Shown one piece after another: positions 1-64,000 of a stretch of DNA of 64,000 nt. The notes beneath the pieces are model-generated. The model searched no databases, was not told where the DNA came from, and was given only the letters and a program-made list of their open reading frames with translations. A program made the position numbers and the translations under genes. Source of the DNA: a virus (taxonomy: Duplodnaviria; Caudoviricetes); the IMG/VR virus record IMGVR_UViG_2595698668_000001, positions 64,001 to 128,000 of that record; one strand, given 5' to 3'. How positions within the stretch are numbered: the stretch's first letter is position 1; every line of letters begins with the position of its first letter.

Positions 1-235
1 CATATCGCACACCAGTCCCGAAAAATCGGTGGAGCGCGTCCGTAAGAATCGCCAGTTTCATGATATCGCCATCGTGGATACTTGCATCAACACGAACAGT
101 TTCTGCCTCATAAGACCCATATTCAATAACATCTTTTGGAAGTTTGACGTTCCATTCCCCACCGGCAAACTGTTTAAAATCAACAATTGCATTACTGAAA
201 TTGAAGTCTTTATAAGTAACAAACAATTTATACAT
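1..235 (-). CDS. PRPP synthetase-like protein (candidate Adps of NARP1), N-terminal part; runs off the window edge
   Basis: Manual translation from ATG at 235 gives MYKLFVTYKDFNFSNAIVDFKQFAGGEWNVKLP...VRVDASIHDGDIMKLAILTDALHRFF; FxGGExxV and IMxLxxLxDAL are PRPP synthetase N-domain motifs. Not in the ORF track. Confidence 0.75.
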   Translation of the reverse strand, partial: MYKLFVTYKDFNFSNAIVDFKQFAGGEWNVKLPKDVIEYGSYEAETVRVDASIHDGDIMKLAILTDALHRFFGTGVRY

Positions 236-633
236 TAGATAATCCTCATTGAAATTATATCAGAGTTTAGGACGAGATATTCCCCTTCCTGTTTCAAGAT
301 CCTAAGTAGAATCTTTCTGTAAGGTTCATAATCACAAAATTTGCGGATCATAAACCTGATGTTATCGATTGAAAGAACAGGGACTGCTTCTACTTCATAT
401 GTATGCCCGTTGTCTGTCTTCTGGAAGTATGACCCAACAGACCTAGCCATCTTAGCACAAGAAGAAAAGCTATTCATCATGTGGTCATCATATGGATTCT
501 TAGACGACCATCTATACAAAACACACGGTTTATTATTAAATTTTTCTTTCGCATAGTCAACAAGAATTTTAACTTCTTCGTCAGATACGGGGAGTCCGTC
601 AAGATAACGGAACAAAACAGAATGTGGGGTCAA
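235..633 (-). CDS. small ADP-ribosyltransferase-like protein (R-S-E motif order)
   Basis: LYR ... SFSS ... QEGEYLV in the order typical of R-S-E ARTs such as T4 ModA/ModB/Alt. Confidence 0.55.
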   Translation of the reverse strand: MTPHSVLFRYLDGLPVSDEEVKILVDYAKEKFNNKPCVLYRWSSKNPYDDHMMNSFSSCAKMARSVGSYFQKTDNGHTYEVEAVPVLSIDNIRFMIRKFCDYEPYRKILLRILKQEGEYLVLNSDIISMRII

Positions 634-1079
634 AGTTGTTCTCTAATCTCGTTCAAAATGTCACAAAACTCTTTTTCTGTCAGAATTGTGATGTGTGGAT
701 CCTTACAACCCATGGTATGGGCTAATACATGTGGTTTTGAGTGCACCAGAGCCTCTAGGAAGCTTTTGTTTTGTTCGGCCATCGAAAGATATGCGTTATA
801 CAAAAGATTGCTATACGCTTCGCTGAGGCGGTTTACCGGCTTTCCTTTATACCACATAGTAAAGTCTTTCTGCCATCCCCTGTTAGAATGGCAAACCTTA
901 TAAACTTCATGACCTCTCAGATTGTTTATGTCTGGGGGATTTTCATATTTGAGGCTTTGTAAGAAAGCCTCAATCGTCCGATAATACACACCATCGAATG
1001 TAAATGGGTGTTCTGTGAAGTTTGACAATTCGCGTTCGACCCAATCCCGACTCCCAGAATAGATGTCAATGATTGCCAT
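630..1079 (-). CDS. 30.3: NADAR family protein (T4 gp30.3-like)
   Basis: ELSNFTEHPFTFDGVYYRTIEAFLQSLK ... LAHTMG...TILTEKEF matches phage 30.3/NADAR. Confidence 0.85.
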   Translation of the reverse strand: MAIIDIYSGSRDWVERELSNFTEHPFTFDGVYYRTIEAFLQSLKYENPPDINNLRGHEVYKVCHSNRGWQKDFTMWYKGKPVNRLSEAYSNLLYNAYLSMAEQNKSFLEALVHSKPHVLAHTMGCKDPHITILTEKEFCDILNEIREQL

Positions 1080-1491
1080 ACTTCTTTACCAGATCATCAT
1101 AACCACTACTGTATCCATAATCTGTGGTCTTGTCAATCTTAACCTCAATTTCTGCACTATCAAATTGTTCGAAATATCCCGTTACGAAATCCATATCAAT
1201 TTTGATCCGTCCATCAGAATGGTGAATGTTCATGGATGAGAAGAAATCGAAAGGATCTTCTACATCCTTGGCCCATGGACGACGAGAAGCCAGACCCTTA
1301 ACCATTTCCTGTTTTGCTGGTGTCCAACGTTCGTTGTTGTATGCATTATAGAACTCATTGAACTCGTAGATCTCAACAAGTGCCTTCATAGCATCATCGT
1401 TGTCAAACCAAACTGGTGCTAGGATCCGGTCGGTGTCGTATGTAGTAAAACTATCACCAGTTCTATATTTTACCCGAATAATGAATTTCAT
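1066..1491 (-). CDS. hypothetical protein
   Basis: 141 aa ORF with GGTG SD, packed in the minus-strand operon. Confidence 0.7.
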   Translation of the reverse strand: MKFIIRVKYRTGDSFTTYDTDRILAPVWFDNDDAMKALVEIYEFNEFYNAYNNERWTPAKQEMVKGLASRRPWAKDVEDPFDFFSSMNIHHSDGRIKIDMDFVTGYFEQFDSAEIEVKIDKTTDYGYSSGYDDLVKKYGNH

Positions 1492-1499
1492 ACATCACC

Positions 1500-1910
1500 T
1501 TACTTGTAGAAAACGAATGATACAGATTGAAGTTTCCCACCCGTAACAACGGTCCCAATATCGAAGTTTTCTTGTTTGGTCATACTTTCAATAGAACGAC
1601 CCATCCGACAGAGTTGTTCAATCATTTTCTCACCACAATCTAGTTTCTGATGGAATACAATGACCCATCGAGCAGGGGCAAAGTCATTTGGTTCCAAATC
1701 CTTGATCTGGATGGATACATGCTTATCAAACCCCTTAAGACAAGTTGGTTCATAATATTCATTCATCTGAACCATACGTTGGAGGGTATTGATAAACTTG
1801 TTCATTCCATATTGATATCGGAGTCCGCTATATTTTCCGAAGCCCAGTTTATTACCGAAAACGTCAATCTCGTTTTTGAAAACTTTCTTTGCGTAAGTCG
1901 TGATTTTCAT
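1500..1910 (-). CDS. hypothetical protein
   Basis: 136 aa ORF in operon. Confidence 0.65.
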   Translation of the reverse strand: MKITTYAKKVFKNEIDVFGNKLGFGKYSGLRYQYGMNKFINTLQRMVQMNEYYEPTCLKGFDKHVSIQIKDLEPNDFAPARWVIVFHQKLDCGEKMIEQLCRMGRSIESMTKQENFDIGTVVTGGKLQSVSFVFYK

Positions 1911-1913
1911 TTT

Positions 1914-2591
1914 TTATTCCCCAAAATTGGTATACTTAGATTTAAATTCCATCAGTTTTTCTTTTGCGACTTTTTCTTTTGTAGTGAGGACGTCGATCTC
2001 TTTGGAGATGCTTGTCAATTCACCATTCAGACGATTGTATTCATCATTCAAAACTTTGAATGCATCTTCAATTGATGGTGTAGAAACAGATGTATGTTGC
2101 TCTTTCATATCTTGAGATGGCTCTACCGTACCAAACAACATGTTGATTTCAAGGAGAATTTCAAAATCCACATGAGACTCGACTTCCTTCCTGATAGGGC
2201 GACCATTAGATGTAACTGAATCCTTCGACTTCACAACCTTGAGTTTACCAACAGTCAATCCGTTTGTTACTTGGGCTACGGTAGTAATAAGATGGTGAAT
2301 ATGTCGAGCTACACCAGTCCGGTATGTTTTGGTATTACTTACTTTAATAACAACTGAATTTGATGATTGTTGGAAATCACAAGAATAATTAATATGACCG
2401 TAAACATCAAACGAGGTTCGTGGGCCATATTCCCTCATAAGATTGTGAAGGAATTTTTTGTTTAGGATACGAGCTGTATATGTTGCGGCCTGACGTCCGT
2501 TAAGCGGTTTCCGGTTATCGTTGTATGGGTTTTTGTATACATCAACCTCACCACGAAGATACTGATGTACATATTTTACAAATGAGTTCAT
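1914..2591 (-). CDS. hypothetical protein with C-terminal coiled coil
   Basis: 225 aa; heptad-like C-terminus LNDEYNRLNGELTSISKEIDVL. Confidence 0.7.
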   Translation of the reverse strand: MNSFVKYVHQYLRGEVDVYKNPYNDNRKPLNGRQAATYTARILNKKFLHNLMREYGPRTSFDVYGHINYSCDFQQSSNSVVIKVSNTKTYRTGVARHIHHLITTVAQVTNGLTVGKLKVVKSKDSVTSNGRPIRKEVESHVDFEILLEINMLFGTVEPSQDMKEQHTSVSTPSIEDAFKVLNDEYNRLNGELTSISKEIDVLTTKEKVAKEKLMEFKSKYTNFGE

Positions 2592-2594
2592 AAT

Positions 2595-2795
2595 TTATTC
2601 CTTTTCGTATTTTACAAGTTCACAGTCTAAACGATCTTCTTCAAAAAGAAAAGACATATTTTCTAATTTCCTTTCTTCACAGATCTCTTTGGTGGTTGAC
2701 AGTTCGACTTGGAAAGTCTCACACACAGGATTGTTGTTCATATCGATTACACATGATGTAAGAATCAAAGCAAACAAAGTTTCCATATCAATCAC
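2595..2795 (-). CDS. YebW/DUF1482-like small Cys-containing protein
   Basis: LFALILTSC...C...T.EIC...C pattern resembles YebW. Confidence 0.5.
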   Translation of the reverse strand: MIDMETLFALILTSCVIDMNNNPVCETFQVELSTTKEICEERKLENMSFLFEEDRLDCELVKYEKE

Positions 2796-2828
2796 CTCAA
2801 CTGTTTCAATATCGATATCTTCTCAGAT

Positions 2829-3020
2829 CTAAACACCACTGTCAATAACAAATTTATGTTTACACCGACGACACCGCATATCACAAATCTGATTGAACCA
2901 GTTAGTGATCTGGATCTGTTCAGAACCACATTCAGAACAAATTGGTTTCATCTTAGAAACGGCCTTACGACGATCAACCAAAATCTCCATACCATCAAAA
3001 TCAAAATCAACTTCAAACAT
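2829..3020 (-). CDS. Zn-ribbon protein
   Basis: CSECGS ... CRRCKH. Confidence 0.65.
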   Translation of the reverse strand: MFEVDFDFDGMEILVDRRKAVSKMKPICSECGSEQIQITNWFNQICDMRCRRCKHKFVIDSGV

Positions 3021-3041
3021 TCCAGTTCTCCAAAAAATAAA

Positions 3042-3081
3042 ACGGTATAAGGATTATCTCCCTATACCGTGAACATGTCAA
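3042..3081 (-). promoter_or_regulatory. sigma70-type early promoter with -10 inside a palindrome
   Basis: Minus strand TTGACA-N17-GATAAT; arms acggtata (3042-3049) and tataccgt (3063-3070). Confidence 0.7.
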
Positions 3082-3452
3082 CCTATATCTTTCTTCAATT
3101 CAGATATGATCCACTCAGCGAGGTCATACCTATAATCCCCATAAACACCATCATACATACCAGCATCTTTTCTCATCATCTTGTAGAATATGTCAGGTTT
3201 AACCCCACACCCAGAGGGGATAGGATAACCCAACATACCAGAATAATGAGGCCATGTAACAAAAGTCTCTTGAAGGATCGCGTATATCGTCCCAACAAAA
3301 GATTTTGTTTTGTCTGGCATTATATGATTTTGCTTTTTCTTGAGATCGTAATAAATGTTAGAACAAAGACCCGCAGTTTGTCTATAATTTGTAAAATCAT
3401 TTTCAATTGCGGTTTCAAGTGACTCAATAATAGACTGCTTTATTGTTTTCAT
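3078..3452 (-). CDS. hypothetical protein (paralog of 30841..31215)
   Basis: GLC...WPHYSG...YP...YG.YR..LA motif shared with the 30.8 kb ORF. Confidence 0.7.
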   Translation of the reverse strand: MKTIKQSIIESLETAIENDFTNYRQTAGLCSNIYYDLKKKQNHIMPDKTKSFVGTIYAILQETFVTWPHYSGMLGYPIPSGCGVKPDIFYKMMRKDAGMYDGVYGDYRYDLAEWIISELKKDIG

Positions 3453-3533
3453 TTTTACCCTCTTATCGAGAGAGGAACCATTTGGTTCTCACACAACAGT
3501 TAATACTGTCAGTAGTATTTAGGGGTTTATCAA

Positions 3534-3749
3534 TTAAATCAACAACATAACAGCGTCAATCATACCCCACACTACACCAAACGGGAAGAGAACCGCAGCC
3601 ACAAACCGAAGGTATACCTCATTCGGAGCCCCCGGAATATAGATCATAGTGTGTACGTTCAGCGCCCAAAACGCGAAGTACAGAAGGAAAGGAATCATAT
3701 TGGTGAATACAAAACGAAACATCTTGTAAAACATATTAATCAACCACAT
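3534..3749 (-). CDS. small membrane protein
   Basis: Two hydrophobic segments. Confidence 0.65.
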   Translation of the reverse strand: MWLINMFYKMFRFVFTNMIPFLLYFAFWALNVHTMIYIPGAPNEVYLRFVAAVLFPFGVVWGMIDAVMLLI

Positions 3750-3777
3750 AATTCATCTCCTTCTCAAGTTCAACTAG

Positions 3778-3806
3778 AGTATCCCATCTCCCAGAACTAT
3801 AGTCAA
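3778..3806 (-). promoter_or_regulatory. sigma70-type early promoter
   Basis: Minus strand TTGACT-N17-GATACT with TG extension. Confidence 0.65.
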
Positions 3807-3807
3807 C

Positions 3808-4086
3808 TTATTTTTTGAAGATTTTGATAATCCAACCAAAAATAGAAGCGGGCCACAATACAGAGTCGATCAATACTGTAATCGGGATGGCACACCAACG
3901 AAGAGGTTTTGGGTTAAAACCAAGACCAACCTTCTTTTTCCGGACCGGTTCATATCGTTCAATAAGGTCAAAATCGAATCCAAATTTTGGCTCAAGTTTC
4001 CCGTCCAAGATCAGAACACTACGAACTGACGTAATTGTACTGATAAAAGCAAAAACATAAATCATTGTTACATAAGCACTAAGCAT
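3808..4086 (-). CDS. membrane protein
   Basis: Hydrophobic termini, LWP motif. Confidence 0.6.
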   Translation of the reverse strand: MLSAYVTMIYVFAFISTITSVRSVLILDGKLEPKFGFDFDLIERYEPVRKKKVGLGFNPKPLRWCAIPITVLIDSVLWPASIFGWIIKIFKK

Positions 4087-4316
4087 TACGGAACCCTCTT
4101 TAAAAATGGTTTGGTTTCTACAAGTTCTTCCGGTAGATATAGGTTTAACTTTGTTTCCATACCACTACCACCACACATAGCACCAAGAACAATCATCAAT
4201 AGTTCTTTCATGTCATCAATCGATTCAATTTTATCCATATCAACTACAACATGAACTGGTTTCTTAAAAACCATCTCGTTGATCCTAAAGCTACCACCAT
4301 TTTTATCCACGTTCAA
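4086..4316 (-). CDS. hypothetical protein
   Basis: 76 aa, translationally coupled to neighbours. Confidence 0.6.
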   Translation of the reverse strand: MNVDKNGGSFRINEMVFKKPVHVVVDMDKIESIDDMKELLMIVLGAMCGGSGMETKLNLYLPEELVETKPFLKRVP

Positions 4317-5271
4317 TTACCTCGTTTACATAATATTCATAAATGAAATTGTTCCAATAATCATGGTCTACTTCATCGGGCATACCGTTTTTGGATGCAA
4401 CTACCGCTGCTGCTTCTGCTCGGTCCATGACATCCTCAAGGTAAGGTTGAACTTCCTTCGAAAAATCCAACTTACCTTGTTTTACAAGCTTGATGTATTC
4501 CGCATTTTTCAAGGGGAATTGAAGATCGCCGGTTGTGTAAATTTCAAGAAGTTGTTCCGCACCACGAATTGCATGACTCATCGCTTTCCAATCGATACCA
4601 GACGAAGCCTTTTCAGCCCGAGCGCCATATTCAGATTTAATCCTCATAATCTGTTCTACAAACTCAGAGTAACGGATCCCAAACAGATATTTGCGACCAA
4701 GTACCTCGTAATAGTAGACGACCTGATGGCTGGGGTCTACAAACTTACCAATAATCAAGTTTTCACTCTGGGGCATACCAGATACAAGACCACCCAACCG
4801 GTCATCCCCATAGACACTTACAGGACGATTCTCGATGAAAGACAACACCGAATTAAGCTCTTGGAGACGAGACCCTTTAACCCCATACTTACTTGCCTGT
4901 TTACGAACATAGCCAAGATAAGCTTTCATCTTAGTTGTGTAAAAATCAGACCGGTTGTTTCGCAAATGTTGGAAAATCTCAGAGTTTGTCATTACTTTAT
5001 CGATAGGTGCGTGAAGCATATCGATAGCCGCAGTTTCCCCCTTGGAAGCCATTTGAATGAACTTTTTCAGAGAAAAGTACTCTCGGTCGATGTCGTCAGC
5101 CGTATTAGCAGATCCTTTGGCTCCGGTATCCCTATGATATACCTCTTTTGTTCCCATGATGATCTGACGTGGTTCTGGGAGGAATACACCCTTATAATCA
5201 GTATCACTTTCTGGTGTGTCTGTTCCGTACAGCTTAGAACCAAACACACATTCAAAAATCAATGCACTCAT
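4303..5271 (-). CDS. nrdC.11: Pol-beta superfamily nucleotidyltransferase (T4 NrdC.11 / RlaP-like)
   Basis: GSKLYGTDTPESDTDYKGVFLP (GS..DxD) and DWKAMSHAIR. Confidence 0.8.
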   Translation of the reverse strand: MSALIFECVFGSKLYGTDTPESDTDYKGVFLPEPRQIIMGTKEVYHRDTGAKGSANTADDIDREYFSLKKFIQMASKGETAAIDMLHAPIDKVMTNSEIFQHLRNNRSDFYTTKMKAYLGYVRKQASKYGVKGSRLQELNSVLSFIENRPVSVYGDDRLGGLVSGMPQSENLIIGKFVDPSHQVVYYYEVLGRKYLFGIRYSEFVEQIMRIKSEYGARAEKASSGIDWKAMSHAIRGAEQLLEIYTTGDLQFPLKNAEYIKLVKQGKLDFSKEVQPYLEDVMDRAEAAAVVASKNGMPDEVDHDYWNNFIYEYYVNEVIERG

Positions 5272-5275
5272 CTAA

Positions 5276-5614
5276 TTACCCCATAGTATTAATTGTATAG
5301 GCACATTCGGAAAGGTAACTTTCGACATACTTATACACATCGATAATACCACCAACTGTGTCGGAAGTTATCACAAATCCCAGAACATTATCATCTTCCG
5401 GAACGATGGAGGTATTAAAATCATCAACATATTGATCACAAAAATCAACAAAACTTTCGTAGAAATGGTCTTTCCAGATCTCAACATCAACGTCGAAATC
5501 CTTTTGAGAAATCACAACTTCAAATTTCAATTCATGAAAATGCTTTGTTTTTATATCTTTGAACATGATCATATTATGCCTTGATGGTATAGATTGGTGG
5601 ACAGTTAAACCCAC
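5276..5614 (-). CDS. acidic hypothetical protein
   Basis: ORF in operon; true start probably a downstream Met. Confidence 0.55.
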   Translation of the reverse strand: MGLTVHQSIPSRHNMIMFKDIKTKHFHELKFEVVISQKDFDVDVEIWKDHFYESFVDFCDQYVDDFNTSIVPEDDNVLGFVITSDTVGGIIDVYKYVESYLSECAYTINTMG

Positions 5615-5864
5615 GCTGTTGTTCTACAGAAACCGTATACCCCAGTTTTCGAAGTTCTAAAATGAATTTATCTGACACAGCCGAAAAAGTTTTTTGCTCT
5701 TGGGCAGCAAGAGACATCAGTTCATCACCCATATATCGATAGGCTAGACTCTTAGTCTTTATCATAAACTCATAAATTTTACGAATGATCGGAGTAACGT
5801 CGATACCACTGACGTCATCCATGTTCAAAATAGCTTCTTTAAGACTTTTTGCTGAATAATCCAT
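5574..5864 (-). CDS. hypothetical protein
   Basis: 96 aa ORF in operon. Confidence 0.6.
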   Translation of the reverse strand: MDYSAKSLKEAILNMDDVSGIDVTPIIRKIYEFMIKTKSLAYRYMGDELMSLAAQEQKTFSAVSDKFILELRKLGYTVSVEQQRGFNCPPIYTIKA

Positions 5865-5874
5865 AATTTATACC

Positions 5875-6324
5875 TTATTTTTTAGAAGGACTTACCATTA
5901 CAACACCATACCCACTCAAAAAATGGCTCCATTTAATATAAGAACCGCGATGACCATTCTTTTTCTTTGCGTATTGAAGTTCGATATACATGTGATATGG
6001 GACAGATCCCGCGACAAAAACTGCCTGTTCTAGATTTTCTTTATCAAAGAACAAAGACAACCCATTTTTAAATACAACAAGAAGATTCCCATCAATCGAT
6101 ACATGGTAATCAAAATGTGGAGTTCTATATGTTTTACCGAAGTTTCTATATTCAACGTCTGTAATACACGCACACAACCGACACATCACTTTGAATGACA
6201 CAAATTGCACACGTCCAAATCCATCCAGAACAGAGAACCCGCGAGCACCGGTATCTGTACCATTGGCAGAACGGAATCCAAGAATCGATGCTACGTCGTT
6301 AATTGCGTTAATTGTTCTTTTCAT
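5875..6324 (-). CDS. hypothetical protein
   Basis: 149 aa ORF, ATGA overlap with upstream gene. Confidence 0.6.
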   Translation of the reverse strand: MKRTINAINDVASILGFRSANGTDTGARGFSVLDGFGRVQFVSFKVMCRLCACITDVEYRNFGKTYRTPHFDYHVSIDGNLLVVFKNGLSLFFDKENLEQAVFVAGSVPYHMYIELQYAKKKNGHRGSYIKWSHFLSGYGVVMVSPSKK

Positions 6325-6506
6325 ACTTTACCTACACATTTTATATTGTTCATTTTGAATTCCGCCATGAGAACATCATACAAGCGAGCTTTTTTACCAT
6401 ACTTAGCAATCAGCATTTCCAGTGATATTTTCATAACGATTCCTCGGTTTGTTTCGACAAAAAGAGTATCCCACATCAGGGGATACTCTGTCAACAACTT
6501 TAGCAA
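6321..6506 (-). CDS. hypothetical protein
   Basis: 61 aa ORF filling the operon gap. Confidence 0.5.
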   Translation of the reverse strand: MLKLLTEYPLMWDTLFVETNRGIVMKISLEMLIAKYGKKARLYDVLMAEFKMNNIKCVGKV

Positions 6507-6862
6507 CCTTTGAGGATATCAAGTTGTGTGCGAAGGGTAAGAGCAATAGAAGTTGATTTTACCTTAGAAGATTTCAACTTAGACACAACAGACTCTAACT
6601 CGTTGATCGTCTGTTGGTGTTCATTTGCCAGAAGTTGTTTTTGGGATTCATAAGAAGCTTCCAAATCTTTCAGATCCTTCATATGTGCATTAGTGAGGTC
6701 ATCCATCTGTACCATGGTATAACCAATCGCATTTGTATCGGTTTCAGCTCGTTTCTCTGCTTGCTCTTTAAGGGATTCAAGCTGCTGAATCATTGATTCT
6801 GTTGTTGGAATAGATGGAGGAAGCGGATCGCTATAAAACATATCTTTGATTTTAGAAATCAT
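6500..6862 (-). CDS. coiled-coil protein
   Basis: Heptad-rich 120 aa ORF. Confidence 0.65.
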   Translation of the reverse strand: MISKIKDMFYSDPLPPSIPTTESMIQQLESLKEQAEKRAETDTNAIGYTMVQMDDLTNAHMKDLKDLEASYESQKQLLANEHQQTINELESVVSKLKSSKVKSTSIALTLRTQLDILKGC

Positions 6863-6866
6863 TAAA

Positions 6867-7616
6867 TTATCTCTTTGTCAATACAATTTTAAAGTTAAAT
6901 TCGAAAGTTTTTTCTGTTTCGTTGTTTGTAACAGAAAGAATACCATGTTCATTATCAATACTAACGAAGAAGCGAGGATCCTGTACACCACACCGGATAG
7001 TTTGATATAGTTCGTTACCGAAAAATTCTGGTTTCAGTACGCAGTCATAGAATCCCATGGAACTACCATCATCCTGCCACTCTTCCCAGTGAGAGATAAC
7101 AGATTGTTCAAATCCATTATCGTTTCCAAGAATACGCCAGATAAAGAAAGAAACATCACTCAGACATGTGTTTACTCGATGGTGGGTTACATTTTCTCCA
7201 ACGACACCAGACAGACCGTCCACAAATGTCCAGAAATTATCCGAGATAAATTCAATAAATTCTGGGGAATCCCCTCGTTCTTGATAACGAGTCAAAAACA
7301 TTTCTTTGATATCAGAACGTTGTTTATCCTGATACCACTGGTTGTTCTCATAAACTGGTTTTTGGGGGTATACGAGTTCGACATCATACCCCATACGAAC
7401 AACAAATTGCACAACTTCTGTATGAGTCGATATCATCACAAAATCAAAGGCTCCACTTTCTACATGAGATTCAATCTCTTTTAGATATTCGTTAGGCCAA
7501 TCATTTTTAAATTTGGAGCTATCTAGATACACAACATTGTATTGAGGAAACTTATTGTATTTTACTACGGTGGATTTCCCAGCACCGGGAAATCCACAAA
7601 TCACTTTAGTCTTCAT
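6867..7616 (-). CDS. P-loop kinase-like protein
   Basis: N-terminal Walker A GFPGAGKS. Confidence 0.7.
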   Translation of the reverse strand: MKTKVICGFPGAGKSTVVKYNKFPQYNVVYLDSSKFKNDWPNEYLKEIESHVESGAFDFVMISTHTEVVQFVVRMGYDVELVYPQKPVYENNQWYQDKQRSDIKEMFLTRYQERGDSPEFIEFISDNFWTFVDGLSGVVGENVTHHRVNTCLSDVSFFIWRILGNDNGFEQSVISHWEEWQDDGSSMGFYDCVLKPEFFGNELYQTIRCGVQDPRFFVSIDNEHGILSVTNNETEKTFEFNFKIVLTKR

Positions 7617-8046
7617 GTTCTCGTCTCACAAACGCTTGATAACTTTCAATATAACCCTTTATGTTATCTTTACCAATTGGGTTTTTAGTATGGTAATAGA
7701 TATACTCGGGAAGTTCTTTGTTGTCATATTGAGTAATATCAACAAGATATTTTGCACATGACAACCCTGTATATTCAACCCCATCCTCATCATAATCAGC
7801 TAAGTCGTGGTCGAAGCTAATATATTTCGGGATACCGTTCGTCCGGATCTCATCCTTAAAGTCGGAATAAGTCCGAACGACAGTCCACTGAATATCTGGG
7901 TCATAATGTACCCACCCGACATCAGACGGATTTCGAATATCGTCAATAAAAATACCACGAAATTTCTTACCCATCGCATTATTCCAATGAACTAGACCGA
8001 TCAGAATTATCAACAGTCCAATCATGGATAAAACGTAACCGGTCAT
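7606..8046 (-). CDS. cyclic-phosphate-processing receiver (cREC) domain protein
   Basis: IFIDDIRNP...WTVVRTYSDF...ISFDHDL...TG..CAKYL...HTKNPIG; preceded by a hydrophobic segment if the first Met is used. Confidence 0.75.
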   Translation of the reverse strand: MTGYVLSMIGLLIILIGLVHWNNAMGKKFRGIFIDDIRNPSDVGWVHYDPDIQWTVVRTYSDFKDEIRTNGIPKYISFDHDLADYDEDGVEYTGLSCAKYLVDITQYDNKELPEYIYYHTKNPIGKDNIKGYIESYQAFVRREHED

Positions 8047-8056
8047 AAATCACCTC

Positions 8057-8449
8057 TTACAGACTTGATGGACCACGAATCAATTGTTTTGTTACAATCA
8101 ATTCGCGTTCTCCAATGATATCGATAACCTGTGAAGGAATATACCCATTAACATCAATGAAAACATGAGTTGCATCAGGTACGGTCACCAACGCTTTTTC
8201 TAGTTGTTCTTTAAGACCAAGGGGACCATTGAAATTGGAACCAGATTGAACGGAAGATACCACCAATTCAAACGTCTCTGTGTCAGGCGAAACAAAGTCA
8301 TAAAGCCGCTCAAACGCTTGTTGTTCATCAAGTTCATCAATCAATACAATTACAGGACTGATAGCCACTTGTTCCGCAGCTTTTGCCAGAAGACGGGAAG
8401 TTTTACCGGTTCCTACTTCGCCAAAAATCACTTCAAAAATTTTACCCAT
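8057..8449 (-). CDS. small P-loop protein
   Basis: GEVGTGKT Walker A; start placed at MGKIF. Confidence 0.6.
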   Translation of the reverse strand: MGKIFEVIFGEVGTGKTSRLLAKAAEQVAISPVIVLIDELDEQQAFERLYDFVSPDTETFELVVSSVQSGSNFNGPLGLKEQLEKALVTVPDATHVFIDVNGYIPSQVIDIIGERELIVTKQLIRGPSSL

Positions 8450-8450
8450 T

Positions 8451-8957
8451 TTACATTCCTTTTTGTTCAGAAGACCAACCATTTTGATTAGCCACGGCAG
8501 AAAGACGATAGAACCCCTCCTGATATTTGAAGGAACGTTTCATATCTTTTTCAGTTACTCCCTTGAGGCGACGCAGGTCACTATTATGACGGAAGTCACA
8601 CATCTTTACAAGACACGCCATCCGGTTGGATTCGATACCTTGAAGGTAAGATTCATAAACCGCAGGATCTTTATAATCGTTACCATGTTTTTTGGTCAGG
8701 AGAACCACCGATTTTACTACTTCCGGGTTAAAACCCATTTCAAGAAGATCATCAGCAGTTGCATTCTGCACGTCCTCAAGATAATCATGAAGAAGTGCAA
8801 CCTGTTTCAGCTTGTCGTCTGCTTTAGGACCAAGCTTTCGACATACTTCCATACAATGTTCGAAGTAAGGACGACCACCCCGATCAAATACTGTTGCAAA
8901 TGCATCAGAAACCAAACCATAGGCAATTGCAGTCATTTTAGCATCATGTTTACTCAT
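8451..8957 (-). CDS. HD-domain hydrolase, RelA/SpoT-hydrolase (Mesh1/SAH)-like
   Basis: DRGGRPYFEH...ALLHDYLED...VKMCDFRHN. Confidence 0.8.
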   Translation of the reverse strand: MSKHDAKMTAIAYGLVSDAFATVFDRGGRPYFEHCMEVCRKLGPKADDKLKQVALLHDYLEDVQNATADDLLEMGFNPEVVKSVVLLTKKHGNDYKDPAVYESYLQGIESNRMACLVKMCDFRHNSDLRRLKGVTEKDMKRSFKYQEGFYRLSAVANQNGWSSEQKGM

Positions 8958-8990
8958 TTTGAATTCCTCGATTAGTTCAAAAACATTATA

Positions 8991-9179
8991 TCAATCTGGA
9001 GTCGGATAATCAACTACTATTTTCATGTTATATCCGGGTCGATCATGGGTTCGATTCAAATTACCTTCAATGTATTCAAACATATTCTCATTGAATTTTT
9101 TATCAGTATACTCTGTATAAACAGAATTTACAAACATCATGACACCAAAAACCAGAAAAATAATTTTATACTTCATCAA
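8991..9179 (-). CDS. small membrane-anchored protein
   Basis: N-terminal hydrophobic helix. Confidence 0.5.
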   Translation of the reverse strand: MMKYKIIFLVFGVMMFVNSVYTEYTDKKFNENMFEYIEGNLNRTHDRPGYNMKIVVDYPTPD

Positions 9180-10158
9180 TCAATTCCTTACGACGTTGTT
9201 TGATTGCTTTACCAAGTTCTTTGCCTTGAAGTTCTGGGAAGTCCTTAGCACTTACAGATCGCCACAAATCGATGTGTTCTTGACAAATCGGTTGGTGCAT
9301 CAATGCATATTGAAGCTTCGGTGTGTCATGAGTTGCACCAGCATAATCGAGAACTTCGAACCGAGACCCAGAAAAATAGTACATCTCCGCTTCCATCCGT
9401 TGATATGAAGTAAGATGAAGTTTCTCATGAACCTTCAAATAACTATCAAAATCTTCACAGTAGTAGCAAAGGTCTGCAATAGTGCTGTCTGTATAGATCT
9501 TTCCATCTTTACTGAGGTTCTTAACAAATTCCCTATCGAACCCAAAGAATTCTACCACGTCGAGTTCCCGAAGTATACCCATGAACACATCAACATGACT
9601 CATATCTTCCATACACTTCATAAACTCAACGAATACCCTCTCTTTAGATACCATATCCAAAGCACCACCAACAATCATATCGGTTACTGCCTTTTCCGTT
9701 TCTGGTTCCATCTTGAATCCGTAGCGTCCAGCAAAACGAATTGCACGGAAAACACGAAGAGGATCATCACGAAACGCATATGGGTTTACCATACGAATCC
9801 GTTTCTTTCCAATATCTTGGATACCATTATAAGGATCGATATAAACAGAGTTTATGGGGTCATACGCGATAGCGTTCATGGTGAAATCTCGACGGTATAG
9901 GTCTTCTTCGATAGTTACATCTGGGTTGAAATCAACCTGAAAATCGTTGTACCCAATACCAGTTGATACCTCTGTACGAGCCAATGCGATCTCTTCACCA
10001 TCATCGTCAAGGTATACTGGGAAATGAGCACCGACACACTTATAACCAAGACCTTCCATTTCTTCTTTTGTGGAACCTACAACAACCCAATCACGGTCTT
10101 TGACCGGTTTCCCCATAATCTGGTCTCGAACTGCACCACCAACAAGATATTTTTCCAT
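9166..10158 (-). CDS. cca: tRNA nucleotidyltransferase (class II CCA-adding enzyme)
   Basis: YLVGGAVRD, DRD, EDLYRRDFTMNAIA, DDPLRVFRAIRFA. Confidence 0.92.
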   Translation of the reverse strand: MEKYLVGGAVRDQIMGKPVKDRDWVVVGSTKEEMEGLGYKCVGAHFPVYLDDDGEEIALARTEVSTGIGYNDFQVDFNPDVTIEEDLYRRDFTMNAIAYDPINSVYIDPYNGIQDIGKKRIRMVNPYAFRDDPLRVFRAIRFAGRYGFKMEPETEKAVTDMIVGGALDMVSKERVFVEFMKCMEDMSHVDVFMGILRELDVVEFFGFDREFVKNLSKDGKIYTDSTIADLCYYCEDFDSYLKVHEKLHLTSYQRMEAEMYYFSGSRFEVLDYAGATHDTPKLQYALMHQPICQEHIDLWRSVSAKDFPELQGKELGKAIKQRRKELIDEV

Positions 10159-10169
10159 TTTATCTCCCC

Positions 10170-10397
10170 TTAGCGAACCATGGTTTTCATTTTCTTAACA
10201 ACCACTGTAGTCTGGGTGGAAGGACCACGACGACCAGTACGGGTGAGGGTCATCGGAGTTTTCTTTTCTACATTCACCGTAGCGGAACGACCCCAGCGAT
10301 TAGCGGAATCTTTACCGTTGTCGGTCATTTTACCGAAGGAAGCAGCACGAGCAGCGGAACGAGTACCAAATACGAATTGAACAGTCATAGTAGTCAT
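10170..10397 (-). CDS. small basic hypothetical protein
   Basis: 75 aa with SD AGGAG and its own promoter. Confidence 0.7.
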   Translation of the reverse strand: MTTMTVQFVFGTRSAARAASFGKMTDNGKDSANRWGRSATVNVEKKTPMTLTRTGRRGPSTQTTVVVKKMKTMVR

Positions 10398-10442
10398 AAT
10401 AAATCTCCTAATGATTCGAATGTCTTTTCTGTCTACGGGATT

Positions 10443-10471
10443 AGTATCTCAAAACCAAACACGGATTGCAA
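10443..10471 (-). promoter_or_regulatory. sigma70-type early promoter
   Basis: Minus strand TTGCAA-N17-GATACT. Confidence 0.6.
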
Positions 10472-10479
10472 CAGGTTTT

Positions 10480-10710
10480 TCAATTCTTTTTCTTGGGCCA
10501 GAAAGGGGCCAAGTAAGCGAAATCAACAAAGTCTATTTCTACATGTTTGATATCAAAAACAAACAAGGTATTGATGTCCAAGAAAAGTTGATTTGCAGTC
10601 GAAATACTCACAGGGAAACCAAGAAGTTTATCAAGTTCATCCCTTTCTTTACTATTCACATAATTCAGATGGGCTTTGATAAACTGTTCGCGGGTAACAA
10701 CAACCTTCAT
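10480..10710 (-). CDS. hypothetical protein
   Basis: 76 aa with SD AAGGAG. Confidence 0.65.
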   Translation of the reverse strand: MKVVVTREQFIKAHLNYVNSKERDELDKLLGFPVSISTANQLFLDINTLFVFDIKHVEIDFVDFAYLAPFWPKKKN

Positions 10711-10737
10711 AACGATTCTCCTTAGTTTGTATGGCCT

Positions 10738-10765
10738 ATTTTACTTTGTTTTTTAATGATGTCAA
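10738..10765 (-). promoter_or_regulatory. sigma70-type early promoter
   Basis: Minus strand TTGACA-N16-TAAAAT. Confidence 0.65.
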
Positions 10766-10769
10766 TAAC

Positions 10770-10792
10770 AAAAAGCCCCAATAAGGGGCTTT
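10770..10792 (-). terminator. rho-independent terminator
   Basis: AAAGCCCC-ttatt-GGGGCTTTTT on the minus strand after 30.9. Confidence 0.8.
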
Positions 10793-10795
10793 CTT

Positions 10796-11011
10796 TTAAA
10801 ACTTGAATGTTGAAGCTTGGGTAGCTTCTTCACGAGTGCCGTGAGAAAGGGACTTGGAAGCAAACGCTTCTGCCTTCATAGCACGACGAACACGAGCCCG
10901 AAGTGCATCACCGAACTGATCAACACGACCGTTTGATTTGCGCTTATAACCCTGACGACCGGTCAGTTTCTTCTCTTCAACTTTTTGTACTGCTTTCTTT
11001 TGCTTTGCCAT
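10796..11011 (-). CDS. 30.9: T4 gp30.9-like basic protein
   Basis: MAKQKKAV...GYKRKSNGRVDQ...RARVRRAM resembles T4 30.9 (MAKQAKAKK...GYKRGSNSRINQ). Confidence 0.75.
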   Translation of the reverse strand: MAKQKKAVQKVEEKKLTGRQGYKRKSNGRVDQFGDALRARVRRAMKAEAFASKSLSHGTREEATQASTFKF

Positions 11012-11125
11012 TTTGTATTTCCTTTTTTAAATTTTCGATGATTTCTTTATCAATTTCTTCTGTCAAGATCTTTTGGTATTCTTCTGGATTTTCTTTAATC
11101 CATTGAAAGATGCAAGAAGTTTCCA

Positions 11126-11503
11126 TTATTCTTTATCTGTGTGAGTGTAAACACCGCGCACAGCCAGATGATGACAGGTAACATAGATGATATCTTTTCC
11201 GCTATCTTCTTTCAATTCTTTTCGAATTACACGAGGATCCCAGAATTTAGCAAAATTACCGGTAGTTGGTAGGGCAACCTCGGCACCAATCATTTCATTG
11301 AAATCTTTGGGGCAATTACCACCAACAGAGACGATGACACCATGGGTCGGGATACCACCTTGTTTGTTCTGGGTTGCTGTAGCAAGAACAATACCAGCAG
11401 ACGATTTTTCTTCTTCTCCCGCACGAGCGGCTTCACACCGCAGGATGAGATGATCACCCATCGCCTTAAATCCAAGTTTACTTTGGTCGATTTTTTGTTG
11501 CAT
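11126..11503 (-). CDS. 31: co-chaperonin (GroES-like) for capsid folding
   Basis: KAMGDHLIL...GEEEKSSAGIVL...HGVIVSVG; position between 30.9 and cd. Confidence 0.9.
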   Translation of the reverse strand: MQQKIDQSKLGFKAMGDHLILRCEAARAGEEEKSSAGIVLATATQNKQGGIPTHGVIVSVGGNCPKDFNEMIGAEVALPTTGNFAKFWDPRVIRKELKEDSGKDIIYVTCHHLAVRGVYTHTDKE

Positions 11504-11548
11504 TTCTTTTTCTCTTTTTATTGGTTTATATACAACGATTATATCATG

Positions 11549-11815
11549 TTATGGGTATCTATTTAATAATTTGTATGAGATTTCATTAAAATACCGTCTC
11601 ATCAAAAATAGGTCTTGATCGATAACCATATAATCTTTTGTATATGAATGACCCGTCCGACAAATATTTCTATGTTCTATTTCACTGATAACTAAGTTCA
11701 TTTTATGAAGGGTGGGTACACTTAGTACCTCACCTTCAAACATATCAACGAAATCATGATAACACAGTTCTCGACTTGGTTGAACTTCAATTTTAAACAT
11801 CAATATCAACCACAC
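11549..11815 (-). CDS. hypothetical protein
   Basis: ORF in operon. Confidence 0.5.
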   Translation of the reverse strand: MWLILMFKIEVQPSRELCYHDFVDMFEGEVLSVPTLHKMNLVISEIEHRNICRTGHSYTKDYMVIDQDLFLMRRYFNEISYKLLNRYP

Positions 11816-12197
11816 CCAAACTCATAGCTTCGATCATGTGATGAATATCACCCACAGTGGTAAATCCAACTTGGATCAAATTGCTAAGTTTGAATGTCCG
11901 AAATGCACCCTTATCCACATCAAAGAAACGAACAACATCCGGGTTTACTTTGCGAGGTTTGGATTCAGAACTACCTTCTGTAGGTTTACCAATCGCTTCT
12001 ACAATCACCTCTGTATCCAAAGTTGCTTGACCACTACGAATAGTACCATCAACCTTCTCAAAAACCAAATCTACCACCCCAGAATGAAGAACTTCCTCAA
12101 CAACAGATTTGAAGAAAACTTTCTGTACATCAGTTAGGTTTTCATAACTACGGGGCTCTTGTTCAACTAGAGCCTGACGCATAAAAGAATCACTCAT
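11793..12197 (-). CDS. SH3-like DUF2693/WYL_2 protein (T4 31.1-like)
   Basis: LVFEKVDGTIR...ATL...RFFDVDKGAFRTFK. Confidence 0.7.
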   Translation of the reverse strand: MSDSFMRQALVEQEPRSYENLTDVQKVFFKSVVEEVLHSGVVDLVFEKVDGTIRSGQATLDTEVIVEAIGKPTEGSSESKPRKVNPDVVRFFDVDKGAFRTFKLSNLIQVGFTTVGDIHHMIEAMSLGVVDIDV

Positions 12198-12208
12198 TTT
12201 ATCATCTC

Positions 12209-12733
12209 TCACTTTTGAATACGGCTTACTCGAACCGCATAATTGTTAAAATCAATTACATCACCACAATGGATCACTTCTATACCTTGATCCTCAAGTA
12301 CCTTTTCCCAACCATCGGGAGATTTACTATAACGGGTATGATAAATAACTTTCTTGATCCCTGCTGCTGCCATATGCTTTGCACAGTTAGAACACGGACT
12401 AAGAGACGTTACCAGAGTAGCACCATCAACCGACTGACCGGCACGAGCTGCATATAAAAGGGCATTCATTTCACTATGAACAACATGGATATTAGCCCAG
12501 TTACTATATTCCTCTTCGTGTTCTGGATAAAGACGCACCATTCCACGTTGGAATCCAGCCCATTTCATATTAATAGCATGTTCATCAGGATTAATGCCAC
12601 CCGCACGAGTACCATTATACCCGGTAGAAATAACCCGACCATCTTTAACGATAACGGTTCCAACCTTATGGCTAGGGCATTTACTTTCATTACTCACAGC
12701 CAATGCCATGGTAACCAGAGTTTTAATCTTCAT
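12209..12733 (-). CDS. cd: dCMP deaminase
   Basis: SKC...KVG...ISTGYNG, HSEMNAL, SPCSNC. Confidence 0.95.
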   Translation of the reverse strand: MKIKTLVTMALAVSNESKCPSHKVGTVIVKDGRVISTGYNGTRAGGINPDEHAINMKWAGFQRGMVRLYPEHEEEYSNWANIHVVHSEMNALLYAARAGQSVDGATLVTSLSPCSNCAKHMAAAGIKKVIYHTRYSKSPDGWEKVLEDQGIEVIHCGDVIDFNNYAVRVSRIQK

Positions 12734-12957
12734 TAGTTGATATCCTTTTCTGGTGATTGATATTGTTGTCCATGACAATAATAAACCTTATCTTTATACT
12801 CATAAACGGTAAAGATTTGGATAGGTTGACCAAAAGGATCAACGACCGCAATCTCGAAAACCGTGTCTGATTTCTTCATAACCCCAACTCGAAGAGGGGG
12901 AGGTACTGAATTATCAAAACGTCGAATTAGTTCTTTAACATCGTTTTCAAAGCTCAT
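12733..12957 (-). CDS. hypothetical protein
   Basis: 74 aa, coupled to cd. Confidence 0.6.
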   Translation of the reverse strand: MSFENDVKELIRRFDNSVPPPLRVGVMKKSDTVFEIAVVDPFGQPIQIFTVYEYKDKVYYCHGQQYQSPEKDIN

Positions 12958-12967
12958 ATCAAAATTC

Positions 12968-13249
12968 TCACTTCTTATATTTTAGATCTTTGACTTCAAG
13001 CACACGAATGGTACTTCCAATCTGATACATCTTTCGGATTTCTTCTTGAGATAATGGTTTATAAACATCACCAAGAATTGGGCGTTTCTTAACCAATACC
13101 CCTTTCTCGATGGAAGTTTCCAAATAAGGAACAAATATATCTCGCTCGTAATCCTCGGCTTCTTTTTTTGACTTAAAGAGCAGAGCCTGTTCATTTTGAA
13201 AAATTAAATGTGTTTTTCCTGATTCGTCAGAAAATGTCAATGCAAACAT
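12968..13249 (-). CDS. hypothetical protein
   Basis: 93 aa with SD AGGAG. Confidence 0.65.
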   Translation of the reverse strand: MFALTFSDESGKTHLIFQNEQALLFKSKKEAEDYERDIFVPYLETSIEKGVLVKKRPILGDVYKPLSQEEIRKMYQIGSTIRVLEVKDLKYKK

Positions 13250-13302
13250 GATTAATCTCCTATTTCACTGGTGATCATATCACATCGTTGACCACCATTT
13301 AA

Positions 13303-13854
13303 TTATTTACACGTTTCTGGGATCCCATAGACATACTCCATAGTCTCAATGAGACCTTTCAGATCCAAGGTTAATGACCTATGTTCTAGTGCGGGCGTAA
13401 CATACCGAACCGAAATATAATCTGATTCCCACAACATTCTATAAGATCCTGTACATCCATACAGTTCATCGTAAGAAAAAAGCTTCAACGCAATGGAAGA
13501 ATCCGAATTTCTTATTGTGGAAGCAACCCCTTTAAAACTTGAGTTCTGAGAACTATACGTTGCTTCGTTATCGCCAATAGAAACGGTTATAGGCGCTTTC
13601 GGGTGTATGTCCGTCTTCATGGTTGTCAGATTAAGATAAAATGCCCTATGGGCCTGTATAGAGCCTATATGAAGCATATACGGAAGGTCGATATCATCTT
13701 CGTAATCTGGATGTTGGAATGAACCAACCAAATGACGTTCTTTCAACGAAGCAGCATCATTTATGATGTGTTCTCTCCACACCCTCTGAGTATCTAAAAC
13801 CTCAGAATGTAACTGGAAAGAAACAACAAGACACCAAAGAAGATATTTTACCAT
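13303..13854 (-). CDS. hypothetical exported protein
   Basis: Signal-peptide-like start MVKYLLWCLVVSFQLHS. Confidence 0.6.
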   Translation of the reverse strand: MVKYLLWCLVVSFQLHSEVLDTQRVWREHIINDAASLKERHLVGSFQHPDYEDDIDLPYMLHIGSIQAHRAFYLNLTTMKTDIHPKAPITVSIGDNEATYSSQNSSFKGVASTIRNSDSSIALKLFSYDELYGCTGSYRMLWESDYISVRYVTPALEHRSLTLDLKGLIETMEYVYGIPETCK

Positions 13855-13855
13855 A

Positions 13856-14053
13856 TTACCTCTTATAGATCTTGTGGTCTTCGGGGAGGTTAATAATTCC
13901 CCAAACACAAATGTTGTTCCAACAGGGGTGTCGTCTGAAATGAAACAGACGACCGTTTACATACTTGTATAATGCACCAAAATCATCAGTGTGGGTAGCC
14001 TGAGCTTTCAGGCGTTCCACTTTAGATTTTCTCTTTTTTGTAAACCAGTTCAT
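13856..14053 (-). CDS. hypothetical protein
   Basis: Start at MNWFTKK immediately after the pseT stop. Confidence 0.5.
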   Translation of the reverse strand: MNWFTKKRKSKVERLKAQATHTDDFGALYKYVNGRLFHFRRHPCWNNICVWGIINLPEDHKIYKR

Positions 14054-14054
14054 A

Positions 14055-14972
14055 CTAAAAGTCTCCGGGTTGAACCTGAAAACATTCGATACCAAGGTCA
14101 CGCCACATTTTAACAACTTGATCTCGGTCATCAACGCAATGAGTTACGTTATAGTATGGTGCGATCTGTTCCCAGAAAAGTTCTTCTTTGATGATCTTGT
14201 CAGAACGTTGATCCCCCGGTTTACGTTGGATATGAACGTCGATAGGCATACCATGCTTAACACACCAGTCATAAGTATCCTGCATACATACACCGTCACG
14301 ACCAGAAGCAACGATGATAACATAACCACGATATTTCAGAAGTTGTGCATATTGGATAACAGTATGGCGCGGAGTATCTTCCTTAACACGAGACCAGTCA
14401 AACGGGTCACGATCATTCTTTTCAGCTACAGTACCATCAACGTCAAAGATAACTGCCATCGGAAGAGACTCATCAGGAGTATATGTTACCTTATATTCGA
14501 AGTCAACAACAATCCCGCCACCATAGTAATCAAAATGAGACCACTGGTCGTCAAATTGAGAAACCATACGTTCCAGAACAGAATCGTTTACAGACCAACC
14601 ACCACGAGTAGAGTTGCGGCGTTTCAGTTCTTCCATCGGAACAGGAAACCAAACCAGTGTTACACCATATCCCAGATCCTTAAGTTCTTTGATCATAACC
14701 TTGCGAAACTTTTCATTCAGGTTTGTATCAGAGATAACAATTTGTTTACCGGCCTCGTAAGCAGCCAGAACCTTGCGCCAGTTGACGTCAGTAACCAGAG
14801 CTTCACGATCTTTCCCGAAGTTATAACCTTTCCAGCTCTTGATCTGGAACAGGCTACGGCGAGTATCATCACGGTTGATATTAATCATCTTACCTTGTGA
14901 CTTTTTGACCATCATTTCAGCCCAAGTACTTTTTCCACTAGAACTAGCACCGATAGTGATATATGCTTTCAT
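14055..14972 (-). CDS. pseT: polynucleotide 5'-kinase/3'-phosphatase
   Basis: GASSSGKST, NRDD.R, SDTNLN, HAD motif DVDGT, DDRDQVVKMWR...FQVQPGDF. Confidence 0.95.
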   Translation of the reverse strand: MKAYITIGASSSGKSTWAEMMVKKSQGKMININRDDTRRSLFQIKSWKGYNFGKDREALVTDVNWRKVLAAYEAGKQIVISDTNLNEKFRKVMIKELKDLGYGVTLVWFPVPMEELKRRNSTRGGWSVNDSVLERMVSQFDDQWSHFDYYGGGIVVDFEYKVTYTPDESLPMAVIFDVDGTVAEKNDRDPFDWSRVKEDTPRHTVIQYAQLLKYRGYVIIVASGRDGVCMQDTYDWCVKHGMPIDVHIQRKPGDQRSDKIIKEELFWEQIAPYYNVTHCVDDRDQVVKMWRDLGIECFQVQPGDF

Positions 14973-14980
14973 ATTTTTCC

Positions 14981-15166
14981 TTAATATTGTTTGATGATAA
15001 AACGGATACGATCTTTCATGGCGATCATTTCCCATCGCATCATATTTTTACCATGTTCAGAAATGTAATTCTCAAACATAATATTAGCTTCAATTGTATC
15101 AGATTGATAAACTTCCGCAACTTTCTGGCAGAAGTTTTCGGTATCTTGGTTTTTGAAAGGTTTCAC
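14981..15166 (-). CDS. hypothetical protein
   Basis: 61 aa with SD AGGAG. Confidence 0.55.
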   Translation of the reverse strand: MKPFKNQDTENFCQKVAEVYQSDTIEANIMFENYISEHGKNMMRWEMIAMKDRIRFIIKQY

Positions 15167-15175
15167 AAAACTCTC

Positions 15176-15433
15176 CTATCTAAGTTGAGAATCTTTACTT
15201 CCACGACGATTATATAATGGTTTCATCTTTTTGTCTAGGTCACTTTGACATTTAACACAAAAATGAACAACCATTATTTTCCTTCTACCTTCTGGGATCC
15301 TAACTCCGCATTCTTCACAGAATTCAGAAGATACACCTTGATGAAGTTGGGAACGAGCAAAGTCAATTCCATTATTGATTGTGGATTCAATAGTTTCCAA
15401 ATGGTTATCACAACCACCAAACCCAACAGCCAT
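15176..15433 (-). CDS. DksA/TraR-family C4 Zn-finger protein, YbiI-like
   Basis: CEECG.RIPEGRR...CVKCQ and C-terminal YNRRGSKDSQLR as in enterobacterial YbiI. Confidence 0.85.
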   Translation of the reverse strand: MAVGFGGCDNHLETIESTINNGIDFARSQLHQGVSSEFCEECGVRIPEGRRKIMVVHFCVKCQSDLDKKMKPLYNRRGSKDSQLR

Positions 15434-15696
15434 TACTTCACCTCTTCCAGAACGTTAAAGAGGAAACTTCCATAGTCTGTACCGAAGGTTTCGATACCCT
15501 CATCGCTCATCGCAAGAATATAATTTCCACGGTCCCCGAAGTTTGTCCACATCAGTTCGTCGAACCAAGCAACCCCAGCATCTTCATCAAAATCTGTACA
15601 GACAATGATATCGTTAAGACAATCCATGTGCTCAACAGCAACACCAAACATAGAAACGATTTTATAAGACTGACCGATTTTAAGTTTCATAATCAT
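15433..15696 (-). CDS. acidic hypothetical protein
   Basis: 87 aa, coupled to the next gene. Confidence 0.6.
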   Translation of the reverse strand: MIMKLKIGQSYKIVSMFGVAVEHMDCLNDIIVCTDFDEDAGVAWFDELMWTNFGDRGNYILAMSDEGIETFGTDYGSFLFNVLEEVK

Positions 15697-15722
15697 CTCC
15701 TTTTTGATTTATCTTTATTAAA

Positions 15723-15983
15723 TCACATTACATTAATTTGGTCAACAACAAATTTTGGAACCATCACACGATAAATCTCAAAATCCTCAAGCGTGACGTC
15801 TCGAATGGTTTTGCCAAATGTAGACATCGGTTCTTCTGACAGGAAAGGGTAACCACGAAGAATAGAGCCTCGAAGAATACCAACAACTGTAGGTTGTTCT
15901 TCGTATATGTACCCAAGGGCATATTCGTTAACAACTACATACCGAACTTTACGGATCCCGTTATCATCATACCACTTAGCCAT
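15723..15983 (-). CDS. hypothetical protein
   Basis: 86 aa with SD. Confidence 0.65.
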   Translation of the reverse strand: MAKWYDDNGIRKVRYVVVNEYALGYIYEEQPTVVGILRGSILRGYPFLSEEPMSTFGKTIRDVTLEDFEIYRVMVPKFVVDQINVM

Positions 15984-16156
15984 GTTTTATTCCTTATCAA
16001 AATCACCAGACAGAACTTTTGCAGCCAGAACACAGGAACCATACCACACAAGACCACCAATAGTAAGTACTGATATAGTAATTAGTTCGCTCATGTTTTC
16101 TAGTCTCCAAAAAGAAAAAGGTCTCATCCCGAAGGACAAGACCTATTATACTCATA

Positions 16157-16684
16157 TCACTGACGATAGCAACCACAAGATCGTAAAAACTTGATGTTTT
16201 TTGCGATCCGTTCGTAATACTCAATCCCATCAGCACTGTTTGGGTTGTATCCAGCGTTATAGCTTTTAACAACCATTTTCCAGTCGCCATTTCGGATTTT
16301 CTTCCAGTACTCAAGCTCCATAAGTGCATAGTTTGCGGAACTCTCCATACTGTTAATGAGTTCGGACCTTAGCTTTCGCTGTTGTTTCCAACCCATCTTA
16401 GCGCCAGTTAGCTGTTCAACTCGTTTAACTGTATATTTCAGGTTGTTCTGGAACACACCATAATCACCAGTACGATTGTTGATTAAAAATTTACCTGCAC
16501 GACTCTCGGTAAGAGCGATTGCAGCCAGTGTAAGCCCATAACCGGAAGACTCTCCCAGCTCATAAGCTCGCTGAATTGTATAAATCTGATTATCCGTTAG
16601 TTCACGGTTTTCATACATAACAGCATTTGCCGATATCGACGTTAGAAGTAGGAGGATCCCTACTAATATACTACCACTTTTCAT
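16157..16684 (-). CDS. vs.1: SLT/lysozyme-like transglycosylase with signal peptide (T4 vs.1-like)
   Basis: AIALTESRAG, GDYGVFQNN, ELEYW, SYNAG. Confidence 0.85.
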   Translation of the reverse strand: MKSGSILVGILLLLTSISANAVMYENRELTDNQIYTIQRAYELGESSGYGLTLAAIALTESRAGKFLINNRTGDYGVFQNNLKYTVKRVEQLTGAKMGWKQQRKLRSELINSMESSANYALMELEYWKKIRNGDWKMVVKSYNAGYNPNSADGIEYYERIAKNIKFLRSCGCYRQ

Positions 16685-16771
16685 CTTCGATCCTTTTTAG
16701 TGGAAGGGGTGAATTGTGGACTTTCTAACACTCATCTAAAAACAAGCAAAGCCCAAAGTATTATTTAGGGT

Positions 16772-17002
16772 TTATAAAGCATTGTCAAATTGTTTTACCA
16801 AACTCCAAATCCATTCAGGGCGAATTTCAGTGTGATACACGGATTTGATGTATGTTCTAAGAGCCTTTTGACGTTTCTCAGTAGTCTGGTTACGACCCCA
16901 GATCAGAAGACATTCACCAAGACATATAAGCTCCCGGTTGTTCAACTGGTGTCTTACATCTGAAAAAGCGTCTAAGACCTTGTTAGAATCTACTTGACAC
17001 AT
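16772..17002 (-). CDS. hypothetical protein downstream of the late promoter in the repeat
   Basis: 76 aa with SD AAGGA. Confidence 0.65.
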   Translation of the reverse strand: MCQVDSNKVLDAFSDVRHQLNNRELICLGECLLIWGRNQTTEKRQKALRTYIKSVYHTEIRPEWIWSLVKQFDNAL

Positions 17003-17014
17003 GGTTAAATCCTT

Positions 17015-17128
17015 TTAGTTTCAAGTGCAATCAAAGTATAAAATCTCTATAAGTATTTATATAGAAGATCTATAATTAGAAAGTGTGAGCGAAGCGAACA
17101 GGCGGCTACGCCGTCTCACTACGTTCGA
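17015..17128. repeat. 114-bp element, copy 1 (inverted relative to 58058-58171)
   Basis: Reverse complement matches 58058-58171 at 113/114 positions; TATAAATA on the minus strand at 17054-17061. Confidence 0.97.
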
Positions 17129-17293
17129 ACATCTTTTCACATTCTTTGTCAAAATCTCTATTTTTATTCTTATTTGTAATAAAATTGTATAAATTTGATT
17201 GACCTGTAATCCATTTTGTGGAAGAACGTAGTTTGTAACTATACACATAAAAATTACAAGGGCAGCCATGTAGTGAGAAATTTTTGGTGTTAG

Positions 17294-17809
17294 TCATTCT
17301 GCTTCCCCAGTCATCATAGCGACCTTTTCAATCACGCTTGCAGCCTTTTCGATGTTCAGACCTGAGATGATACAGTTGTTTTCACGTCCTGTTTCATATT
17401 TGACCTTCATCCCAGTATAACGAGCTACTTGATCACCGGTCATGTCTGGGTGATGGAAGCGAACGATAACGTCTGAATCCAGACTCTTACCAAGAACAAT
17501 ATAGAAGTGGATTTCGTTGAGGATGACGTTCGGCATGGTTTTGTTTTTCCACACCTTCGCATCAGTAAGAGAGTTTTGGAGAATGTCGATAGCCGCAGGA
17601 ACGAGGTCATTTAGTTCTGCTTCTCGTTGTGCTTTTTTGGCCTGACGTTCGAATTTTTTCAGACGATTTTCAACATCGATTTTCAGATCAAACAAGTTAC
17701 CAAGAATCGTACCGGAAGGCTTGTGAAGAAAATCACCAGAAAGTTTCATGGTAACTTCTTGTTCGTTCCAACCGTAGGCTTTGCAGAAATCAGCAGTGGT
17801 AAAGCTCAT
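17294..17809 (-). CDS. alc: Alc-like inhibitor of host transcription
   Basis: TTADFCKAYG, VWKNKTMPNVILNEIHFYIV, IISGLN align with T4 Alc (TTEMVVEAYG, VFINQTQPNVHINSCKCYII, LINGLS); near pseT as in T4. Confidence 0.75.
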   Translation of the reverse strand: MSFTTADFCKAYGWNEQEVTMKLSGDFLHKPSGTILGNLFDLKIDVENRLKKFERQAKKAQREAELNDLVPAAIDILQNSLTDAKVWKNKTMPNVILNEIHFYIVLGKSLDSDVIVRFHHPDMTGDQVARYTGMKVKYETGRENNCIISGLNIEKAASVIEKVAMMTGEAE

Positions 17810-17833
17810 ATTATTTCTCTCTTTTGTTTTGAT

Positions 17834-17868
17834 GTGGGTATAGTCTCATACCCACGAATTATAATCAA
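17834..17868 (-). promoter_or_regulatory. early promoter of alc with -10 inside a palindrome
   Basis: TTGATT-N17-GACTAT; arms gtgggtat/atacccac. Confidence 0.55.
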
Positions 17869-18200
17869 TCATTATTTTGATTTTTTGCAAACTCTTTGAT
17901 CACATCAATATTGACACCAAAGTTGTATTGGTCTTTTAGATTGTCAAATTCACAATCAAAACCACGTTGGTTTGCTTGTTTGATGACTTCAACCAATACA
18001 AGGTTTTCATCAAACTCCATGGATGCAGGGACAACAGCAGAAATATAATCGCACACCATTGAGTATGAAACGGTTCCAATCAGAGAACGACGATTGAGCA
18101 TATCCCGAATTACAGCATTCAGTATTTCATCAACAATTTTATCGGTACTACGCTTATTCCGAATGGTGATCTCCGTCAGCAAATCTTTTGCGTCATACAT
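17865..18200 (-). CDS. hypothetical protein
   Basis: Start MYDAK with SD GGAGG. Confidence 0.6.
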   Translation of the reverse strand: MYDAKDLLTEITIRNKRSTDKIVDEILNAVIRDMLNRRSLIGTVSYSMVCDYISAVVPASMEFDENLVLVEVIKQANQRGFDCEFDNLKDQYNFGVNIDVIKEFAKNQNND

Positions 18201-18456
18201 TTCCAACCTCCAATTCCAAAAAACCTTTCTCATCAAGGATCTTACATGCATCAATTACAACAACGTAGTCCATAGCACAACACACTGGTGTCCCATAAAC
18301 TGAACTGTAATAAACCACATCTTTCAATAGCCCCGGAAGGTTGTTTCCGTAGATATCTTTCAGCGGAGAACGGATTTTTCCTTGAAGATGAGGCTTACAT
18401 GCCAACATCAACCGATCCGCACAACGCCCTGCTTCGTTCCAACTTACATTTTTCAT
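18193..18456 (-). CDS. hypothetical protein
   Basis: Start MKNVSW with SD GAGGA. Confidence 0.55.
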   Translation of the reverse strand: MKNVSWNEAGRCADRLMLACKPHLQGKIRSPLKDIYGNNLPGLLKDVVYYSSVYGTPVCCAMDYVVVIDACKILDEKGFLELEVGNV

Positions 18457-18469
18457 CAGATATTTCCTC

Positions 18470-19246
18470 TTATTTTCCAAACCACATTCTACACAGTTTA
18501 TACTGGTTTTCAACTGTTTCGAGACGACCTTTACCATAATCACGATTGAAAGAGCCCCAACGATTAGAACCACTTTCCCAGATTTTGATGGCCTTCTTTG
18601 TAGGTGCTCGCATCATAATTCCAGATGGAGCCATTACCTTTGATTCTTTTTTCGCGATGATTGTCTCACCTTCCAGATAATGGCCGTATCCGTCAGGGAT
18701 TGAGTCCATTACAGTTCCAGAAAGAAGATGTTCCTTCTTAATCTCAAAAGCCCCACCACCACAAGTAAACGGCTTGTCGTAATTTTTACCTTGAATGATC
18801 ATATGGGTGCTATTTGTAACAGTTACTTTACCATACCCCGGAACCATGTAAACAACACGTCCACGACCAGCAACTGGGAGACTATGACGGGATACACCAT
18901 CACAACCAAGAGATTTCGCAATCCGTTCCCACACACGATCATGGTTACTTTTACCACGAGTAACATAATCAACAAGGTGTGCAATTTCGTGAGGGATCGT
19001 GTTGTGGAAAATATGATTCCATTCCTTCATCCCTTGCACCATCAAATTGATGTTAATCTTGATAGTGTACTCTGTATCGCTCCATCCTTTATTGGTGTAA
19101 CTGGCGATACCTGCACAACGCCCTGTACATTCTTTAAACGTATACTTAAAACCAGCCATCTCTGGGTAGAGTGTCTTTGCAATTTCCACAACTTCCGCAA
19201 TCCGTTTCTCAACAATCACTCGGGCTTGGCTCTTAATCAAAGACAT
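18470..19246 (-). CDS. SprT-like zinc metalloprotease
   Basis: AGIA...IKIN...TIPHEIAHL...NHDRVW...LG. Confidence 0.85.
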   Translation of the reverse strand: MSLIKSQARVIVEKRIAEVVEIAKTLYPEMAGFKYTFKECTGRCAGIASYTNKGWSDTEYTIKININLMVQGMKEWNHIFHNTIPHEIAHLVDYVTRGKSNHDRVWERIAKSLGCDGVSRHSLPVAGRGRVVYMVPGYGKVTVTNSTHMIIQGKNYDKPFTCGGGAFEIKKEHLLSGTVMDSIPDGYGHYLEGETIIAKKESKVMAPSGIMMRAPTKKAIKIWESGSNRWGSFNRDYGKGRLETVENQYKLCRMWFGK

Positions 19247-19276
19247 CTCTATTTCCTCTCATCAGTTGATATGAGT

Positions 19277-19305
19277 ATACTACATCAAAATTTATACCGG
19301 ATCAA
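19277..19305 (-). promoter_or_regulatory. sigma70-type early promoter
   Basis: TTGATC-N17-TAGTAT (overlapping TATACT) upstream of the SprT gene. Confidence 0.6.
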
Positions 19306-19585
19306 CAGTTTTATTTCCAAAAACGCTAGAAGGGTCAAAAATCTTTTTGTTGACCTCTTCTTTCAACTCGTCATACCCAACCCCAGTAACCCATTGACTC
19401 ATGGAATCGGTTGCAAATATGATAGAATCATCAATAAAATATTTGTAATGGGTGAAATCCATGTACATTTGTGATCTAGCAAGAGATATAATGAAATCAG
19501 CAAGAGTTTGTTTGTTCGCACAACCACTCATGACGAAAGCACTAATCACATTTCTATTTTGAGATTTGGATAGACGGTGATTCAT
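19292..19585 (-). CDS. hypothetical protein
   Basis: 97 aa, coupled. Confidence 0.55.
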   Translation of the reverse strand: MNHRLSKSQNRNVISAFVMSGCANKQTLADFIISLARSQMYMDFTHYKYFIDDSIIFATDSMSQWVTGVGYDELKEEVNKKIFDPSSVFGNKTVDPV

Positions 19586-19836
19586 CGGATCACCTTAACA
19601 ACACGAGGGTCATTGTAAATACTGAAATTACTTCCCTCTTGGTCTTCTCTCCAAGTCTTCAAGCAATCTTCACACTCGATATCATACCAATATGAATCAA
19701 ATCCATCCCAGTTTCCGGTATTGGAACCTAGTTTCAGGATAACAGCATTGTGTGGACATTTACACCGAAGTTCTTCTATTTGACTACGAAGTTCTTCAAT
19801 CTTCTTCAATTTTGCGATAATTTTTACTCGACTCAT
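19582..19836 (-). CDS. Zn-binding hypothetical protein
   Basis: CPH ... CEDC. Confidence 0.6.
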   Translation of the reverse strand: MSRVKIIAKLKKIEELRSQIEELRCKCPHNAVILKLGSNTGNWDGFDSYWYDIECEDCLKTWREDQEGSNFSIYNDPRVVKVIR

Positions 19837-20018
19837 AGCAATTCCAGATCTGCATCAGAATGAATTTCAAACTCTTTATCACAGAAGTCACAAGTTGTAG
19901 TTTCCCCTCTCGGGTCTACACACCAACCATCCAGTTCCTTATTGCAATGTGGACAAACCACATAAACACCACACAACTTAACACCAATTTCAGTTACTTT
20001 CATTATATTTTCCTTCAT
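19833..20018 (-). CDS. Zn-ribbon protein
   Basis: CPHC...CDFC. Confidence 0.65.
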   Translation of the reverse strand: MKENIMKVTEIGVKLCGVYVVCPHCNKELDGWCVDPRGETTTCDFCDKEFEIHSDADLELL

Positions 20019-20581
20019 GCATATTGTTTTAGAGTCTCAACCATAGCATAACCGTGCCAAGAGATTTCTGCCACCTCTCTTTCGTATTTTTTCAGGTTTT
20101 CTTGATTGAACCAATATTCGTTACGTTCACAAACAGGAACACGAACACCCAGATTTTCAAGTCGTTTGAAGTAGGTTTCGCAGCAGAACGGAACAAATCC
20201 ACGTTTCAACCATACGATCCGACCATCAAGAATCGCGGACGTAACAACTTTTGTTATACCAAGTGCCTCGCATATGTCAACAGTACAACGAAACATATGT
20301 TTAACAAGCCCTTTCCCTTGAAATTCTTCACCAAGGGAAAATGTGTCGTGCTCATAATGACCTGTACGCAGGTTAACGACACGGATCATACTGAGTTTCT
20401 TTCCGCAGGACAAAGAGAATTCGTATTGGTTCCCTTCATATTGAGTAACAAGAAGTTCCATATTTGAATCGTCGATTATTTTAGATGCAACAACCGCAAA
20501 TTTTGTGAAATGCTTAACAACAATGTCAACACCTTTGCAATGTTCAAAGCTTGTGTAATCACATTCATATGAAACTTTCAT
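20015..20581 (-). CDS. GNAT-family acetyltransferase-like protein
   Basis: Acetyl-CoA motif EEFQGKGLVKHMF, then WLKRGF. Confidence 0.7.
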   Translation of the reverse strand: MKVSYECDYTSFEHCKGVDIVVKHFTKFAVVASKIIDDSNMELLVTQYEGNQYEFSLSCGKKLSMIRVVNLRTGHYEHDTFSLGEEFQGKGLVKHMFRCTVDICEALGITKVVTSAILDGRIVWLKRGFVPFCCETYFKRLENLGVRVPVCERNEYWFNQENLKKYEREVAEISWHGYAMVETLKQYA

Positions 20582-20611
20582 TGTACTACCTCAGAACAGT
20601 TGATAACCATG

Positions 20612-20639
20612 ATTATAATCTAACGGCTATGGGAGTCAA
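20612..20639 (-). promoter_or_regulatory. sigma70-type early promoter
   Basis: TTGACT-N16-TATAAT. Confidence 0.65.
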
Positions 20640-20893
20640 CTATAATCGAACAAAAATTCTTTTACTTCGTCTGGCTTGAAAATCAAACCATCTTCTGTTT
20701 CGAAATACCAGTTGTTACCGTGTCCTTGTTCCCAGTTTAAGATAACAAGAAAGACATCGTTATAATGTGGTGGTTCTCCAAGGTCTTTTGTGCGAATCAC
20801 CAGTTGTGCATCATATTCCATATAGATGGCATCACACATATACTCATGAAAGGGTTTCCAACCCAAAGAGTCGTAATATTCGACCATACCCAT
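20636..20893 (-). CDS. hypothetical protein
   Basis: Start MGMVEY with SD GAGGA. Confidence 0.55.
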   Translation of the reverse strand: MGMVEYYDSLGWKPFHEYMCDAIYMEYDAQLVIRTKDLGEPPHYNDVFLVILNWEQGHGNNWYFETEDGLIFKPDEVKEFLFDYS

Positions 20894-20898
20894 AATTG

Positions 20899-21012
20899 TT
20901 ATTCCTCTTCTGATGTGCAGTATTCGCATACATCATCGATACCACCATCAAGGGCACCACCACATTCAGGACAAAAACATACTGGTTGATAAATGATATC
21001 GATGATTTCCAT
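20899..21012 (-). CDS. 37-aa Zn-ribbon microprotein
   Basis: Manual translation MEIIDIIYQPVCFCPECGGALDGGIDDVCEYCTSEEE with SD GAGG; below the ORF-track cutoff. Confidence 0.6.
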   Translation of the reverse strand: MEIIDIIYQPVCFCPECGGALDGGIDDVCEYCTSEEE

Positions 21013-21017
21013 AATTA

Positions 21018-21311
21018 TTACCTCAGTGATTTTATTAATTCAATAATCTCACGTTCTCCATCAGCTTGCTTGATAAGGTTCTCAGCCTGCCAACGGTAAC
21101 TCGCTTCTGTATCAACACACCTAGAGTACACCTTAGAGATCCATTGGTCAATACCTTTTTTATAGGTTTTCTCATAATCATTACACTGACCTAGTTCTAT
21201 CTTCTCCCCGTTAATAACCGCAACTAGATAATAACGACTACTCCGGATTACAGAAAATGGGCCTTTGGTTTCAATCAGCTTGTCATTTTTGTATTCTTGA
21301 AAAATTTTCAT
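21018..21311 (-). CDS. hypothetical protein
   Basis: 97 aa ORF in operon. Confidence 0.6.
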   Translation of the reverse strand: MKIFQEYKNDKLIETKGPFSVIRSSRYYLVAVINGEKIELGQCNDYEKTYKKGIDQWISKVYSRCVDTEASYRWQAENLIKQADGEREIIELIKSLR

Positions 21312-21326
21312 TCGAATTCTATTGCC

Positions 21327-21617
21327 TCAAAATTCTAAAAATCGCTCAACCAATTTACCATTTTCATCACGAATACCACCTAACCCTTTATTGATCAGAT
21401 GGATATCACCAGTATACTTAACAACTCTGTCATAGTCTCGGTTATGACGGTTGTTCAACCACATTTCATAGTACCCCTGTTCATGCTTATGAACATAGTA
21501 GAACCAACATTTCTTACCTAGTTTAAACACGCGACCTAACAACAGAGTAGAACCGTTATCCATACCATGGATAACATAGTCTCCTATTTTTAGTTCATTA
21601 CCAAACATATCCAACAT
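21327..21617 (-). CDS. hypothetical protein
   Basis: MLDMFGNELKIGDYV start typical of small phage proteins. Confidence 0.65.
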   Translation of the reverse strand: MLDMFGNELKIGDYVIHGMDNGSTLLLGRVFKLGKKCWFYYVHKHEQGYYEMWLNNRHNRDYDRVVKYTGDIHLINKGLGGIRDENGKLVERFLEF

Positions 21618-21629
21618 TTTTAAATCTCC

Positions 21630-21659
21630 AAAAGAAAAGGGAACCCCGAAGGATTCCCT
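21630..21659 (-). terminator. rho-independent terminator
   Basis: GGGAATCC-ttcgg-GGTTCCC followed by TTTTCTTTT. Confidence 0.75.
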
Positions 21660-21670
21660 ATAGTTTACTA

Positions 21671-22624
21671 TTATTCACGGGCATTAGTCAACAGAAGTTT
21701 TGACTTAATCTTAGTGATTTGGTTCTTTCGTCCCCGCCAGTGTTTACCACAGTGGGTACATTTATACTGCTTGAACTTACTGACTTCGGTATACGCAAAT
21801 CCAGCATCTTCAAATTCATGATTACCACATACACAAGTGAATTTATCGGAGTCGGTATAAAGAGAGAAGTTCGGAAGGCGATCTGACCATGGAGCCAATT
21901 TAACATACAGTTCTTGGAGAGATACGATATCATCAATATTATATTCTTCCATTTCTTTCCAAGCTTCTACATTACCAGCCAAACATTCTTTCCACAATTC
22001 GAAACCGGGGAATTGAGTATGTTTAGATTTCTTGGTTTCTGTACATAGCTTATCGGTCATATATTCCAGCTTATTGGAAGTAAAACCAAACGTGCGTTTT
22101 GCGATCTCAAGAGTATCAATATGCTTCACGGTAGAGAACGGTTTCATACCATGAACAATCATACGACTGCGAATCTTTGGAATATCAAACCGACGACCAT
22201 TCTGATGAAGAACGATATCTGCTTCATCAAGAAGCTCCCATAGAACTTTCAACATTTCTGAATCGTCTTCGATATTTGGAGCATTTCGCTGATCCATATA
22301 AATGATTTCGTCACTGTCAAACCATTTAGCAGCAAAACTAAGCATATACCAATCGGACTCGATCATATTCAGACCAACGTTGGTCTTAAACAAGCGCCAT
22401 ACATGAGCCATAATCGGGGCAGTTTCAATATCTAGAACTAGAACACGGGGACCGGTTTTGATGTCATCCACGATATTATTCTCTTCCATGAAACGCTCGT
22501 AATAATAGTTTACGGAAGATTTTGAAATACCAAGTTCTTTCGCAATTGCTCGCGAACCCATACCCTTGTTCTCTTTCATCTCGACAATCTGCGAGATGAC
22601 AGTTTCGTAATTACTGATAGCCAT
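21671..22624 (-). CDS. DEDD/RNase H-like 3'-5' exonuclease with N-terminal HTH and C-terminal Zn ribbon
   Basis: GSRAIAKELGISKSSV (HTH); LDIETAP, HQNGRRFDIP, IDTL, YNIDDI; CVCG...CTHCG. Confidence 0.85.
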   Translation of the reverse strand: MAISNYETVISQIVEMKENKGMGSRAIAKELGISKSSVNYYYERFMEENNIVDDIKTGPRVLVLDIETAPIMAHVWRLFKTNVGLNMIESDWYMLSFAAKWFDSDEIIYMDQRNAPNIEDDSEMLKVLWELLDEADIVLHQNGRRFDIPKIRSRMIVHGMKPFSTVKHIDTLEIAKRTFGFTSNKLEYMTDKLCTETKKSKHTQFPGFELWKECLAGNVEAWKEMEEYNIDDIVSLQELYVKLAPWSDRLPNFSLYTDSDKFTCVCGNHEFEDAGFAYTEVSKFKQYKCTHCGKHWRGRKNQITKIKSKLLLTNARE

Positions 22625-22707
22625 TATTTAAAGTACCTTATGTGTTTTGTTATAAACATTATATATCACAATGTACTCATGTTTTGATTTTGATTTTCTC
22701 ATAGGTT

Positions 22708-22727
22708 AAAAGGGGATTACTCCCCTT
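22708..22727 (-). terminator. terminator after rIIB
   Basis: AAGGGGA-gtaa-TCCCCTTTT. Confidence 0.75.
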
Positions 22728-22729
22728 AT

Positions 22730-23923
22730 TTAGAACTCGTGAGTTACGTCTGAGATTACTTCATAAGTCCAAGTACGAAGTTTCGCATTGTTGTAATCAG
22801 TTGGAATAGCAACAACGTGAGCTGGGTTGATCTTAACCATCACAACCCGATCATTCTCACAAGATGAATAGTATGGGATGTAGTGACGAGCAGCAGCATG
22901 AAGACCCGCAGCACAAGTATTGTTTCGGTCGTCATCTACCTCAAATGGCTCGACTCGTGGCTTAGAACCAATACTATTATCAAACGTGCGAGTGCGGATA
23001 TCCATATAATCACCCGTGACGCGCTTGTACGCTAGGAAATGACCATCGTTGGTAATTTTGATGTCACTATGAGTAAGGAAGTCAAAAAGCTCGTATACAG
23101 CCGCACGGCGAGGATTCTGCAACAGATTTTTCAGGAAGATAACCATATACTCAAACTCTTCACCAGACGCCCACATATCAATGATTCGTCGGGTCATCGA
23201 TGTATCAAGAACAATATCACGATAATAGAGTGTGTCGCATTCAATCCGAATATCACCAGAAGAATAGGTTTTTATCGCTTCTTTGATAGAAATCAGGTTT
23301 ACCGCACCGACCACATCATTGTCACGGATCAGGAGTTGAAGCGCATCTTCAAATCGTGGGTGGGCTCGGTCTGCAACGTATGGGGTTCCATCAATGAAGC
23401 AGTTAATAAAGTCATAACTTGCATTCCAAGATACCACTGGGGTATGAACCGGTTCTATGATGTCCTTCAAATGGATTGTTTTATCCGACTTCTTCTGAAT
23501 CCCCTTATAGCGACGAACTACATCACCTACTGTTGAACGAGGGATACCAGTTTGACGGGAAATTTCGTTTTGACTGATTCCTCGATTATGAAGTCGAATA
23601 ATTTTATCATCACGACTTTCTTCAACTTTATTTTCAGAAGAATCATGTACATCAAATTGCAAATCGATTTTATTAGTCCCAACTATCAATTTAATCAATT
23701 CTTTTATTGTAAGAGCTTCCCATCCTTCAAGTACATCGATATCGCCAAGATCTATATCAAGTTCTTCCTCGATATACATAACAAGTTCTACAACATCGAG
23801 ATCGTCTAGGTTATAATATGCAAAAGTTCTATTATTATCAAGTTCTTTTACTTTATGACCACTCACATCGTAAATACCGCTACGAATCAATGCTTCAAGT
23901 TTTTCAATATGGATAGTTTCCAT
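22730..23923 (-). CDS. rIIB: RIIB protein with N-terminal acyl-carrier-protein-like domain
   Basis: C-terminal NLLQNP...ELFDFL...DGHFLAYKRV...FDNSIG...DDDRNNTCAAGLH...IPTDYNNAKLR; internal HTH; aa 1-82 ACP-like. Confidence 0.92.
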   Translation of the reverse strand: METIHIEKLEALIRSGIYDVSGHKVKELDNNRTFAYYNLDDLDVVELVMYIEEELDIDLGDIDVLEGWEALTIKELIKLIVGTNKIDLQFDVHDSSENKVEESRDDKIIRLHNRGISQNEISRQTGIPRSTVGDVVRRYKGIQKKSDKTIHLKDIIEPVHTPVVSWNASYDFINCFIDGTPYVADRAHPRFEDALQLLIRDNDVVGAVNLISIKEAIKTYSSGDIRIECDTLYYRDIVLDTSMTRRIIDMWASGEEFEYMVIFLKNLLQNPRRAAVYELFDFLTHSDIKITNDGHFLAYKRVTGDYMDIRTRTFDNSIGSKPRVEPFEVDDDRNNTCAAGLHAAARHYIPYYSSCENDRVVMVKINPAHVVAIPTDYNNAKLRTWTYEVISDVTHEF

Positions 23924-23947
23924 TTTATTTCCTCATTTAAAAGGGGC

Positions 23948-26182
23948 TTACACCCCTTTGTAGTTTTCCATAATACGTTTAGTTGCAAGTTCGAACTCTT
24001 CGTTTTTTACACAACTATAATTTTTCTTCAACCTAAGAATCGCACATTCCATGGGGAATTGCTTTTTCATTTCGTCATAAAAATTATGATATACATCATA
24101 CATACTCTGACGATAGTTTTCAATGATATCGGTGTAAACTTGATATTCTGGTTCGCTCAAATACTCTTTGGCGTGAACATAAATATTACCAAGATCATGA
24201 TCCCAATCACCGGATTCCGAGACACCAAAATGGTCCTTCATTTCCCGAGTAATTTCCATATCAACCCTTGGCTTATCAGACCTATTGATATTCCAGCCAA
24301 TTTTCTCATCCTTTAAATTGTTATTGAGATATTCAACAAGTTTATCTTTGATCATTTCCTTTGTAACGAGAGCCAAATTCTCATTCATACCAGCCCGTCG
24401 TTCAAGGGTTTTCGGAAGTGCATACAACGTTGTATCAAACACCTCAGACAACCAACTTTGAAGACCATCAGTTACTTCATGACCATCAACAACAATATAT
24501 TCACCAGAACGAAGACCATACAACCCACTAAGCTCGTGTACATCCTTGGCAAGGAAATTGTCAGTACTGCGATACCCTTTATTATAATAATGTGAGTTGT
24601 CGGGTTTGTCTCGTGGAGTTTTAGCCCGATTCCGCTGTGCTTCTAAGCGACGTTGGCGTTTCTCTTCTGCTTCTTTCTCTTCGATCTCTTGAACGTGCTT
24701 ACCATACAATTTCTCAACATGGAAAACATCGATATCATCTTTATGGTAACGTTTTGCAATTTGAATAAACAGATTGCGAGTCACATTCTTGAACGGTTTA
24801 CGAGAATACGGGTAATCACTCATAACGACAACACGTTCATTAGGAATGATACCATACTTCATAAGAAGCTTGATTCTCACCTTCCACTTACCATCCATAT
24901 TAGACAGAAGGATTGGGAATGGATACCGTTTATTTTTTACTGATGGCATGAAGTAATCATTGAACTCGATTTTACGAGACGACCCGTAATATCTTGCGCG
25001 TTCCAGATTCCAAACATTTCGTACAGCATTACTAAATGTATCGATATAAACGAAATTTTTATTTTTGTAATTATAATCTACACAGAAATCTTTAAACAAG
25101 GACCACTCTTTAGAAGATGTAATACTTTCGTAGAAGAAGCGCCAATCTTGAAGAGACTTACCGTTATGGTCAATAATCTTTGATACTTTGTTAAAGATAT
25201 GCTCACCAAAATCCATGGACAAAATAGCATGAATTTTACTTCGAGCATCCTTTCCATGTTCAGAAACCTTCTTATTGACTTCATCAATAACTTGGTCCGA
25301 CTGGGATTTAAAATAAGAATCCAGTGTATTCAGTGTGTGTTTATCAAGACTCAATTCTTCCCGGTTCGGGAGAGGATTGAGAGACCCAACAGGAAAATCG
25401 ATAAAGCTATATGAATTATTAAAGAATACCGAACAAACCTCATTTTCATAAAGCTTAGATGGGATCTTGTAAGAAACACCACCCATAACAGCATACACGC
25501 CATTATCCATGATGGAACCATAGTAACCAGATGACTTGTAGTTAGTCAACTCGAAATTCTGGTTGACGATGTTCGGATAAAACCCATCTTTATCAAATGT
25601 GTGGTACACCGCCCTAGTTTCATTCCGAACTTCTGTAATATCGTCTTGATCGATAGGGATCACGATTTCGATGCCTGTATGCTCGTCTGACGGTTCTTCG
25701 AAGATAGGTACACACTTTGGTATACCGTTGTTCATGAAGATGCTATAGACGGTTTTGAGGCCCTTACACCACGATGTAACAGTGAACGTAGTCGTATAAC
25801 AGAATGGACTTTTAGAACCAAGACCAAACGCACCGATAAAATCGTCAGAATCTTCCTTGGTTGATGCGAAATATGTGGTGAACAAGTTGAAAATACCATC
25901 CTTGTCCATACCAATACCATAATCGCGCAGTCGCCATTGCAAATTAATATCAGACGGAAGCTCTACATCAAAATATTTCGGTGGGACTCCGCCAATCTTT
26001 TCCAGTGCAATGTGACCATCGATTGCGTTACAGCTCAATTCACGAATGAAAGCACGGATCTTAAATTTATAAAGACCGGAACTAAGAATGGTATAAGCTT
26101 TTTCATCAAACTTCATACCGAAATCGCGGGACTCTTCCATAACAGTCCCGAACACAGGTTGCTTATTTGTAACAATTTTCAT
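23948..26182 (-). CDS. rIIA: RIIA protein (GHKL ATPase N-domain)
   Basis: ILSSGLYKFKIRAFIRELSCNAIDGH, RDYGIGM, STK..S...IGAFGLGSKSPF. Confidence 0.95.
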   Translation of the reverse strand: MKIVTNKQPVFGTVMEESRDFGMKFDEKAYTILSSGLYKFKIRAFIRELSCNAIDGHIALEKIGGVPPKYFDVELPSDINLQWRLRDYGIGMDKDGIFNLFTTYFASTKEDSDDFIGAFGLGSKSPFCYTTTFTVTSWCKGLKTVYSIFMNNGIPKCVPIFEEPSDEHTGIEIVIPIDQDDITEVRNETRAVYHTFDKDGFYPNIVNQNFELTNYKSSGYYGSIMDNGVYAVMGGVSYKIPSKLYENEVCSVFFNNSYSFIDFPVGSLNPLPNREELSLDKHTLNTLDSYFKSQSDQVIDEVNKKVSEHGKDARSKIHAILSMDFGEHIFNKVSKIIDHNGKSLQDWRFFYESITSSKEWSLFKDFCVDYNYKNKNFVYIDTFSNAVRNVWNLERARYYGSSRKIEFNDYFMPSVKNKRYPFPILLSNMDGKWKVRIKLLMKYGIIPNERVVVMSDYPYSRKPFKNVTRNLFIQIAKRYHKDDIDVFHVEKLYGKHVQEIEEKEAEEKRQRRLEAQRNRAKTPRDKPDNSHYYNKGYRSTDNFLAKDVHELSGLYGLRSGEYIVVDGHEVTDGLQSWLSEVFDTTLYALPKTLERRAGMNENLALVTKEMIKDKLVEYLNNNLKDEKIGWNINRSDKPRVDMEITREMKDHFGVSESGDWDHDLGNIYVHAKEYLSEPEYQVYTDIIENYRQSMYDVYHNFYDEMKKQFPMECAILRLKKNYSCVKNEEFELATKRIMENYKGV

Positions 26183-26204
26183 AATGTATTTCTCATTTAA
26201 CCTT

Positions 26205-26492
26205 TTAAACTACTTCGAGATAATGATGTACGTCTTCCGGGTAGAAGTGGAACAGAAGCGGTTTATCGATATGGATGATTTCCGCGATTCCAAAATCTCC
26301 GTCATCGTCTTCAATCATGATACAATACTGATGATCTTCCGTTTCGTCAACATAAAATTCTTCAATACCTTCCATATCCAAGAATTTACAGATGGATTCG
26401 TTATAGTTGAATTCCATTTCATCCTCAAAATCCCACGAAGAATTCAGAAATTCCTGTTTATGGTTCTCACTTTTAAACCGGTATTTGTTCAT
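26205..26492 (-). CDS. acidic hypothetical protein (tandem paralog 1)
   Basis: YRFKSE..KQEF...HF...D...YL shared with neighbour. Confidence 0.65.
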   Translation of the reverse strand: MNKYRFKSENHKQEFLNSSWDFEDEMEFNYNESICKFLDMEGIEEFYVDETEDHQYCIMIEDDDGDFGIAEIIHIDKPLLFHFYPEDVHHYLEVV

Positions 26493-26764
26493 TATTCCAC
26501 CTCTACAAGATAGTTTTCGATGTCGGCTTGGCTGAAATGGTAGATCAAGTCTTTCAGTTCATCCGGGGTTTCTTCTAAATCGATTACGTATTTTTCATCA
26601 GGTACAAATGGTACAAGATCAAATTCGTAACGACCAGTCTTTTTAAGAAAATCAACGATCACCTTGTTTGAGTTAATACCACCCTCTTCAAATTCGGTAA
26701 AAACCTCACCAACAGAAATGAACTCTTCTTTCTCATAATCACTTCGGAATTTGTACATACTCAT
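26492..26764 (-). CDS. acidic hypothetical protein (tandem paralog 2)
   Basis: YKFRSD..KEEF...HF...D...YL. Confidence 0.65.
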   Translation of the reverse strand: MSMYKFRSDYEKEEFISVGEVFTEFEEGGINSNKVIVDFLKKTGRYEFDLVPFVPDEKYVIDLEETPDELKDLIYHFSQADIENYLVEVE

Positions 26765-27087
26765 TTTTTAACCTCATAATCAAGATACAGATCTAACCAG
26801 TCAAGCGCAAGCTTGTCAATGTCAACATTATAACCCATAACCAGTTTCCAATCAACAGTTTTCTTTGTGATTGTAGTACCTGTTTTGATTGCATTGAGAA
26901 GTTTCATGTTCTCTTTTAGAACCTCTTCGATAGGTTCTATACCATCTTCTTTACACCATTCAAGCCAGTATTCTACACTTTCTTCAAACCACCCTACAAG
27001 CTTTTCACGGATAAACCACACAGGGGATTTGTCTCCGATTGAGATTGTAGGTCTTACTGAGTGAGCGATATCATTTAGGTTAGCCAT
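26761..27087 (-). CDS. hypothetical protein
   Basis: Start MANLND with SD GAGGA and upstream TATAAT. Confidence 0.65.
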   Translation of the reverse strand: MANLNDIAHSVRPTISIGDKSPVWFIREKLVGWFEESVEYWLEWCKEDGIEPIEEVLKENMKLLNAIKTGTTITKKTVDWKLVMGYNVDIDKLALDWLDLYLDYEVKK

Positions 27088-27128
27088 AATTGTTCCTCTA
27101 TTTTCCACTATTATACACAATAAAAAAG

Positions 27129-27156
27129 AAAAGGGAACCCCATCGGTCCCCTTTTT
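27129..27156 (-). terminator. terminator after the topoisomerase gene
   Basis: GC-rich stem flanked by A/T tracts. Confidence 0.65.
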
Positions 27157-27157
27157 A

Positions 27158-29161
27158 TTAATCATCCATCCACACCTTACGAAGATCAGATTCGGTCCCA
27201 AAGAACATTTCTAGCGCATCGGCTGCTTGTTCATCAACCCGAACAACCTCCATATAAGGGTCTCGAATACATTTCTTGTAGTCGGCTCGGTCTAACTGAC
27301 CCAGACCCTTAACGTGTTCATGTTTCCACCCAGACCCCTTAAACGTCTTGGAGTGGAATTCTGTAGTGTCGTAACTCCACACAGTTTCCTTACCATTTCG
27401 GCTAATAAACTCAGGGGTACGACATACCAGCAATCGCCCTTGGTCAATAAAGTGTTTCCAATACTTATGGAACAAAGAGATTATCAGGTTACTGATGTGT
27501 CCGCGACCATCTGGATCCGCATCCACCAAGATAGCAACATAATCATAATTTGCCTTGGTGTTACGTCGAACTCCTTTTTGACCACGATATTTTAACATAT
27601 CAGGTTGTAGAGTTTGTTCCCAATCCTTACCGGTTACAATACCACGAGTTTCAACCCATTTACCATTAACCAACATTTCATCATTTTCTGCAACAATGAA
27701 ACCATCTTTATTTATAAAGAAATCTCCTGATGGTAGCTCTTTTGTATCATCTAGAGTCATACCAAGAATTGAAATAATATTGGCAATCTCTTTGTTGGCA
27801 ATTACCTTTACCTTTTCGCATTTATGAACAGATAGAAGTTTACCCTTCAACGGGAATCCACCCTGAGTGTCGTGATCGCGAGTTATACCCAGCGGGCCAC
27901 TTGCAGAATCACCTTCTGTCAAGAACAGAGTTGTTTCAAACCCTTTTTTTCCATATTTGTTAGCCTGAATATGTTTTGGTACGTTCGCCGTTAGAGCCTT
28001 CTTTTGTGCCTTGGTCGCTAGTGCCTTTTCCACCGCATCCCGTTTTGCAATTGCACTCTCTACAATTGGCATGATAACAGAATCGTTGGAGATCATCTTT
28101 TTGGCAATAGACTTGATATCGATCCCACAATGGTCCTTAATCTGACCGTTGGAATTACTCAGCCGCTCTTTAGTTTGACCGTCAAATTTAGCACCTTCAA
28201 AACCACGAAGAGAAAGGAACAATAAAGTGTTTTCCTTAATACGAGCTTTGTTAATCTCGACCTTAAACTTACGTTTGATCATCGGTGTCAATTCATCACA
28301 CAGGCTGTTGATCAGATATTCAACATGGTTACCACCCTGTTTAGTGTGAACCCCGTTAACATAACTCAGTTGACGGAATTCGTCTGATGTACCGATAAAG
28401 AACGAACAATTCTCATTTTCAAAGACAACAGGATCCCCAAAGTCACTAGCAAATTTCTTGAACTTGGAATCTACTTTTTTCTTATTGAATGTGAATTTTA
28501 CTTGTGGGAACAAAACAGAAAGGATTTCTACCCGAGAACGGATAACATCAACTACATCAGGGGGCATACCACCAAAGATGTTAAATTTATCAAGCAGGTC
28601 TGGGATAAATTCAACAGTTGTGCCCTGAGTACCACCTTTTTTCTTGGTGTATGATTGGTGTTCTGCATTTTGTGTACAATAGATGGTGACCGTATTTTTC
28701 CCATCACAAGTTGTCGCCCGGAACATTGTAGAGTATAGATTAGTCAATACTGAACCAACGCCATTTTTCCCGATACCCTTACGATCAGCAGAGAAGTTAC
28801 CACCAGAACGGGCTCGGGTGTAACAAGCTTGTGGATATGGGATGGTTTCGCCTTCCGGGGTCTTTACGTCATATTGTGGGATACCACGACCATTATCAGA
28901 AATGGATACCTGATTTGTCTGATCATCAACAATAATATCAATTTTATTAGCAAATTTAAAATCAGTACGAATAGCTTCATCAACTGAGTTATCGATTATC
29001 TCATCAATAATTTTAACCAAACCCGGAATGTATTGCTTTTCTACAAATTTCCCATCAACCAACACTAAATGGGTCTCTTCCGAAAGTGATCCAACATACA
29101 TATCACTATTGAGGAAAATATGTTCATAATCACTTAGGATTTTACCTTCTTGTTCTTTCAT
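27158..29161 (-). CDS. 39: type II topoisomerase large subunit (gp39+gp60 fused)
   Basis: EIIDNSVDE, DNGRGIP, GKNGVGS, TEGDSA, PLKGK, DADPDG, KGLG. Confidence 0.96.
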   Translation of the reverse strand: MKEQEGKILSDYEHIFLNSDMYVGSLSEETHLVLVDGKFVEKQYIPGLVKIIDEIIDNSVDEAIRTDFKFANKIDIIVDDQTNQVSISDNGRGIPQYDVKTPEGETIPYPQACYTRARSGGNFSADRKGIGKNGVGSVLTNLYSTMFRATTCDGKNTVTIYCTQNAEHQSYTKKKGGTQGTTVEFIPDLLDKFNIFGGMPPDVVDVIRSRVEILSVLFPQVKFTFNKKKVDSKFKKFASDFGDPVVFENENCSFFIGTSDEFRQLSYVNGVHTKQGGNHVEYLINSLCDELTPMIKRKFKVEINKARIKENTLLFLSLRGFEGAKFDGQTKERLSNSNGQIKDHCGIDIKSIAKKMISNDSVIMPIVESAIAKRDAVEKALATKAQKKALTANVPKHIQANKYGKKGFETTLFLTEGDSASGPLGITRDHDTQGGFPLKGKLLSVHKCEKVKVIANKEIANIISILGMTLDDTKELPSGDFFINKDGFIVAENDEMLVNGKWVETRGIVTGKDWEQTLQPDMLKYRGQKGVRRNTKANYDYVAILVDADPDGRGHISNLIISLFHKYWKHFIDQGRLLVCRTPEFISRNGKETVWSYDTTEFHSKTFKGSGWKHEHVKGLGQLDRADYKKCIRDPYMEVVRVDEQAADALEMFFGTESDLRKVWMDD

Positions 29162-29176
29162 TTATACCTCAATGAT

Positions 29177-29196
29177 AAAAGGGGACGAATCCCCTT
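29177..29196 (-). terminator. rho-independent terminator
   Basis: AAGGGGA-ttcg-TCCCCTTTT. Confidence 0.75.
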
Positions 29197-29515
29197 ACAA
29201 ACCTTTTTCTATAGAATACAACGTATCTTTACTGGTTGTGAATTTTATTTTTGTAGCCATGTAATGAATACGGTTTGAACCGATCTTAAGATAGTGTCTA
29301 TGTCGCTCCATTGATGGGTGAAAAAGGTCAGGAACCACAGAAACCATATCGTCCACGGAAGTTAGATCTATGAATCGCTCAAACGTAATATATTCTTCTT
29401 GAGAAGGGTTTAAGAAACCCCCCGGTTTAATTCTGGTTTGATAATCAACATTGACATCAACCCATGGGTGGTTAAATGGGTTTAGATCACTCGCGCCCAT
29501 CATCCACCTCGACAA
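29195..29515 (-). CDS. hypothetical protein
   Basis: ORF in operon. Confidence 0.55.
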   Translation of the reverse strand: MSRWMMGASDLNPFNHPWVDVNVDYQTRIKPGGFLNPSQEEYITFERFIDLTSVDDMVSVVPDLFHPSMERHRHYLKIGSNRIHYMATKIKFTTSKDTLYSIEKGL

Positions 29516-29678
29516 ATCGAACGGTTACGTTATCAGTACAATCCATCTGCGCAACCAGTTCACCATCCAGATAATACGCTTGGGTATACCCTTCCGGGTC
29601 GTAAGACGAGCGCATTACAACACCCTCTTGGTTAACGATTGATTCAAATTCTTCGATAGACAGATATTTAATAGTCAT
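29487..29678 (-). CDS. hypothetical protein
   Basis: 63 aa with SD GAGG. Confidence 0.55.
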   Translation of the reverse strand: MTIKYLSIEEFESIVNQEGVVMRSSYDPEGYTQAYYLDGELVAQMDCTDNVTVRFVEVDDGRE

Positions 29679-29683
29679 TTCAA

Positions 29684-30337
29684 TTACCTCATTGAGTTAG
29701 GGTCTACGTCAGTCGGGATATCTTCCAGACCATACGCATATCGTTTTGAATAGATTAACATAAGAATATCACGAGCGCAATCATGAAGTGAGTTATGTTT
29801 TACGAAACCCGGAAGACTCCCGTTAGGGAGGGGGCAATACGTCACATCACGATCCATATTTGCTTCGATTGCGGTTCGTACTTCACGGAAGTTGTTGAAC
29901 ATCACAGGCATAGCAGCAGAAATATCATCATCTGCTAGATCCATAGCATCACAATACCAACTACGGAACCAAATGATATCCATTTCCCCACGAGTCCATA
30001 TATGTGACTTCTTAAACTCAACCCCAGTTTCCACAAACCAATCTTTGATATCCATATACCCATCATATAGGGTCTTATCGTCGCGGGATGGCTTCAAGAG
30101 AGCTTTTGCTTCATCTCCCTGAGATTTCCACCACTCCACGGTGGAAGCACTCACACGACGTCCTAGGGCCTTTTGATGTTTCAGATCGAATTTGATTTTC
30201 TTTCCGGATTCAACCAGACTTTGAAATGTAGGTGGATTTTCAATATCCATTTTGAATGGTATCACAGAAAATTCAACTAAGGTAGCTTTTTCTACCGTAT
30301 TCAAAGTCTCAAAGTCAGTAATATAATCGGTAACCAT
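29684..30337 (-). CDS. dexA: exonuclease A
   Basis: DFETL, STVEWWKSQ, WTRG..D, FVKHNSLHDCARDILML. Confidence 0.92.
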   Translation of the reverse strand: MVTDYITDFETLNTVEKATLVEFSVIPFKMDIENPPTFQSLVESGKKIKFDLKHQKALGRRVSASTVEWWKSQGDEAKALLKPSRDDKTLYDGYMDIKDWFVETGVEFKKSHIWTRGEMDIIWFRSWYCDAMDLADDDISAAMPVMFNNFREVRTAIEANMDRDVTYCPLPNGSLPGFVKHNSLHDCARDILMLIYSKRYAYGLEDIPTDVDPNSMR

Positions 30338-30828
30338 TATTTTGTCCCCGACGAACCAATCCCAGCAGAACCACGAACAGTTTGTGTATTGAAATCATCA
30401 ACTTGGTTAAACTTGATCTGATTGAATACAGGAATGAACACCATCTGACAGAAACGCTCACCCTTCGGAATATGGAGAACCTTGTTGAAACTCATCGGGT
30501 CATCTTCGTTAACAATATGTTCATTCCGAACCTTCACCATGATCTCACCATGATAGTTACCGTCGATAAGACCAACTGTGTTAGCCAATCGGGTATAAAA
30601 TTTGAACCCGAGACCAGAACGAGGGAGAATCATTGCAGCAATACCAACACCCTGAATACCAGTATCGATCTGGCTCATATCAAATCGCATACCAGTGTTA
30701 ACGATGATGTCTTCGCCCGGTTTCAACATAATAGCTTCTGGGGTGCGAAGGTCAATAGCTGCATCGCCTTCTCGTTGAAAATCAGGACACACACCATATT
30801 CAAAACCACTAATAAAATTCATTTCCAT
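30337..30828 (-). CDS. dut: trimeric dUTPase
   Basis: AAIDL, PRSGLG, GLIDGNYHGEI, RFCQMV, RGSAGIGSSG. Confidence 0.93.
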   Translation of the reverse strand: MEMNFISGFEYGVCPDFQREGDAAIDLRTPEAIMLKPGEDIIVNTGMRFDMSQIDTGIQGVGIAAMILPRSGLGFKFYTRLANTVGLIDGNYHGEIMVKVRNEHIVNEDDPMSFNKVLHIPKGERFCQMVFIPVFNQIKFNQVDDFNTQTVRGSAGIGSSGTK

Positions 30829-30840
30829 TTTTATTCTCTC

Positions 30841-31215
30841 TTATTTCAATTTTTCAGATAAAAAGGCTGCGAGCTGCTTCCGACTCTCGCCATATTCAAG
30901 TTCATAGTGACTATCCGCTTCATCGTACATAATCCCATGATGGATATCACTATAAGGGGATTTTACGGGATAACCGTCATCACCAGAAAAATGTTCCCAT
31001 TCAACCCAATACAAGGCAAATACCTCACTCATACAAACACATTCTATGTGGTTCTGTTTTTCGAACGTATCATCATAGTCTGTACAATAATGCCAATCTT
31101 GGTTGCAAAGACCAATTTCAAAACACCACCATTCAGGAAAGACCCCAACCGATACGTTACAAAGAACCTCAGAAACGGTCATTTTATAATCTTGTTCATT
31201 TTCAATATACATCAC
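30841..31215 (-). CDS. hypothetical protein (paralog of 3078..3452)
   Basis: GLC...WEHFSG...YP...YGESR..LA. Confidence 0.7.
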   Translation of the reverse strand: MMYIENEQDYKMTVSEVLCNVSVGVFPEWWCFEIGLCNQDWHYCTDYDDTFEKQNHIECVCMSEVFALYWVEWEHFSGDDGYPVKSPYSDIHHGIMYDEADSHYELEYGESRKQLAAFLSEKLK

Positions 31216-32267
31216 GAAATCCTCTTATGTCCAAATTTACGCCACTTGCTAAGTGCAAGTTCAGCTCTCAAACCACTATATGTGTGGTCTTTCAGGTATT
31301 GTACCACATCATCTATGGTTGCGCCATCGTTTTTAATGAAATCATTGATATCCTTGGAAGGCCAAGGACATTCATCCCAGATAACAACCTTTTCACCGGC
31401 TTTGATTAGATTTTCGATCCGTTTTAGTGTGTCAAATGATCGACCCTCTTTATCAAGTACCCATACCCGTTTATCTGGGAACGGTGCATCTTCAAGAGCC
31501 ATAACACCACCGACGATAGCACATGCATTAGGGATGAACACACTGTCAATTGGTCCTTCCAACATCCAAACTGTTTTTGATTGATCTACACGTTCCATAC
31601 CGTATACTTTCGACGCTTTGTCATCAGCCTTGATAGTCAAATATCGTCTACTCTTATCAACGTTTGGGTCTAATGCTCGACCCTGCAAAGATGAATATGT
31701 TCCATCTTTGTTATAGATTGGGATAACCAATCGATATTCTTTCTTATCGTCATACAGATAGGTTTCTGGTTTAACACTATTAGCAACCTTCTTCCAATCC
31801 GCAGTAAAGAAGAACAGTTTGTATTGATGTTTTGGGATTTTACGAGCTGCAACCCATTTCACGGCTGGATGATTTTCTGGGAGATCCGCTATACAAGTTG
31901 AATATGGTATCACACTCTTTGTGATTAGTTCAACTGGTTTCTCAACTGTTTTTTTAGTTTCGAACCATTCGCTGTCGTCTTTGTTTGCAAATTTTTCCTT
32001 TGCAAATTCTCTATACATTTCAGGTTCATTATCATAAAGATAATTGGTTAACTTCATATTCACGTTACAGTTAAAGCAACCAAACCGGACATGACCCTCT
32101 GATTCGTATAACCACCCACGGGTTTTACTGTAGTCAGTTTTACTATCACCACATACAGGACAGCGGAAATTATACTTTACCTCAACACCACGGGAGTGAT
32201 CTGTGCACAATTCCATCCGGTAACTAAGTCTAGTTGCAAACTGTCGTTCTATATAAATTATGTTCAT
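31212..32267 (-). CDS. 61: DNA primase
   Basis: NFRCPVCGDS...CFNC, QGRAL, EGPIDS, KDINDF. Confidence 0.96.
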   Translation of the reverse strand: MNIIYIERQFATRLSYRMELCTDHSRGVEVKYNFRCPVCGDSKTDYSKTRGWLYESEGHVRFGCFNCNVNMKLTNYLYDNEPEMYREFAKEKFANKDDSEWFETKKTVEKPVELITKSVIPYSTCIADLPENHPAVKWVAARKIPKHQYKLFFFTADWKKVANSVKPETYLYDDKKEYRLVIPIYNKDGTYSSLQGRALDPNVDKSRRYLTIKADDKASKVYGMERVDQSKTVWMLEGPIDSVFIPNACAIVGGVMALEDAPFPDKRVWVLDKEGRSFDTLKRIENLIKAGEKVVIWDECPWPSKDINDFIKNDGATIDDVVQYLKDHTYSGLRAELALSKWRKFGHKRIS

Positions 32268-32314
32268 ATAAAAATCCTCTTTCAACCTATGATATCACAC
32301 TCACCAAAAACAAT

Positions 32315-32337
32315 AAAGCCCCAATTACGGGGCTTTT
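32315..32337. terminator. terminator-like hairpin
   Basis: AAAGCCCC-aattac-GGGGCTTTT. Confidence 0.7.
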
Positions 32338-32774
32338 GCTTCAATTTTACGACGCTCTTTTTTCTTACCCATGACAGACGGGCCTTTATCTGTAACAGAA
32401 CCAGATTTTACCCCAGTTGCGATATTTGTCACATTACCCCCGGAATCACCAGCGATCATCTCTTCATACAACATTTCAATTGTGTATTCTGATTGACCAT
32501 ATGATTCTGTTAAAGTGTCATATCCAGCCTTCACCGCCAACGATTTAGATACCGATTCACCACCATACTTTTGAAGGTTTATTTTCAGTGATCTAATTGC
32601 TGCGTGAAATGATGTATACGCCGCTTTTTCTCTCACGGTTTCCGGCTTCTTAATAAACTCACCGGCTTCGTCGATAATACCGCGTTTGTATGCTTCCCAA
32701 TTACGAAATGGTTTTCTTAATAGGTCTAGCATACGGACGGAATAAATCCCGTCCATAATAGTTTTAATACTCAC
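32325..32774 (-). CDS. 61.1: T4 gp61.1-like protein
   Basis: LLRKPFRNWEAYKRGIIDE.G, EMIAGDSGG...IATG..SG. Confidence 0.85.
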   Translation of the reverse strand: MSIKTIMDGIYSVRMLDLLRKPFRNWEAYKRGIIDEAGEFIKKPETVREKAAYTSFHAAIRSLKINLQKYGGESVSKSLAVKAGYDTLTESYGQSEYTIEMLYEEMIAGDSGGNVTNIATGVKSGSVTDKGPSVMGKKKERRKIEAKAP

Positions 32775-32784
32775 GTTAAATCCT

Positions 32785-32816
32785 CCTTGGTATCCTTTTA
32801 TTTAGTTATCCCAAGG
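32785..32816 (-). promoter_or_regulatory. late-type promoter inside an SD-sequestering hairpin
   Basis: Minus strand CCTTGG...ACTAAATA...CCAAGG; the 3' arm overlaps the SD AAGGAGGA of 61.1. Confidence 0.55.
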
Positions 32817-34364
32817 CGCGTCGTCTTCATGTGTTTGTTCAGCAAGGAGATCGTTGAAGTCAACTTCTGTTTTACTCATACGGCGTTTGAACATAGAACC
32901 ACCCATCGGAGTAGTATCAATTTCATCAACAACTTCCGGAGTTACTTCTACAGGAACAGAAGTAATTTCATCACCACGACGAACAATAACCGCATCGTCT
33001 TGAATATCAGAACGTTCTTCCAGATCCTTCCTTTCGAATACAACAGTATATGGAGTTGTTTCGTCAAGGTCAGACCAACGCATTTTAGCTTTTTCTACAA
33101 CCATACAGAATTTATTATGGGTGTTGATATCGCCATAACGAGATTTAAGTTGCTTAAACAACTGTTGTCCCATCTGTACCAGATCTTCATCTTCTGAAAT
33201 TGCCAATACGAAGTCGCAACCATGAAGAAGTGCATAAGAATCTGCAATATCAGCTTTGTCGATCTCAAGGGAACCAGAAGACCCACGGTTGGTTTGTGCA
33301 CCAGACCAAGCAACAATTTTCTTCTCGATAGCAAGTCCACGTACTTCTTCTGAAATTGCCTTGATGAAAGAGTAAGAGTTATCAGAGAACTTCATACGGG
33401 ACGAAGCCATGATACCTAGGTAGTCTACCATGATAACATCTGGCTTGAAACCTTTTTTCATTTCAAGCTCATCCATCAGGTTTCTGATGTGGTTTACGTT
33501 TGCCCCTGATGTTGGGAACTGTTTGACATAAAGCTTACCAAGCTTTTTACCTGCAACCTTTTTGTTGAACCGGTTCATGAACTCAGATTTTTGGATAAGC
33601 CCACTATCTAGCTCGTCTAGAGTCAGATCCATTAGGTTTGCGTCGATACGCTTACCTACAGTCTCTTCTGACATCTCAAACGAGACGTACAACACGTTCA
33701 ACCCGAGTTGCATATACTCAGTTGCAAGGTGACACAGACCGATAGACTTACCAACGCCAGTACCGGCTAGAATAACGTTCAGTGTACCACGTTCAACCCC
33801 ACCCTTGGTGATCCGGTTCAGCATATGATTCAGGAAAGGGATCTTATTTGTCTTTTGGTTATATGCTTCCCAACGTTCTTCTGCGCTGTTCATATAATCA
33901 TGACCAACATCAAAAGTAAAGCCAACAGACATAGCCTTTTTCATGATCTCTTGCATTGCCCCGATATCTTTTATTTTCGGGTCTTGCTCATCCAGTGGTT
34001 TGGCGAAGTTTTCACGGATCTGGATACACTCAGATAATGCGATATCGATAGCACGTTCTTTACAGAAAGATTCTGTTTCTTCAATCAACCAGTTTTTATC
34101 TTCTGGGATTTGTTCAATTCGAGATACCAGAACTTTAGTCTGATCATACTCTACTTGACTCATATTCTGTTTGCGTTCCAGCATAACATCCAGAGCCGCA
34201 ACCGATGGGGCTTTGTTATGCTTTTTTGCATAGGTATCAATCAAGTCAAATGCAATACGATAAGGCCCCTTAGAGAAATATTCAGATTTAAGAAAAGGGT
34301 ACACCTTACCAAAATACTCGCCGTTGAAAACGAGGTTATTGATAATAATTTGTGAAATACTCAT
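32802..34364 (-). CDS. 41: replicative DNA helicase
   Basis: AGTGVGKS, FEMSE, VDYLGI, QTNR, QLKSRYGD; acidic C-terminal tail. Confidence 0.96.
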   Translation of the reverse strand: MSISQIIINNLVFNGEYFGKVYPFLKSEYFSKGPYRIAFDLIDTYAKKHNKAPSVAALDVMLERKQNMSQVEYDQTKVLVSRIEQIPEDKNWLIEETESFCKERAIDIALSECIQIRENFAKPLDEQDPKIKDIGAMQEIMKKAMSVGFTFDVGHDYMNSAEERWEAYNQKTNKIPFLNHMLNRITKGGVERGTLNVILAGTGVGKSIGLCHLATEYMQLGLNVLYVSFEMSEETVGKRIDANLMDLTLDELDSGLIQKSEFMNRFNKKVAGKKLGKLYVKQFPTSGANVNHIRNLMDELEMKKGFKPDVIMVDYLGIMASSRMKFSDNSYSFIKAISEEVRGLAIEKKIVAWSGAQTNRGSSGSLEIDKADIADSYALLHGCDFVLAISEDEDLVQMGQQLFKQLKSRYGDINTHNKFCMVVEKAKMRWSDLDETTPYTVVFERKDLEERSDIQDDAVIVRRGDEITSVPVEVTPEVVDEIDTTPMGGSMFKRRMSKTEVDFNDLLAEQTHEDDAPWDN

Positions 34365-34383
34365 TAAAAACACCTGTAAAAAG

Positions 34384-34429
34384 AAAAGTCGCTTACGTTA
34401 AAGATTATCCCATAACGTAAGCGACTTTT
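34384..34429. repeat. 17-bp perfect inverted repeat upstream of gene 41
   Basis: aaaagtcgcttacgtta-12 nt-taacgtaagcgactttt; the loop carries TG-G-GATAAT on the minus strand. Confidence 0.85.
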
Positions 34430-34436
34430 TAATTAT

Positions 34437-34952
34437 TTATACAACCTTTTTCTGTGAGGAAAAATGAAGAATACCGGTATCATTCAGCACGAACGGTACA
34501 TCGTCCTCGGTGATGATATGCATCCAGAACCTAGCCTTATATTTGTATTGACGAACCCGTTTTACCCGATTCACAACACCACCATCAGGAGTACAATATT
34601 GAGCTGCATATAGAGCCTGATAGGGGCTCTTGCGGTCATATAGACTCAGAACTTGATGGTTCTCTGCACACAACCAAGATTTCCCGTTAGACATATGGAT
34701 TTCCCATACGTTCGGGTTGACCGGTTCTGTGAACTCCGTATCGACCATACGTAAGATCGTTGCGTATTTACCGGTTTCTGGTCCCTTTAGAAGGATCCGG
34801 TTGCCCTGTTGAATCTCTAGAAGTTGATATAGAGTCCATGTTTGTTCCCTCATGTCCCCATAAATGTCGGGAGCGCAAAAGGTAACAAGGGTATCCTCTG
34901 GAAATCCAGTTACATCATAACAATCATTACGGTCGCAGGTTTGTTCTGTCAT
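34437..34952 (-). CDS. stand-alone Hint (intein-like) domain protein, degenerate
   Basis: Block A-like GFPEDTLVT, block B-like WEIHMSNGKSWLCAENHQVL, block G-like FVLNDTGILHFS. Confidence 0.65.
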   Translation of the reverse strand: MTEQTCDRNDCYDVTGFPEDTLVTFCAPDIYGDMREQTWTLYQLLEIQQGNRILLKGPETGKYATILRMVDTEFTEPVNPNVWEIHMSNGKSWLCAENHQVLSLYDRKSPYQALYAAQYCTPDGGVVNRVKRVRQYKYKARFWMHIITEDDVPFVLNDTGILHFSSQKKVV

Positions 34953-34953
34953 T

Positions 34954-35244
34954 TTATTTCCTTTTGAAAAGATCAAGAAAACGCCCAAAGAAAGATTTTT
35001 CAATCTCAACATTGGTTTGGTTATACATGGCTTGTACTGCATTTTTAACATGTGGATATAGTTCTTCCTTCATGTCTTCATGTGGGGTACTCCAATCTAA
35101 TACAACCTTTCCATCATGATACTGTATATCGTTGATAAACACAAGAAAATTCTCACTATCAATCCGGATAACCAATTCGGTTTGTACATTCTTTAATGCG
35201 TCATTGATTACATCTTTATAGGTATCTTCGTTTATTTCTTCCAT
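34954..35244 (-). CDS. 40: head vertex assembly chaperone
   Basis: DWSTP...KEELYPHVKNAV; between uvsX and 41. Confidence 0.85.
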   Translation of the reverse strand: MEEINEDTYKDVINDALKNVQTELVIRIDSENFLVFINDIQYHDGKVVLDWSTPHEDMKEELYPHVKNAVQAMYNQTNVEIEKSFFGRFLDLFKRK

Positions 35245-35285
35245 ATATTACCTGTAAGAAATAGACCTAGTTTCCTAGGTCATTG

Positions 35286-35717
35286 TTATTTAGGGATGAT
35301 ACTAACCTTGGCATTACAAGAGGCTGCAACAGGATAAACTATTTCATCAAAATACTTTTTATTTTTGAAACCATCTAATACCAAAAGATGACTATAGGAG
35401 AACCCTTTTAGTCCTAATGGGTCTCTTACTAAGACGAAATACGATTCGTTTTCAAGTTTTATGTATTTTGAATTTGAGGCCAAAACGAATTCATCACCAA
35501 AAATATTACCCAATTCTTTTAATTGATATTTTATCTCATTGAATATAGTTCCATTCATTGGTTCCATAACAATGGTTTTTCTCCCTTGGGAATTAAAATA
35601 ACAATCATGAACAGCAGCCGAAACTGGGGTATCCTGAACTCCGATGTGAGTCAAATAAAAACCATAGTCGTTACGAAGATTAATAAACAATTCTACTATT
35701 TCTTTTGTTAAATTCAT
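35286..35717 (-). CDS. hypothetical protein resembling a terminase ATPase fragment
   Basis: IKLENESYF...GLKGFSYSHLLVLDG...EIVYP. Confidence 0.5.
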   Translation of the reverse strand: MNLTKEIVELFINLRNDYGFYLTHIGVQDTPVSAAVHDCYFNSQGRKTIVMEPMNGTIFNEIKYQLKELGNIFGDEFVLASNSKYIKLENESYFVLVRDPLGLKGFSYSHLLVLDGFKNKKYFDEIVYPVAASCNAKVSIIPK

Positions 35718-35730
35718 AATAATCCTATAA

Positions 35731-35746
35731 TGGGGCTTTCGCCCCA
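35731..35746. terminator. hairpin after uvsX
   Basis: tggggc-tttc-gcccca. Confidence 0.6.
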
Positions 35747-35752
35747 ATAATA

Positions 35753-36862
35753 TTAACCAAACAACTGGTCAACTTCATCAAACACTTCCTGAGATACTTC
35801 AACTGCTTTCAGTTTATAAGCGTCGGATACCGCATCCATAAAAGGCTTGTGAGAAAACATAGGTTTCCAGAATTCCAGAGAGTTGGAATCCTCTTCTGTC
35901 CATTTCTTTTCATCATCGGTGATCAGATACATCTCGCCGGTTTCAAGGTCGAGATAATTTCGCTGATAACGTGCGTTTTGTGGTTTGGTAACAAAACCAA
36001 GTTCTTGTGCAATCTTTAGCAAACCAGAGTATGTATTAATACCACCTTGGAAGGAAACTTGCAAGTCTAATTTGGATTTTTCTTTGATAGTGCGGCTCTT
36101 TTCCGCATTCATCACAAAGTTATAACCCAACAGCTCTTTACCATCTTTATCCTGTTGCTTACCAAGAATGATAACGGTGTCAGCGGAATACATCGGACCA
36201 GTACCACCAGACATAACAGTTTTGCTGTACATCTCTTGGGTTTCGTATGTGTGGTTTACAGCAATACACGGAATGTCGTTGACAGTCAGGTAAGGAGTAA
36301 CCATACGGAACAGACTCTTAATCTGCTTTGCACGGGTCATATCCTGTGCAGACTTTTCATTCTTCGCATCTTCTAGTTCTTTCTTAGAAGCAACGTTACC
36401 AATAGAGTCAATATAGATAATAACCTTATCACCACGTTTGACTGCTTCCAGTTTCTTAACGATGTCGAATTTAAGTTCTTCTACGTCAATAAACGGACAA
36501 TGTACAACCCGTTCAATATCCACACCTTGAGAAGTAAAATAATCAGGAGTAGAACCAAATTCGTTATCAAAGAAAAGACAAACTGCATCTGGATACTTAC
36601 GAAGATAAGCAGAAACCAGAACCAAACTCAAGTTAGATTTGAAGTGTTTAGATGGACCGGCAATACAAGTCAGACCCGGCTTCAAACCACCATCAAGATG
36701 ACCACTCAACATCAGGTTAATGATCGGGACACGAGTCCGGATTACATCCTTGTCGTTAAAGAAAACGCTATCGGATAGCATAGAACTCATTTTATTTGAG
36801 GAAGTACCAGACAGACGTTCCAGAAGGGCACCAGTATTAACCGTTTTTGCTTTTTTAGCCAT
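35753..36862 (-). CDS. uvsX: RecA-like recombinase
   Basis: AGPSKHFKS, DNEFG, IDSIGN, DMTRAK, SGGTG..YSAD. Confidence 0.97.
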   Translation of the reverse strand: MAKKAKTVNTGALLERLSGTSSNKMSSMLSDSVFFNDKDVIRTRVPIINLMLSGHLDGGLKPGLTCIAGPSKHFKSNLSLVLVSAYLRKYPDAVCLFFDNEFGSTPDYFTSQGVDIERVVHCPFIDVEELKFDIVKKLEAVKRGDKVIIYIDSIGNVASKKELEDAKNEKSAQDMTRAKQIKSLFRMVTPYLTVNDIPCIAVNHTYETQEMYSKTVMSGGTGPMYSADTVIILGKQQDKDGKELLGYNFVMNAEKSRTIKEKSKLDLQVSFQGGINTYSGLLKIAQELGFVTKPQNARYQRNYLDLETGEMYLITDDEKKWTEEDSNSLEFWKPMFSHKPFMDAVSDAYKLKAVEVSQEVFDEVDQLFG

Positions 36863-36894
36863 TTTAAATATTCCTATAATTTTTGATATATGAT

Positions 36895-37299
36895 TTATTT
36901 GAATTCGCGTTCTAGTTCTTTTCTAATTCTTTTATAAAGACTAAGTTTATCTTCCTTATCAGTTACAGCCATGTCTTCGGGGGTAATATTGTTTCTGGCA
37001 AGCCCAGTCGATTTAACTATCAAAGATTCCCTGAAATGTTCAAAGGAAACGTCTGTATTTTTCCCCCATTTCCGACGAAGGAAGAATACCAGTTTGATAG
37101 CATCAGAATATTCGTTAAGATAAACACATTCAAGTCTCAGGTCGTTATCCATTCCAACTTCTTCTAAAAGTGAAGAAATTATTTCGCCAATATTATTGGG
37201 ATATGGATCCAGATTATCTAGGTCATCTCTTTCGAGCATACGGCTGTGAAGTTTACTTACAACCTCATTTAAATGAGGGTGGGCGTCTTGAATTCTCAT
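36895..37299 (-). CDS. hypothetical protein
   Basis: 134 aa with its own extended -10 promoter; sits where T4 has beta-gt/42. Confidence 0.65.
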   Translation of the reverse strand: MRIQDAHPHLNEVVSKLHSRMLERDDLDNLDPYPNNIGEIISSLLEEVGMDNDLRLECVYLNEYSDAIKLVFFLRRKWGKNTDVSFEHFRESLIVKSTGLARNNITPEDMAVTDKEDKLSLYKRIRKELEREFK

Positions 37300-37367
37300 T
37301 TTACTTTCCTTTCGTTGTTTAATAGGGTGATTATATCACAAACCACCCGTGGTTTTAATTTTCCAAA

Positions 37368-38543
37368 TCAACCAAACAAGTCATCCAGAGAAAAATTCGC
37401 GGGACTTTCTTGTTTCCACCCAATAGCATCACAGATATTACCAAGTGGCTTTTGGAAGTGTTTACAATACATACCAACGAAATCAATATCTTTTTCCGGA
37501 TTAATTCCGAATTCGTCTGGGATCTTATCACCGGAAGGCCAAGCAATAGTTTCGATATGATATTTATTCGGAACCTTCAACATTGCATACTGAATTTTTT
37601 CACCGGAACGGATTGGGTCAACGTAGGATACCGATTTCAACTGATCACAAATCTTGTTGTAGTTAATAGCTGCTTTAACGTGACCGGGACAACCAGATTT
37701 ATGATTGAAAAATTCGTCTGAGTTCTTTTCAATATTATTTGCGCTACTTACTTGTGCAATCTTACGATAATCCTGTTTTGGATATTCACCCTTTACCTTG
37801 TCAACGTGAGCATGGAGATTTGTTTCATTCTCAGTCAAAATGATGTCAATCGCTTTTTCAAGACATTCTGACGCAAAAGGTGGTGTACTGCTGCGGCGTG
37901 TTTCGATACCCATAATCTTGAGCTTTGGAACTACGTTACCATGAGAGTCTAGCTTTCTCTTACCTTCGTTATCCCACACAGAAAGAGCATATCGTTTCTT
38001 AGCGGTCCAGAACCCACGAGTTGCGATTACTTCACGGTCCATGAACAATTTATGATCGAAATAGTTCATGTAATCTTTCAGTTCGCGATAACATTCATCG
38101 ATATATGGCTCAATCATATTCTTTGCAAACTTATCAAGCATATCAACCCATTTAATAGGTTCGACATCCTCAATCTTAACACCTTTCTTGTCTGCCATCA
38201 TTTTAACGAAGTTTTCAACACAAACATATTGGGAGTCAGTATCACAATAGATAACGTAGTCTACGTCTTCTGTATTACACAGCTTATTGAAATATTCATT
38301 CGTTTTTCTGGCAATCCATTTAATGGATAGCTGACCACCCATCGTAATTGATTCTGCCATTCTTAGATCATAATAGCGACCCACTGGATGACCCAAAGAC
38401 CCATAAAGAGAGTTGATCAATACCTTTTTTGCTTGTTGGGTTACGTTACATACTTTCTCATATTTCCGACAGTCAGAGATGAGCTTTTTCAGCTCATCGT
38501 CTGTCATATTTTCCAATTGTTCATCGGTATAATCTAGATTCAT
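37368..38543 (-). CDS. 43B: DNA polymerase B, C-terminal subunit (gp43B)
   Basis: KVLINSLYG, YCDTDS, KKRYAL, KIMGIETRRSSTP, clamp-binding tail SLDDLFG. Confidence 0.96.
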   Translation of the reverse strand: MNLDYTDEQLENMTDDELKKLISDCRKYEKVCNVTQQAKKVLINSLYGSLGHPVGRYYDLRMAESITMGGQLSIKWIARKTNEYFNKLCNTEDVDYVIYCDTDSQYVCVENFVKMMADKKGVKIEDVEPIKWVDMLDKFAKNMIEPYIDECYRELKDYMNYFDHKLFMDREVIATRGFWTAKKRYALSVWDNEGKRKLDSHGNVVPKLKIMGIETRRSSTPPFASECLEKAIDIILTENETNLHAHVDKVKGEYPKQDYRKIAQVSSANNIEKNSDEFFNHKSGCPGHVKAAINYNKICDQLKSVSYVDPIRSGEKIQYAMLKVPNKYHIETIAWPSGDKIPDEFGINPEKDIDFVGMYCKHFQKPLGNICDAIGWKQESPANFSLDDLFG

Positions 38544-40063
38544 TTATCATTCCTCTTTGCCAAGATTGCAGCAGCTCTAGTTGCAAGGGCATCAGCTTTA
38601 AACTCTTCGGTCTTGGCTTGTTTCCGTTGGACAAACACCTTCTCAACTTCAATAGGAAGGAAACCGCGTTTGTCATTTCGATAACGAACACCATTTGGGG
38701 CGACGGAATATTTACCTTCATGAGGAACATCAAACGTCTTGTTAACCAAACCCATACCTTCAATATCCGGAACCATGCGGTCTTTAACCAAGATACGAGG
38801 GAAGTCAATCTGATCAACCAAAGTCTCGGGAGAAATATTCTTACCCATGATTTCGTGTGGATAAAGCGAAGTCAAGTCAAACGACAGAAGCCATTCATAC
38901 AATCCCGGAATCGGATCCTTAACATACGCACCCGCAAACTTAGACCGTTGAGCGTGTTTGTTTTCTGGAATAATCACGTTGTTGGCAAGGAGACTGTTAT
39001 AAATGATAGCATCCCAAGTTTTCAACGGACTGAATACGTCTGGTGCGTTGATACTCGCATAATAGGACACAGACGCAATCAGGAATATCAAACTCAAGGT
39101 TTCTTCCAGTCGTTTGATAATTTCAACGTCTCGAATAGAGTAATCGATATAAGTTTGTGGATCCTTTTCAGCAAACATCAAGTAAGTTTTATAAGTCATT
39201 TCGACTTTATTTGTTTTCAGTTCTGCTTCCGCAATCGTATCTAGTTTATAGTTTGGTCGAGTGGTAAAAGTAAACTTCTTATATGCTGCCATGAAGTCAA
39301 CACAGTTTACACCTTGGATAGTGTAGGTGGTGTAATCTTCATCGTTGTCATCCTTTTGGGTGATCTCTGTAGTCTCACCAAATGGACTCAGCTTATGGAT
39401 AAATTTTTCACCAAGGACTTTTTTAATACGACCCATGATATAGGGAATATCAAAAAACTCACTATTCCACCCACTAAGATAATGTGGTGTATTCGTACAG
39501 AAAAAGTGCATGAACTTAATCAGGATTTCTTTTTCAGAACCACACAAAACATATTCCACATCATCGAGAACTTTTTTATCTAGAATAGATTTACATGCAT
39601 CCCATTCACGGATAGTCCAGATATAATATTTTTTTGATTTGGTACTATAGATCTGAATGGTATCTATTTCATACTTAGTTTCTTCTGCTTGTGGGAAAGG
39701 TCCATCAGTTGGGACTTCGATATCCAAAAACATAATATCAAGATATGTATAGTCATAATACACATTAGAACCGTAAGTATCAGAGATATATTGGAATGTG
39801 TAATTATCCATACCCAATACGTCTTTTCCCATAGACTGCATGTCTTTAAACCATTTCCTAGCTTCACCAACAGAATCTAGTTTCTTGGGCAAACAACGCT
39901 TACCGAAAATATCCCGATACGGAGTCTCAATATGATCACCAACATGACGATACATAGTTGGTTCATATCTAACCTTTCGGATCTTATCATTACCGTTATC
40001 ATCGAAATACCGGTCATAAATGGTATTTCCATCTAGCCAAACACTTGTATAAAAATTCATCAC
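38540..40063 (-). CDS. 43A: DNA polymerase B, N-terminal exonuclease/palm subunit (gp43A)
   Basis: LDIEV, GWNSEFFDIPY, YSIRDV, SFDLTSLYP. Confidence 0.96.
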   Translation of the reverse strand: MMNFYTSVWLDGNTIYDRYFDDNGNDKIRKVRYEPTMYRHVGDHIETPYRDIFGKRCLPKKLDSVGEARKWFKDMQSMGKDVLGMDNYTFQYISDTYGSNVYYDYTYLDIMFLDIEVPTDGPFPQAEETKYEIDTIQIYSTKSKKYYIWTIREWDACKSILDKKVLDDVEYVLCGSEKEILIKFMHFFCTNTPHYLSGWNSEFFDIPYIMGRIKKVLGEKFIHKLSPFGETTEITQKDDNDEDYTTYTIQGVNCVDFMAAYKKFTFTTRPNYKLDTIAEAELKTNKVEMTYKTYLMFAEKDPQTYIDYSIRDVEIIKRLEETLSLIFLIASVSYYASINAPDVFSPLKTWDAIIYNSLLANNVIIPENKHAQRSKFAGAYVKDPIPGLYEWLLSFDLTSLYPHEIMGKNISPETLVDQIDFPRILVKDRMVPDIEGMGLVNKTFDVPHEGKYSVAPNGVRYRNDKRGFLPIEVEKVFVQRKQAKTEEFKADALATRAAAILAKRNDK

Positions 40064-40111
40064 ATAATCCTCTTATAGATACGGGGATCTTATCAGATCC
40101 CCATAGATGGT

Positions 40112-40474
40112 TTAACTTTTCTTGAAAATATACTTACTTTTTAAAGTCCAATCTGGTTTATCTTTATGTTGGATAATGTGGAATTCATAAACTTTGGGTG
40201 GGTTGATTAGGTCTATGATAGAGCACAAACCCCAATCTTCTAAAAGAGATGTAATGTCGTCTCGACGGTCGATGTCCTCTTGGGAGATCACAACATCAAG
40301 TCCATCCCGACGTAATAGCTCTTTGAAGTGAGCAATATAATAGAAACCATGTTTTCTAACAATGTGACAACTTTGCCACAACTTTTTTTGTTCTCGGTTT
40401 GCAATACCGATACGGGTTAGGGTTTCTTGAATTGAAAGGAAGTCTGTTGCTTCCTGAATACCGATACGAATCAT
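40112..40474 (-). CDS. regA: translational repressor
   Basis: DFL.IQETLTRIGIAN...LWQSCHI...YYIAHFKELL. Confidence 0.95.
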   Translation of the reverse strand: MIRIGIQEATDFLSIQETLTRIGIANREQKKLWQSCHIVRKHGFYYIAHFKELLRRDGLDVVISQEDIDRRDDITSLLEDWGLCSIIDLINPPKVYEFHIIQHKDKPDWTLKSKYIFKKS

Positions 40475-40478
40475 ATTT

Positions 40479-41057
40479 TTACCATTTCTTGACCACACCA
40501 TATAGGCGGGTTCTTTCTGTTTTATTTGGTGCAAACTTCAAAAAATCACAATCCGGGGAAGTAACAATACCCTTGTAAAGCTTCTTAATCGCTCTCAGTT
40601 GCGTTTCATCATGAAGTTCGATGAAATCCTTAGCCTTGGAATCGGATACGCTGTAGTGTCGGGCCAATAGCTTTATGATAAGGATATAATCCCAATCGTT
40701 ACTAGCTTTAGCAGCCTTCATAAAAGGTAACTGACATTTAACCACGGTATGATACAAATAATCATAATGCATTTGATCCGTGATGCAACCAGCCCACTGG
40801 TTAAGCTCGGAAGCATAACCAACCATATGTGCGTGTTGGGATATCATCATGTTTATCATGAACTGGTCGTAATCTGCAAATTCCCTGACATTTTTGTAAC
40901 CCGTTTTCTGGGTTACATTTTTAATTATCTCGAATAAGCTTTTGTCTTTATCAACCTTAAACTCGTTACAGAGTTCCTTGACTTTATCCCAATCCTTATT
41001 ATCCCATGCTAAACGGTGTTCATTTGGGGTTTCTAGCCCAAGGAAGTCTAAACTCAT
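40479..41057 (-). CDS. 62: clamp loader small subunit
   Basis: NEH..AW...DWD.V..L; YDQFMIN...ITDQMHYDY; synteny. Confidence 0.92.
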   Translation of the reverse strand: MSLDFLGLETPNEHRLAWDNKDWDKVKELCNEFKVDKDKSLFEIIKNVTQKTGYKNVREFADYDQFMINMMISQHAHMVGYASELNQWAGCITDQMHYDYLYHTVVKCQLPFMKAAKASNDWDYILIIKLLARHYSVSDSKAKDFIELHDETQLRAIKKLYKGIVTSPDCDFLKFAPNKTERTRLYGVVKKW

Positions 41058-42034
41058 TTCCAGTTAACCTCACATGCCATATCAGACAACATATCCATAA
41101 GATGAATTTCCATATTTGGTACTGTACTTGCAAATTTCTGGAATTCGGCAAGGATCTTAATCATCATACGATAAGATTGCCCGGTAACTTGGGTAGTTGC
41201 CCGCTCATAAAATGCGTTTACAAAGTTCACGTAGTCGCTAGAGAAGTTAGGAACCAGTTGACGGATTTCTTGAACTTTCTTGGCTTTAATAAGCTCGAAA
41301 AGTTTTTCCATTTCCTTTGTAGAACGATTTACGGAAGTCAGTACACCTTCGTCAATATAACCACATGCTGCATATTTGTTCATCTCTGTAATAGTGGTTC
41401 GGAAGTTTGGGAAATTCTTTTTAACCAAAGCAGCAATAGAATTTTTATCCCGAATTTCGATTCCCTCTTCTTTACAGATTGCAAAGCAGCGAACAATCAT
41501 TTCTTTCATCATACGAAGTTCGTCAGCTTTGACCAATTCTTCTGATTCTTCAACTACTTTACCAAATTCAAAAATACGGAACCGGCTACGAAGAGGATCA
41601 ATAATCTTTTCGATATTGTTACAAGTCATAATAATGGTACAGTTACCACCATATGCTTCCATCCAACTACGAAGTTCTTTCTGTACGGCTGACATATCAT
41701 CGTTATCACCTTCGTCGATGATGATAATTTTGCCACCTTTCTTACGGGTGCTGGTGCTGGCGAAGTCGGTTAGAGTAGTTCGAAGGTCATTAATCCGAAG
41801 ATTACCACCCGAAATAAACATCACATCAGCATCAACGTCATTAGCAAGTGCGAGCGCCGTAGTTGTTTTACCAGTACCGGGAGACTTAGAACAAAGGAGA
41901 AGGTGGGGGATCCGTCCAAGTTTAATCAGACCGTTAAAACGCTCAATATCGTGACGGGGTAAAATACATTCGGAGATGGATTGTGGGCGAAATTTCATTT
42001 CCATCATATGGTGGGTATTATCAACTGACAACAT
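41054..42034 (-). CDS. 44: clamp loader AAA+ subunit
   Basis: RPQSISECILP, SPGTGKTT, IIIDE, PLRSR. Confidence 0.96.
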   Translation of the reverse strand: MLSVDNTHHMMEMKFRPQSISECILPRHDIERFNGLIKLGRIPHLLLCSKSPGTGKTTTALALANDVDADVMFISGGNLRINDLRTTLTDFASTSTRKKGGKIIIIDEGDNDDMSAVQKELRSWMEAYGGNCTIIMTCNNIEKIIDPLRSRFRIFEFGKVVEESEELVKADELRMMKEMIVRCFAICKEEGIEIRDKNSIAALVKKNFPNFRTTITEMNKYAACGYIDEGVLTSVNRSTKEMEKLFELIKAKKVQEIRQLVPNFSSDYVNFVNAFYERATTQVTGQSYRMMIKILAEFQKFASTVPNMEIHLMDMLSDMACEVNWK

Positions 42035-42046
42035 ATCTTATATTCC

Positions 42047-42319
42047 TCAATCAAATAGATGTTTATATTTATTTTCTAGTGGATCTTCGAAGTCCACATA
42101 TCCAGACCATGTATTGTTTATATATAAACAATACTCAACGACTGGTGCACAATATGTAATCTTAACGTTAGACTCATGCAATCCATAATTGTTTGCTATT
42201 AAAAGTCTAGTTTTGTTTATCTGTGCTCTCGTTTCTGGTCCTTGATGATCCCAATGGTAATCATCACAATCCCCACTATCCTCATAGTGGGAATCAATCT
42301 CTTCTAATGTCAATTTCAT
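42047..42319 (-). CDS. hypothetical protein between 45 and 44
   Basis: 90 aa ORF. Confidence 0.6.
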   Translation of the reverse strand: MKLTLEEIDSHYEDSGDCDDYHWDHQGPETRAQINKTRLLIANNYGLHESNVKITYCAPVVEYCLYINNTWSGYVDFEDPLENKYKHLFD

Positions 42320-42320
42320 A

Positions 42321-43013
42321 TTAAGACAAAGTAGATGCTTTGTTCATGGAAATTACATAAGTCACTTGCGGACACTTAAACTGTGCGGCACCACGGATAC
42401 ATTTTACTGATGTGTCGCCGGTAAGATAAGAAAGATGTTTCATATCAAAACGAAGGTCAAAATCACCAGCATATTCAGTTTCACCGATAACCACATCGAA
42501 CTGGTTACTTTCCTGTTCGGACACACCACCAGATTTATCGACATAAAACAGGCGAGCTACGATTTTACCATCTTCTTTGATGAACTTCAACATATTCAGT
42601 TTCAGAGTATTACCCATTGCTTGAAGACGGGAAATATCATCAGCTTTCAGATCAAACTCAATTTGAGCCGCTGGGAATACAATAGGCTTTTTCGGGTAAA
42701 CAATCAGACTTTCTTGACTCATAATCAGAGTTGCTTTAGCCCCGGATTCGTGTTTGAGATTCAGTTTCAGATCATCATCTTTGTTATCGACGGTCATTTC
42801 CATTTCACCCTTGAAGTTATTAATAACACCAAGGAGTTGATCCATCGCATAGAGACAGATTTTGTGTTCGAATGTATCTTCTACGGTTGCTTCTGCGTAG
42901 ATATTACCATCGGCGGTACGGGTGTTGATATAATTACCCGGTTGGATCAGGATAGATGGGTTGATAGAAGAAAACAATTTCAGAATTTCGATAGTGGACT
43001 TATTAATTTTCAT
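42321..43013 (-). CDS. 45: sliding clamp
   Basis: STIEILKLFSSINPSI...YAEA...IVYPKKPIVFP. Confidence 0.93.
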   Translation of the reverse strand: MKINKSTIEILKLFSSINPSILIQPGNYINTRTADGNIYAEATVEDTFEHKICLYAMDQLLGVINNFKGEMEMTVDNKDDDLKLNLKHESGAKATLIMSQESLIVYPKKPIVFPAAQIEFDLKADDISRLQAMGNTLKLNMLKFIKEDGKIVARLFYVDKSGGVSEQESNQFDVVIGETEYAGDFDLRFDMKHLSYLTGDTSVKCIRGAAQFKCPQVTYVISMNKASTLS

Positions 43014-43036
43014 TGAGACATTACCTTTTAATCAGA

Positions 43037-43225
43037 TTAGTATTTTTTGAAGGCATCCCAAAATTTATGGGAGCCGTTTATAATTTTAGTTAGTTCTTCT
43101 GGTGAGAACCGTTCTTCTAGATCCTGCATTGTAACAACAAGCTCTATAGGGTCATCCATGACCTTATTAGTAAGAACCCAGAAGTCCTTATATTCTGGGT
43201 ACATTTCGTGAAGATTGTAAAACAT
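43037..43225 (-). CDS. 45.2: gp45.2-like protein
   Basis: Size and position between 46 and 45. Confidence 0.55.
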   Translation of the reverse strand: MFYNLHEMYPEYKDFWVLTNKVMDDPIELVVTMQDLEERFSPEELTKIINGSHKFWDAFKKY

Positions 43226-45555
43226 TATTCTCTTTCCATTACGGTGAAACGACCTTTCTTTGTCATTTTCATATGTGAGGTAAAGCTATCATCACGGTTT
43301 TCTACTCGGTGGGAAATAATAAAGGTATTTCCTCCAATCTCATTGAGAAGACGGTTAACCGCGTATACACCTTCCGAGTCCATACCACCATCAAAGATTT
43401 CATCAAGAATCAACATGGAAATATTTGTTCCAGAAACCAACGACGCGATATATCTCCAAGTAAACAGAAGCGCGATATTGATACGGGCTTTTTCACCTTG
43501 CGAGAATGACATATAAGTAAACTCATCACGACCACGAGATTTGATAGTTTCCTCGAAAGATTCATTCAGAGAGAAAACATAATCAGCACCGGTAATACCA
43601 AGGTACTCGTTGATCTTTGAGTTAAACAGTGGGATATATTTCTTAACGATGTCACCCTTGATGGCATCATCCTTGAGCATGTCCTTAAGTATACCACAAC
43701 TAAACTTCTGATTGAAAAGTTCTTCGTTCTCTTTTGCCTTTTCAGATAGAATAGACTGAACTTCCGCCATTCTCGGAGATTCGAAAACCTTAGATTTGAG
43801 ATTGTCAATGTTATCCTTGATGAATTTAGCCATTTCGGTATTTTCAACAATAGATTTTTCTGTTGCGGCGATGGTAGATTCAATTACCGCACGTTGACGA
43901 GCAATATCCTCAACTTTCCGGTTATGTTCAGCCGTCAGATCAGTAATCTTACGGTCTTTATCGATATCAATCCGATCAAGTTGGGATTGTGTAGTACTCA
44001 GTTTGGTTTTGAGATCGATCATCTCATTTGATTTCTGAGTTTCCAAAGAAGAGATCTTTCGTTTTGTCTCACCGGAAATAGTCTCAAGACGAGTTTTTAG
44101 AACACCAATCTTTTCGCGAACACCACTATTGTGTTCTGATACCTTGCGCTGTTCCTTCAAAACCTCGTCAGAAATCGATTGGTTGAATTCCTTCTCTTCA
44201 TTAGACCACTTGGTTAAGGAAGCCGTATACTCTTCTTCTGACGCACGTACAGCCGCTTTATCCGCATCAATCAATACAGTAATCTCAGAGATTTCAGACT
44301 CTACCTTTTCTTTTTCAGATTTGGCAGATTCCAGCTCATCACGGATCTCGTCAACGTGACTATGACCATCAGAAACATCAGTACCACAAGTAGGACAAAC
44401 TCCATCAGCGAAGTTTTCAAGCGCCTTTGTTTTCTCTTTGATAATGAAATCAAGTTCGAACAAACGACTGGTCTTGACTGTTTTACGATCCCCCAGACTA
44501 ACATCAATCTTGATTCGGTTATCTTCCGGTTTTGGAACCTCAAACGATTGTGATTTCAAACCAGAGATTCGGTCGTCAAGGATCTTATCATCAATCAGAG
44601 TAGATTCCAACTCTTTGATTTCATTCAAGAAAGATGATTCATCGACAACTTCATTTTTTGCCTGTTCAATCAGTTCATCATATTTTGACTCAACACCAGA
44701 GATCTGATGTTTTGTGTTATCGATAGACAGACGGAGAACGTGACCGGAGTCAAGGTATTCCTGTTCGATACGTTTGACAATTTCATCGATATCAGACGAA
44801 TCAGGCTCAACAAGATCAACAAGGGATCCTTTCAGTTTTTCGATTTCACCTTTTGCTGAATGAATACGAGAAACCAGAGTTTTAACCTGTTCTGTTTGTT
44901 GACTAATCGCAGCTTCGTTAGACGCTTTTTGTTCTTCGATAGACTTTTCTATAGAACGATATTCATTCTCAAGACCAGTCATTTCAACTGAAACCAAATC
45001 ATAAGCTGTATTAACTTGCTTAAGCTCTACGTTGTTCAGCTTGTTCATTTGACCAAGAACAGACAATTTCAGAAGGTCTTCGACCATCGTTCTTCGTTGT
45101 TCTGGTTTCAGTTCCATAAAGGGAGTATAACCCGCAGTACCCAGAACAATCAACTGTTTAAAGCTCTCGTGGGAAACTTTTAGAATATCTTCTTCTAGGA
45201 TCCGTTGATATTCAATTGCGCTTGCTGCTTCTGGGATGGGTTCTCCATCAACAGTAACCTTAAAAATTGTGGGTTTGATACCGCGCTCGATATGAACAAC
45301 TTTACCACCGATGGTAAGCTCACCCTCGGTATGAAGGTTTTTCTTATTGATCTGGTTGATCAACTGGTCTTTCTTCAACTTACGGTATGGTTTACCGTAC
45401 ATAAGGAAAGACAGAGCTTCAATCATCGTTGATTTACCAGCACCATTAGACCCTGTAACCAAGGTCTTGGCGCTTTCATCGAGTTGTACACGAATTGGAG
45501 CCGCACCAACCGACATAATATTTTTGTAACTAATCCAATTAAACGTAATATCCAT
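43225..45555 (-). CDS. 46: recombination endonuclease subunit (Rad50/SbcC-like)
   Basis: GSNGAGKST, CPTC zinc hook, FSQGEK, LDEIFD, ISH. Confidence 0.96.
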   Translation of the reverse strand: MDITFNWISYKNIMSVGAAPIRVQLDESAKTLVTGSNGAGKSTMIEALSFLMYGKPYRKLKKDQLINQINKKNLHTEGELTIGGKVVHIERGIKPTIFKVTVDGEPIPEAASAIEYQRILEEDILKVSHESFKQLIVLGTAGYTPFMELKPEQRRTMVEDLLKLSVLGQMNKLNNVELKQVNTAYDLVSVEMTGLENEYRSIEKSIEEQKASNEAAISQQTEQVKTLVSRIHSAKGEIEKLKGSLVDLVEPDSSDIDEIVKRIEQEYLDSGHVLRLSIDNTKHQISGVESKYDELIEQAKNEVVDESSFLNEIKELESTLIDDKILDDRISGLKSQSFEVPKPEDNRIKIDVSLGDRKTVKTSRLFELDFIIKEKTKALENFADGVCPTCGTDVSDGHSHVDEIRDELESAKSEKEKVESEISEITVLIDADKAAVRASEEEYTASLTKWSNEEKEFNQSISDEVLKEQRKVSEHNSGVREKIGVLKTRLETISGETKRKISSLETQKSNEMIDLKTKLSTTQSQLDRIDIDKDRKITDLTAEHNRKVEDIARQRAVIESTIAATEKSIVENTEMAKFIKDNIDNLKSKVFESPRMAEVQSILSEKAKENEELFNQKFSCGILKDMLKDDAIKGDIVKKYIPLFNSKINEYLGITGADYVFSLNESFEETIKSRGRDEFTYMSFSQGEKARINIALLFTWRYIASLVSGTNISMLILDEIFDGGMDSEGVYAVNRLLNEIGGNTFIISHRVENRDDSFTSHMKMTKKGRFTVMERE

Positions 45556-45809
45556 TAACTCATAGCCTCAATAAGTTCATTACAAATTTGTTGGATGTTA
45601 TACCGAATCATATGATCCTCTACCATATCTTTCTCGTCATATCGTCTCACGATTTGATATAGTTCTCCATCATCACCATAATATTGAATTTGGATAATAA
45701 TAACACCATCAACTACCATTACGCTGGGTGATGTATCATACCACCCAAGCCCATCATCATCTTCGTTTGCTTCTCGGAGAAAAGTACATATTCTATATAC
45801 ATCTATCAT
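45555..45809 (-). CDS. hypothetical protein
   Basis: 84 aa coupled between 47 and 46. Confidence 0.6.
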   Translation of the reverse strand: MIDVYRICTFLREANEDDDGLGWYDTSPSVMVVDGVIIIQIQYYGDDGELYQIVRRYDEKDMVEDHMIRYNIQQICNELIEAMS

Positions 45810-46837
45810 GAGTTGTTCGCTTCTATGAAAAGACGGCTGGCGTATTTCATTGCATGTTCACGCTCTTTCTCATCAAGATCCATAGAGTTAATATATTCCT
45901 TGATTAGGATATCAATTGTCTTGACTTCAAGATCTTTTTCGTCCGCATCGTCAATAGCACCTGAAAAATCTTCCAAGTTCTTTTGAGACAATTTTTCTAC
46001 CACGGATTCAAGCGCGGTAAGAGTAGCATCTAGTTCTTTATCAGATTTATGGATTACCAGCATAACACATTTATCCGTGTACATGCTAACATCTTTTTTA
46101 TCCACATCTTCATAATTTACCTTGACATGCCACATGTTTTCGTTTGCGACGAATTCAAGTTCCTCGGTATCTGTATCGAACACATAGAAGCCCCGAACAT
46201 CATTACAATCGTTCATGGTAATCGTGTATGGGGTTCCAAGGTAATGGACGTTACCCTTTTTACTGGCGGTGTGATAATGACCGGAAAATGCAGTTTTATA
46301 CTTACTCAGGAACTCTTTATCCTCTCCATGAATGGCGGGGATACCAGAATAAAAGTCAAACCCCATCAGCTCCCAGTGACCCATAGAATATTGAGATGCA
46401 CTATTCTTGATGAACTCGCGGATCTGTTCTTTGTTTTCTTTACATTCCCAAGGGATCATATCAAACATCAGAGAACCAAGCAAAATGGTGGTTGGTTCAT
46501 TATAAATCTTGAACAGTGGATCATGACCAAAGTTTTCATGAACGGAGTTAGGCATAACCGAGTTTTTATAATGACAATCGTGGTTGCCCGGTATCACATG
46601 AATGGTATCAAATGCTTCTACAAGCATAGGTCGAATTTCTTCACGCATAAAGCGCAATGTTTCCTGAGTTACACCGCTCCGCACATCAAACCAGTCCCCG
46701 GCTTGAAGAAGTACACGGATCCCATTTTCTTTTGCATAATCACACATCTGTTTAAAAAACAGCTTCTGTGCTTTCTGGATATATGGACTGTCCTTGGCTT
46801 CTCCCAAATGGGTATCACCACACTTTATAGTCTTCAT
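45806..46837 (-). CDS. 47: recombination endonuclease subunit (Mre11-like)
   Basis: GDTHLG, GDWFD, GNHD, GHWE, SGHYH. Confidence 0.96.
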   Translation of the reverse strand: MKTIKCGDTHLGEAKDSPYIQKAQKLFFKQMCDYAKENGIRVLLQAGDWFDVRSGVTQETLRFMREEIRPMLVEAFDTIHVIPGNHDCHYKNSVMPNSVHENFGHDPLFKIYNEPTTILLGSLMFDMIPWECKENKEQIREFIKNSASQYSMGHWELMGFDFYSGIPAIHGEDKEFLSKYKTAFSGHYHTASKKGNVHYLGTPYTITMNDCNDVRGFYVFDTDTEELEFVANENMWHVKVNYEDVDKKDVSMYTDKCVMLVIHKSDKELDATLTALESVVEKLSQKNLEDFSGAIDDADEKDLEVKTIDILIKEYINSMDLDEKEREHAMKYASRLFIEANNS

Positions 46838-46852
46838 TTTAACCTCATAATC

Positions 46853-46881
46853 AAAAAGACCCACCCGGTTTGGATGGGTCT
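46853..46881 (-). terminator. rho-independent terminator
   Basis: AGACCCATCC-aaac-CGGGTGGGTCTTTTT. Confidence 0.7.
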
Positions 46882-46890
46882 GGTGGTTCA

Positions 46891-47280
46891 TTAAGCTGCA
46901 CATACTGGGGTTGTTTTACCCTCAGACCGTGGCACTAGGTATGTTTCTTGTTCAGCTTGTTTGAAAGCATCGAACAGAATTTTATCTGTTTGTTGTTTCG
47001 AAGTCAAGTACAGAGTTTCGAGAGTTTCACGGTCCAGTCTTGGTTGCTGTGAGATAAAACGAAGTTTCTCAATGGAATAGATATAACCTTCTTTATTCGC
47101 AGTGATCAGACAGTCGCGAGCATGGGAACTAAGACGTTTGATTTCTTTTTCATGCTTCTTATAGTGTTTCTTCGCCAACTTCTCTACCATCTTTTGTTGA
47201 TATTCAGTCAGTTTTACACCAGAGTTATTTTCTTCAATAACTTCATCTACTACAGTAGACAATTCTTGTTGTTCATTCAT
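46891..47280 (-). CDS. a-gt.4: a-gt.4-like conserved protein
   Basis: KHEKEIKRL..HA......NKEGYIYSIEKLR; synteny downstream of 55. Confidence 0.75.
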   Translation of the reverse strand: MNEQQELSTVVDEVIEENNSGVKLTEYQQKMVEKLAKKHYKKHEKEIKRLSSHARDCLITANKEGYIYSIEKLRFISQQPRLDRETLETLYLTSKQQTDKILFDAFKQAEQETYLVPRSEGKTTPVCAA

Positions 47281-47539
47281 CGAATTTATATTCCAGTTTT
47301 ATATTGTCAGTTGATTCTGTTTTAATTATACCATGAACAAGAGATGGTTTTGGATTATGTGGGTTTGTATAGTCGAAATCGATTGGAAACCCAGAACTTT
47401 TCAATTCCACCATCAGGATATATTGCATTGCTTTTATGTCGTATTCACTATATTCAAGTAAATCAAGAAGATCAATTGTCAGGTAACGTTTCATTGTCGT
47501 CATCCTCTTGATTTTCTTCGTAATCATATAGCCAATCAA
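47273..47539 (-). CDS. hypothetical protein
   Basis: ORF between 55 and a-gt.4; start probably internal. Confidence 0.55.
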   Translation of the reverse strand: MIGYMITKKIKRMTTMKRYLTIDLLDLLEYSEYDIKAMQYILMVELKSSGFPIDFDYTNPHNPKPSLVHGIIKTESTDNIKLEYKFDE

Positions 47540-48023
47540 GTTCTCCGACTTGTTCTTCTTTTTCTTTATCTGCTTTCTTTATAGATTCTTCATATTCGTT
47601 GACTTTACCAACCAAGTCAAGATAAAAATCCGGGTCTACCATTTCAGCCATATCGTCGTCGTCTGAATCATAAACACATTCAACGAAATATCGGTTTTTG
47701 GTAGCTTCCTTTTTCTTCTCTCTCTTTAGTTCGTCAAAGAATGCCCGCATTGCAATCATTGTAACATAAGCGTGGGCATTACCAAAGGACTTTTCGTCAA
47801 ATTTATGGATTTTTCTGATAAGGATCTCTTGCGCTTCGAGTACAAGGTTTTCTTTCCATATCGGGGTCATTCGTCTAAATCTATAATACTCTGTACATCC
47901 TTGTACAATATTCATTATTGCTTCGCCGAGAGAATCAGACATTTTTTTCGTTGGGTCTTCTCGGTCTTTTTTCCACTGAACTATATCAGCAATCAGTTTT
48001 TGATTATCTACGTATACAGCCAT
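47472..48023 (-). CDS. 55: late-transcription sigma factor
   Basis: YVDNQKL, LGEAIM, FDEK..NAHAYVT, VYDSDDDDM. Confidence 0.95.
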   Translation of the reverse strand: MAVYVDNQKLIADIVQWKKDREDPTKKMSDSLGEAIMNIVQGCTEYYRFRRMTPIWKENLVLEAQEILIRKIHKFDEKSFGNAHAYVTMIAMRAFFDELKREKKKEATKNRYFVECVYDSDDDDMAEMVDPDFYLDLVGKVNEYEESIKKADKEKEEQVGELDWLYDYEENQEDDDNETLPDN

Positions 48024-48075
48024 TATTACACCTCATCGTTTTATGATTTATTATAACACACAGTATGCATGTTTT

Positions 48076-49530
48076 TTATTTTGATTTACGACGGGTGGAA
48101 ATCCAATCAGAAACCAAAGCAATATCGGTTGGTTCCAAGACAGATAATTTACGTCCGATCTGCTTTTGATAATATGACAATGCGGATTGCTCTTTATTAT
48201 CAAGACCGAATATAGATTTAAAACTCTCTTTCCTAGCTCTTGGGGTAGTTTCTTTCTTTCTTGGTTTTCTTTCCTTTTCTGCGAAAATCATCAATGAACA
48301 ATCGATATTTGCATCCGGAAGATACTTATTCTTGAGATATTCTGCAACCCTCATATCAGGAACAATAAGCCTAACCGGAGACATACTTTTATTATTTCGA
48401 ATGTCGGTTCTCAAACAAAGTTGGAAAGCTGGCTCTAGATATTTCGAAACCAAGAATGCGTTTGTCAGATGGTCTACATCCAGACCCTGATTATAACTCA
48501 GAGACTTCAACAACTCCAACTGCCATGGGCTTGGGTTATAAGAGAATAACGCAACCGCAGTTGAAAAGTTCATATAGTTGTTCATCCCATGTGGGTTATA
48601 TGGGATCTTAGTCCCACCATTCAATGGACCTCTATATGAGTTTGTTGTGTATATGTAATTAACTGGACCAACCACATTATAAACAATATCCTTGACTTTG
48701 TTGTATACAGTCTCACCACCAATTTCTATATCGGACGCATATCTTGACCAATTCCCATCATACATAGGTATGATCTCGATTCGTTGAGTGTTCTTATAGT
48801 TTCTGAAATCCAAATCTGAAACCAAAGGACTTTCTACAAATTCCCAACCTGCATATTCTTTAAGAACAACCCCAGTAAACGTTTCTCGAAAATTTGCACA
48901 AGCAATCGTGATTTTTGTAAACAATTCCCATGATTGGGTACTCATATCTTCAACAAAATAAGCACAGCTATCCTTAATAATCACCGGTATGTCGGTTAAT
49001 AGTGCTTTAACCAAAGGGAATACACTATTAGACACGACGTCTAGGTTATGCATACCATCCATAGCAATTTCTTCAAGAGTCTTTCTATGCTTTTCTACGA
49101 CGGTCATACGACCATTACTAGCAATATCACAATATCTTGAAACAACGTCGATGTTTGTCTTGAATTGAACCTGACGAAGATCGACCATATCAGGAACTTC
49201 ATCTATATAAAGCTCATGACCTTCAAATAAATCAAAATGTGGGAAGTTCATTAAAGCAGAATGGGTAATAAAAATAACCCGATATTTCCCAATAGATTCC
49301 TTTATAGAATCATAAACCGATGCCCGTTTTTTAATATTATCAGTATCTAAGATGATTGCGTTATCATAACCAAGGGTCATTGTAAAGAAATCGTAAGATT
49401 GCTTAGATAGCTGACAGGAAATTGACGCAATAATGGTCGGTTTTCTACTCCGACCAACATGTTTTAGAATTGCTTTTGTTTTTCCACTACCGGGGACCGA
49501 TGTCAAAACCTCAACGTTTAGCGATCCCAT
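48076..49530 (-). CDS. SF2 helicase-like protein
   Basis: SVPGSGKT, FITH, YIDEVP, QLCLRTDIR. Confidence 0.75.
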   Translation of the reverse strand: MGSLNVEVLTSVPGSGKTKAILKHVGRSRKPTIIASISCQLSKQSYDFFTMTLGYDNAIILDTDNIKKRASVYDSIKESIGKYRVIFITHSALMNFPHFDLFEGHELYIDEVPDMVDLRQVQFKTNIDVVSRYCDIASNGRMTVVEKHRKTLEEIAMDGMHNLDVVSNSVFPLVKALLTDIPVIIKDSCAYFVEDMSTQSWELFTKITIACANFRETFTGVVLKEYAGWEFVESPLVSDLDFRNYKNTQRIEIIPMYDGNWSRYASDIEIGGETVYNKVKDIVYNVVGPVNYIYTTNSYRGPLNGGTKIPYNPHGMNNYMNFSTAVALFSYNPSPWQLELLKSLSYNQGLDVDHLTNAFLVSKYLEPAFQLCLRTDIRNNKSMSPVRLIVPDMRVAEYLKNKYLPDANIDCSLMIFAEKERKPRKKETTPRARKESFKSIFGLDNKEQSALSYYQKQIGRKLSVLEPTDIALVSDWISTRRKSK

Positions 49531-49786
49531 TATCAACTCCAAAAGACTCCGCGCCATATACCTCAAGAATGTATCCAACCGCAATTTCGCGTAACTTGTT
49601 CTTGTGGATATTTCCAATATGTGCAGTTTCTTTTGCCATGAAGTTAACAATAACGTCTAGGAATTTTTCAGTAACAATATTTTTATTTTCGATTCGAACT
49701 TCTACACTTTCTACAATGTGTCGCTTGCACAAGTTCTGGATACTAATATAATTTTCACGAGTCAATTTCATTTTGCTTTCCATCAT
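49511..49786 (-). CDS. hypothetical protein
   Basis: 91 aa ORF in operon. Confidence 0.55.
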   Translation of the reverse strand: MMESKMKLTRENYISIQNLCKRHIVESVEVRIENKNIVTEKFLDVIVNFMAKETAHIGNIHKNKLREIAVGYILEVYGAESFGVDNGIAKR

Positions 49787-50360
49787 GCTTATTTTTTATG
49801 TTCTTTTCAACAAGATTCCAATAACGATACCCAAGTTTCCTGAGAGACTTGTCATAGTCTTCTTGTGAAGATTTATTACCATGAAGACGTTTGGCGTCTT
49901 TAATTACTCTAAATTGATATTTTTGATTATGTCTATTGACAGTTTCTATATACATCAATCCGGCAAAGGTAGGTATTTCTTCCGGGGTTATCAATCCATA
50001 TGGAACAATATACCAGAAATAGTTGAGAAGTCTACCTTTTTCTAGTGCTTCATATTTGGTCATCTCTTCAAGGTCGGCTTTGTATCTTCTACCGTTATCT
50101 CTTTCAGGCCAAATTTCAACCATTTTCTTAGCGTCGTTCTTGAAATCGGCTCTACTGATCTTGATCTCAAACTCGTCCCGAAACCCGCTTTTCCTAAAGG
50201 CCAACAAATCAGCTTCTAGATCACTGGTGTAAAAGCAGTTTGGTACTATTAGGTCATACTTCTTCTGCATTGGGAAATATGTCCCAAAATATCCCTGTAT
50301 ATCACTTTCGGTCAGTTTCTCTTTTACTTCCCGGTCTTGTTCTTTTCTAATGATCGCCAT
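49755..50360 (-). CDS. PD-(D/E)xK nuclease-like protein (MmcB-like)
   Basis: EADLL...EFEIKISRADFKND...NYFWYIVP...FAGL. Confidence 0.75.
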   Translation of the reverse strand: MAIIRKEQDREVKEKLTESDIQGYFGTYFPMQKKYDLIVPNCFYTSDLEADLLAFRKSGFRDEFEIKISRADFKNDAKKMVEIWPERDNGRRYKADLEEMTKYEALEKGRLLNYFWYIVPYGLITPEEIPTFAGLMYIETVNRHNQKYQFRVIKDAKRLHGNKSSQEDYDKSLRKLGYRYWNLVEKNIKNKHDGKQNEIDS

Positions 50361-50628
50361 ATAAGTCCCTTAGTTGTTTCAGAGACCCAATATATCGACC
50401 ATCAACAAATATTCTAGGAAATGATGTCGGACGATACGGAAGATTTGCTCTGGTTTTTATTTCATCAAATTTTTCGATTATATAATCAAACCCCAAACTA
50501 TTATTAGATTTAGAAAGAACGGGTATGAGTTCATATTCATACCCGTTTTCGATACAAAATCTAATAGAGTCGATACAACCGGCGCATTTTGCAATATCTT
50601 CCGGAACTCCATAGATTTCAACAAACAT
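50347..50628 (-). CDS. nrdH: glutaredoxin
   Basis: VEIYGVPE..KCAGC, FPRIFVDG. Confidence 0.8.
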   Translation of the reverse strand: MFVEIYGVPEDIAKCAGCIDSIRFCIENGYEYELIPVLSKSNNSLGFDYIIEKFDEIKTRANLPYRPTSFPRIFVDGRYIGSLKQLRDLYGDH

Positions 50629-50852
50629 TACAGTTCACCCCTCATAGCAAACCCGTTTCGCAATGCAGAATGCCAAGAGACGAGTCTAGGAATATCCTCA
50701 TTAGATGGATAGTTTTTATTCATATGGTGGATAATCAATTCCAATGTATTAAGGTCAATAAGTTTAAATTTGCGACCATAAAAGAAAGAAAACACACTGT
50801 CATATGTCAGTTTAGAGTAATTTAGGTTTGGTAGAATGATATCAGAATTCAT
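50628..50852 (-). CDS. hypothetical protein
   Basis: 74 aa, coupled. Confidence 0.55.
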   Translation of the reverse strand: MNSDIILPNLNYSKLTYDSVFSFFYGRKFKLIDLNTLELIIHHMNKNYPSNEDIPRLVSWHSALRNGFAMRGEL

Positions 50853-51111
50853 AATTTCTCAACTCATCAAAGCCACCAATAAGAACATCACCAATGAAAA
50901 TTTGTGGCATGGTGAAACCGGTAATTTCAAGACCAAGTGCTTTACGTCGTTCCCCGAGTTCCTTCTTATTGGAACGAGATTCCTCTGATGTACCGGTTTT
51001 TAGAATTGGTTTGAAAACATAATCAAGCTTTTTCGTATCTGCAAATTTTTTCGCTTTGATGCACGGGACACATTTGTAATTATCAGGGTCGAAACCAAAA
51101 ATGGTAATCAT
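50842..51111 (-). CDS. nrdC: glutaredoxin (T4 thioredoxin)
   Basis: FGFD...KCVPC, TMPQIF...IGGFDELR. Confidence 0.85.
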   Translation of the reverse strand: MITIFGFDPDNYKCVPCIKAKKFADTKKLDYVFKPILKTGTSEESRSNKKELGERRKALGLEITGFTMPQIFIGDVLIGGFDELRNYEF

Positions 51112-51112
51112 T

Positions 51113-51586
51113 TTATTTTTCCTTATTGAGTAGATGTATAATTTGATTAGACGAACCTCGCCATTTAAGATCTGGGTCTTTCTTATCTTCTTCAAATTTC
51201 CCATCGATTAGTACGTCTATGAACCTGATTATACCACACATGGATACATCTTTTGAGATTTCATCTTTTGTATACCCTGTCCACATCCAGATCGTTTTTT
51301 CGGGATATTTATCTTTGAACCAAGCAACGAATCTAAGAACCCCACCACGATTCTTGTGAAATAAAGGGTCTCCACCCAGCAAGGAGATGCCATCCCGCTT
51401 TATAATTGGGTCGTTCATGTCATTGTCAACTAGTTTATAAATGTCAATGTCAGACCCATTATCATAATTCCAAGTGTTTTTTGAGAAGCAACCTTTACAC
51501 ATATGGTCGCAACCAGAGAACCAAATTGAAGAACGGGTTCCAAACCCGTTCACCACATCAACCGACTTATAGTCAATAATTTTCAT
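51113..51586 (-). CDS. nrdG: anaerobic RNR activase
   Basis: DVVNG.G.R, CDHMCKGC, GGDPL, RGSSNQ. Confidence 0.95.
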   Translation of the reverse strand: MKIIDYKSVDVVNGFGTRSSIWFSGCDHMCKGCFSKNTWNYDNGSDIDIYKLVDNDMNDPIIKRDGISLLGGDPLFHKNRGGVLRFVAWFKDKYPEKTIWMWTGYTKDEISKDVSMCGIIRFIDVLIDGKFEEDKKDPDLKWRGSSNQIIHLLNKEK

Positions 51587-53412
51587 AGATGTTTTACCCT
51601 TCTGATGGATTCTTTATGTTTACCTTCGTTCAACGGACGTTTTTCTACATCACCAAGATATCCACAAACTCTACGCTTAACATCCAATTTACTACCGTCA
51701 TGGTTCCCACATGATGGACATTCATAACCCTTGGATGTAGGAACCATTTCCCCATGATAACCACAATCAAAACACTGGTCGATTGGGGTATTTGTCCCAT
51801 AATAAGGGGTATTTTGATACGCAAAATCCCAAACATCTTCGAGTGCCTTTAAGTTATTTTTCATATTTGGAAATTCGCCATATGAAATAAAACCACCTTT
51901 CGAATATGTAATGAAATCTCGTTCAAACAGGATCTTGTGGTATGGGTCTGTTTTATACTCAACGTCAAGATGGAAACTATTCGTGTAATATCCTTTTTCA
52001 TGAACCATATGAGGATATTTCGTTTCGTCGATATCAACAAAACGCTTACAAAGAGATTCTGATGGTGTTCCATATAATGAAAATGCAAACCCAGTTTCAT
52101 CTGTCCACCGGTCTGTTATATATTTCATCTTTCGAAGAATTGAAATACAAAATTCTTTCTTTTCTTCATTTCCGAAAATATGAGAATCGTCATTGAATTT
52201 CACAATTTCACTTACTTCATGCAAACCAATATATCCACAGGAAACGGAAGAACGTCCGTTTTGGAAAAGAGGATATATCTCATCATTTGCGTTTAAACGA
52301 GCTACTGCGCCATTCATATACAATATGGGGGCACACGATGCTTTAACACCTTTGAATCTCTCTATGCGCGACACAAGAGCTTTCTTCACCAATTCCATTC
52401 GTTCTTCAAGAAGGGCAAAGAACAATTTCTTATCTCCACCAACTTCTAGGGCGATCCTAGGGAGGTTCAGCGTTACAACTCCAAGATTTTGACGACCATT
52501 ATATTCATATTCACCATGCTCGTTTTTCCATGGATTTAGGTAACTTCTACATCCCATAGGGGAGACCAGTCCACCAGTAACCTTTACAACTTGATCATAG
52601 CTGATGATATCCGGATACATCCTTTTTGAGGAACACAGTAAGGCTTTCAGCTTAACATCATAGAAAGGATCAGATGGTTTAAGATTATGACCATCTTTAA
52701 GGATGAATACCAGTTTTGGAAATACAGGAGTTTCATTATCGGATCCAAGACCATCGATTCTAACTTGTAGAATTGTTTCTTGGATCAATTTGGCTTCCGG
52801 GGTATCCCCCAATCCGAAAGACAATGTGGTAAACGGGGTTTGTCCCTGTGAAGTACTTAATGAATTGATTTGATATTCCAGTGTTTGGATCGCATCATAT
52901 ACAATCTTTCTGATTTTATTTTCTACGTAGGAATGTTTGTCTGGGATTTTATAATAATCAGCTTCGTTACAAAGTTTGTCATAATCCATTTTCACATATT
53001 CAGCTAAGAGAATATCAATATCCGCGACAGTATTACCACCGTATATGTGATTAGCAACAGAGCATATGATCTGAGAAATGAGGGTAGTTGCTGTTTTAAT
53101 GTTCTTAGGTTTACTGATCTTAGCACTAGACATAGTGAACCCTTTATCGAACATATCCTTTACGTTGATCAACATACAATTAAAGAACGGTAGGAGAGGA
53201 CTATATCCAAGATCATGATAGTGGATGATACCTTCATTGTGTGCTTCCAGAACATCAACCGGAATAAATTCTTTTGCAAATTCTTTACTAACAGCAGAAG
53301 CAAGCGCATCTCTCTTCGTCACGAATATTTTCAGATCTTTATTTGCATTTTCTTTAGCCAAACCAGACGAAGAATCGTGAACAATTTCCATTACTTCTTT
53401 ATAAAGATTCAT
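51583..53412 (-). CDS. nrdD: anaerobic ribonucleoside-triphosphate reductase
   Basis: HYHDL, PMGCRS, GRQNLGVVTLNLPR, RVCGYL. Confidence 0.97.
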   Translation of the reverse strand: MNLYKEVMEIVHDSSSGLAKENANKDLKIFVTKRDALASAVSKEFAKEFIPVDVLEAHNEGIIHYHDLGYSPLLPFFNCMLINVKDMFDKGFTMSSAKISKPKNIKTATTLISQIICSVANHIYGGNTVADIDILLAEYVKMDYDKLCNEADYYKIPDKHSYVENKIRKIVYDAIQTLEYQINSLSTSQGQTPFTTLSFGLGDTPEAKLIQETILQVRIDGLGSDNETPVFPKLVFILKDGHNLKPSDPFYDVKLKALLCSSKRMYPDIISYDQVVKVTGGLVSPMGCRSYLNPWKNEHGEYEYNGRQNLGVVTLNLPRIALEVGGDKKLFFALLEERMELVKKALVSRIERFKGVKASCAPILYMNGAVARLNANDEIYPLFQNGRSSVSCGYIGLHEVSEIVKFNDDSHIFGNEEKKEFCISILRKMKYITDRWTDETGFAFSLYGTPSESLCKRFVDIDETKYPHMVHEKGYYTNSFHLDVEYKTDPYHKILFERDFITYSKGGFISYGEFPNMKNNLKALEDVWDFAYQNTPYYGTNTPIDQCFDCGYHGEMVPTSKGYECPSCGNHDGSKLDVKRRVCGYLGDVEKRPLNEGKHKESIRRVKHL

Positions 53413-53440
53413 TTTACATACCTTTTCTTTTAAAAACAAG

Positions 53441-53466
53441 AAAGGGAACCAATCCGGTTCCCTTTT
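53441..53466. terminator. terminator-like hairpin between nrdB and nrdD
   Basis: aaagggaacc-aatcc-ggttcccttt. Confidence 0.75.
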
Positions 53467-53472
53467 ATCTAT

Positions 53473-54600
53473 TTATACATCAAGAGAAGCCAGTTTCTCT
53501 TTGCTCAAGTCAGCAACAACCGCAGACAGATATTCAGACACTTCCACCTCTTGGGGGGCAACCTGAACAGATTCAGAGTTCAGCCACTTAGTTACCCATG
53601 GCAGAGGGTTCTTTCTCTTCGCATACGAACTAGGGAGACCCGCTGCCCGCATTCGGTTATCAGAAAGATACTCGATATAATCGCACAGATTTTTAGCAGT
53701 AAGACCATTAAGAGCCTTATCACCAAAAAGGTAATTAGCCCATTCTTTTTCTTGGTCTACCACATCTTCAAAAATCTTAACCGCAATCGGTTCAAGCCGT
53801 TTCGCGATTTCTACCATCTCTGGGTCGTCTTTACCGCTTTGCCAGCGATGAAGGATAGTCTGGGTTGCCTTAAGGTGTACTGCTTCGTCACGGGCGATTA
53901 GACGCATGATCTTAGCACTACCTTCCATCATCCCAGTGAATTCTGGGAAAGAGAAGTTACAGACAAAACTAACATAGAACCGAATGGCTTCAAGTGCGTT
54001 AATTGTGTGGACACACAAATACAGGGCTTCTTTAAGCTTAGTCAGTTGTAGCTTTTGCAAACCCTCATCCATATTCATGATCCGCATTGCGGTGAGCATA
54101 TCGGATTCTTTTATAACATCGTCGTAATACTTGGTAATGGACTCAGCACGTTTCATGATCTGAGGGGTTAACATAACACCATCAAAAACAACGGTTGGGT
54201 CTGTATAAACGGCACGAACGATGTGGGTATATGAATCGCTATGAAGGTTACCTTCTGTCATTGTCCAAGCGGTAATGAAGTTCTCTAGAGTAACATCACT
54301 AACGTGAGGAAGCAATACCAAATTAGGCCCTCGACCTTGGATTGAGTCGAGTAGGGATTGAACAAACAGGTTCTGAGTGAAAACATGTTTGGCATGATCA
54401 GATAATTGCTGAAACTCGATAGTATCCTTACTAAGGTCTACCTCAGTTGGTCGCCAGAACAGGCTTAATTGACGGTCCATCAACTCATAGAAAGTTCTGG
54501 TGTTCATGGTATCAAATCGTTGTACGTTTGGAGACTCACCGAAGAACATATATTGTTTTGTGTGGTCGATAATTTCTTTATTGAAAACAGTTGAACTCAT
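53473..54600 (-). CDS. nrdB: class Ia RNR beta subunit
   Basis: FWRPTEV, LDSIQGR, EAIRFYVSF, IARDEAVH, VAPQEVE. Confidence 0.97.
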   Translation of the reverse strand: MSSTVFNKEIIDHTKQYMFFGESPNVQRFDTMNTRTFYELMDRQLSLFWRPTEVDLSKDTIEFQQLSDHAKHVFTQNLFVQSLLDSIQGRGPNLVLLPHVSDVTLENFITAWTMTEGNLHSDSYTHIVRAVYTDPTVVFDGVMLTPQIMKRAESITKYYDDVIKESDMLTAMRIMNMDEGLQKLQLTKLKEALYLCVHTINALEAIRFYVSFVCNFSFPEFTGMMEGSAKIMRLIARDEAVHLKATQTILHRWQSGKDDPEMVEIAKRLEPIAVKIFEDVVDQEKEWANYLFGDKALNGLTAKNLCDYIEYLSDNRMRAAGLPSSYAKRKNPLPWVTKWLNSESVQVAPQEVEVSEYLSAVVADLSKEKLASLDV

Positions 54601-54616
54601 TTTTTAAATCCTTGAG

Positions 54617-54635
54617 AAAAGGGGCTTTCGCCCCT
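54617..54635 (-). terminator. terminator between nrdA and nrdB
   Basis: AGGGGC-gaaa-GCCCCTTTT. Confidence 0.7.
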
Positions 54636-54642
54636 ACGAAAA

Positions 54643-56895
54643 TTAAATACTGCAACCAGCACACTCAGCTTCTTTGGTTACTTCGATCCCTTCTTCACTA
54701 CCATCACGAGTATTATGATAGTAAAGGGATTTCACTCCATACTTATTAGCAAAGACAACATCACGAAGAATAACGCTAATAGGAAGCTTGTTGTCTTCAT
54801 AATTAGATGGGATATAACTAGTGTTCGCACTAATACCCTGATCGAAGAATTTTTGGATGACCGCACAGATAGACAGATAACCAGTCATCCCGCCGCGATT
54901 AACCATCTTCCACAGAGGTTCATATTCATCAGCAAGGAATTCTACATCTGGAACAACCTGATTAAACGAACCATCCTTAGAAGCTTTTACGCTCACCAGA
55001 GATCGTACAGGTTCGATACCATTAGTTGCATTTAGAAGCTGTGAACTACTCTCAGCAGGCATTTGTGCAGTCACGGTATCATTACGAAGACCATGTAGGC
55101 GGATTTGACCACGCAACCATTCCCAATCTTGTTTTAGGTCATTTGGGGTTAGGTCGTCCACATTCTTGTTATACCAATCGATTGGAAGCAAACCGTCAGC
55201 CCACTTGGTTCGGTCGTGCCATTCACTACGACCCCGCTCTTTAGCAAGTTCCATAGACGCTCGAAGCAAGGAGAACTGCATAGCCTCGATATGCTCATGT
55301 ACCAGAGCAAGGGCAGCTTTGTCGTTGTATCCAACATAATTCTTTGCCAAGAAGTATGCCAAGTTTACCACACCAACACCAAGAGCACGACGTTTTTTTG
55401 CAGCAAGAGCTTGTTTGACTGGATAATCTTGATAGTCCAACAGATTATCTAGAGAACGAACGACGATTCTTGCCAATTCGAGATAATCATCTGTTGATTC
55501 AATCATACCCAAGTTAATCGCAGATAGGGTACAGAGTGCGATTTCTTCCTGATTTGATCCCATTGCATAAGTTGGTAAGAAAATCTCTTGACATAGATTT
55601 GACATTTTGATCTTTTCTTTGTATGGGGTCTGTTTGTTCATGTTATCAACAAACAAGCAATAAATCCGACCAGTACCAGCCCGTTCTGTCGCAAATGCAG
55701 TAAACAATTCAGATGCTTTGATACGCTTTTTGCGTATGACGTGGTTCATCTCAAGTGCAGCATAACGTTTCCTGAATTTGGTATCATCTGCATCATAGAA
55801 GTCTTCATACAACCGACCGCAATCAACGTCAGGGCTGAATAGGGTGATATACCCATCATCACGCAACCTCTCTAGAAACAGCTTATTGATATGCACACTG
55901 TAATCAAGACCCCGGATCCGGGTTTCATCAGTACCCTTGTTATTCTTCAATACAAGCAGTTTCTCAACCTCCAAATGCCACATAGGGTAATTCAGAGTAG
56001 CAGAGCCGCCACGTAGAGCACCTTGCGAACAGCTCTTAACCGCAGTATGGAAGTGCTTGTAGAATGGGATTACGCCGGTATGGGTTGCTTCGCCGTTGCG
56101 AATTGGTGAACCCTCCGCACGAATAGCACCAGCATTAATACCAATACCAGCACGTTGACTGATATAACTAATAATAGATGCAGACGTATCGTTAATAGAT
56201 TTCAGAGAATCGCCGGATTCAATTTTCACACACGAACTAAATTGGCGCGTTGGGGTGCGGGCACCACCCAAAATAGGGGTTGGGATTGAAATCTTAAATA
56301 GAGAAGCCGCATTATAATAATTGATTACGTGTTGAAGTCGGTTTACTTTTTCACTCTGATGTAGAGCCATAGCAATTCCCATATAAAGGAATTGGGGGGT
56401 TTCGTACATCTCCTTAGTTACTCTATTTCGTACCAAGTACTTTTCTTTTAACTGCATTGCACCAGCATATGTAAAATTCATATCTCGGGAATGGTCAATA
56501 TGAAGATTGAGGTATTCAATATCCGCTGGTGAATATTGTTTCAGAAGGTCTTTATCATAAAATCCAAGACCAACCAGTTTAGAAATATGGTCATACAATG
56601 AAATTGGATCGAATTGTCCATATACATCCTTACGAAGGGTGTACATAGTTAAACGACCCGCTACATATTGATAATCCGGTTCTTCAACGGAAATCATATT
56701 GGTTGCGGCTTTAATAACTTGCTTTTGGATATCCTTCGTGTTCATACCATCTGTAATGGATGACATTGCAGCATCAAGAATAGCGTGTGGATCTGCCTCT
56801 GTATTCTCACATGCAAATTCTATGACTTTTAAAATCTTATCCTTGCTAAATTCTTCGGTAATACCGCTCGATTTTACAACTTTACTGATCATCAA
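54643..56895 (-). CDS. nrdA: class Ia RNR alpha subunit
   Basis: ATP cone, RQFSSC, SNLCQEI, ALCTL, KSLYY, C-terminal CAGC. Confidence 0.97.
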   Translation of the reverse strand: MMISKVVKSSGITEEFSKDKILKVIEFACENTEADPHAILDAAMSSITDGMNTKDIQKQVIKAATNMISVEEPDYQYVAGRLTMYTLRKDVYGQFDPISLYDHISKLVGLGFYDKDLLKQYSPADIEYLNLHIDHSRDMNFTYAGAMQLKEKYLVRNRVTKEMYETPQFLYMGIAMALHQSEKVNRLQHVINYYNAASLFKISIPTPILGGARTPTRQFSSCVKIESGDSLKSINDTSASIISYISQRAGIGINAGAIRAEGSPIRNGEATHTGVIPFYKHFHTAVKSCSQGALRGGSATLNYPMWHLEVEKLLVLKNNKGTDETRIRGLDYSVHINKLFLERLRDDGYITLFSPDVDCGRLYEDFYDADDTKFRKRYAALEMNHVIRKKRIKASELFTAFATERAGTGRIYCLFVDNMNKQTPYKEKIKMSNLCQEIFLPTYAMGSNQEEIALCTLSAINLGMIESTDDYLELARIVVRSLDNLLDYQDYPVKQALAAKKRRALGVGVVNLAYFLAKNYVGYNDKAALALVHEHIEAMQFSLLRASMELAKERGRSEWHDRTKWADGLLPIDWYNKNVDDLTPNDLKQDWEWLRGQIRLHGLRNDTVTAQMPAESSSQLLNATNGIEPVRSLVSVKASKDGSFNQVVPDVEFLADEYEPLWKMVNRGGMTGYLSICAVIQKFFDQGISANTSYIPSNYEDNKLPISVILRDVVFANKYGVKSLYYHNTRDGSEEGIEVTKEAECAGCSI

Positions 56896-56929
56896 TTTAT
56901 CTCTTCCTTTTGTTTTCCATTATTATACC

Positions 56930-56963
56930 ATTTCCCTAAATACTTTTAGATATTAGAGGAAAT
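56930..56963 (+). promoter_or_regulatory. late-type promoter and SD-sequestering hairpin of the endonuclease gene
   Basis: CTAAATA at 56936-56942; atttccctaa pairs with ttagaggaaat, covering SD GAGGA. Confidence 0.6.
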
Positions 56964-56967
56964 TGAA

Positions 56968-57870
56968 ATGGAAAAAATTAACTATGGTCACTGGGTAACT
57001 GACGAGCAGTTTGACCCAAAAACGGTTCTTGGTTTTGTGTATATGATTACTTTCTCCAATGGTAAAAAATACATTGGAGCGAAACGGGTTTGGAAAAACC
57101 TAAAACGCCCACCATCCACATACAAGAGGCAGGGTAAAACAGAATTTATTGAATCTGATTGGCGCTCATATAGATCCAGTTCAAACGAAGTGGTTGAACT
57201 GGAAACCAGAGGTATAGAGATCTCAGAGATGAGGATCCTTGCCACTTATGATTCTTGGGGTAAAGTACTTCTTTTAGAATGTATGCTCCAATTCTCACTC
57301 AATGCGTTAACCTCCGATATATACCTAAACAAGCAAATTGAAGGCATGTTTACGGGGGCATGTTTTGATAAAAAGGTATACGATGACGTTGCTCGCCTCG
57401 TTGCAATTGAGCAATATGATGAGTCTATCCCACAGGTAATTGTTTACCGTGGTGGAGACAGAAGCGTTATATGTGACAAACAATCAGCAAAAGAATACAT
57501 CAAAGCTGGTTGGTCTGTTGCGTCTTTACCAGAAAAATATCATCGTAAAAGTATTCCAATGGTTCCCTATACAATCAAATGTAAGGAAACTGGGACTGAA
57601 TATACCATCAGTGATTTCAAAACTCAATACGAAGTTTCAAAAAAACTTGAATGTGTTGCAGGGGATCTTAGTCGGCTTCGTTCTGGTGAAATTCTGAACA
57701 TAGGTTCGTACACCATGAAGATTCAACGGGAACCCCAACGTTGGGTAAAAGACGGAGTTTCATACTACAGTACAGCAGAATTGAAATCCGCAAAGGTTGA
57801 CAAATCCGAGTGTGAACACTTCCCAGCAGAAGACCGGGAAGCTTATCGGATTAGATTGTCTAAGGCTTAA
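56968..57870 (+). CDS. GIY-YIG family endonuclease (free-standing homing endonuclease-like)
   Basis: GFVYMIT...GKKYIGAK, ESDWRSYRSS, YLN; the only convincing plus-strand gene. Confidence 0.8.
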   Translation: MEKINYGHWVTDEQFDPKTVLGFVYMITFSNGKKYIGAKRVWKNLKRPPSTYKRQGKTEFIESDWRSYRSSSNEVVELETRGIEISEMRILATYDSWGKVLLLECMLQFSLNALTSDIYLNKQIEGMFTGACFDKKVYDDVARLVAIEQYDESIPQVIVYRGGDRSVICDKQSAKEYIKAGWSVASLPEKYHRKSIPMVPYTIKCKETGTEYTISDFKTQYEVSKKLECVAGDLSRLRSGEILNIGSYTMKIQREPQRWVKDGVSYYSTAELKSAKVDKSECEHFPAEDREAYRIRLSKA

Positions 57871-58057
57871 TAAAGCGATGCCAAGACAGCGAAAGCCCAC
57901 TCAACATAGAGATATGATAGAGATGGGTTTTTGTCAAAGGGGAACGGGATCAGTGGGATTGTTACTGAAAAAGTTTTACTGTTCATCAAAAATTATCCTT
58001 ATGGTTAGTTGATTACTAGATAGTACTACATCCAAAACAGAATGTAAACTATAGATC

Positions 58058-58171
58058 TCGAACGTAGTGAGACGGCGTAGCCGCCTGTTCGCTTCGCTCA
58101 CACTTTCTAATTATAGATTTTCTATATAAATACTTATAGAGATTTTATACTTTGATTGCACTTGAAACTAA
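58058..58171. repeat. 114-bp element, copy 2
   Basis: Reverse complement of 17015-17128 with one mismatch (58119/17067); TATAAATA on the plus strand at 58125-58132. Confidence 0.97.
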
Positions 58172-58183
58172 TCCATAGACACG

Positions 58184-58213
58184 AAAAGCCTACCCAAAAC
58201 AGGGTAGGCTTTT
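58184..58213. terminator. bidirectional terminator
   Basis: aaaagcctaccc-aaaaca-gggtaggctttt. Confidence 0.85.
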
Positions 58214-58216
58214 CAT

Positions 58217-61200
58217 TTATACCTTTTTCCAATTAACTGTCTGTAGTTTTACACCTACCAGACCGATTGGTCTTATGTCAATAACTTTGTATTGACTAGA
58301 TGGCTCTAACCAGTTATCGACATCAATATCTTTCGATACGACATAGTTACCAGTTCCTATATATGCATATTTAGTTTGCAATATACCACCAATTTTTAAG
58401 GTTACTTCTAGTTGAGAATATGGTGTCACTTTTCCTTCAAACTCAATGATCATACTATGAGTTGAACCACCACTAACAATTTTAGATATCTTATCATTGT
58501 ATATATAGATATCATCCTTCAACCTACCGTTCCCGGCTACATCCCCAAGCACAGAATCCCATCCAACAACCCCTCCACCAGTTTTAAGAAGAACAGAACG
58601 TAGCTTCTTTCTGAATGTCAGAGTATTTTGAATAATATCGTTTTCTGGGATTATATATCCATTGTCAACTAAGTTATAAACTCGTGAGCTAGATACGGTA
58701 TTTGTTGATTCTATCATATCTATTTGTTTGATGATAGAGGATGAATTCCTCATACACATATCAGAAGATATCCCATCAACATGGTTATATGTTGAATTGC
58801 TAATAACAGAGTTTGTTCTGATATATAGGTTTGGAAAATTGTATTGAATGTCAATATCAAATTCCTTACCAACAGTCATACCATGGTTAATGGTAATATT
58901 GCTTATATTAGAACCCCGATTTTTGACAACAAACTGCAAAGTGGTTGACGATAAAGTGATGAATATACCATGAGTTTTATCCGTATTATCAAGGTAATAA
59001 CCACTAGAGAAATTATCACCAATGAATCTCAGTCTCCACGAATCTTTTTGTGGTAACCACGCTGGTAATATATTTAGGTAATTGTTATTTGATAGGTTTG
59101 GAACCCAAGAACTCATTGTATTCCCGATCATTTGAGGTTCTTCAAATGTATTAAAGAAATACGAAGCCCCTGCTACGTTATACCCGATGGCATCCGTTTT
59201 TGTGGAATATGCTACTAGACTTCTAACAGTCACAACATCCCCATTTCTTGCATTTGGTACACAGATATATAGACCTGAATCATGAGACGATTCTGTGTGG
59301 TTATGATAAATAACACCTTTAAATCTACCGTATGGTAAAGATTTGAGAATCTGACCGACACCAACTGTTGTACCATATACATCTTTAAGAAATAATGGTC
59401 TAGGGCAATCGATATCATATTCTATTCTATATCTTCCCTTTGCTGGTAAGTTAAGATGATATGTCATCCCACCTTCTGATACATCTTTTACAAATTTGAA
59501 TCTGTTGTTACTAACCACACTAATCGGGGAGTTCAAGTCATCCGACATTTTCCATTTAGACAGATCAACAGTATCATATACCAATACACCAGCATTATTC
59601 TGATCTTCTATACCAGTTGAGTAGTAGTTAAATCTAGATTCTTGAGTGTTTATATATGACCTAGAATCATTATCCCCGACAATATTAATGTCCCATATTT
59701 GACCATTCAAACATTCAGTTTTTGAATATCTACCACCAATATTTCTTATTACCGAACCTTTTTTCAGTTCGACAACAATACTATGTGGAATATTAGGAGT
59801 AATGGCTTCACCGTTATATGGCTTTCCGTCCAATTGAACAATAGACATATATGTGGAAGAAAAAGTCAGTACCTTCTGTCTAGATATATATAACCATCCA
59901 CCTTGAAGTTCTTGAGCGTTAGAACTTCGTCCATCCAATAGGTACATATTGAAATCTACGTTTCCAAAAATGAAATTGAATGTGGTATAACCAGATTTAT
60001 TGATCAAATATACTGGTGGAATATCAACCATCGTACCCCCATTGAAATTGAAGGTGTATTTGTTGTTTTTAACCCATGATATAGTAGGTTTCTCACTAAT
60101 TATATCTGGGTCAGTATAACAATCAACATCAAATTTAAGGTTTGTCATATTACCGGCAGATATCCAATTCACGCCATCTTTTCTAAAGAAGAACATGTGT
60201 CTAGGCTGTAGTCCCTGTGCTGATTGTCTTTCTGCAATAACCTCATATCTTTTGTTCATTTCAATACCGGTATTCAACGTAGCACCGTTATTTTCAACTA
60301 TGGTAACATAAGCCTTAGAACCGGTTTTCATTCCTGCTGGGATTAGTTGACTTCCGATGCCGCAATATAGCCAACCACCACCCGCATCCGGTGTGATATT
60401 GGAACCGGAATAATAAACACCACTAGCCGGAGAAGACCCTTTAATAAAAGGTAGTTTTTCTGATTGTGGATATTCATAATACCTTGAATTATTTGGTATC
60501 TCATAATCTTCATACTCCGAAGATATGATATACCCACTCATTTCAGATCCAACTCGAATTTCTTCAAACTCTCGTCTTGCTAAGTCTTCTATTGTTGTAC
60601 TTCCAACTAAAACCCCGTTGACATAAAACTTCATACTTGGGCTATCAATTTCCAACTTATACAAATATTCTTTATTACAAGAAATGATTTCATTCGTGGT
60701 AATCGTTTTTCCAGCATAAGTAACAATATGACCCATACCGGTAGGATGAGTCTTTGTTGTCATACCAATGAAAATAGTATCATCGGATCCAGATCCAACC
60801 CGGTTTACCGGTACGTTAGTATCTGTATAAACCATTGATATAAAATAAGAAAATTTCTTACCGACTACCAATTTAGGGTCTTTTATATATTTTCCATCAT
60901 TATAAGTGAAGTGAGGAAAACTAACATTTTCTAAATTACCATATTCAAATGCCGTAATATTTTTCTCTTTAATTCTACCTACAATATCCCCACTGGTTTC
61001 TATCGCATCTTCTGTAATAAAACCCCATTGACCAATAGAAGCAGTTCCGGATTTAACAACTACCGGTTTTTTCCTGAATACGGATACCGTGCGAACCCCA
61101 GTAGTACCAACATATTGGGATTTAACGGGCCATGACGTAGCATATACGGTTAATCTATCTATTGTGGTTGGAACAACAAAATCGTTATAAACAAAATCCC

Positions 61201-61996
61201 ACTGCCCAGACGTATCAAGAGAACTGACATATCCGGAAGTTACGGAAGTATTTCCGTTGTATCCAATATAATATAGTCTTATTGATTCACCTGCCGCAGC
61301 CGCAAGGTCGTCCCTATACGTCTCTAGAGTGAATCTGAGGGTTTCCCCCCAATTAACCACCATATCAGATATAAGGGTTTTATTCATGAATGTTTTGAAT
61401 TCCGCTGTTTTTGATTTTGCGTTTATATATTCCTGTTGGTCTGAGATGATATTGTTTCCATATCCAACAACACCAATATCATTGAACGTATCAAAAACAA
61501 CTTCTAGAGAAACATTTATAAACGAACTAACCCCAAATTGTTCTACCATAATCTTTTTGAGACCACAGTCATATATTGCAGCGTATCGGGTGTTCTGTGT
61601 GTTTGTTGATGGATTCCAATGATTTGACCAACCAATACATCCAATCTTTTTGAAATAGTTGTTGATTGATGTAGTTGTTATGTTTTCACCATGAGAGATC
61701 ATTAGAATAATCCCACTACCAATGGAATTGATCCAACCTTCAAACCGATTTACGTCAGTTTGATTCTTAAAATTAAAAACGTCTCTGATTCCAACACTAA
61801 GGTCGTTGTTTATACTGATGCACTCAAGACCGTCTATTTCGACTGGGTTGATTGAGTATCCATTGATAGACGCAATTTTATTTTGAGTGTCTGTTTTTGG
61901 GGATATCTTGATCTGATTTAATCCAGAAAAGTTCTCTGATAATTTATTAGACTTGATACCACCGTTTGAAATACTTGATATAACAAGTTCGGCCAT
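58217..61996 (-). CDS. 35: long tail fibre hinge protein gp35 with ~900-aa C-terminal extension
   Basis: YAAIYD..KKIMVEQ...LEVVFDTFNDIGVVGYG and GQWDFVYNDFVVP align with T4 gp35; follows gene 34. Confidence 0.8.
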   Translation of the reverse strand: MAELVISSISNGGIKSNKLSENFSGLNQIKISPKTDTQNKIASINGYSINPVEIDGLECISINNDLSVGIRDVFNFKNQTDVNRFEGWINSIGSGIILMISHGENITTTSINNYFKKIGCIGWSNHWNPSTNTQNTRYAAIYDCGLKKIMVEQFGVSSFINVSLEVVFDTFNDIGVVGYGNNIISDQQEYINAKSKTAEFKTFMNKTLISDMVVNWGETLRFTLETYRDDLAAAAGESIRLYYIGYNGNTSVTSGYVSSLDTSGQWDFVYNDFVVPTTIDRLTVYATSWPVKSQYVGTTGVRTVSVFRKKPVVVKSGTASIGQWGFITEDAIETSGDIVGRIKEKNITAFEYGNLENVSFPHFTYNDGKYIKDPKLVVGKKFSYFISMVYTDTNVPVNRVGSGSDDTIFIGMTTKTHPTGMGHIVTYAGKTITTNEIISCNKEYLYKLEIDSPSMKFYVNGVLVGSTTIEDLARREFEEIRVGSEMSGYIISSEYEDYEIPNNSRYYEYPQSEKLPFIKGSSPASGVYYSGSNITPDAGGGWLYCGIGSQLIPAGMKTGSKAYVTIVENNGATLNTGIEMNKRYEVIAERQSAQGLQPRHMFFFRKDGVNWISAGNMTNLKFDVDCYTDPDIISEKPTISWVKNNKYTFNFNGGTMVDIPPVYLINKSGYTTFNFIFGNVDFNMYLLDGRSSNAQELQGGWLYISRQKVLTFSSTYMSIVQLDGKPYNGEAITPNIPHSIVVELKKGSVIRNIGGRYSKTECLNGQIWDINIVGDNDSRSYINTQESRFNYYSTGIEDQNNAGVLVYDTVDLSKWKMSDDLNSPISVVSNNRFKFVKDVSEGGMTYHLNLPAKGRYRIEYDIDCPRPLFLKDVYGTTVGVGQILKSLPYGRFKGVIYHNHTESSHDSGLYICVPNARNGDVVTVRSLVAYSTKTDAIGYNVAGASYFFNTFEEPQMIGNTMSSWVPNLSNNNYLNILPAWLPQKDSWRLRFIGDNFSSGYYLDNTDKTHGIFITLSSTTLQFVVKNRGSNISNITINHGMTVGKEFDIDIQYNFPNLYIRTNSVISNSTYNHVDGISSDMCMRNSSSIIKQIDMIESTNTVSSSRVYNLVDNGYIIPENDIIQNTLTFRKKLRSVLLKTGGGVVGWDSVLGDVAGNGRLKDDIYIYNDKISKIVSGGSTHSMIIEFEGKVTPYSQLEVTLKIGGILQTKYAYIGTGNYVVSKDIDVDNWLEPSSQYKVIDIRPIGLVGVKLQTVNWKKV

Positions 61997-62011
61997 TATA
62001 TTGCCCCTATG

Positions 62012-62037
62012 AAAAAGCCACCCCGTAGGATGGCTTT
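62012..62037 (-). terminator. terminator-like hairpin between 34 and 35
   Basis: AAAGCCATCC-tacg-GGGTGGCTTTTT. Confidence 0.7.
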
Positions 62038-62043
62038 GTTTTA

Positions 62044-64000
62044 TTAACTGATCCAAACAAAGTCAACAGACTTGGTAGTTGGGTTTGCTCTTATTTCTAA
62101 GAATTCCCCGTTACCAACTGCTATCCTAAGTTTATTTACGGTTGTTGTTCCATTCAGGTTAGAATCACCATTTACGGTTAGTGCTTTCACCGAATTGATG
62201 ATAAGCTCACCTGTCATGGTATCACCGCCCTTAAACACACGAGAACCAGATGTAGTATTCATATCGTCTATCACGGAATCCAGATAGTCTTTACGAATTG
62301 CATCATCAGGGTCAATCGGTAATGCACTTCCTATCTTAACTTGAGCATTTACCTTTAAGTCACCATTTGATTCAAACGATGATGTATTGGATGGCGAAGA
62401 TAGACCGTTAGGGCGAATTTGTAATCCACCAAGAGAACCAATATTCAAACTCTCGTTTGAGTTTATGGTTATCCCACTCTTAGAAGTATTACCCATCCAT
62501 ATGTTTTGAACACCACTGTTCTTAAAATATGTAGTATTAACAAAAGTTTTGCTTCCGGTAATAGTTTCTGCGAAGTTACCCGGTCCACGAACATATCTTT
62601 CTTCTGCATAAGCAAAACGAACAAGGTGATTTCCTGACGTTGGGTTCTGTCCGCCGTTTTGAACTTGGTTGGTGAATATTGCGTTACCATCACGTTCGAC
62701 AGTAAAGATCCTATAGTATCTACTGTTTTCGTCCATTGCGTTAAGGATTAATGGACCATCAATCGTGTTTACACCAAGATCCAAAAACGCATTGCTACCC
62801 TGACGTTTCCACTGGATCATGGATACATGAGATGTAGTCGATGTTTCGTTGAGGTAGAAATAAGGTCTAATCTTCTCAATAGACGGATTTGCAGTAAACG
62901 TCATTTCACCGGTTATTGTTTGTGCAATAGTACGACGAACCCAATCAGTTGAAGGTATACGGTTTCCACCAACCTCCATTGCACTGGCACTTACAGCCAC
63001 CGCTTTTAGTGGTAGGAAATTGGCTAATGCTGTATTCAAACCTCTTGGGGAAACCAATACATCCCCGTGTGCATAACCGGTTAATGCTCTTGTAGAACCA
63101 AGAATATCATTACCTTCAAACACAGAGTTGGCGGAGTTGTTGTTTGACAATATCGCAGTAATACCAACACCATATCTGGTATCCGTCATTCTATATCCTG
63201 CACTATTTCTAGAGCTGGTCAGAGCGGTTAACGGGGTTAGATATTTTGTGTTGTTAGTACCGGTATCAACCTCAGATTGAGTTGCAATTTGCGACAAACC
63301 AGTTTGGGTTGTAGTTGCCAACCTAGCACTCAGTTTCTTTGGAGTTACGATAATTTCGTCATTTGCGGTTCCGGTCATATCGTTTACTTCGATCTGAGTT
63401 GCAATTCTCGCAGTACCTCGTTGTGACTCAGTAGGAATAACGATATTAAAAGATTGACCTTCCCAGATGTTACCAACTGTTCTAAGTCCTGCTGTATCAA
63501 ATACAGTCAGTCTTTCTCTAGCCAACCAATTACCAAATGTTTTTGGAGTAACAAACCATTTGTCATGTAATGTCCCTGCATCTACTTCCGCTTGTGTTGC
63601 GGTTTCGGACAAACCCCAACGGGCTTCCGTTGCAGTTCTGCTTACAAGTCCTTTTATGCTAACGTGTACGTTGTCACCAGCCGGTGGGGTGTTGCTAAGT
63701 ACTTCTGCGGCGGTTGCAGCCCTTGACAACCCGGTTAGTGATGCTGTAGCCTGACGTCCTTCTAGGGTGGTCGCTGTTACTACTAACGCACCAGTTGCGG
63801 TGTCAGCAGTACCTGTGTTAACCTCCCCTTGGTTGGCAATGTACACCATACCTTGTGAAAACTCAGTTGCATTTTTCTCAAATAGAGTTTTCGGAGTGAT
63901 TACCTTGCTATGATCGTTATAATCATAAACACCTGTACCCGGAGTTGTTCTTGTGGTAGGCTTAGTTCCATTAGCTGAGACAAGAGCCGATAAACCAGTC
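62044..64000 (-). CDS. 34: long tail fibre proximal subunit, 3' part (gene starts outside the window)
   Basis: Repeated AT..G...ATQ.EV..G...VTPK motifs; C-terminal IRANPTTKSVDFVWIS like T4 gp34. Confidence 0.93.
   Translation of the reverse strand, partial: TGLSALVSANGTKPTTRTTPGTGVYDYNDHSKVITPKTLFEKNATEFSQGMVYIANQGEVNTGTADTATGALVVTATTLEGRQATASLTGLSRAATAAEVLSNTPPAGDNVHVSIKGLVSRTATEARWGLSETATQAEVDAGTLHDKWFVTPKTFGNWLARERLTVFDTAGLRTVGNIWEGQSFNIVIPTESQRGTARIATQIEVNDMTGTANDEIIVTPKKLSARLATTTQTGLSQIATQSEVDTGTNNTKYLTPLTALTSSRNSAGYRMTDTRYGVGITAILSNNNSANSVFEGNDILGSTRALTGYAHGDVLVSPRGLNTALANFLPLKAVAVSASAMEVGGNRIPSTDWVRRTIAQTITGEMTFTANPSIEKIRPYFYLNETSTTSHVSMIQWKRQGSNAFLDLGVNTIDGPLILNAMDENSRYYRIFTVERDGNAIFTNQVQNGGQNPTSGNHLVRFAYAEERYVRGPGNFAETITGSKTFVNTTYFKNSGVQNIWMGNTSKSGITINSNESLNIGSLGGLQIRPNGLSSPSNTSSFESNGDLKVNAQVKIGSALPIDPDDAIRKDYLDSVIDDMNTTSGSRVFKGGDTMTGELIINSVKALTVNGDSNLNGTTTVNKLRIAVGNGEFLEIRANPTTKSVDFVWIS

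Follow-up and report, generated by a model that had tools for sequence, protein, structure and literature searches.

A previously undescribed six-copy DNA element of T4-like Aeromonas phages that resembles a site of replication start or recombination more than a promoter of late genes

The replication origins of bacteriophage T4 are also hotspots of recombination, and the promoter of oriF expresses uvsY; on the T4 map, gene 34 contains oriG, and oriE is located close to gene 5. T4 has at least five origins dispersed over its 169 kb, with no motif in common, and the minimal oriF and oriG sequences, about 100 bp each, combine a promoter that lacks a -35 element with an AT-rich unwinding element (PMC3016281). 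How the sites of replication start are chosen in T4-like phages other than T4 is poorly understood.

Another set of described sequences, the PeSLs and PmSLs of phages RB49/phi1, PST/T4, and nt-1/KVP40, consists of repeated intergenic units in which an AT-rich promoter-like stretch is combined with a stem-loop (Arbiol et al. 2010, PMC2839356; Comeau et al. 2014, PMC4122927). According to these papers, PeSLs occur in large numbers and mostly in hyperplastic regions, are short with loose conservation, and have recognizable -35 and -10 elements with a spacing of ∼17 nt; their stem-loop, located upstream of the promoter, terminates transcription, the promoter points at the following gene, and the units are thought to recombine with each other.

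Six copies in one genome

The DNA analyzed here (the window) is a stretch of 64,000 nucleotides from the 231,743-bp genome of a T4-like Aeromonas phage of the 65/CC2 group. A sequence-only reading had pointed out in it a 114-bp sequence present twice in inverted orientation, 41 kb apart, and the pair is real: 17015-17128 and 58058-58171 are reverse complements at 113 of 114 nt, a repeat search returns them as arms of 114 nt that are 99% complementary, and BLAST within the phage's own genome matches them at E = 4e-54, so that the repeat is not due to chance. The count of two fell short, as BLAST of the whole genome found six copies. These are 114 to 122 nt long and 83 to 99% identical, with up to 122 nt in common among copies 2 to 4 (copy 2 has 7 nt more beyond the hairpin side of its core, and copies 3 and 4 share them), and they form the sole dispersed repeat family with at least four copies in the genome (15 of the 28 self-BLAST pairs). 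Every copy consists of a 68-bp AT-rich module joined to a 40- to 45-nt imperfect palindrome (the hairpin module), and the direction from the former to the latter is defined as forward. The features of the two copies that lie in the window, and of their surroundings, are listed in Table 1.

Table 1. Features of copies 1 and 2 of the element and their surroundings (window coordinates)
Feature	Position	Strand	Remarks
Copy 1 of the element	17015..17128	+	own-genome 81015-81128; both adjacent genes on opposite strand
AT-rich module, copy 1	17015..17082	+	∼79% A+T
25-nt box in AT-rich module, copy 1	17016-17040	+	confined to the six elements
Hairpin module, copy 1	17086..17127	+	imperfect palindrome
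GCGAAGC, copy 1	17089-17095	+	direct reading
Central GC stem and triloop, copy 1	about 17101-17112	+	part of hairpin module
76-aa ORF, phrog_38638	16772..17002	-	function unknown; abuts box end of copy 1
Variable 166-bp segment	17128..17293		from hairpin end of copy 1 to stop codon of alc
Copy 2 of the element	58051..58172	-	own-genome 122051-122172; core 58058-58171 matches copy 1 at 113/114
AT-rich module, copy 2	58104..58171	-	TATAAT at 58115-58110, - strand
Hairpin module, copy 2	58059..58100	-	imperfect palindrome
Two-way terminator-like hairpin	58184..58214		3' end of long-tail-fibre gene, just outside copy 2
Long-tail-fibre gene, 1279 aa	58217-62056	-	adjoins copy 2
SegE-like GIY-YIG homing endonuclease gene	56968..57870	+	adjoins copy 2 only; neighbor, not part of element

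The duplicate is not an assembly artefact, a concern that had been raised with the original observation. Each of the 15 public phage records searched has 5 to 6 places with the element (3 to 6 in each of 18 records in a blastn listing). In three independent runs, contigs end at the element, where the word depth is 92 to 118 versus ∼10 to 14 in the flanks, and the loose contig ends continue into the flanks of other copies. The element accounts for assembly breaks in published genomes of 65/CC2-group phages.

The statement that the first copy lies outside any confident gene was nearly right, the exception being a 63-aa hypothetical CDS, annotated in relatives, that overlaps its final 23 nt and has no PHROG or Pfam matches. 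Two short ORFs that leave the hairpin share a GTG-started 15-residue N terminus; this is missing in copy 5 and the continuations diverge, and a coding reading was rejected. Membership in a known RNA family was rejected as well: the whole window has no Rfam match at gathering thresholds, and the four weak matches in 16960-17190 (E = 0.2 to 5.9) are all far below them. No description of the element was found in the literature searched, and we regard it as a previously undescribed non-coding DNA element.

The AT-rich and hairpin modules

Direct reading confirms all the motifs that had been listed for copy 1, namely GCGAAGC, GGCGTAGCC and ACGTAGT (the latter two on the minus strand of the copy 1 region), the TCTATA/TATAGA dyads within 17015-17128, and the T4-type TATAAATA (minus strand, 17061-17054). 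The AT-rich module of copy 1 also contains a dyad center, the hexamer TATAAG (17048-17053), and a perfect -10 hexamer, TATAAT (17071-17076), that lacks a -35 partner. Such a TATAAT without a -35 element is found in most copies; a few copies in relatives have variants of it, e.g., TACAGT. The 25-nt box at the outer end of the module, searched with up to 3 mismatches, has six matches in the genome, all within the elements, and its 15-nt core, with up to 2 mismatches, has 24 matches, 5 of them in the elements (8 to 13 in five shuffled genomes). A general class of middle promoters defined by the box was rejected, there being no excess of box-core sites outside the six elements, and the 28 exact TATAAT sites upstream of genes belong to other promoter types (an A-rich upstream stretch followed by TGTGn-TATAAT) from which the box is absent.

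Nearest-neighbor duplex energies in 50-bp windows place the elements at ranks 1 to 5 of instability in the genome and the sixth copy at rank 10 (peaks more than 300 nt apart being counted as distinct sites), and in 40-bp windows the elements hold 5 of the top 6 least stable sites; these six extremes are copies of one sequence and thus a single observation, and AT-rich promoter regions are also unstable. By these ranks, the element has the A+T-rich DNA unwinding element of T4 oriF/oriG-type origins, though placed differently from T4 with respect to the -10 hexamer.

DNA mini-hairpins of the d(GCGAAGC) and GNA-triloop kind, studied by Hirao, Yoshizawa and co-workers, are reportedly very stable, and their presence in the element, proposed from copy 1, holds family-wide. 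Among 19 non-redundant hairpin modules, 15 of the 24 triloop hairpins are GNA type on one strand, against an expected mean of 1.6 in shuffles (n = 2000; maximum, 7); the GNA triloops are split 7 versus 8 between the strands, and the remaining 9 triloops are of other kinds. Folded one by one, all 16 hairpin variants give a long imperfect hairpin whose energy differs little between the strands (in copy 1, both strands fold about equally well), and in the central stems the sequence changes while the pairing is kept. Covariation detected by RNAalifold is weak (compensatory change in 2 of 12 pairs), so the hairpin is supported here by the per-variant folds and the triloop count. A terminator scan of the element found nothing, and the hairpin has no T-run.

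The late promoter noted in the sequence-only reading as perfect had been judged by the T4 consensus and did not withstand comparison with this phage's own late-type motif, which is CTAAATA, not TATAAATA. CTAAATA is found upstream of 34 genes versus 3.9 expected, and more than half of its sites (30 of 53) precede a start on the same strand by no more than 60 nt. TATAAATA has only 20 sites in the genome, where ∼35 would be expected; the elements account for 6 of the 20, and 2 are close to a start on the same strand. Late promotion as the main function was rejected on this enrichment and on the lack of conservation of TATAAATA in the family.

Loci, orientation, and spacing across relatives

In the 9 relatives inspected, which represent two genera, the element is found at the same six intergenic loci; judged by their flanks, all six are occupied in AS-yj, Assk, P19, G2, Aswh_1, ZPAH1, phage 65, and avDM6. 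The flanking DNA is only 69 to 74% identical between clades. The identity of the AT-rich modules is 89.4% within genomes (n = 55), 76.8% for orthologous loci across clades (n = 22), and 77.1% for non-orthologous loci across clades (n = 110); the copies evolve in concert. Because the six loci are orthologous across two genera, the near-identity of the copies reflects concerted evolution and not a recent duplication, as had been one suggestion, while the proposal of a conserved non-coding cis-element under selection gained support. Beyond these relatives, an IMG/VR search with the box pattern returned 14 loci in 9 contigs, two of which are phage 65 and AS-zj; among the other 7 contigs, one is a true, diverged relative (L062/L189). 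The 15-nt left-arm pattern had more than 121 loci among the matches listed, and chance matches are expected for this low-complexity pattern (two GCGAA units).

Indels and replacements in relatives start at the edges of the element. The 76-aa ORF next to copy 1 is present in the genome of the window, AS-yj, G2, and Assk, and is absent from P19, Aszh-1, AS-sw, AS-zj, phage 65, and run X1, where 21 nt replace it. On the other side of copy 1, the segment 17128-17293 is partly replaced in run X3, differs in P19, and is passed over in run X1, where the joint falls at the element edge; this segment, which covers most of the 63-aa CDS, is missing in one metagenomic relative. Copy 2 is located between the fibre-gene terminator and the SegE-like gene. 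Head and baseplate genes surround loci 3 and 4, copy 4 being in the baseplate hub cluster, and the copies occupy late-gene blocks and early ones alike. A terminator-like hairpin of the upstream gene precedes copies 2, 3, and 5.

The orientation of the element is not tied to the neighboring genes. Copies 1 and 4 point against both neighbors, the genes on either side of copy 2 converge, and copies 3, 5, and 6 point with their neighbors. In all 4 genomes inspected, the hairpin of locus 5 is followed within ∼10 to 25 nt by a ribosome-binding site and ATG; at loci 1, 2, and 4, there is no Shine-Dalgarno sequence or start of a downstream gene, and the forward direction is antisense or leads into a terminator. 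Symmetric variants also exist: locus 4 of phage 65 has two inverted AT-rich modules that face each other with no gene between them, locus 2 of Aswh_1 has a fully palindromic AT-rich module, and an IMG/VR relative has hairpin arms on both sides. No association of the copies with strand switches or GC skew was evident.

The gaps between copies are 25.6 to 49.0 kb. Compared with random choices of 6 of the 143 intergenic segments, the probability of a minimum gap at least as large is 0.0035, that of a maximum gap at most as large is 0.0011, and that of a variance this small or smaller is 0.0010, values that all derive from a single set of six orthologous loci, whose positions had been seen before the computation. 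The same tests gave 0.002 to 0.009 for phage 65, whose loci are not independent of those of the window's genome.

Candidate functions and comparison with known systems

A replication origin or priming signal, one of the functions originally suggested, remains the reading that appears to fit most of the features found. In its preferred form, to which we assign a probability of roughly 40%, the element would be a cassette of promoter, unwinding element, and hairpin that serves as a T4 oriF/oriG-like origin and recombination hotspot; from sequence, we infer promoter activity, R-loop formation, and origin function. RNA polymerase would open the AT-rich module, perhaps with a MotA substitute, and transcription would start ∼7 nt past the TATAAT, at the foot of the palindrome. 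The displaced strand could then fold into the stable hairpin, and the RNA-DNA hybrid would persist and prime DNA synthesis, as at T4 oriF and oriG. A MotA substitute is proposed because the phage has AsiA (PF09010 matched) and no MotA, with no match to PF09158 or PF09114 and no T4-type MotA box seen by eye in the element. The control genomes likewise gave nothing above the cut-off with the MotA profiles, so the absence of motA rests on the profile search together with the statement in a review (PMC2988021) that phage 65 has asiA and lacks motA. The element sites may also be recombination hotspots like the T4 origins, which would explain both the homogenized copies and the indels at the element edges, and the same start might express the directly following gene at copy 5 and, less closely, at copies 3 and 6. 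Several points count against an origin: the unwinding element of T4 lies downstream of the promoter, and here the AT-rich module contains the best -10 hexamer and is followed by GC-rich sequence; a uniform set of origins would be unlike the T4 model; the sigma-70 consensus scan finds no promoter in either copy of the window; there is no positional parallel to oriF; the covariation support for the hairpin is weak; and the ribosome-binding site and ATG after the hairpin at locus 5 fit a plain promoter with its 5'-UTR equally well. Should these sites prove to be origins, six evenly spaced, easily melted sites would make a simple, testable system of origin recognition.

The main rival, possible if on the whole unlikely, is a PeSL/PmSL-like regulatory cassette with no role in replication, in which TATAAT would be the promoter and the box an upstream or activator site, transcripts would begin with a protective 5' hairpin, and the repeats would provide passive homology for the shuffling of neighboring ORFs. 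It would suit the intergenic location of the copies, the end of the AT-rich module at about the place where a TATAAT start site would fall, the translation signals at locus 5, the terminator-like hairpins before copies 2, 3, and 5, and the presence or absence of ORFs and the replaced flanks at the element edges, which are seen in PeSLs, too (PMC2839356 and PMC4122927). However, a consensus scan (≥9/12 matches) found no sigma-70 -35/-10 pair in either 17015-17128 or 58058-58171, and none of the 20 intergenic promoters of the ordinary TTGACA type in the genome is within an element; the best internal pair is TTGCAA/GTGCAA-N17-TATAAG, which misses the final T (N16-TATAAT in phage 65-type copies). 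An ordinary early promoter was rejected, as no pair in the element passes the scan. Further arguments against the PeSL-like cassette are that there are just six copies and the box marks no wider promoter class; that the hairpin, devoid of a T-run, comes after the promoter-like module and not before it as in PeSLs; that the forward direction runs antisense to the genes on both sides at 2 of the 6 loci, and at locus 4 of phage 65 the modules face each other with no gene between them; that the copies are not confined to early-gene blocks and occur in late ones, too; and that the even spacing and the fixation of loci across genera are left unexplained. If the element is purely regulatory, it would widen the PeSL concept by adding a class whose few copies evolve in concert, occupy fixed loci, and mark the places where small genes are exchanged.

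Compared with the preferred cassette, a bolder and rather improbable origin scheme supposes that this lineage has replaced the heterogeneous origins of T4 by six uniform, sequence-defined ones ∼39 kb apart, recognized by a dedicated box-recognizing initiator or a partner of AsiA in sigma appropriation. The GNA-capped hairpin would then be a landing structure for a helicase loader or primosome, and the lineage-wide covariation of the six copies would reflect co-evolution with the initiator protein together with gene conversion. Work on a box-binding protein could also reveal what partners AsiA in phages without MotA.

With still lower probability, the element might be a docking site for a DNA-binding or structure-specific phage protein that acts in condensation, packaging, topoisomerase action, or nicking and recognizes the box and/or an extruded cruciform. 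The conservation of the box and its confinement to the elements, the equal stability of the palindrome on both strands, the apparent independence of function from orientation, the even spacing, and the joint change of the copies in each lineage, as expected from co-evolution with one protein, would all agree with such a site. Against it, the analysis turned up no candidate protein, and T4-like phages package DNA by the headful mechanism and are not known to use fixed sites for this.

Dispersed, nearly identical copies in both orientations and the SegE-like GIY-YIG gene next to copy 2 had made it worth considering that the element is a recently spread MITE- or REP-like sequence, small, mobile, and non-autonomous, or that it travels with the neighboring homing endonuclease, but the mobile cassette of the sequence-only reading is very improbable, given the same six loci in two genera with neither extra nor empty sites, hence no gain or loss of a locus, in the 9 relatives inspected, the lack of terminal inverted repeats and target duplications in alignments of the copies and their flanks, and an endonuclease gene that adjoins one copy only. 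A role as a cassette for late promotion, or as a small RNA gene under the control of TATAAATA, could draw on the presence of this motif in all six copies of the window's genome and on its facing the 76-aa ORF, 59 nt away, in copy 1, but hardly merits belief when the motif is absent from all copies of phage 65 and avDM6, the genome's own late-type motif is CTAAATA, a separate CTAAATA precedes the start of the baseplate hub gene that follows copy 4, on the gene side of the element, the next same-strand start after the motif in copies 2, 3, 5, and 6 is 1.3 to 7.7 kb away with no gene nearby, and no Rfam family matches.

Among described sequences, the d(GCGAAGC)/GNA mini-hairpins are a structural motif and not a functional family; the element resembles them in its strong over-representation of C-GNA-G triloops and in the presence of GCGAAGC itself, with the GNA loop on either strand. 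With PeSLs, it shares the repeated intergenic combination of an AT-rich promoter-like stretch and a stem-loop, the position at sites of insertion, deletion, or exchange of small ORFs, and a presumed recombination between copies; unlike PeSLs, it has six copies, no -35 element, a hairpin past the -10 element, an orientation independent of genes, and fixed, evenly spaced loci in two genera. The origins of T4 use MotA, have the unwinding element downstream of the promoter, and share no motif, whereas the sites described here have one sequence throughout, no MotA, the best -10 element inside the AT-rich module, and a GC-rich palindrome after it. There is no positional parallel to oriF, as uvsY lies 9 kb from copy 3. 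The places of copy 2, adjacent to the gene for the long tail fibre, and of copy 4, within the hub cluster, loosely recall T4 oriG and oriE. Both phages have several dispersed sites, at least 5 origins in the 169 kb of T4 and 6 elements in 232 kb here, and the element is like oriF (uvsY) and oriG (34) of T4 (Kreuzer and Brister 2010) in its length of ∼100 bp, its -10 element without a -35 element, and its easily unwound AT-rich stretch.

Six copies at shared loci

The segments at 17015-17128 and 58058-58171 match as inverted repeats at 113 of 114 positions, as the sequence-only reading had stated. However, although both copies stand, they are not a pair: a BLAST search of the virus's own genome (a record of 231,743 bp, with the window at its positions 64001-128000) revealed six copies, c1 to c6, of which c1 and c2 are inside the window. 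In a self-BLAST of the genome, this element is the sole dispersed family with at least four copies and accounts for 15 of the 28 repeat pairs. Three other stretches (window 10156-10391 and own-genome 138576-138814 and 13371-13523), related over 100-240 nt at 76-83% identity, probably represent paralogous small genes.

The relatives belong to Ceceduovirus and Ishigurovirus, genera in the 65/CC2 group of T4-like Aeromonas phages. The element was found at 5-6 places in each of the 15 GenBank records searched and, by blastn, at 3-6 places in each of 18 records. Assemblies from three independent sequencing runs have contig breaks at the element, with word depth rising from ∼10-14 in the flanks to 92-118 there, and the loose ends run on into the flanks of other copies. 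The repeat is thus genuine and not an assembly artefact. The GenBank records of AS-zj, AS-sw, and Aszh-1 show Ns, poly-A runs, and truncated elements at element loci, and one junction fuses the locus 3 flank to the locus 5 flank; these defects most likely reflect assembly collapse at the six-copy repeat.

With those three records left out because of Ns, poly-A, or chimeric junctions within the repeats, the flanks identify the same six loci in this genome, AS-yj, Assk, P19, G2, Aswh_1, ZPAH1, phage 65, and avDM6, despite a between-clade identity of just 69-74% in the flanking DNA. The AT-rich modules are 89.4% identical within genomes (n=55) vs 76.8% at orthologous loci (n=22) and 77.1% at non-orthologous loci (n=110) across clades. 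Accordingly, the copies evolve in concert, via gene conversion, co-evolution with a shared factor, or both; recent copying, which the sequence-only reading offered beside strong selection, is not the cause of their similarity.

The element edges are indel junctions among the relatives. The 76-aa open reading frame (ORF) at 16772-17002 is present in four genomes and absent in five others and in sequencing run X1, which has 21 nt in its place. Run X1 also skips the 166 bp from the hairpin end to alc (17128-17293), its sequence being joined at the element edge; in run X3 this segment is partly replaced, and in P19 it is different. A 31-nt direct repeat (77% identity) links this variable segment (17183-17213) to the SLT-domain gene, in its 5' part (16574-16604), and may have been left by an old duplication or insertion.

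The orientation of the element matches that of the genes at three of the six loci. The SegE-like gene next to c2 (window 56968-57870, + strand; PF19835, E = 3e-30; phrog_7363) is placed between nrdA and the long-tail-fibre gene, on the opposite strand, and is in the same place in phage 65 and avDM6. A 36-nt stretch adjoining c4 (own-genome 189816-189851) recurs, inverted and at 94% identity, beside the end of another fibre gene (window 62008-62043) and looks like a shared terminator hairpin.

Copies of the element (own-genome coordinates, from own-genome BLAST) and parts of c1 (window coordinates; module boundaries from alignment of the copies plus flanks). Forward is from the AT-rich module to the hairpin.
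Feature	Position	Strand	Neighbours	Orientation
c5	32053	-	block of small ORFs of no known function; ribosome-binding site and ATG directly after	with genes
c1	81015	+	small ORFs downstream of alc	against both neighbours
c2	122058	-	terminator of 1279-aa long-tail-fibre gene; SegE-like GIY-YIG homing endonuclease gene beside nrdA	convergent genes either side
c3	147633	+	after inh, before DprA-like gene	with genes
c4	189862	-	gp54-like gene, baseplate hub gene	against both neighbours
c6	219838	-	ndd/topoisomerase region	with genes
AT-rich module of c1, 68 bp	17015-17082
TATAAG, -10-like hexamer of c1	17048-17053
perfect TATAAT, -10-like hexamer of c1	17071-17076
hairpin module of c1, imperfect palindrome of 40-45 nt	17086-17127

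Two modules

The AT-rich module comprises a 25-nt box, a dyad centre, and two -10-like hexamers (23 bp start to start in c1); a short, GT/GA-rich joint of variable length connects it to the hairpin module. All six genome matches to the box at ≤3 mismatches are inside elements. All the motifs previously noted in c1 were found, including GCGAAGC (17089-17095), GGCGTAGCC and ACGTAGT on the opposite strand, the TCTATA/TATAGA dyads, and TATAAATA on the - strand (17061-17054).

On folding, each of the 16 extracted hairpin variants formed a long hairpin with imperfect pairing, and the energies were similar on both strands. The central GC stem of 3-6 bp, topped by a triloop, varies in sequence among the copies with its pairing kept; in the outer stem, RNAalifold found 2 of 12 pairs to be compensatory, which is weak support. 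Loops of the GNA type are exceptionally stable in DNA, and the mini-hairpins proposed for c1 proved to be a property of the whole family: among the 24 perfect triloop hairpins in 19 non-redundant hairpin modules, 15 are GNA (7 on one strand, 8 on the other), vs 1.6 on average and at most 7 across 2000 shuffles.

Relative to the AT-rich module, the hairpin module may point either way, being flipped in c6 and, compared with this genome, at Aswh_1 locus 3. Phage 65 locus 4 has two inverted AT-rich modules ∼70 nt apart, the module at Aswh_1 locus 2 is wholly palindromic, and a diverged IMG/VR relative (contig G001; L189 1195-2336) has hairpin arms on either side of its AT-rich module. This last copy sits in a >1.1-kb non-coding gap of an unrelated-looking 16-kb viral contig, with the left-arm motif and small GAA-loop hairpins on both sides and more hairpin-motif copies nearby.

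Possible promoter activity

The sequence-only reading took TATAAATA for a late promoter. However, the strongest k-mer enrichment in front of genes is that of CTAAATA (in 34 upstream regions vs 3.9 expected). Of the 53 sites of this motif, 30 precede a same-strand start by ≤60 nt, chiefly among the structural genes, whereas TATAAATA has 20 genome sites vs ∼35 expected (6 in elements, 2 near a same-strand start) and is missing from every phage 65 and avDM6 copy. Being rarer than expected and unconserved, with CTAAATA filling the upstream role, it is rejected as the late promoter of this phage. The late-promoter-like motif of the group is (c)CTAAATA, such as at window 56936 (+) and 32799 (-), and not TATAAATA of T4; the hub gene following c4 possesses a separate CTAAATA site that is not part of the element.

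A standard early promoter is likewise rejected, as none of the 20 intergenic TTGACA-N16-18-TAnnnT promoters in the genome is in an element. Consensus scans of both window copies found no promoter or terminator inside. The 15-nt core of the box shows no excess outside elements (24 matches at ≤2 mismatches, including 5 in elements, vs 8-13 in shuffled genomes), so the box marks no wider promoter class. An AsiA homologue is encoded outside the window (own-genome 215646-215873, - strand) and no MotA domain was detected in the phage, which makes a -35-independent promoter with some further activator conceivable; the same combination, AsiA present and MotA absent, is stated for phage 65 in PMC2988021.

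Among the ordinary TTGACA-type early promoters, several, for instance that at 3025-3053 (-), have a GC-rich inverted repeat spanning or flanking the -10, whereas that at 10711-10738 (-) has a terminator hairpin directly before it; further promoters of this set are at own-genome 5012, 49067, and 135673. Both arrangements are composites resembling the promoter-early stem-loop (PeSL) cassettes of T4-type phages, separate from the six-copy element.

Possible origin function

Neighbouring copies are separated by 25.6-49.0 kb. Compared with 6 segments drawn at random from the 143 intergenic ones, in a test devised after the positions were known, this spacing is even (minimum gap, p = 0.0035; maximum gap, p = 0.0011; variance, p = 0.0010); a uniform null gave similar p values. 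The spacing in phage 65 (p = 0.002-0.009) is no independent support, because its loci are orthologous. By nearest-neighbour energies, the elements take ranks 1-5 and 10 among the least-stable distinct duplex sites of the genome at the 50-bp scale and 5 of the top 6 at the 40-bp scale, which amounts to one observation, that this sequence is the genome's extreme, because the copies share it. Taken together, fixed copy number, even spacing, the element-only box, extreme ease of melting, a palindrome that folds on both strands and bears mini-hairpin loops of the DNA type, gene-independent orientation, symmetric variants, and signs of frequent recombination favour a role at the level of DNA over one in gene regulation.

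The element is similar to PeSL-type cassettes on the one hand and to T4-type origins on the other; literature searches on PeSL, on phage 65 repeats and promoters, and on the genus and phage names gave no description of it, and passages of reviews made no mention of it. The main rival explanation, a PeSL-like promoter-plus-hairpin cassette (PMC2839356, PMC4122927), fits locus 5 and the indels at the element edges well. However, the defining -35/-10 pair, upstream stem-loop acting as a terminator, and many copies are lacking, and the antisense copies, spacing, and fixed loci are left unexplained. This explanation is ranked second, somewhat less probable than the origin reading below. A binding site for an architectural protein is distinctly less probable again, and a mobile element and a late promoter or small RNA are each very improbable.

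The first-ranked reading, to which we give a probability of about 0.4, is that the element may serve as a transcription-primed replication origin and recombination hotspot. This ranking comes from the features gathered above and from a likeness to the minimal T4 oriF and oriG, the nearest characterised model: according to PMC3016281, these are ∼100-bp combinations of a -35-less promoter and an AT-rich unwinding element, where a persistent R-loop primes replication, and at least five origins of this kind are dispersed over the T4 genome. The reading has real weaknesses, among them that none of the copies adjoins uvsY and that the spacing test came after the positions were known. The origin and PeSL-like readings are compatible, since the T4 oriF promoter also expresses uvsY. 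It also counts against the origin reading that the order of parts in oriF and oriG differs from that in the element and that the T4 origins have no common motif, whereas the six elements share one common sequence.

Follow-up and report, generated by a model that had tools for sequence, protein, structure and literature searches.

The rIIA and rIIB genes are among the oldest genes of molecular biology. In phage T4, rIIB lies directly after rIIA and encodes a protein of 312 aa (PHROG 609) composed of a helix-turn-helix (HTH) and the RIIB core. RIIB of T4 and T6 is described as overcoming RexAB and as triggering CARD-gasdermin systems. The mechanism is still called unclear, be it for the defeat of RexAB by rII, for the toxicity of RIIB or for the triggering of CARD-gasdermin systems.

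Acyl carrier proteins (ACPs) are recognised by their partners through a surface formed by the acidic helix II, and the transferase that adds 4'-phosphopantetheine to them needs the hydroxyl group of a serine. Several of the ACPs that are found in non-FAS complexes insert their acyl-pantetheine arm into the partner. These complexes, in which the ACP fold acts as a protein-binding accessory, include MukBEF-AcpP (9gm6), NFS1-ISD11-ACP (5usr), MmpL5-AcpM (9dp6, 9mvz), EmbA-EmbB-AcpM2 (7bvc), Ycf2-FtsHi (8xks) and complex I, and their ACPs are separately encoded, serine-bearing host proteins. Free-standing ACP-like proteins are also encoded by phages as separate small genes (PHROG 5934 and 4154; BFVD 'carrier domain-containing'; pf16, Motura, phiCbK, ViI). 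A literature search found no paper linking rIIB to an acyl carrier domain.

The rIIB gene described here belongs to a T4-like Aeromonas phage and was found in a window, meaning the whole stretch of DNA that was analysed, of 64,000 nucleotides (Table 1). It follows rIIA directly, on the same strand, and its product is identified as RIIB by its match to PHROG 609 together with its similarity to T4 rIIB, PF26926 being a precomputed label carried by homologues only. The protein is 95-97% identical to rIIB of the Aeromonas phages AS-zj, AS-szw and vB_AdhaM_G2. A further match of PHROG 609 falls on the N-terminus of rIIA (aa 18-307, E 3e-66). No Rfam family was found within positions 22500..26500, the opposite-strand open reading frames at 23552..23809 and 23855..24316 had no PHROG match, and PADLOC gave no match for rIIA or rIIB, nor for P0028, a homologue discussed below.

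Table 1. Coordinates of the features of the rIIA-rIIB locus, given as positions in the window
Feature	Position	Strand	Remarks
rIIB open reading frame	22730..23923	-	397 aa plus stop; PHROG 609 RIIB, E 8.7e-104, aa 59-397
ACP-fold domain (predicted), aa 1-90	23654..23923	-	net charge -13, pI 4.2; PF00550, phmmer, AF2 with Foldseek and VIA
Helix II region ('recognition helix'), aa 39-56	23756..23809	-	60% mean pairwise identity
Codon 41, GAT (Asp)	23801..23803	-	at the ACP phosphopantetheine serine position (alignment to 4ihf_G)
Flexible acidic linker, aa 91-103	23615..23653	-	pLDDT <50 at aa 92-99 in the full-length model
Helix-turn-helix domain, aa 104-145	23489..23614	-	pI 11.3; PF25787/PF13384 at aa 106-142
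Conserved RIIB core, aa 164-397	22733..23434	-	39% identical to T4 rIIB; pLDDT mostly >85
rIIA-rIIB intergenic spacer, 24 nt	23924..23947	-	Shine-Dalgarno GAGGA 7 nt before the rIIB ATG
7-bp hairpin	23940..23959		across the rIIA stop codon
rIIA (744 aa), partner gene upstream	23948..26182	-	PHROG 612 RIIA, E 1.9e-160, aa 1-726

Most of the protein resembles its T4 counterpart. In BLASTP, residues 14-311 of T4 rIIB align to residues 107-397 of the protein studied here (39% identity over 300 residues, E 5e-70). The HTH aligns to the N-terminus of T4 rIIB and, in VIA structural comparisons, to the HTHs of resolvases and transcription factors (Z ~6), while the RIIB core, for which Foldseek found no solved fold, holds all 13 of the 13 invariant columns of a 121-row alignment. 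In contrast, residues 1-106 have no counterpart in T4 rIIB, in agreement with the original prediction that T4 rIIB is without an ACP domain; since the T4 alignment begins only at residue 107, this domain is an add-on. The AlphaFold2 (AF2) model of the full-length protein (pTM 0.54) shows three well-folded modules, and the linkers between them have pLDDT <50.

By sequence and by structural model, the N-terminal ~90 residues of rIIB are a genuine ACP domain, as had been proposed from the translation alone. PF00550 (PP-binding) matches aa 19-79 of the whole protein with 21.6 bits, above the Pfam gathering score of 20.8 bits, and aa 1-82 taken alone with 25.7 bits (E 1.4e-5). A six-frame search of the 231,743-bp phage genome with this family gave the rIIB domain as its single match (25.1 bits), and no PPTase gene (PF01648) was found in the same genome. 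The 'acyl carrier protein' families PHROG 5934 and 4154 match rIIB with E-values of 1.3e-6 and 9.1e-5, respectively. When PDB sequences were searched with phmmer, E. coli ACP was the best match (chains with E 2.1e-5 to 1e-4), setting aside three poly-ubiquitin rows placed above the ACPs, which are an artefact of nine summed sub-threshold repeats with 0 stretches passing alone. The phmmer alignment sets l-d-d-l-d-v-v-e-l-v-m of rIIB over 11 residues of ACP, with Asp41 on the ACP serine; the peptide quoted in the original prediction corresponds to aa 27-59 of the rIIB translation. The best NCBIfam models for the domain are all FAS-type 'acyl carrier protein' models. The AcpP equivalog TIGR00517 scores 27.5 bits, far below its cut-off of 70.45.

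Structure prediction agrees with these matches. AF2 modelling of aa 1-95 (pLDDT 84.5, pTM 0.75) predicts a four-helix carrier-protein fold for aa ~1-90, the fold that the original prediction called for. Foldseek comparison of this model with the PDB returned carrier proteins only among the matches listed, E. coli AcpP being aligned with 35% identity and a TM of 0.72-0.75 by target length, at an E-value of only 6e-3. With VIA-align, Z reached 11.1 (80 aligned residues, rmsd 1.9) and carrier proteins made up 50 of the 50 matches listed; the domain was also recovered without Foldseek (Z 8.7 to 1vku). Chains from the non-FAS complexes cited above are among the best structural matches and offer a precedent for a binding role. 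With bacterial AcpP (PF00550; TIGR00517; 4ihf/1l0h/1acp) the rIIB domain shares the four-helix fold (VIA Z 8.9-9.0 and 33% identity for E. coli AcpP), a size of ~80 residues, a pI of ~4 and a nearly identical acidic pattern in helix II. It differs in having Asp in place of the serine, in being fused to another protein, in its much lower TIGR00517 score, in a loop before helix II that is one residue shorter and, in the model, in a short additional strand at the N-terminus, which pairs with one that follows helix IV. Unlike the ACPs of the non-FAS complexes, it is joined covalently to the rest of a phage protein and lacks the arm.

The serine site is where the domain departs most clearly from the canonical family. 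The alignment to 4ihf_G confirms that Asp41 stands in place of the ACP serine, so that rIIB does not have the D-S-L serine of the PP-binding superfamily. Asp is found here in all close relatives and also in contigs of all four of the public runs (4/4), where it is encoded by GAT or the synonymous GAC. Because Asp occupies the serine position, the rIIB domain, as judged from its sequence, cannot be phosphopantetheinylated and would carry nothing. The suggestion that DSL had been changed to DDL is correct as regards Asp41 itself, but not as a conserved substitution: among the 11 RIIB proteins with an ACP domain that were examined, position 41 reads D in two, G in three, E in four and S in two. 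The attachment serine is thus lost in 9 of these 11 proteins, and it is kept in P0008, a 71%-identical relative with DSL, and in P0028. Such variation, together with DSL in P0008, indicates that the site is unconstrained. In view of these four alternatives, Asp41 as a phosphomimic or a designed substitution was rejected.

Serine-less ACP folds are also found among phage proteins without an RIIB core. In a search of 1.84 billion representatives, the closest sequence relatives of the rIIB ACP domain were free-standing phage ACP-like proteins of 80-94 aa (E 2e-6 to 1e-3), and four of the eight that were aligned have no serine (E, D, A, A). One serine-less protein of 94 aa is encoded on a 436-kb viral contig (L011). 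In the neighbourhood of another free-standing ACP-like protein (L021, around P0125), no recognisable rII gene was seen when judged by eye.

Helix II behaves very differently from position 41. Between six lineage representatives, aa 39-56 show 60% identity, whereas the four remaining segments show 13-21%, and 10 of the 12 residues invariant among six fused proteins lie within aa 39-56. The recognition helix is therefore conserved as originally proposed, and the comparison of its identity with that of the remainder and with the variable position 41 indicates selection on the recognition helix and not on the cofactor site. We favour, with a probability of about 0.55, the reading that the ACP domain of rIIB is a cofactor-independent binding module under selection, in which helix II would be used for binding.

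Several observations bear on whether the domain is made. The rIIB start is annotated identically in six relatives, and the domain is under purifying selection, with dN/dS of 0.12-0.15 against three close relatives. The Shine-Dalgarno sequence and the low dN/dS give good support to synthesis of the ACP domain from the first ATG. A translation start further downstream, which would have left the domain out, was looked for: the first ATG has GAGGA at 7 nt, and no ribosome site was seen ahead of Met49. A promoter-like site inside the gene, at 23841..23813, was discarded, since the region holds 16 sites of this type and shuffled sequences hold 14.0 +/- 3.9.

The domain evolves faster than the rest of the protein. 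Its dN is 0.020-0.043 against 0.010-0.015 for the core, i.e. it changes 2-3 times faster, and the core has dN/dS of 0.07-0.10. Among five close pairs, four give 0.12-0.18 for the ACP domain; the comparison of phage 65 with avDM6 gives 0.68, a value based on no more than 17 non-synonymous and 6 synonymous differences. The faster change fits relaxed constraint or an arms race equally well.

These rates, together with the loss of the serine, raise the question of whether the domain stems from the accidental fusion of an ACP gene and persists as a decaying passenger, a folded extension that has no function. The lack of the serine in most of the fused proteins (9 of 11 examined), the low score against the AcpP equivalog, the raised dN, the one pair at 0.68 and the absence of the domain from most RIIB proteins, possibly including P0010 inside the phage-65 clade, are all in keeping with such decay. 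Against it stand the retention of the domain across a clade whose RIIB cores differ by up to ~50%, the low dN/dS in four of the five close pairs, the identity of helix II amid a divergent remainder and a second, independent fusion in another RIIB clade. On balance, a functionless extension is unlikely.

The distribution of ACP-RIIB fusions was followed through RIIB homologues, which were proteins of 218-695 aa grouped in 120 homologue clusters among the matches listed, with 54 more hits besides. The ACP domain is missing from 110 of the 120 clusters among the matches listed. Its absence from T4 rIIB and from most RIIB proteins indicates that it is dispensable for core rII function. The form with an N-terminal ACP domain occurs in the cultured Aeromonas phages 65, AS-zj and ZPAH1 and their relatives. 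P0010, a protein of 305 aa inside the phage-65 clade, begins directly after the linker and may either lack the ACP domain naturally or owe its length to a truncated gene call. In P0013 and P0014 the order is HTH-ACP-core. P0028, from the other major RIIB clade, has an RIIB core that begins at residue 1, no HTH, and after the core an AcpP-type domain with DSL, which scores above the cut-offs of both TIGR00517 (71.6 bits) and NF002148 (78.6 bits). P0028 is an independent ACP-RIIB fusion; its architecture is known from this single metagenomic protein, and one viral relative has a Zn-ribbon tail and no ACP domain. A query built from a six-row alignment hit eight loci on viral contigs, and the five examined were two known rIIB genes (AS-zj, phage 65) and three free-standing ACPs. 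On metagenome contigs it hit two loci, and the one examined was an ordinary acpP with cytochrome genes beside it. No new fused form was present among the viral and metagenome loci examined with this query, and no viral locus was found for P0130.

The ACP domain and the RIIB core thus occur together in three arrangements, of which one has no HTH, and the core is the sole constant neighbour. This recurrence is what would be expected if the domain were an adaptor within the rII complex, binding either the RIIB core or rIIA (e.g. the C-terminal half of rIIA, which is lineage-specific) and stabilising or regulating assembly with no contact to the host. The distribution of rIIA is also suggestive in this respect. 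Only six of its 120 homologues among the matches listed cover at least 86% of its length, the others being similar only over the N-terminal 30-77%, and the few lineages with full-length similarity include Aswh_1 and the rIIA on the 42,027-bp contig of the ACP-bearing P0008. The PHROG 609 match on the rIIA N-terminus further suggests that fused rIIA-RIIB forms exist. However, the full-length AF2 model, although its pLDDT is high within each domain, places the ACP domain on the core without confident docking; the slow evolution of the core beside a fast ACP domain is unexpected for a fixed internal interface; and T4 rIIA and rIIB function without an ACP domain. An internal adaptor seems improbable to about the same degree as a decaying passenger, and within the binding-module reading rIIA or the RIIB core is a less likely partner than a host ACP client.

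Less probable still is that the acidic ACP fold acts in cis as a DNA-like lid over the basic HTH and gates the binding of DNA or partners by RIIB, which would make the adjacent HTH the least likely partner of a binding module: the opposite charges of the two domains, the disordered acidic linker between them, their adjacency in both the ACP-HTH-core and HTH-ACP-core orders and the naming of RIIB as a transcription factor because of its HTH (PMC7824862) would suit such a lid, but P0028 has an ACP domain without any HTH, AF2 gives no confident ACP-HTH docking, and every ACP is acidic, so that the charge is inherited and selection for a lid is not required.

A cofactor-independent binding module could have arisen as follows. 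An ancestor of the rIIB genes of Aeromonas Emmerichvirinae would have captured an ACP domain of the FAS type (AcpP), which would then have been retained as a docking module independent of the cofactor. Borne on a disordered linker ahead of the T4-like HTH and RIIB core, the serine-less domain may act as a permanent 'apo-ACP look-alike', whose acidic helix II would keep RIIB, and rIIA with it, attached to a basic surface of the kind that binds ACP. The best guess is that this surface belongs to a host ACP client situated at, or close to, the inner membrane, which, granted a binding module, remains a tentative choice of partner. In the original prediction a non-acylatable ACP mimic was proposed, which might act towards host proteins such as SpoT, MukB, AcpS or PlsB or might titrate a toxin or a defence; both roles are hypothetical.

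Some observations do not fit a docking role easily. Since the ACP fold is built around helix II, the conservation of this helix may reflect folding alone. P0008 and P0028 have the serine, so that some members may be modified and 'cofactor-independent' may fail for the group as a whole. The domain evolves faster than the core and shows one dN/dS of 0.68, it is absent from T4 and most RIIB proteins as well as from P0010, and in rIIB its score is far short of the equivalog threshold for AcpP.

Few clues to protein partners can be drawn from sequence only, and domain fusion is among them. The clue here is a specific one, namely an ACP recognition surface without the cofactor, which recurs independently in another RIIB clade. 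As the phages that carry the fusion include cultured ones whose hosts can be grown, pull-downs and deletions of the domain are feasible. Even if the domain were merely optional, a family of serine-less ACP folds, both fused and free-standing, is documented in phages.

The fusions might also serve as a 'Rosetta stone' for the family. It is conceivable, if rather unlikely, that RIIB in general, that of T4 included, acts on or through host ACP or ACP-dependent membrane-lipid synthesis and that some lineages brought along a serine-less ACP surface of their own. According to an earlier report, T4 deletions in or beside rII abolish the stimulation of phosphatidylglycerol synthesis by the phage, an effect left unexplained (PMC6071114). 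Were RIIB to act through host ACP, this finding would be tied to the fusions described here, and rII would have a molecular target after seventy years.

The rIIB product begins with an acyl carrier protein (ACP)-like domain, on which profile matches, pairwise sequence comparison, a whole-library search and structure prediction agree; the peptide behind the original prediction of such a domain maps to residues 27-59. The Pfam PP-binding profile (PF00550) scores 21.6 bits on whole rIIB against a gathering score of 20.8, and 25.7 bits (E 1.4e-5) on residues 1-82 alone. The domain also matches two PHROG families annotated as 'acyl carrier protein', and all five of its NCBIfam matches are FAS-type ACP models. 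When PDB sequences were searched with phmmer, E. coli ACP was the top real match (E 2.1e-5), with Asp41 aligned on the ACP serine and the recognition helix, helix II, aligned nearly letter for letter; poly-ubiquitin entries ranking higher were discarded, as each sums nine sub-threshold repeats. Among 1.84 billion library representatives, 12 matched at E <= 1e-3, namely one phage-65-type rIIB, tandem-ACP proteins and megasynthases, and eight ACP-like proteins of 80-94 aa. The AF2 model of residues 1-95 (pLDDT 84.5) retrieved carrier proteins throughout the Foldseek PDB matches shown, including E. coli AcpP at 35% identity. With VIA-align, Z for the domain model reached 11.1, and a search independent of Foldseek with the full-length model returned the ACP fold again (Z 8.7). 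By AcpP standards the match is weak (27.5 bits, where the equivalog cut-off is 70.45): the domain is ACP-derived and does not qualify as AcpP.

The search for RIIB homologues gave 174 matches. With the domain HMM run over all stored proteins, the ACP domain is present in 10 of the best 120 of the 174 homologue clusters, hence in 11 proteins with that of the window; Pfam alone flags it in 5 of 121 RIIB proteins (E <= 0.01). The residue at the serine position is D in two of the 11 (window, AS-szw cluster), G in three (phage 65, avDM6 and the homologue P0009), E in four (ZPAH1, P0011, P0013, P0014) and S in two (P0008, P0028), and the codons found there include GAT, GGA and GAA. P0008, the sister of the window rIIB in the tree and 71% identical to it, has D-S-L. 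The serine position is thus unconstrained in the rIIB ACP domains: the originally predicted change of DSL to DDL stands for the window protein, and fails as a fixed conversion. Conservation of helix II (aa 39-56) was borne out, with a mean pairwise identity of 0.60 among six lineage representatives against 0.19, 0.19, 0.13 and 0.21 in the four other segments of the domain; position 41 is the sole freely varying column within the helix. Neither a PPTase gene nor a second PF00550 match was found in the 231,743-bp phage genome that contains the window.

T4 rIIB, as had been stated, lacks the domain. The two proteins are 39% identical where residue 14 and beyond of T4 rIIB (312 aa) align with residue 107 and beyond of the window protein, and nothing in T4 rIIB aligns to residues 1-106. 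Modelled at full length with AF2 (pLDDT 87.3, pTM 0.54), the window rIIB contains three well-folded modules, an ACP fold (1-90), an HTH (104-140) and the RIIB core (164-397), connected by linkers at aa 92-99 and 149-157 with pLDDT below 50. No hydrophobic segment suggesting a membrane span was seen in rIIB. The C-terminal part of the core, which includes the invariant residues C337, G340, H342 and Y348, has weak structural matches to the rifampin ADP-ribosyltransferase Arr (Foldseek: 2hw2, probability 0.47, TM 0.35; VIA: 9iaf_A, Z 6.1, 88 aligned, rmsd 4.2, 7% identity) and to BC2332 (2aua_B, Z 6.2), all within noise range.

Features of the rII locus (window positions)
Feature	Position	Strand	Description
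rIIA	23948..26182	-	744 aa; PHROG 612, E 1.9e-160
Hairpin	23940..23959		7 bp, G+C-rich; spans rIIA stop codon
rIIB (RIIB)	22730..23923	-	397-aa ORF; PHROG 609, E 8.7e-104
C-terminal part of RIIB core	22733..23072		aa 284-397
HTH-exonuclease gene, after rIIB	21671..22624	-	N-terminal HTH fused to RNase H-like 3'-5' exonuclease; PF13482, E 5.5e-15; PHROG 403 'DNA polymerase exonuclease subunit', E 2.6e-115

rIIA comes first and is separated from rIIB by 24 nt. The hairpin lies shortly before the ribosome-binding site of rIIB and might function in RNA stability or in coupling. Terminator-like sites in the rIIA/rIIB region are as numerous as expected by chance, and an internal promoter-like match in the rIIB region was rejected as no better than chance. 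Six of 120 listed rIIA homologues cover at least 86% of the protein and the others share only its N-terminal 30-77% (the GHKL part), so that the C-terminal half is lineage-specific. The HTH-exonuclease neighbour is also present in phages 65, avDM6 and ZPAH1.

The window rIIB is 95-97% identical to that of Aeromonas phages AS-zj, AS-szw, AS-sw, P19 and vB_AdhaM_G2 (Straboviridae, Emmerichvirinae) and 56-57% identical to that of phages 65, avDM6, ZPAH1 and Aswh_1. Residues 1-95 matched 16 of 50,697 deposited phage records, all from Aeromonas phages and all within rIIB; this search missed the more divergent copies of ZPAH1 and Aswh_1. Since a precomputed PF00550 label is already attached to ZPAH1 rIIB, databases already display the fusion, of which a literature search found no description. 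In a maximum-likelihood tree of 24 chosen RIIB proteins (11 ACP-bearing and 13 others; ACP columns included, other homologues left out), every N-terminal-ACP form falls in one clade (support 100/97), together with P0010 and with P0012, whose N-terminus is different. Accessory modules are reshuffled within this clade: the metagenomic P0013 (381 aa) and P0014 (379 aa), on contigs of up to 223 kb, have the order HTH-ACP-core, and their N-terminal HTH differs in sequence from that of the ACP-HTH-core form. P0010 (305 aa, metagenome), of the phage-65 clade, begins directly after the ACP-linker region: it is either a naturally occurring allele without the ACP domain or the product of a truncated gene prediction. 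P0028 belongs to the other major RIIB clade (95/96) and has the core followed by an ACP domain (aa 395-470) with D-S-L, which scores 71.6 bits with TIGR00517 and 78.6 bits with NF002148, above both cut-offs; no second example was found among relatives, so this architecture rests on a single metagenomic protein.

ACP folds without the serine seem to occur more widely in phages. Eight free-standing relatives were aligned, and the serine position is Ser in four and E, D, A and A in the others. P0125, P0129, P0130 and P0133 are such serine-less proteins (80-94 aa), and a 436,265-bp IMG/VR contig of a giant phage encodes a free-standing 94-aa ACP-like protein (2456..2740 of that locus) with D-D-L for D-S-L.

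Translation of the N-terminal domain, on which the predicted fusion depends, is upheld by concurring evidence. A Shine-Dalgarno sequence (GAGGA) lies 7 nt upstream of the ATG at 23923, and the same start is annotated in the records of all six relatives examined. Over 85 codons, domain dN/dS is 0.15 against AS-szw, 0.14 against AS-zj and 0.12 against G2, compared with 0.07-0.10 for the core. Contigs from four of four public runs span the domain without indels, codon 41 being GAT in all but one, which has the synonymous GAC.

RIIA and RIIB are described as counteracting RexAB by an unknown mechanism, and T6 RIIB as toxic by itself and as triggering CARD-gasdermin systems (bioRxiv 10.1101/2023.05.28.542683; PMC13716836). 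Elsewhere rIIB is termed a transcription factor, and rIIA is described as a GHKL ATPase whose C-terminus varies (PMC7824862). The T4 deletions saDelta9 (gene 52-rIIB interval) and rIIDeltaDD2 abolish stimulation of phosphatidylglycerol synthesis, the responsible genes being unidentified (PMC6071114); as a pointer to an rII lipid link this effect is only suggestive.

A retained fold and recognition helix, a free attachment site, no cofactor machinery and a flexible tether are what would be expected of a cofactor-independent binding module. A docking role through helix II is the reading that we favour, with a probability of about 0.55: an ACP may have been turned into such a module on rIIB, and the leading putative partner would be a host ACP client. 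Titles of the best structural matches include ACPs as bound subunits outside fatty-acid synthesis, in MukBEF, NFS1-ISD11, MmpL5-AcpM, EmbA-EmbB-AcpM2, Ycf2-FtsHi and complex I. Alternatively, the partner might be rIIA or the RIIB core, or else the adjacent HTH, a strongly basic module (pI 11.3) beside an ACP module of net charge -13 and pI 4.2; as modelled, the modules resemble beads on a string, and confident docking is absent. Against a strong docking claim, the domain is lineage-specific, evolves faster than the core and has a dN/dS of 0.68 between phages 65 and avDM6, from small counts. The null reading, a functionless passenger, is improbable.

In E. coli, apo-ACP that stays unmodified inhibits glycerol-3-phosphate acyltransferase and is thereby toxic, which would make a permanent apo-ACP look-alike a plausible route to touching lipid synthesis. 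An RIIB bearing a cofactor-less ACP-fold module is confirmed as an observation, and its original interpretation is partly supported, in the serine-less fold and conserved helix II and not in a fixed Ser-to-Asp change. The interest of the ACP-rIIB fusion is raised by its carriers being cultured phages.
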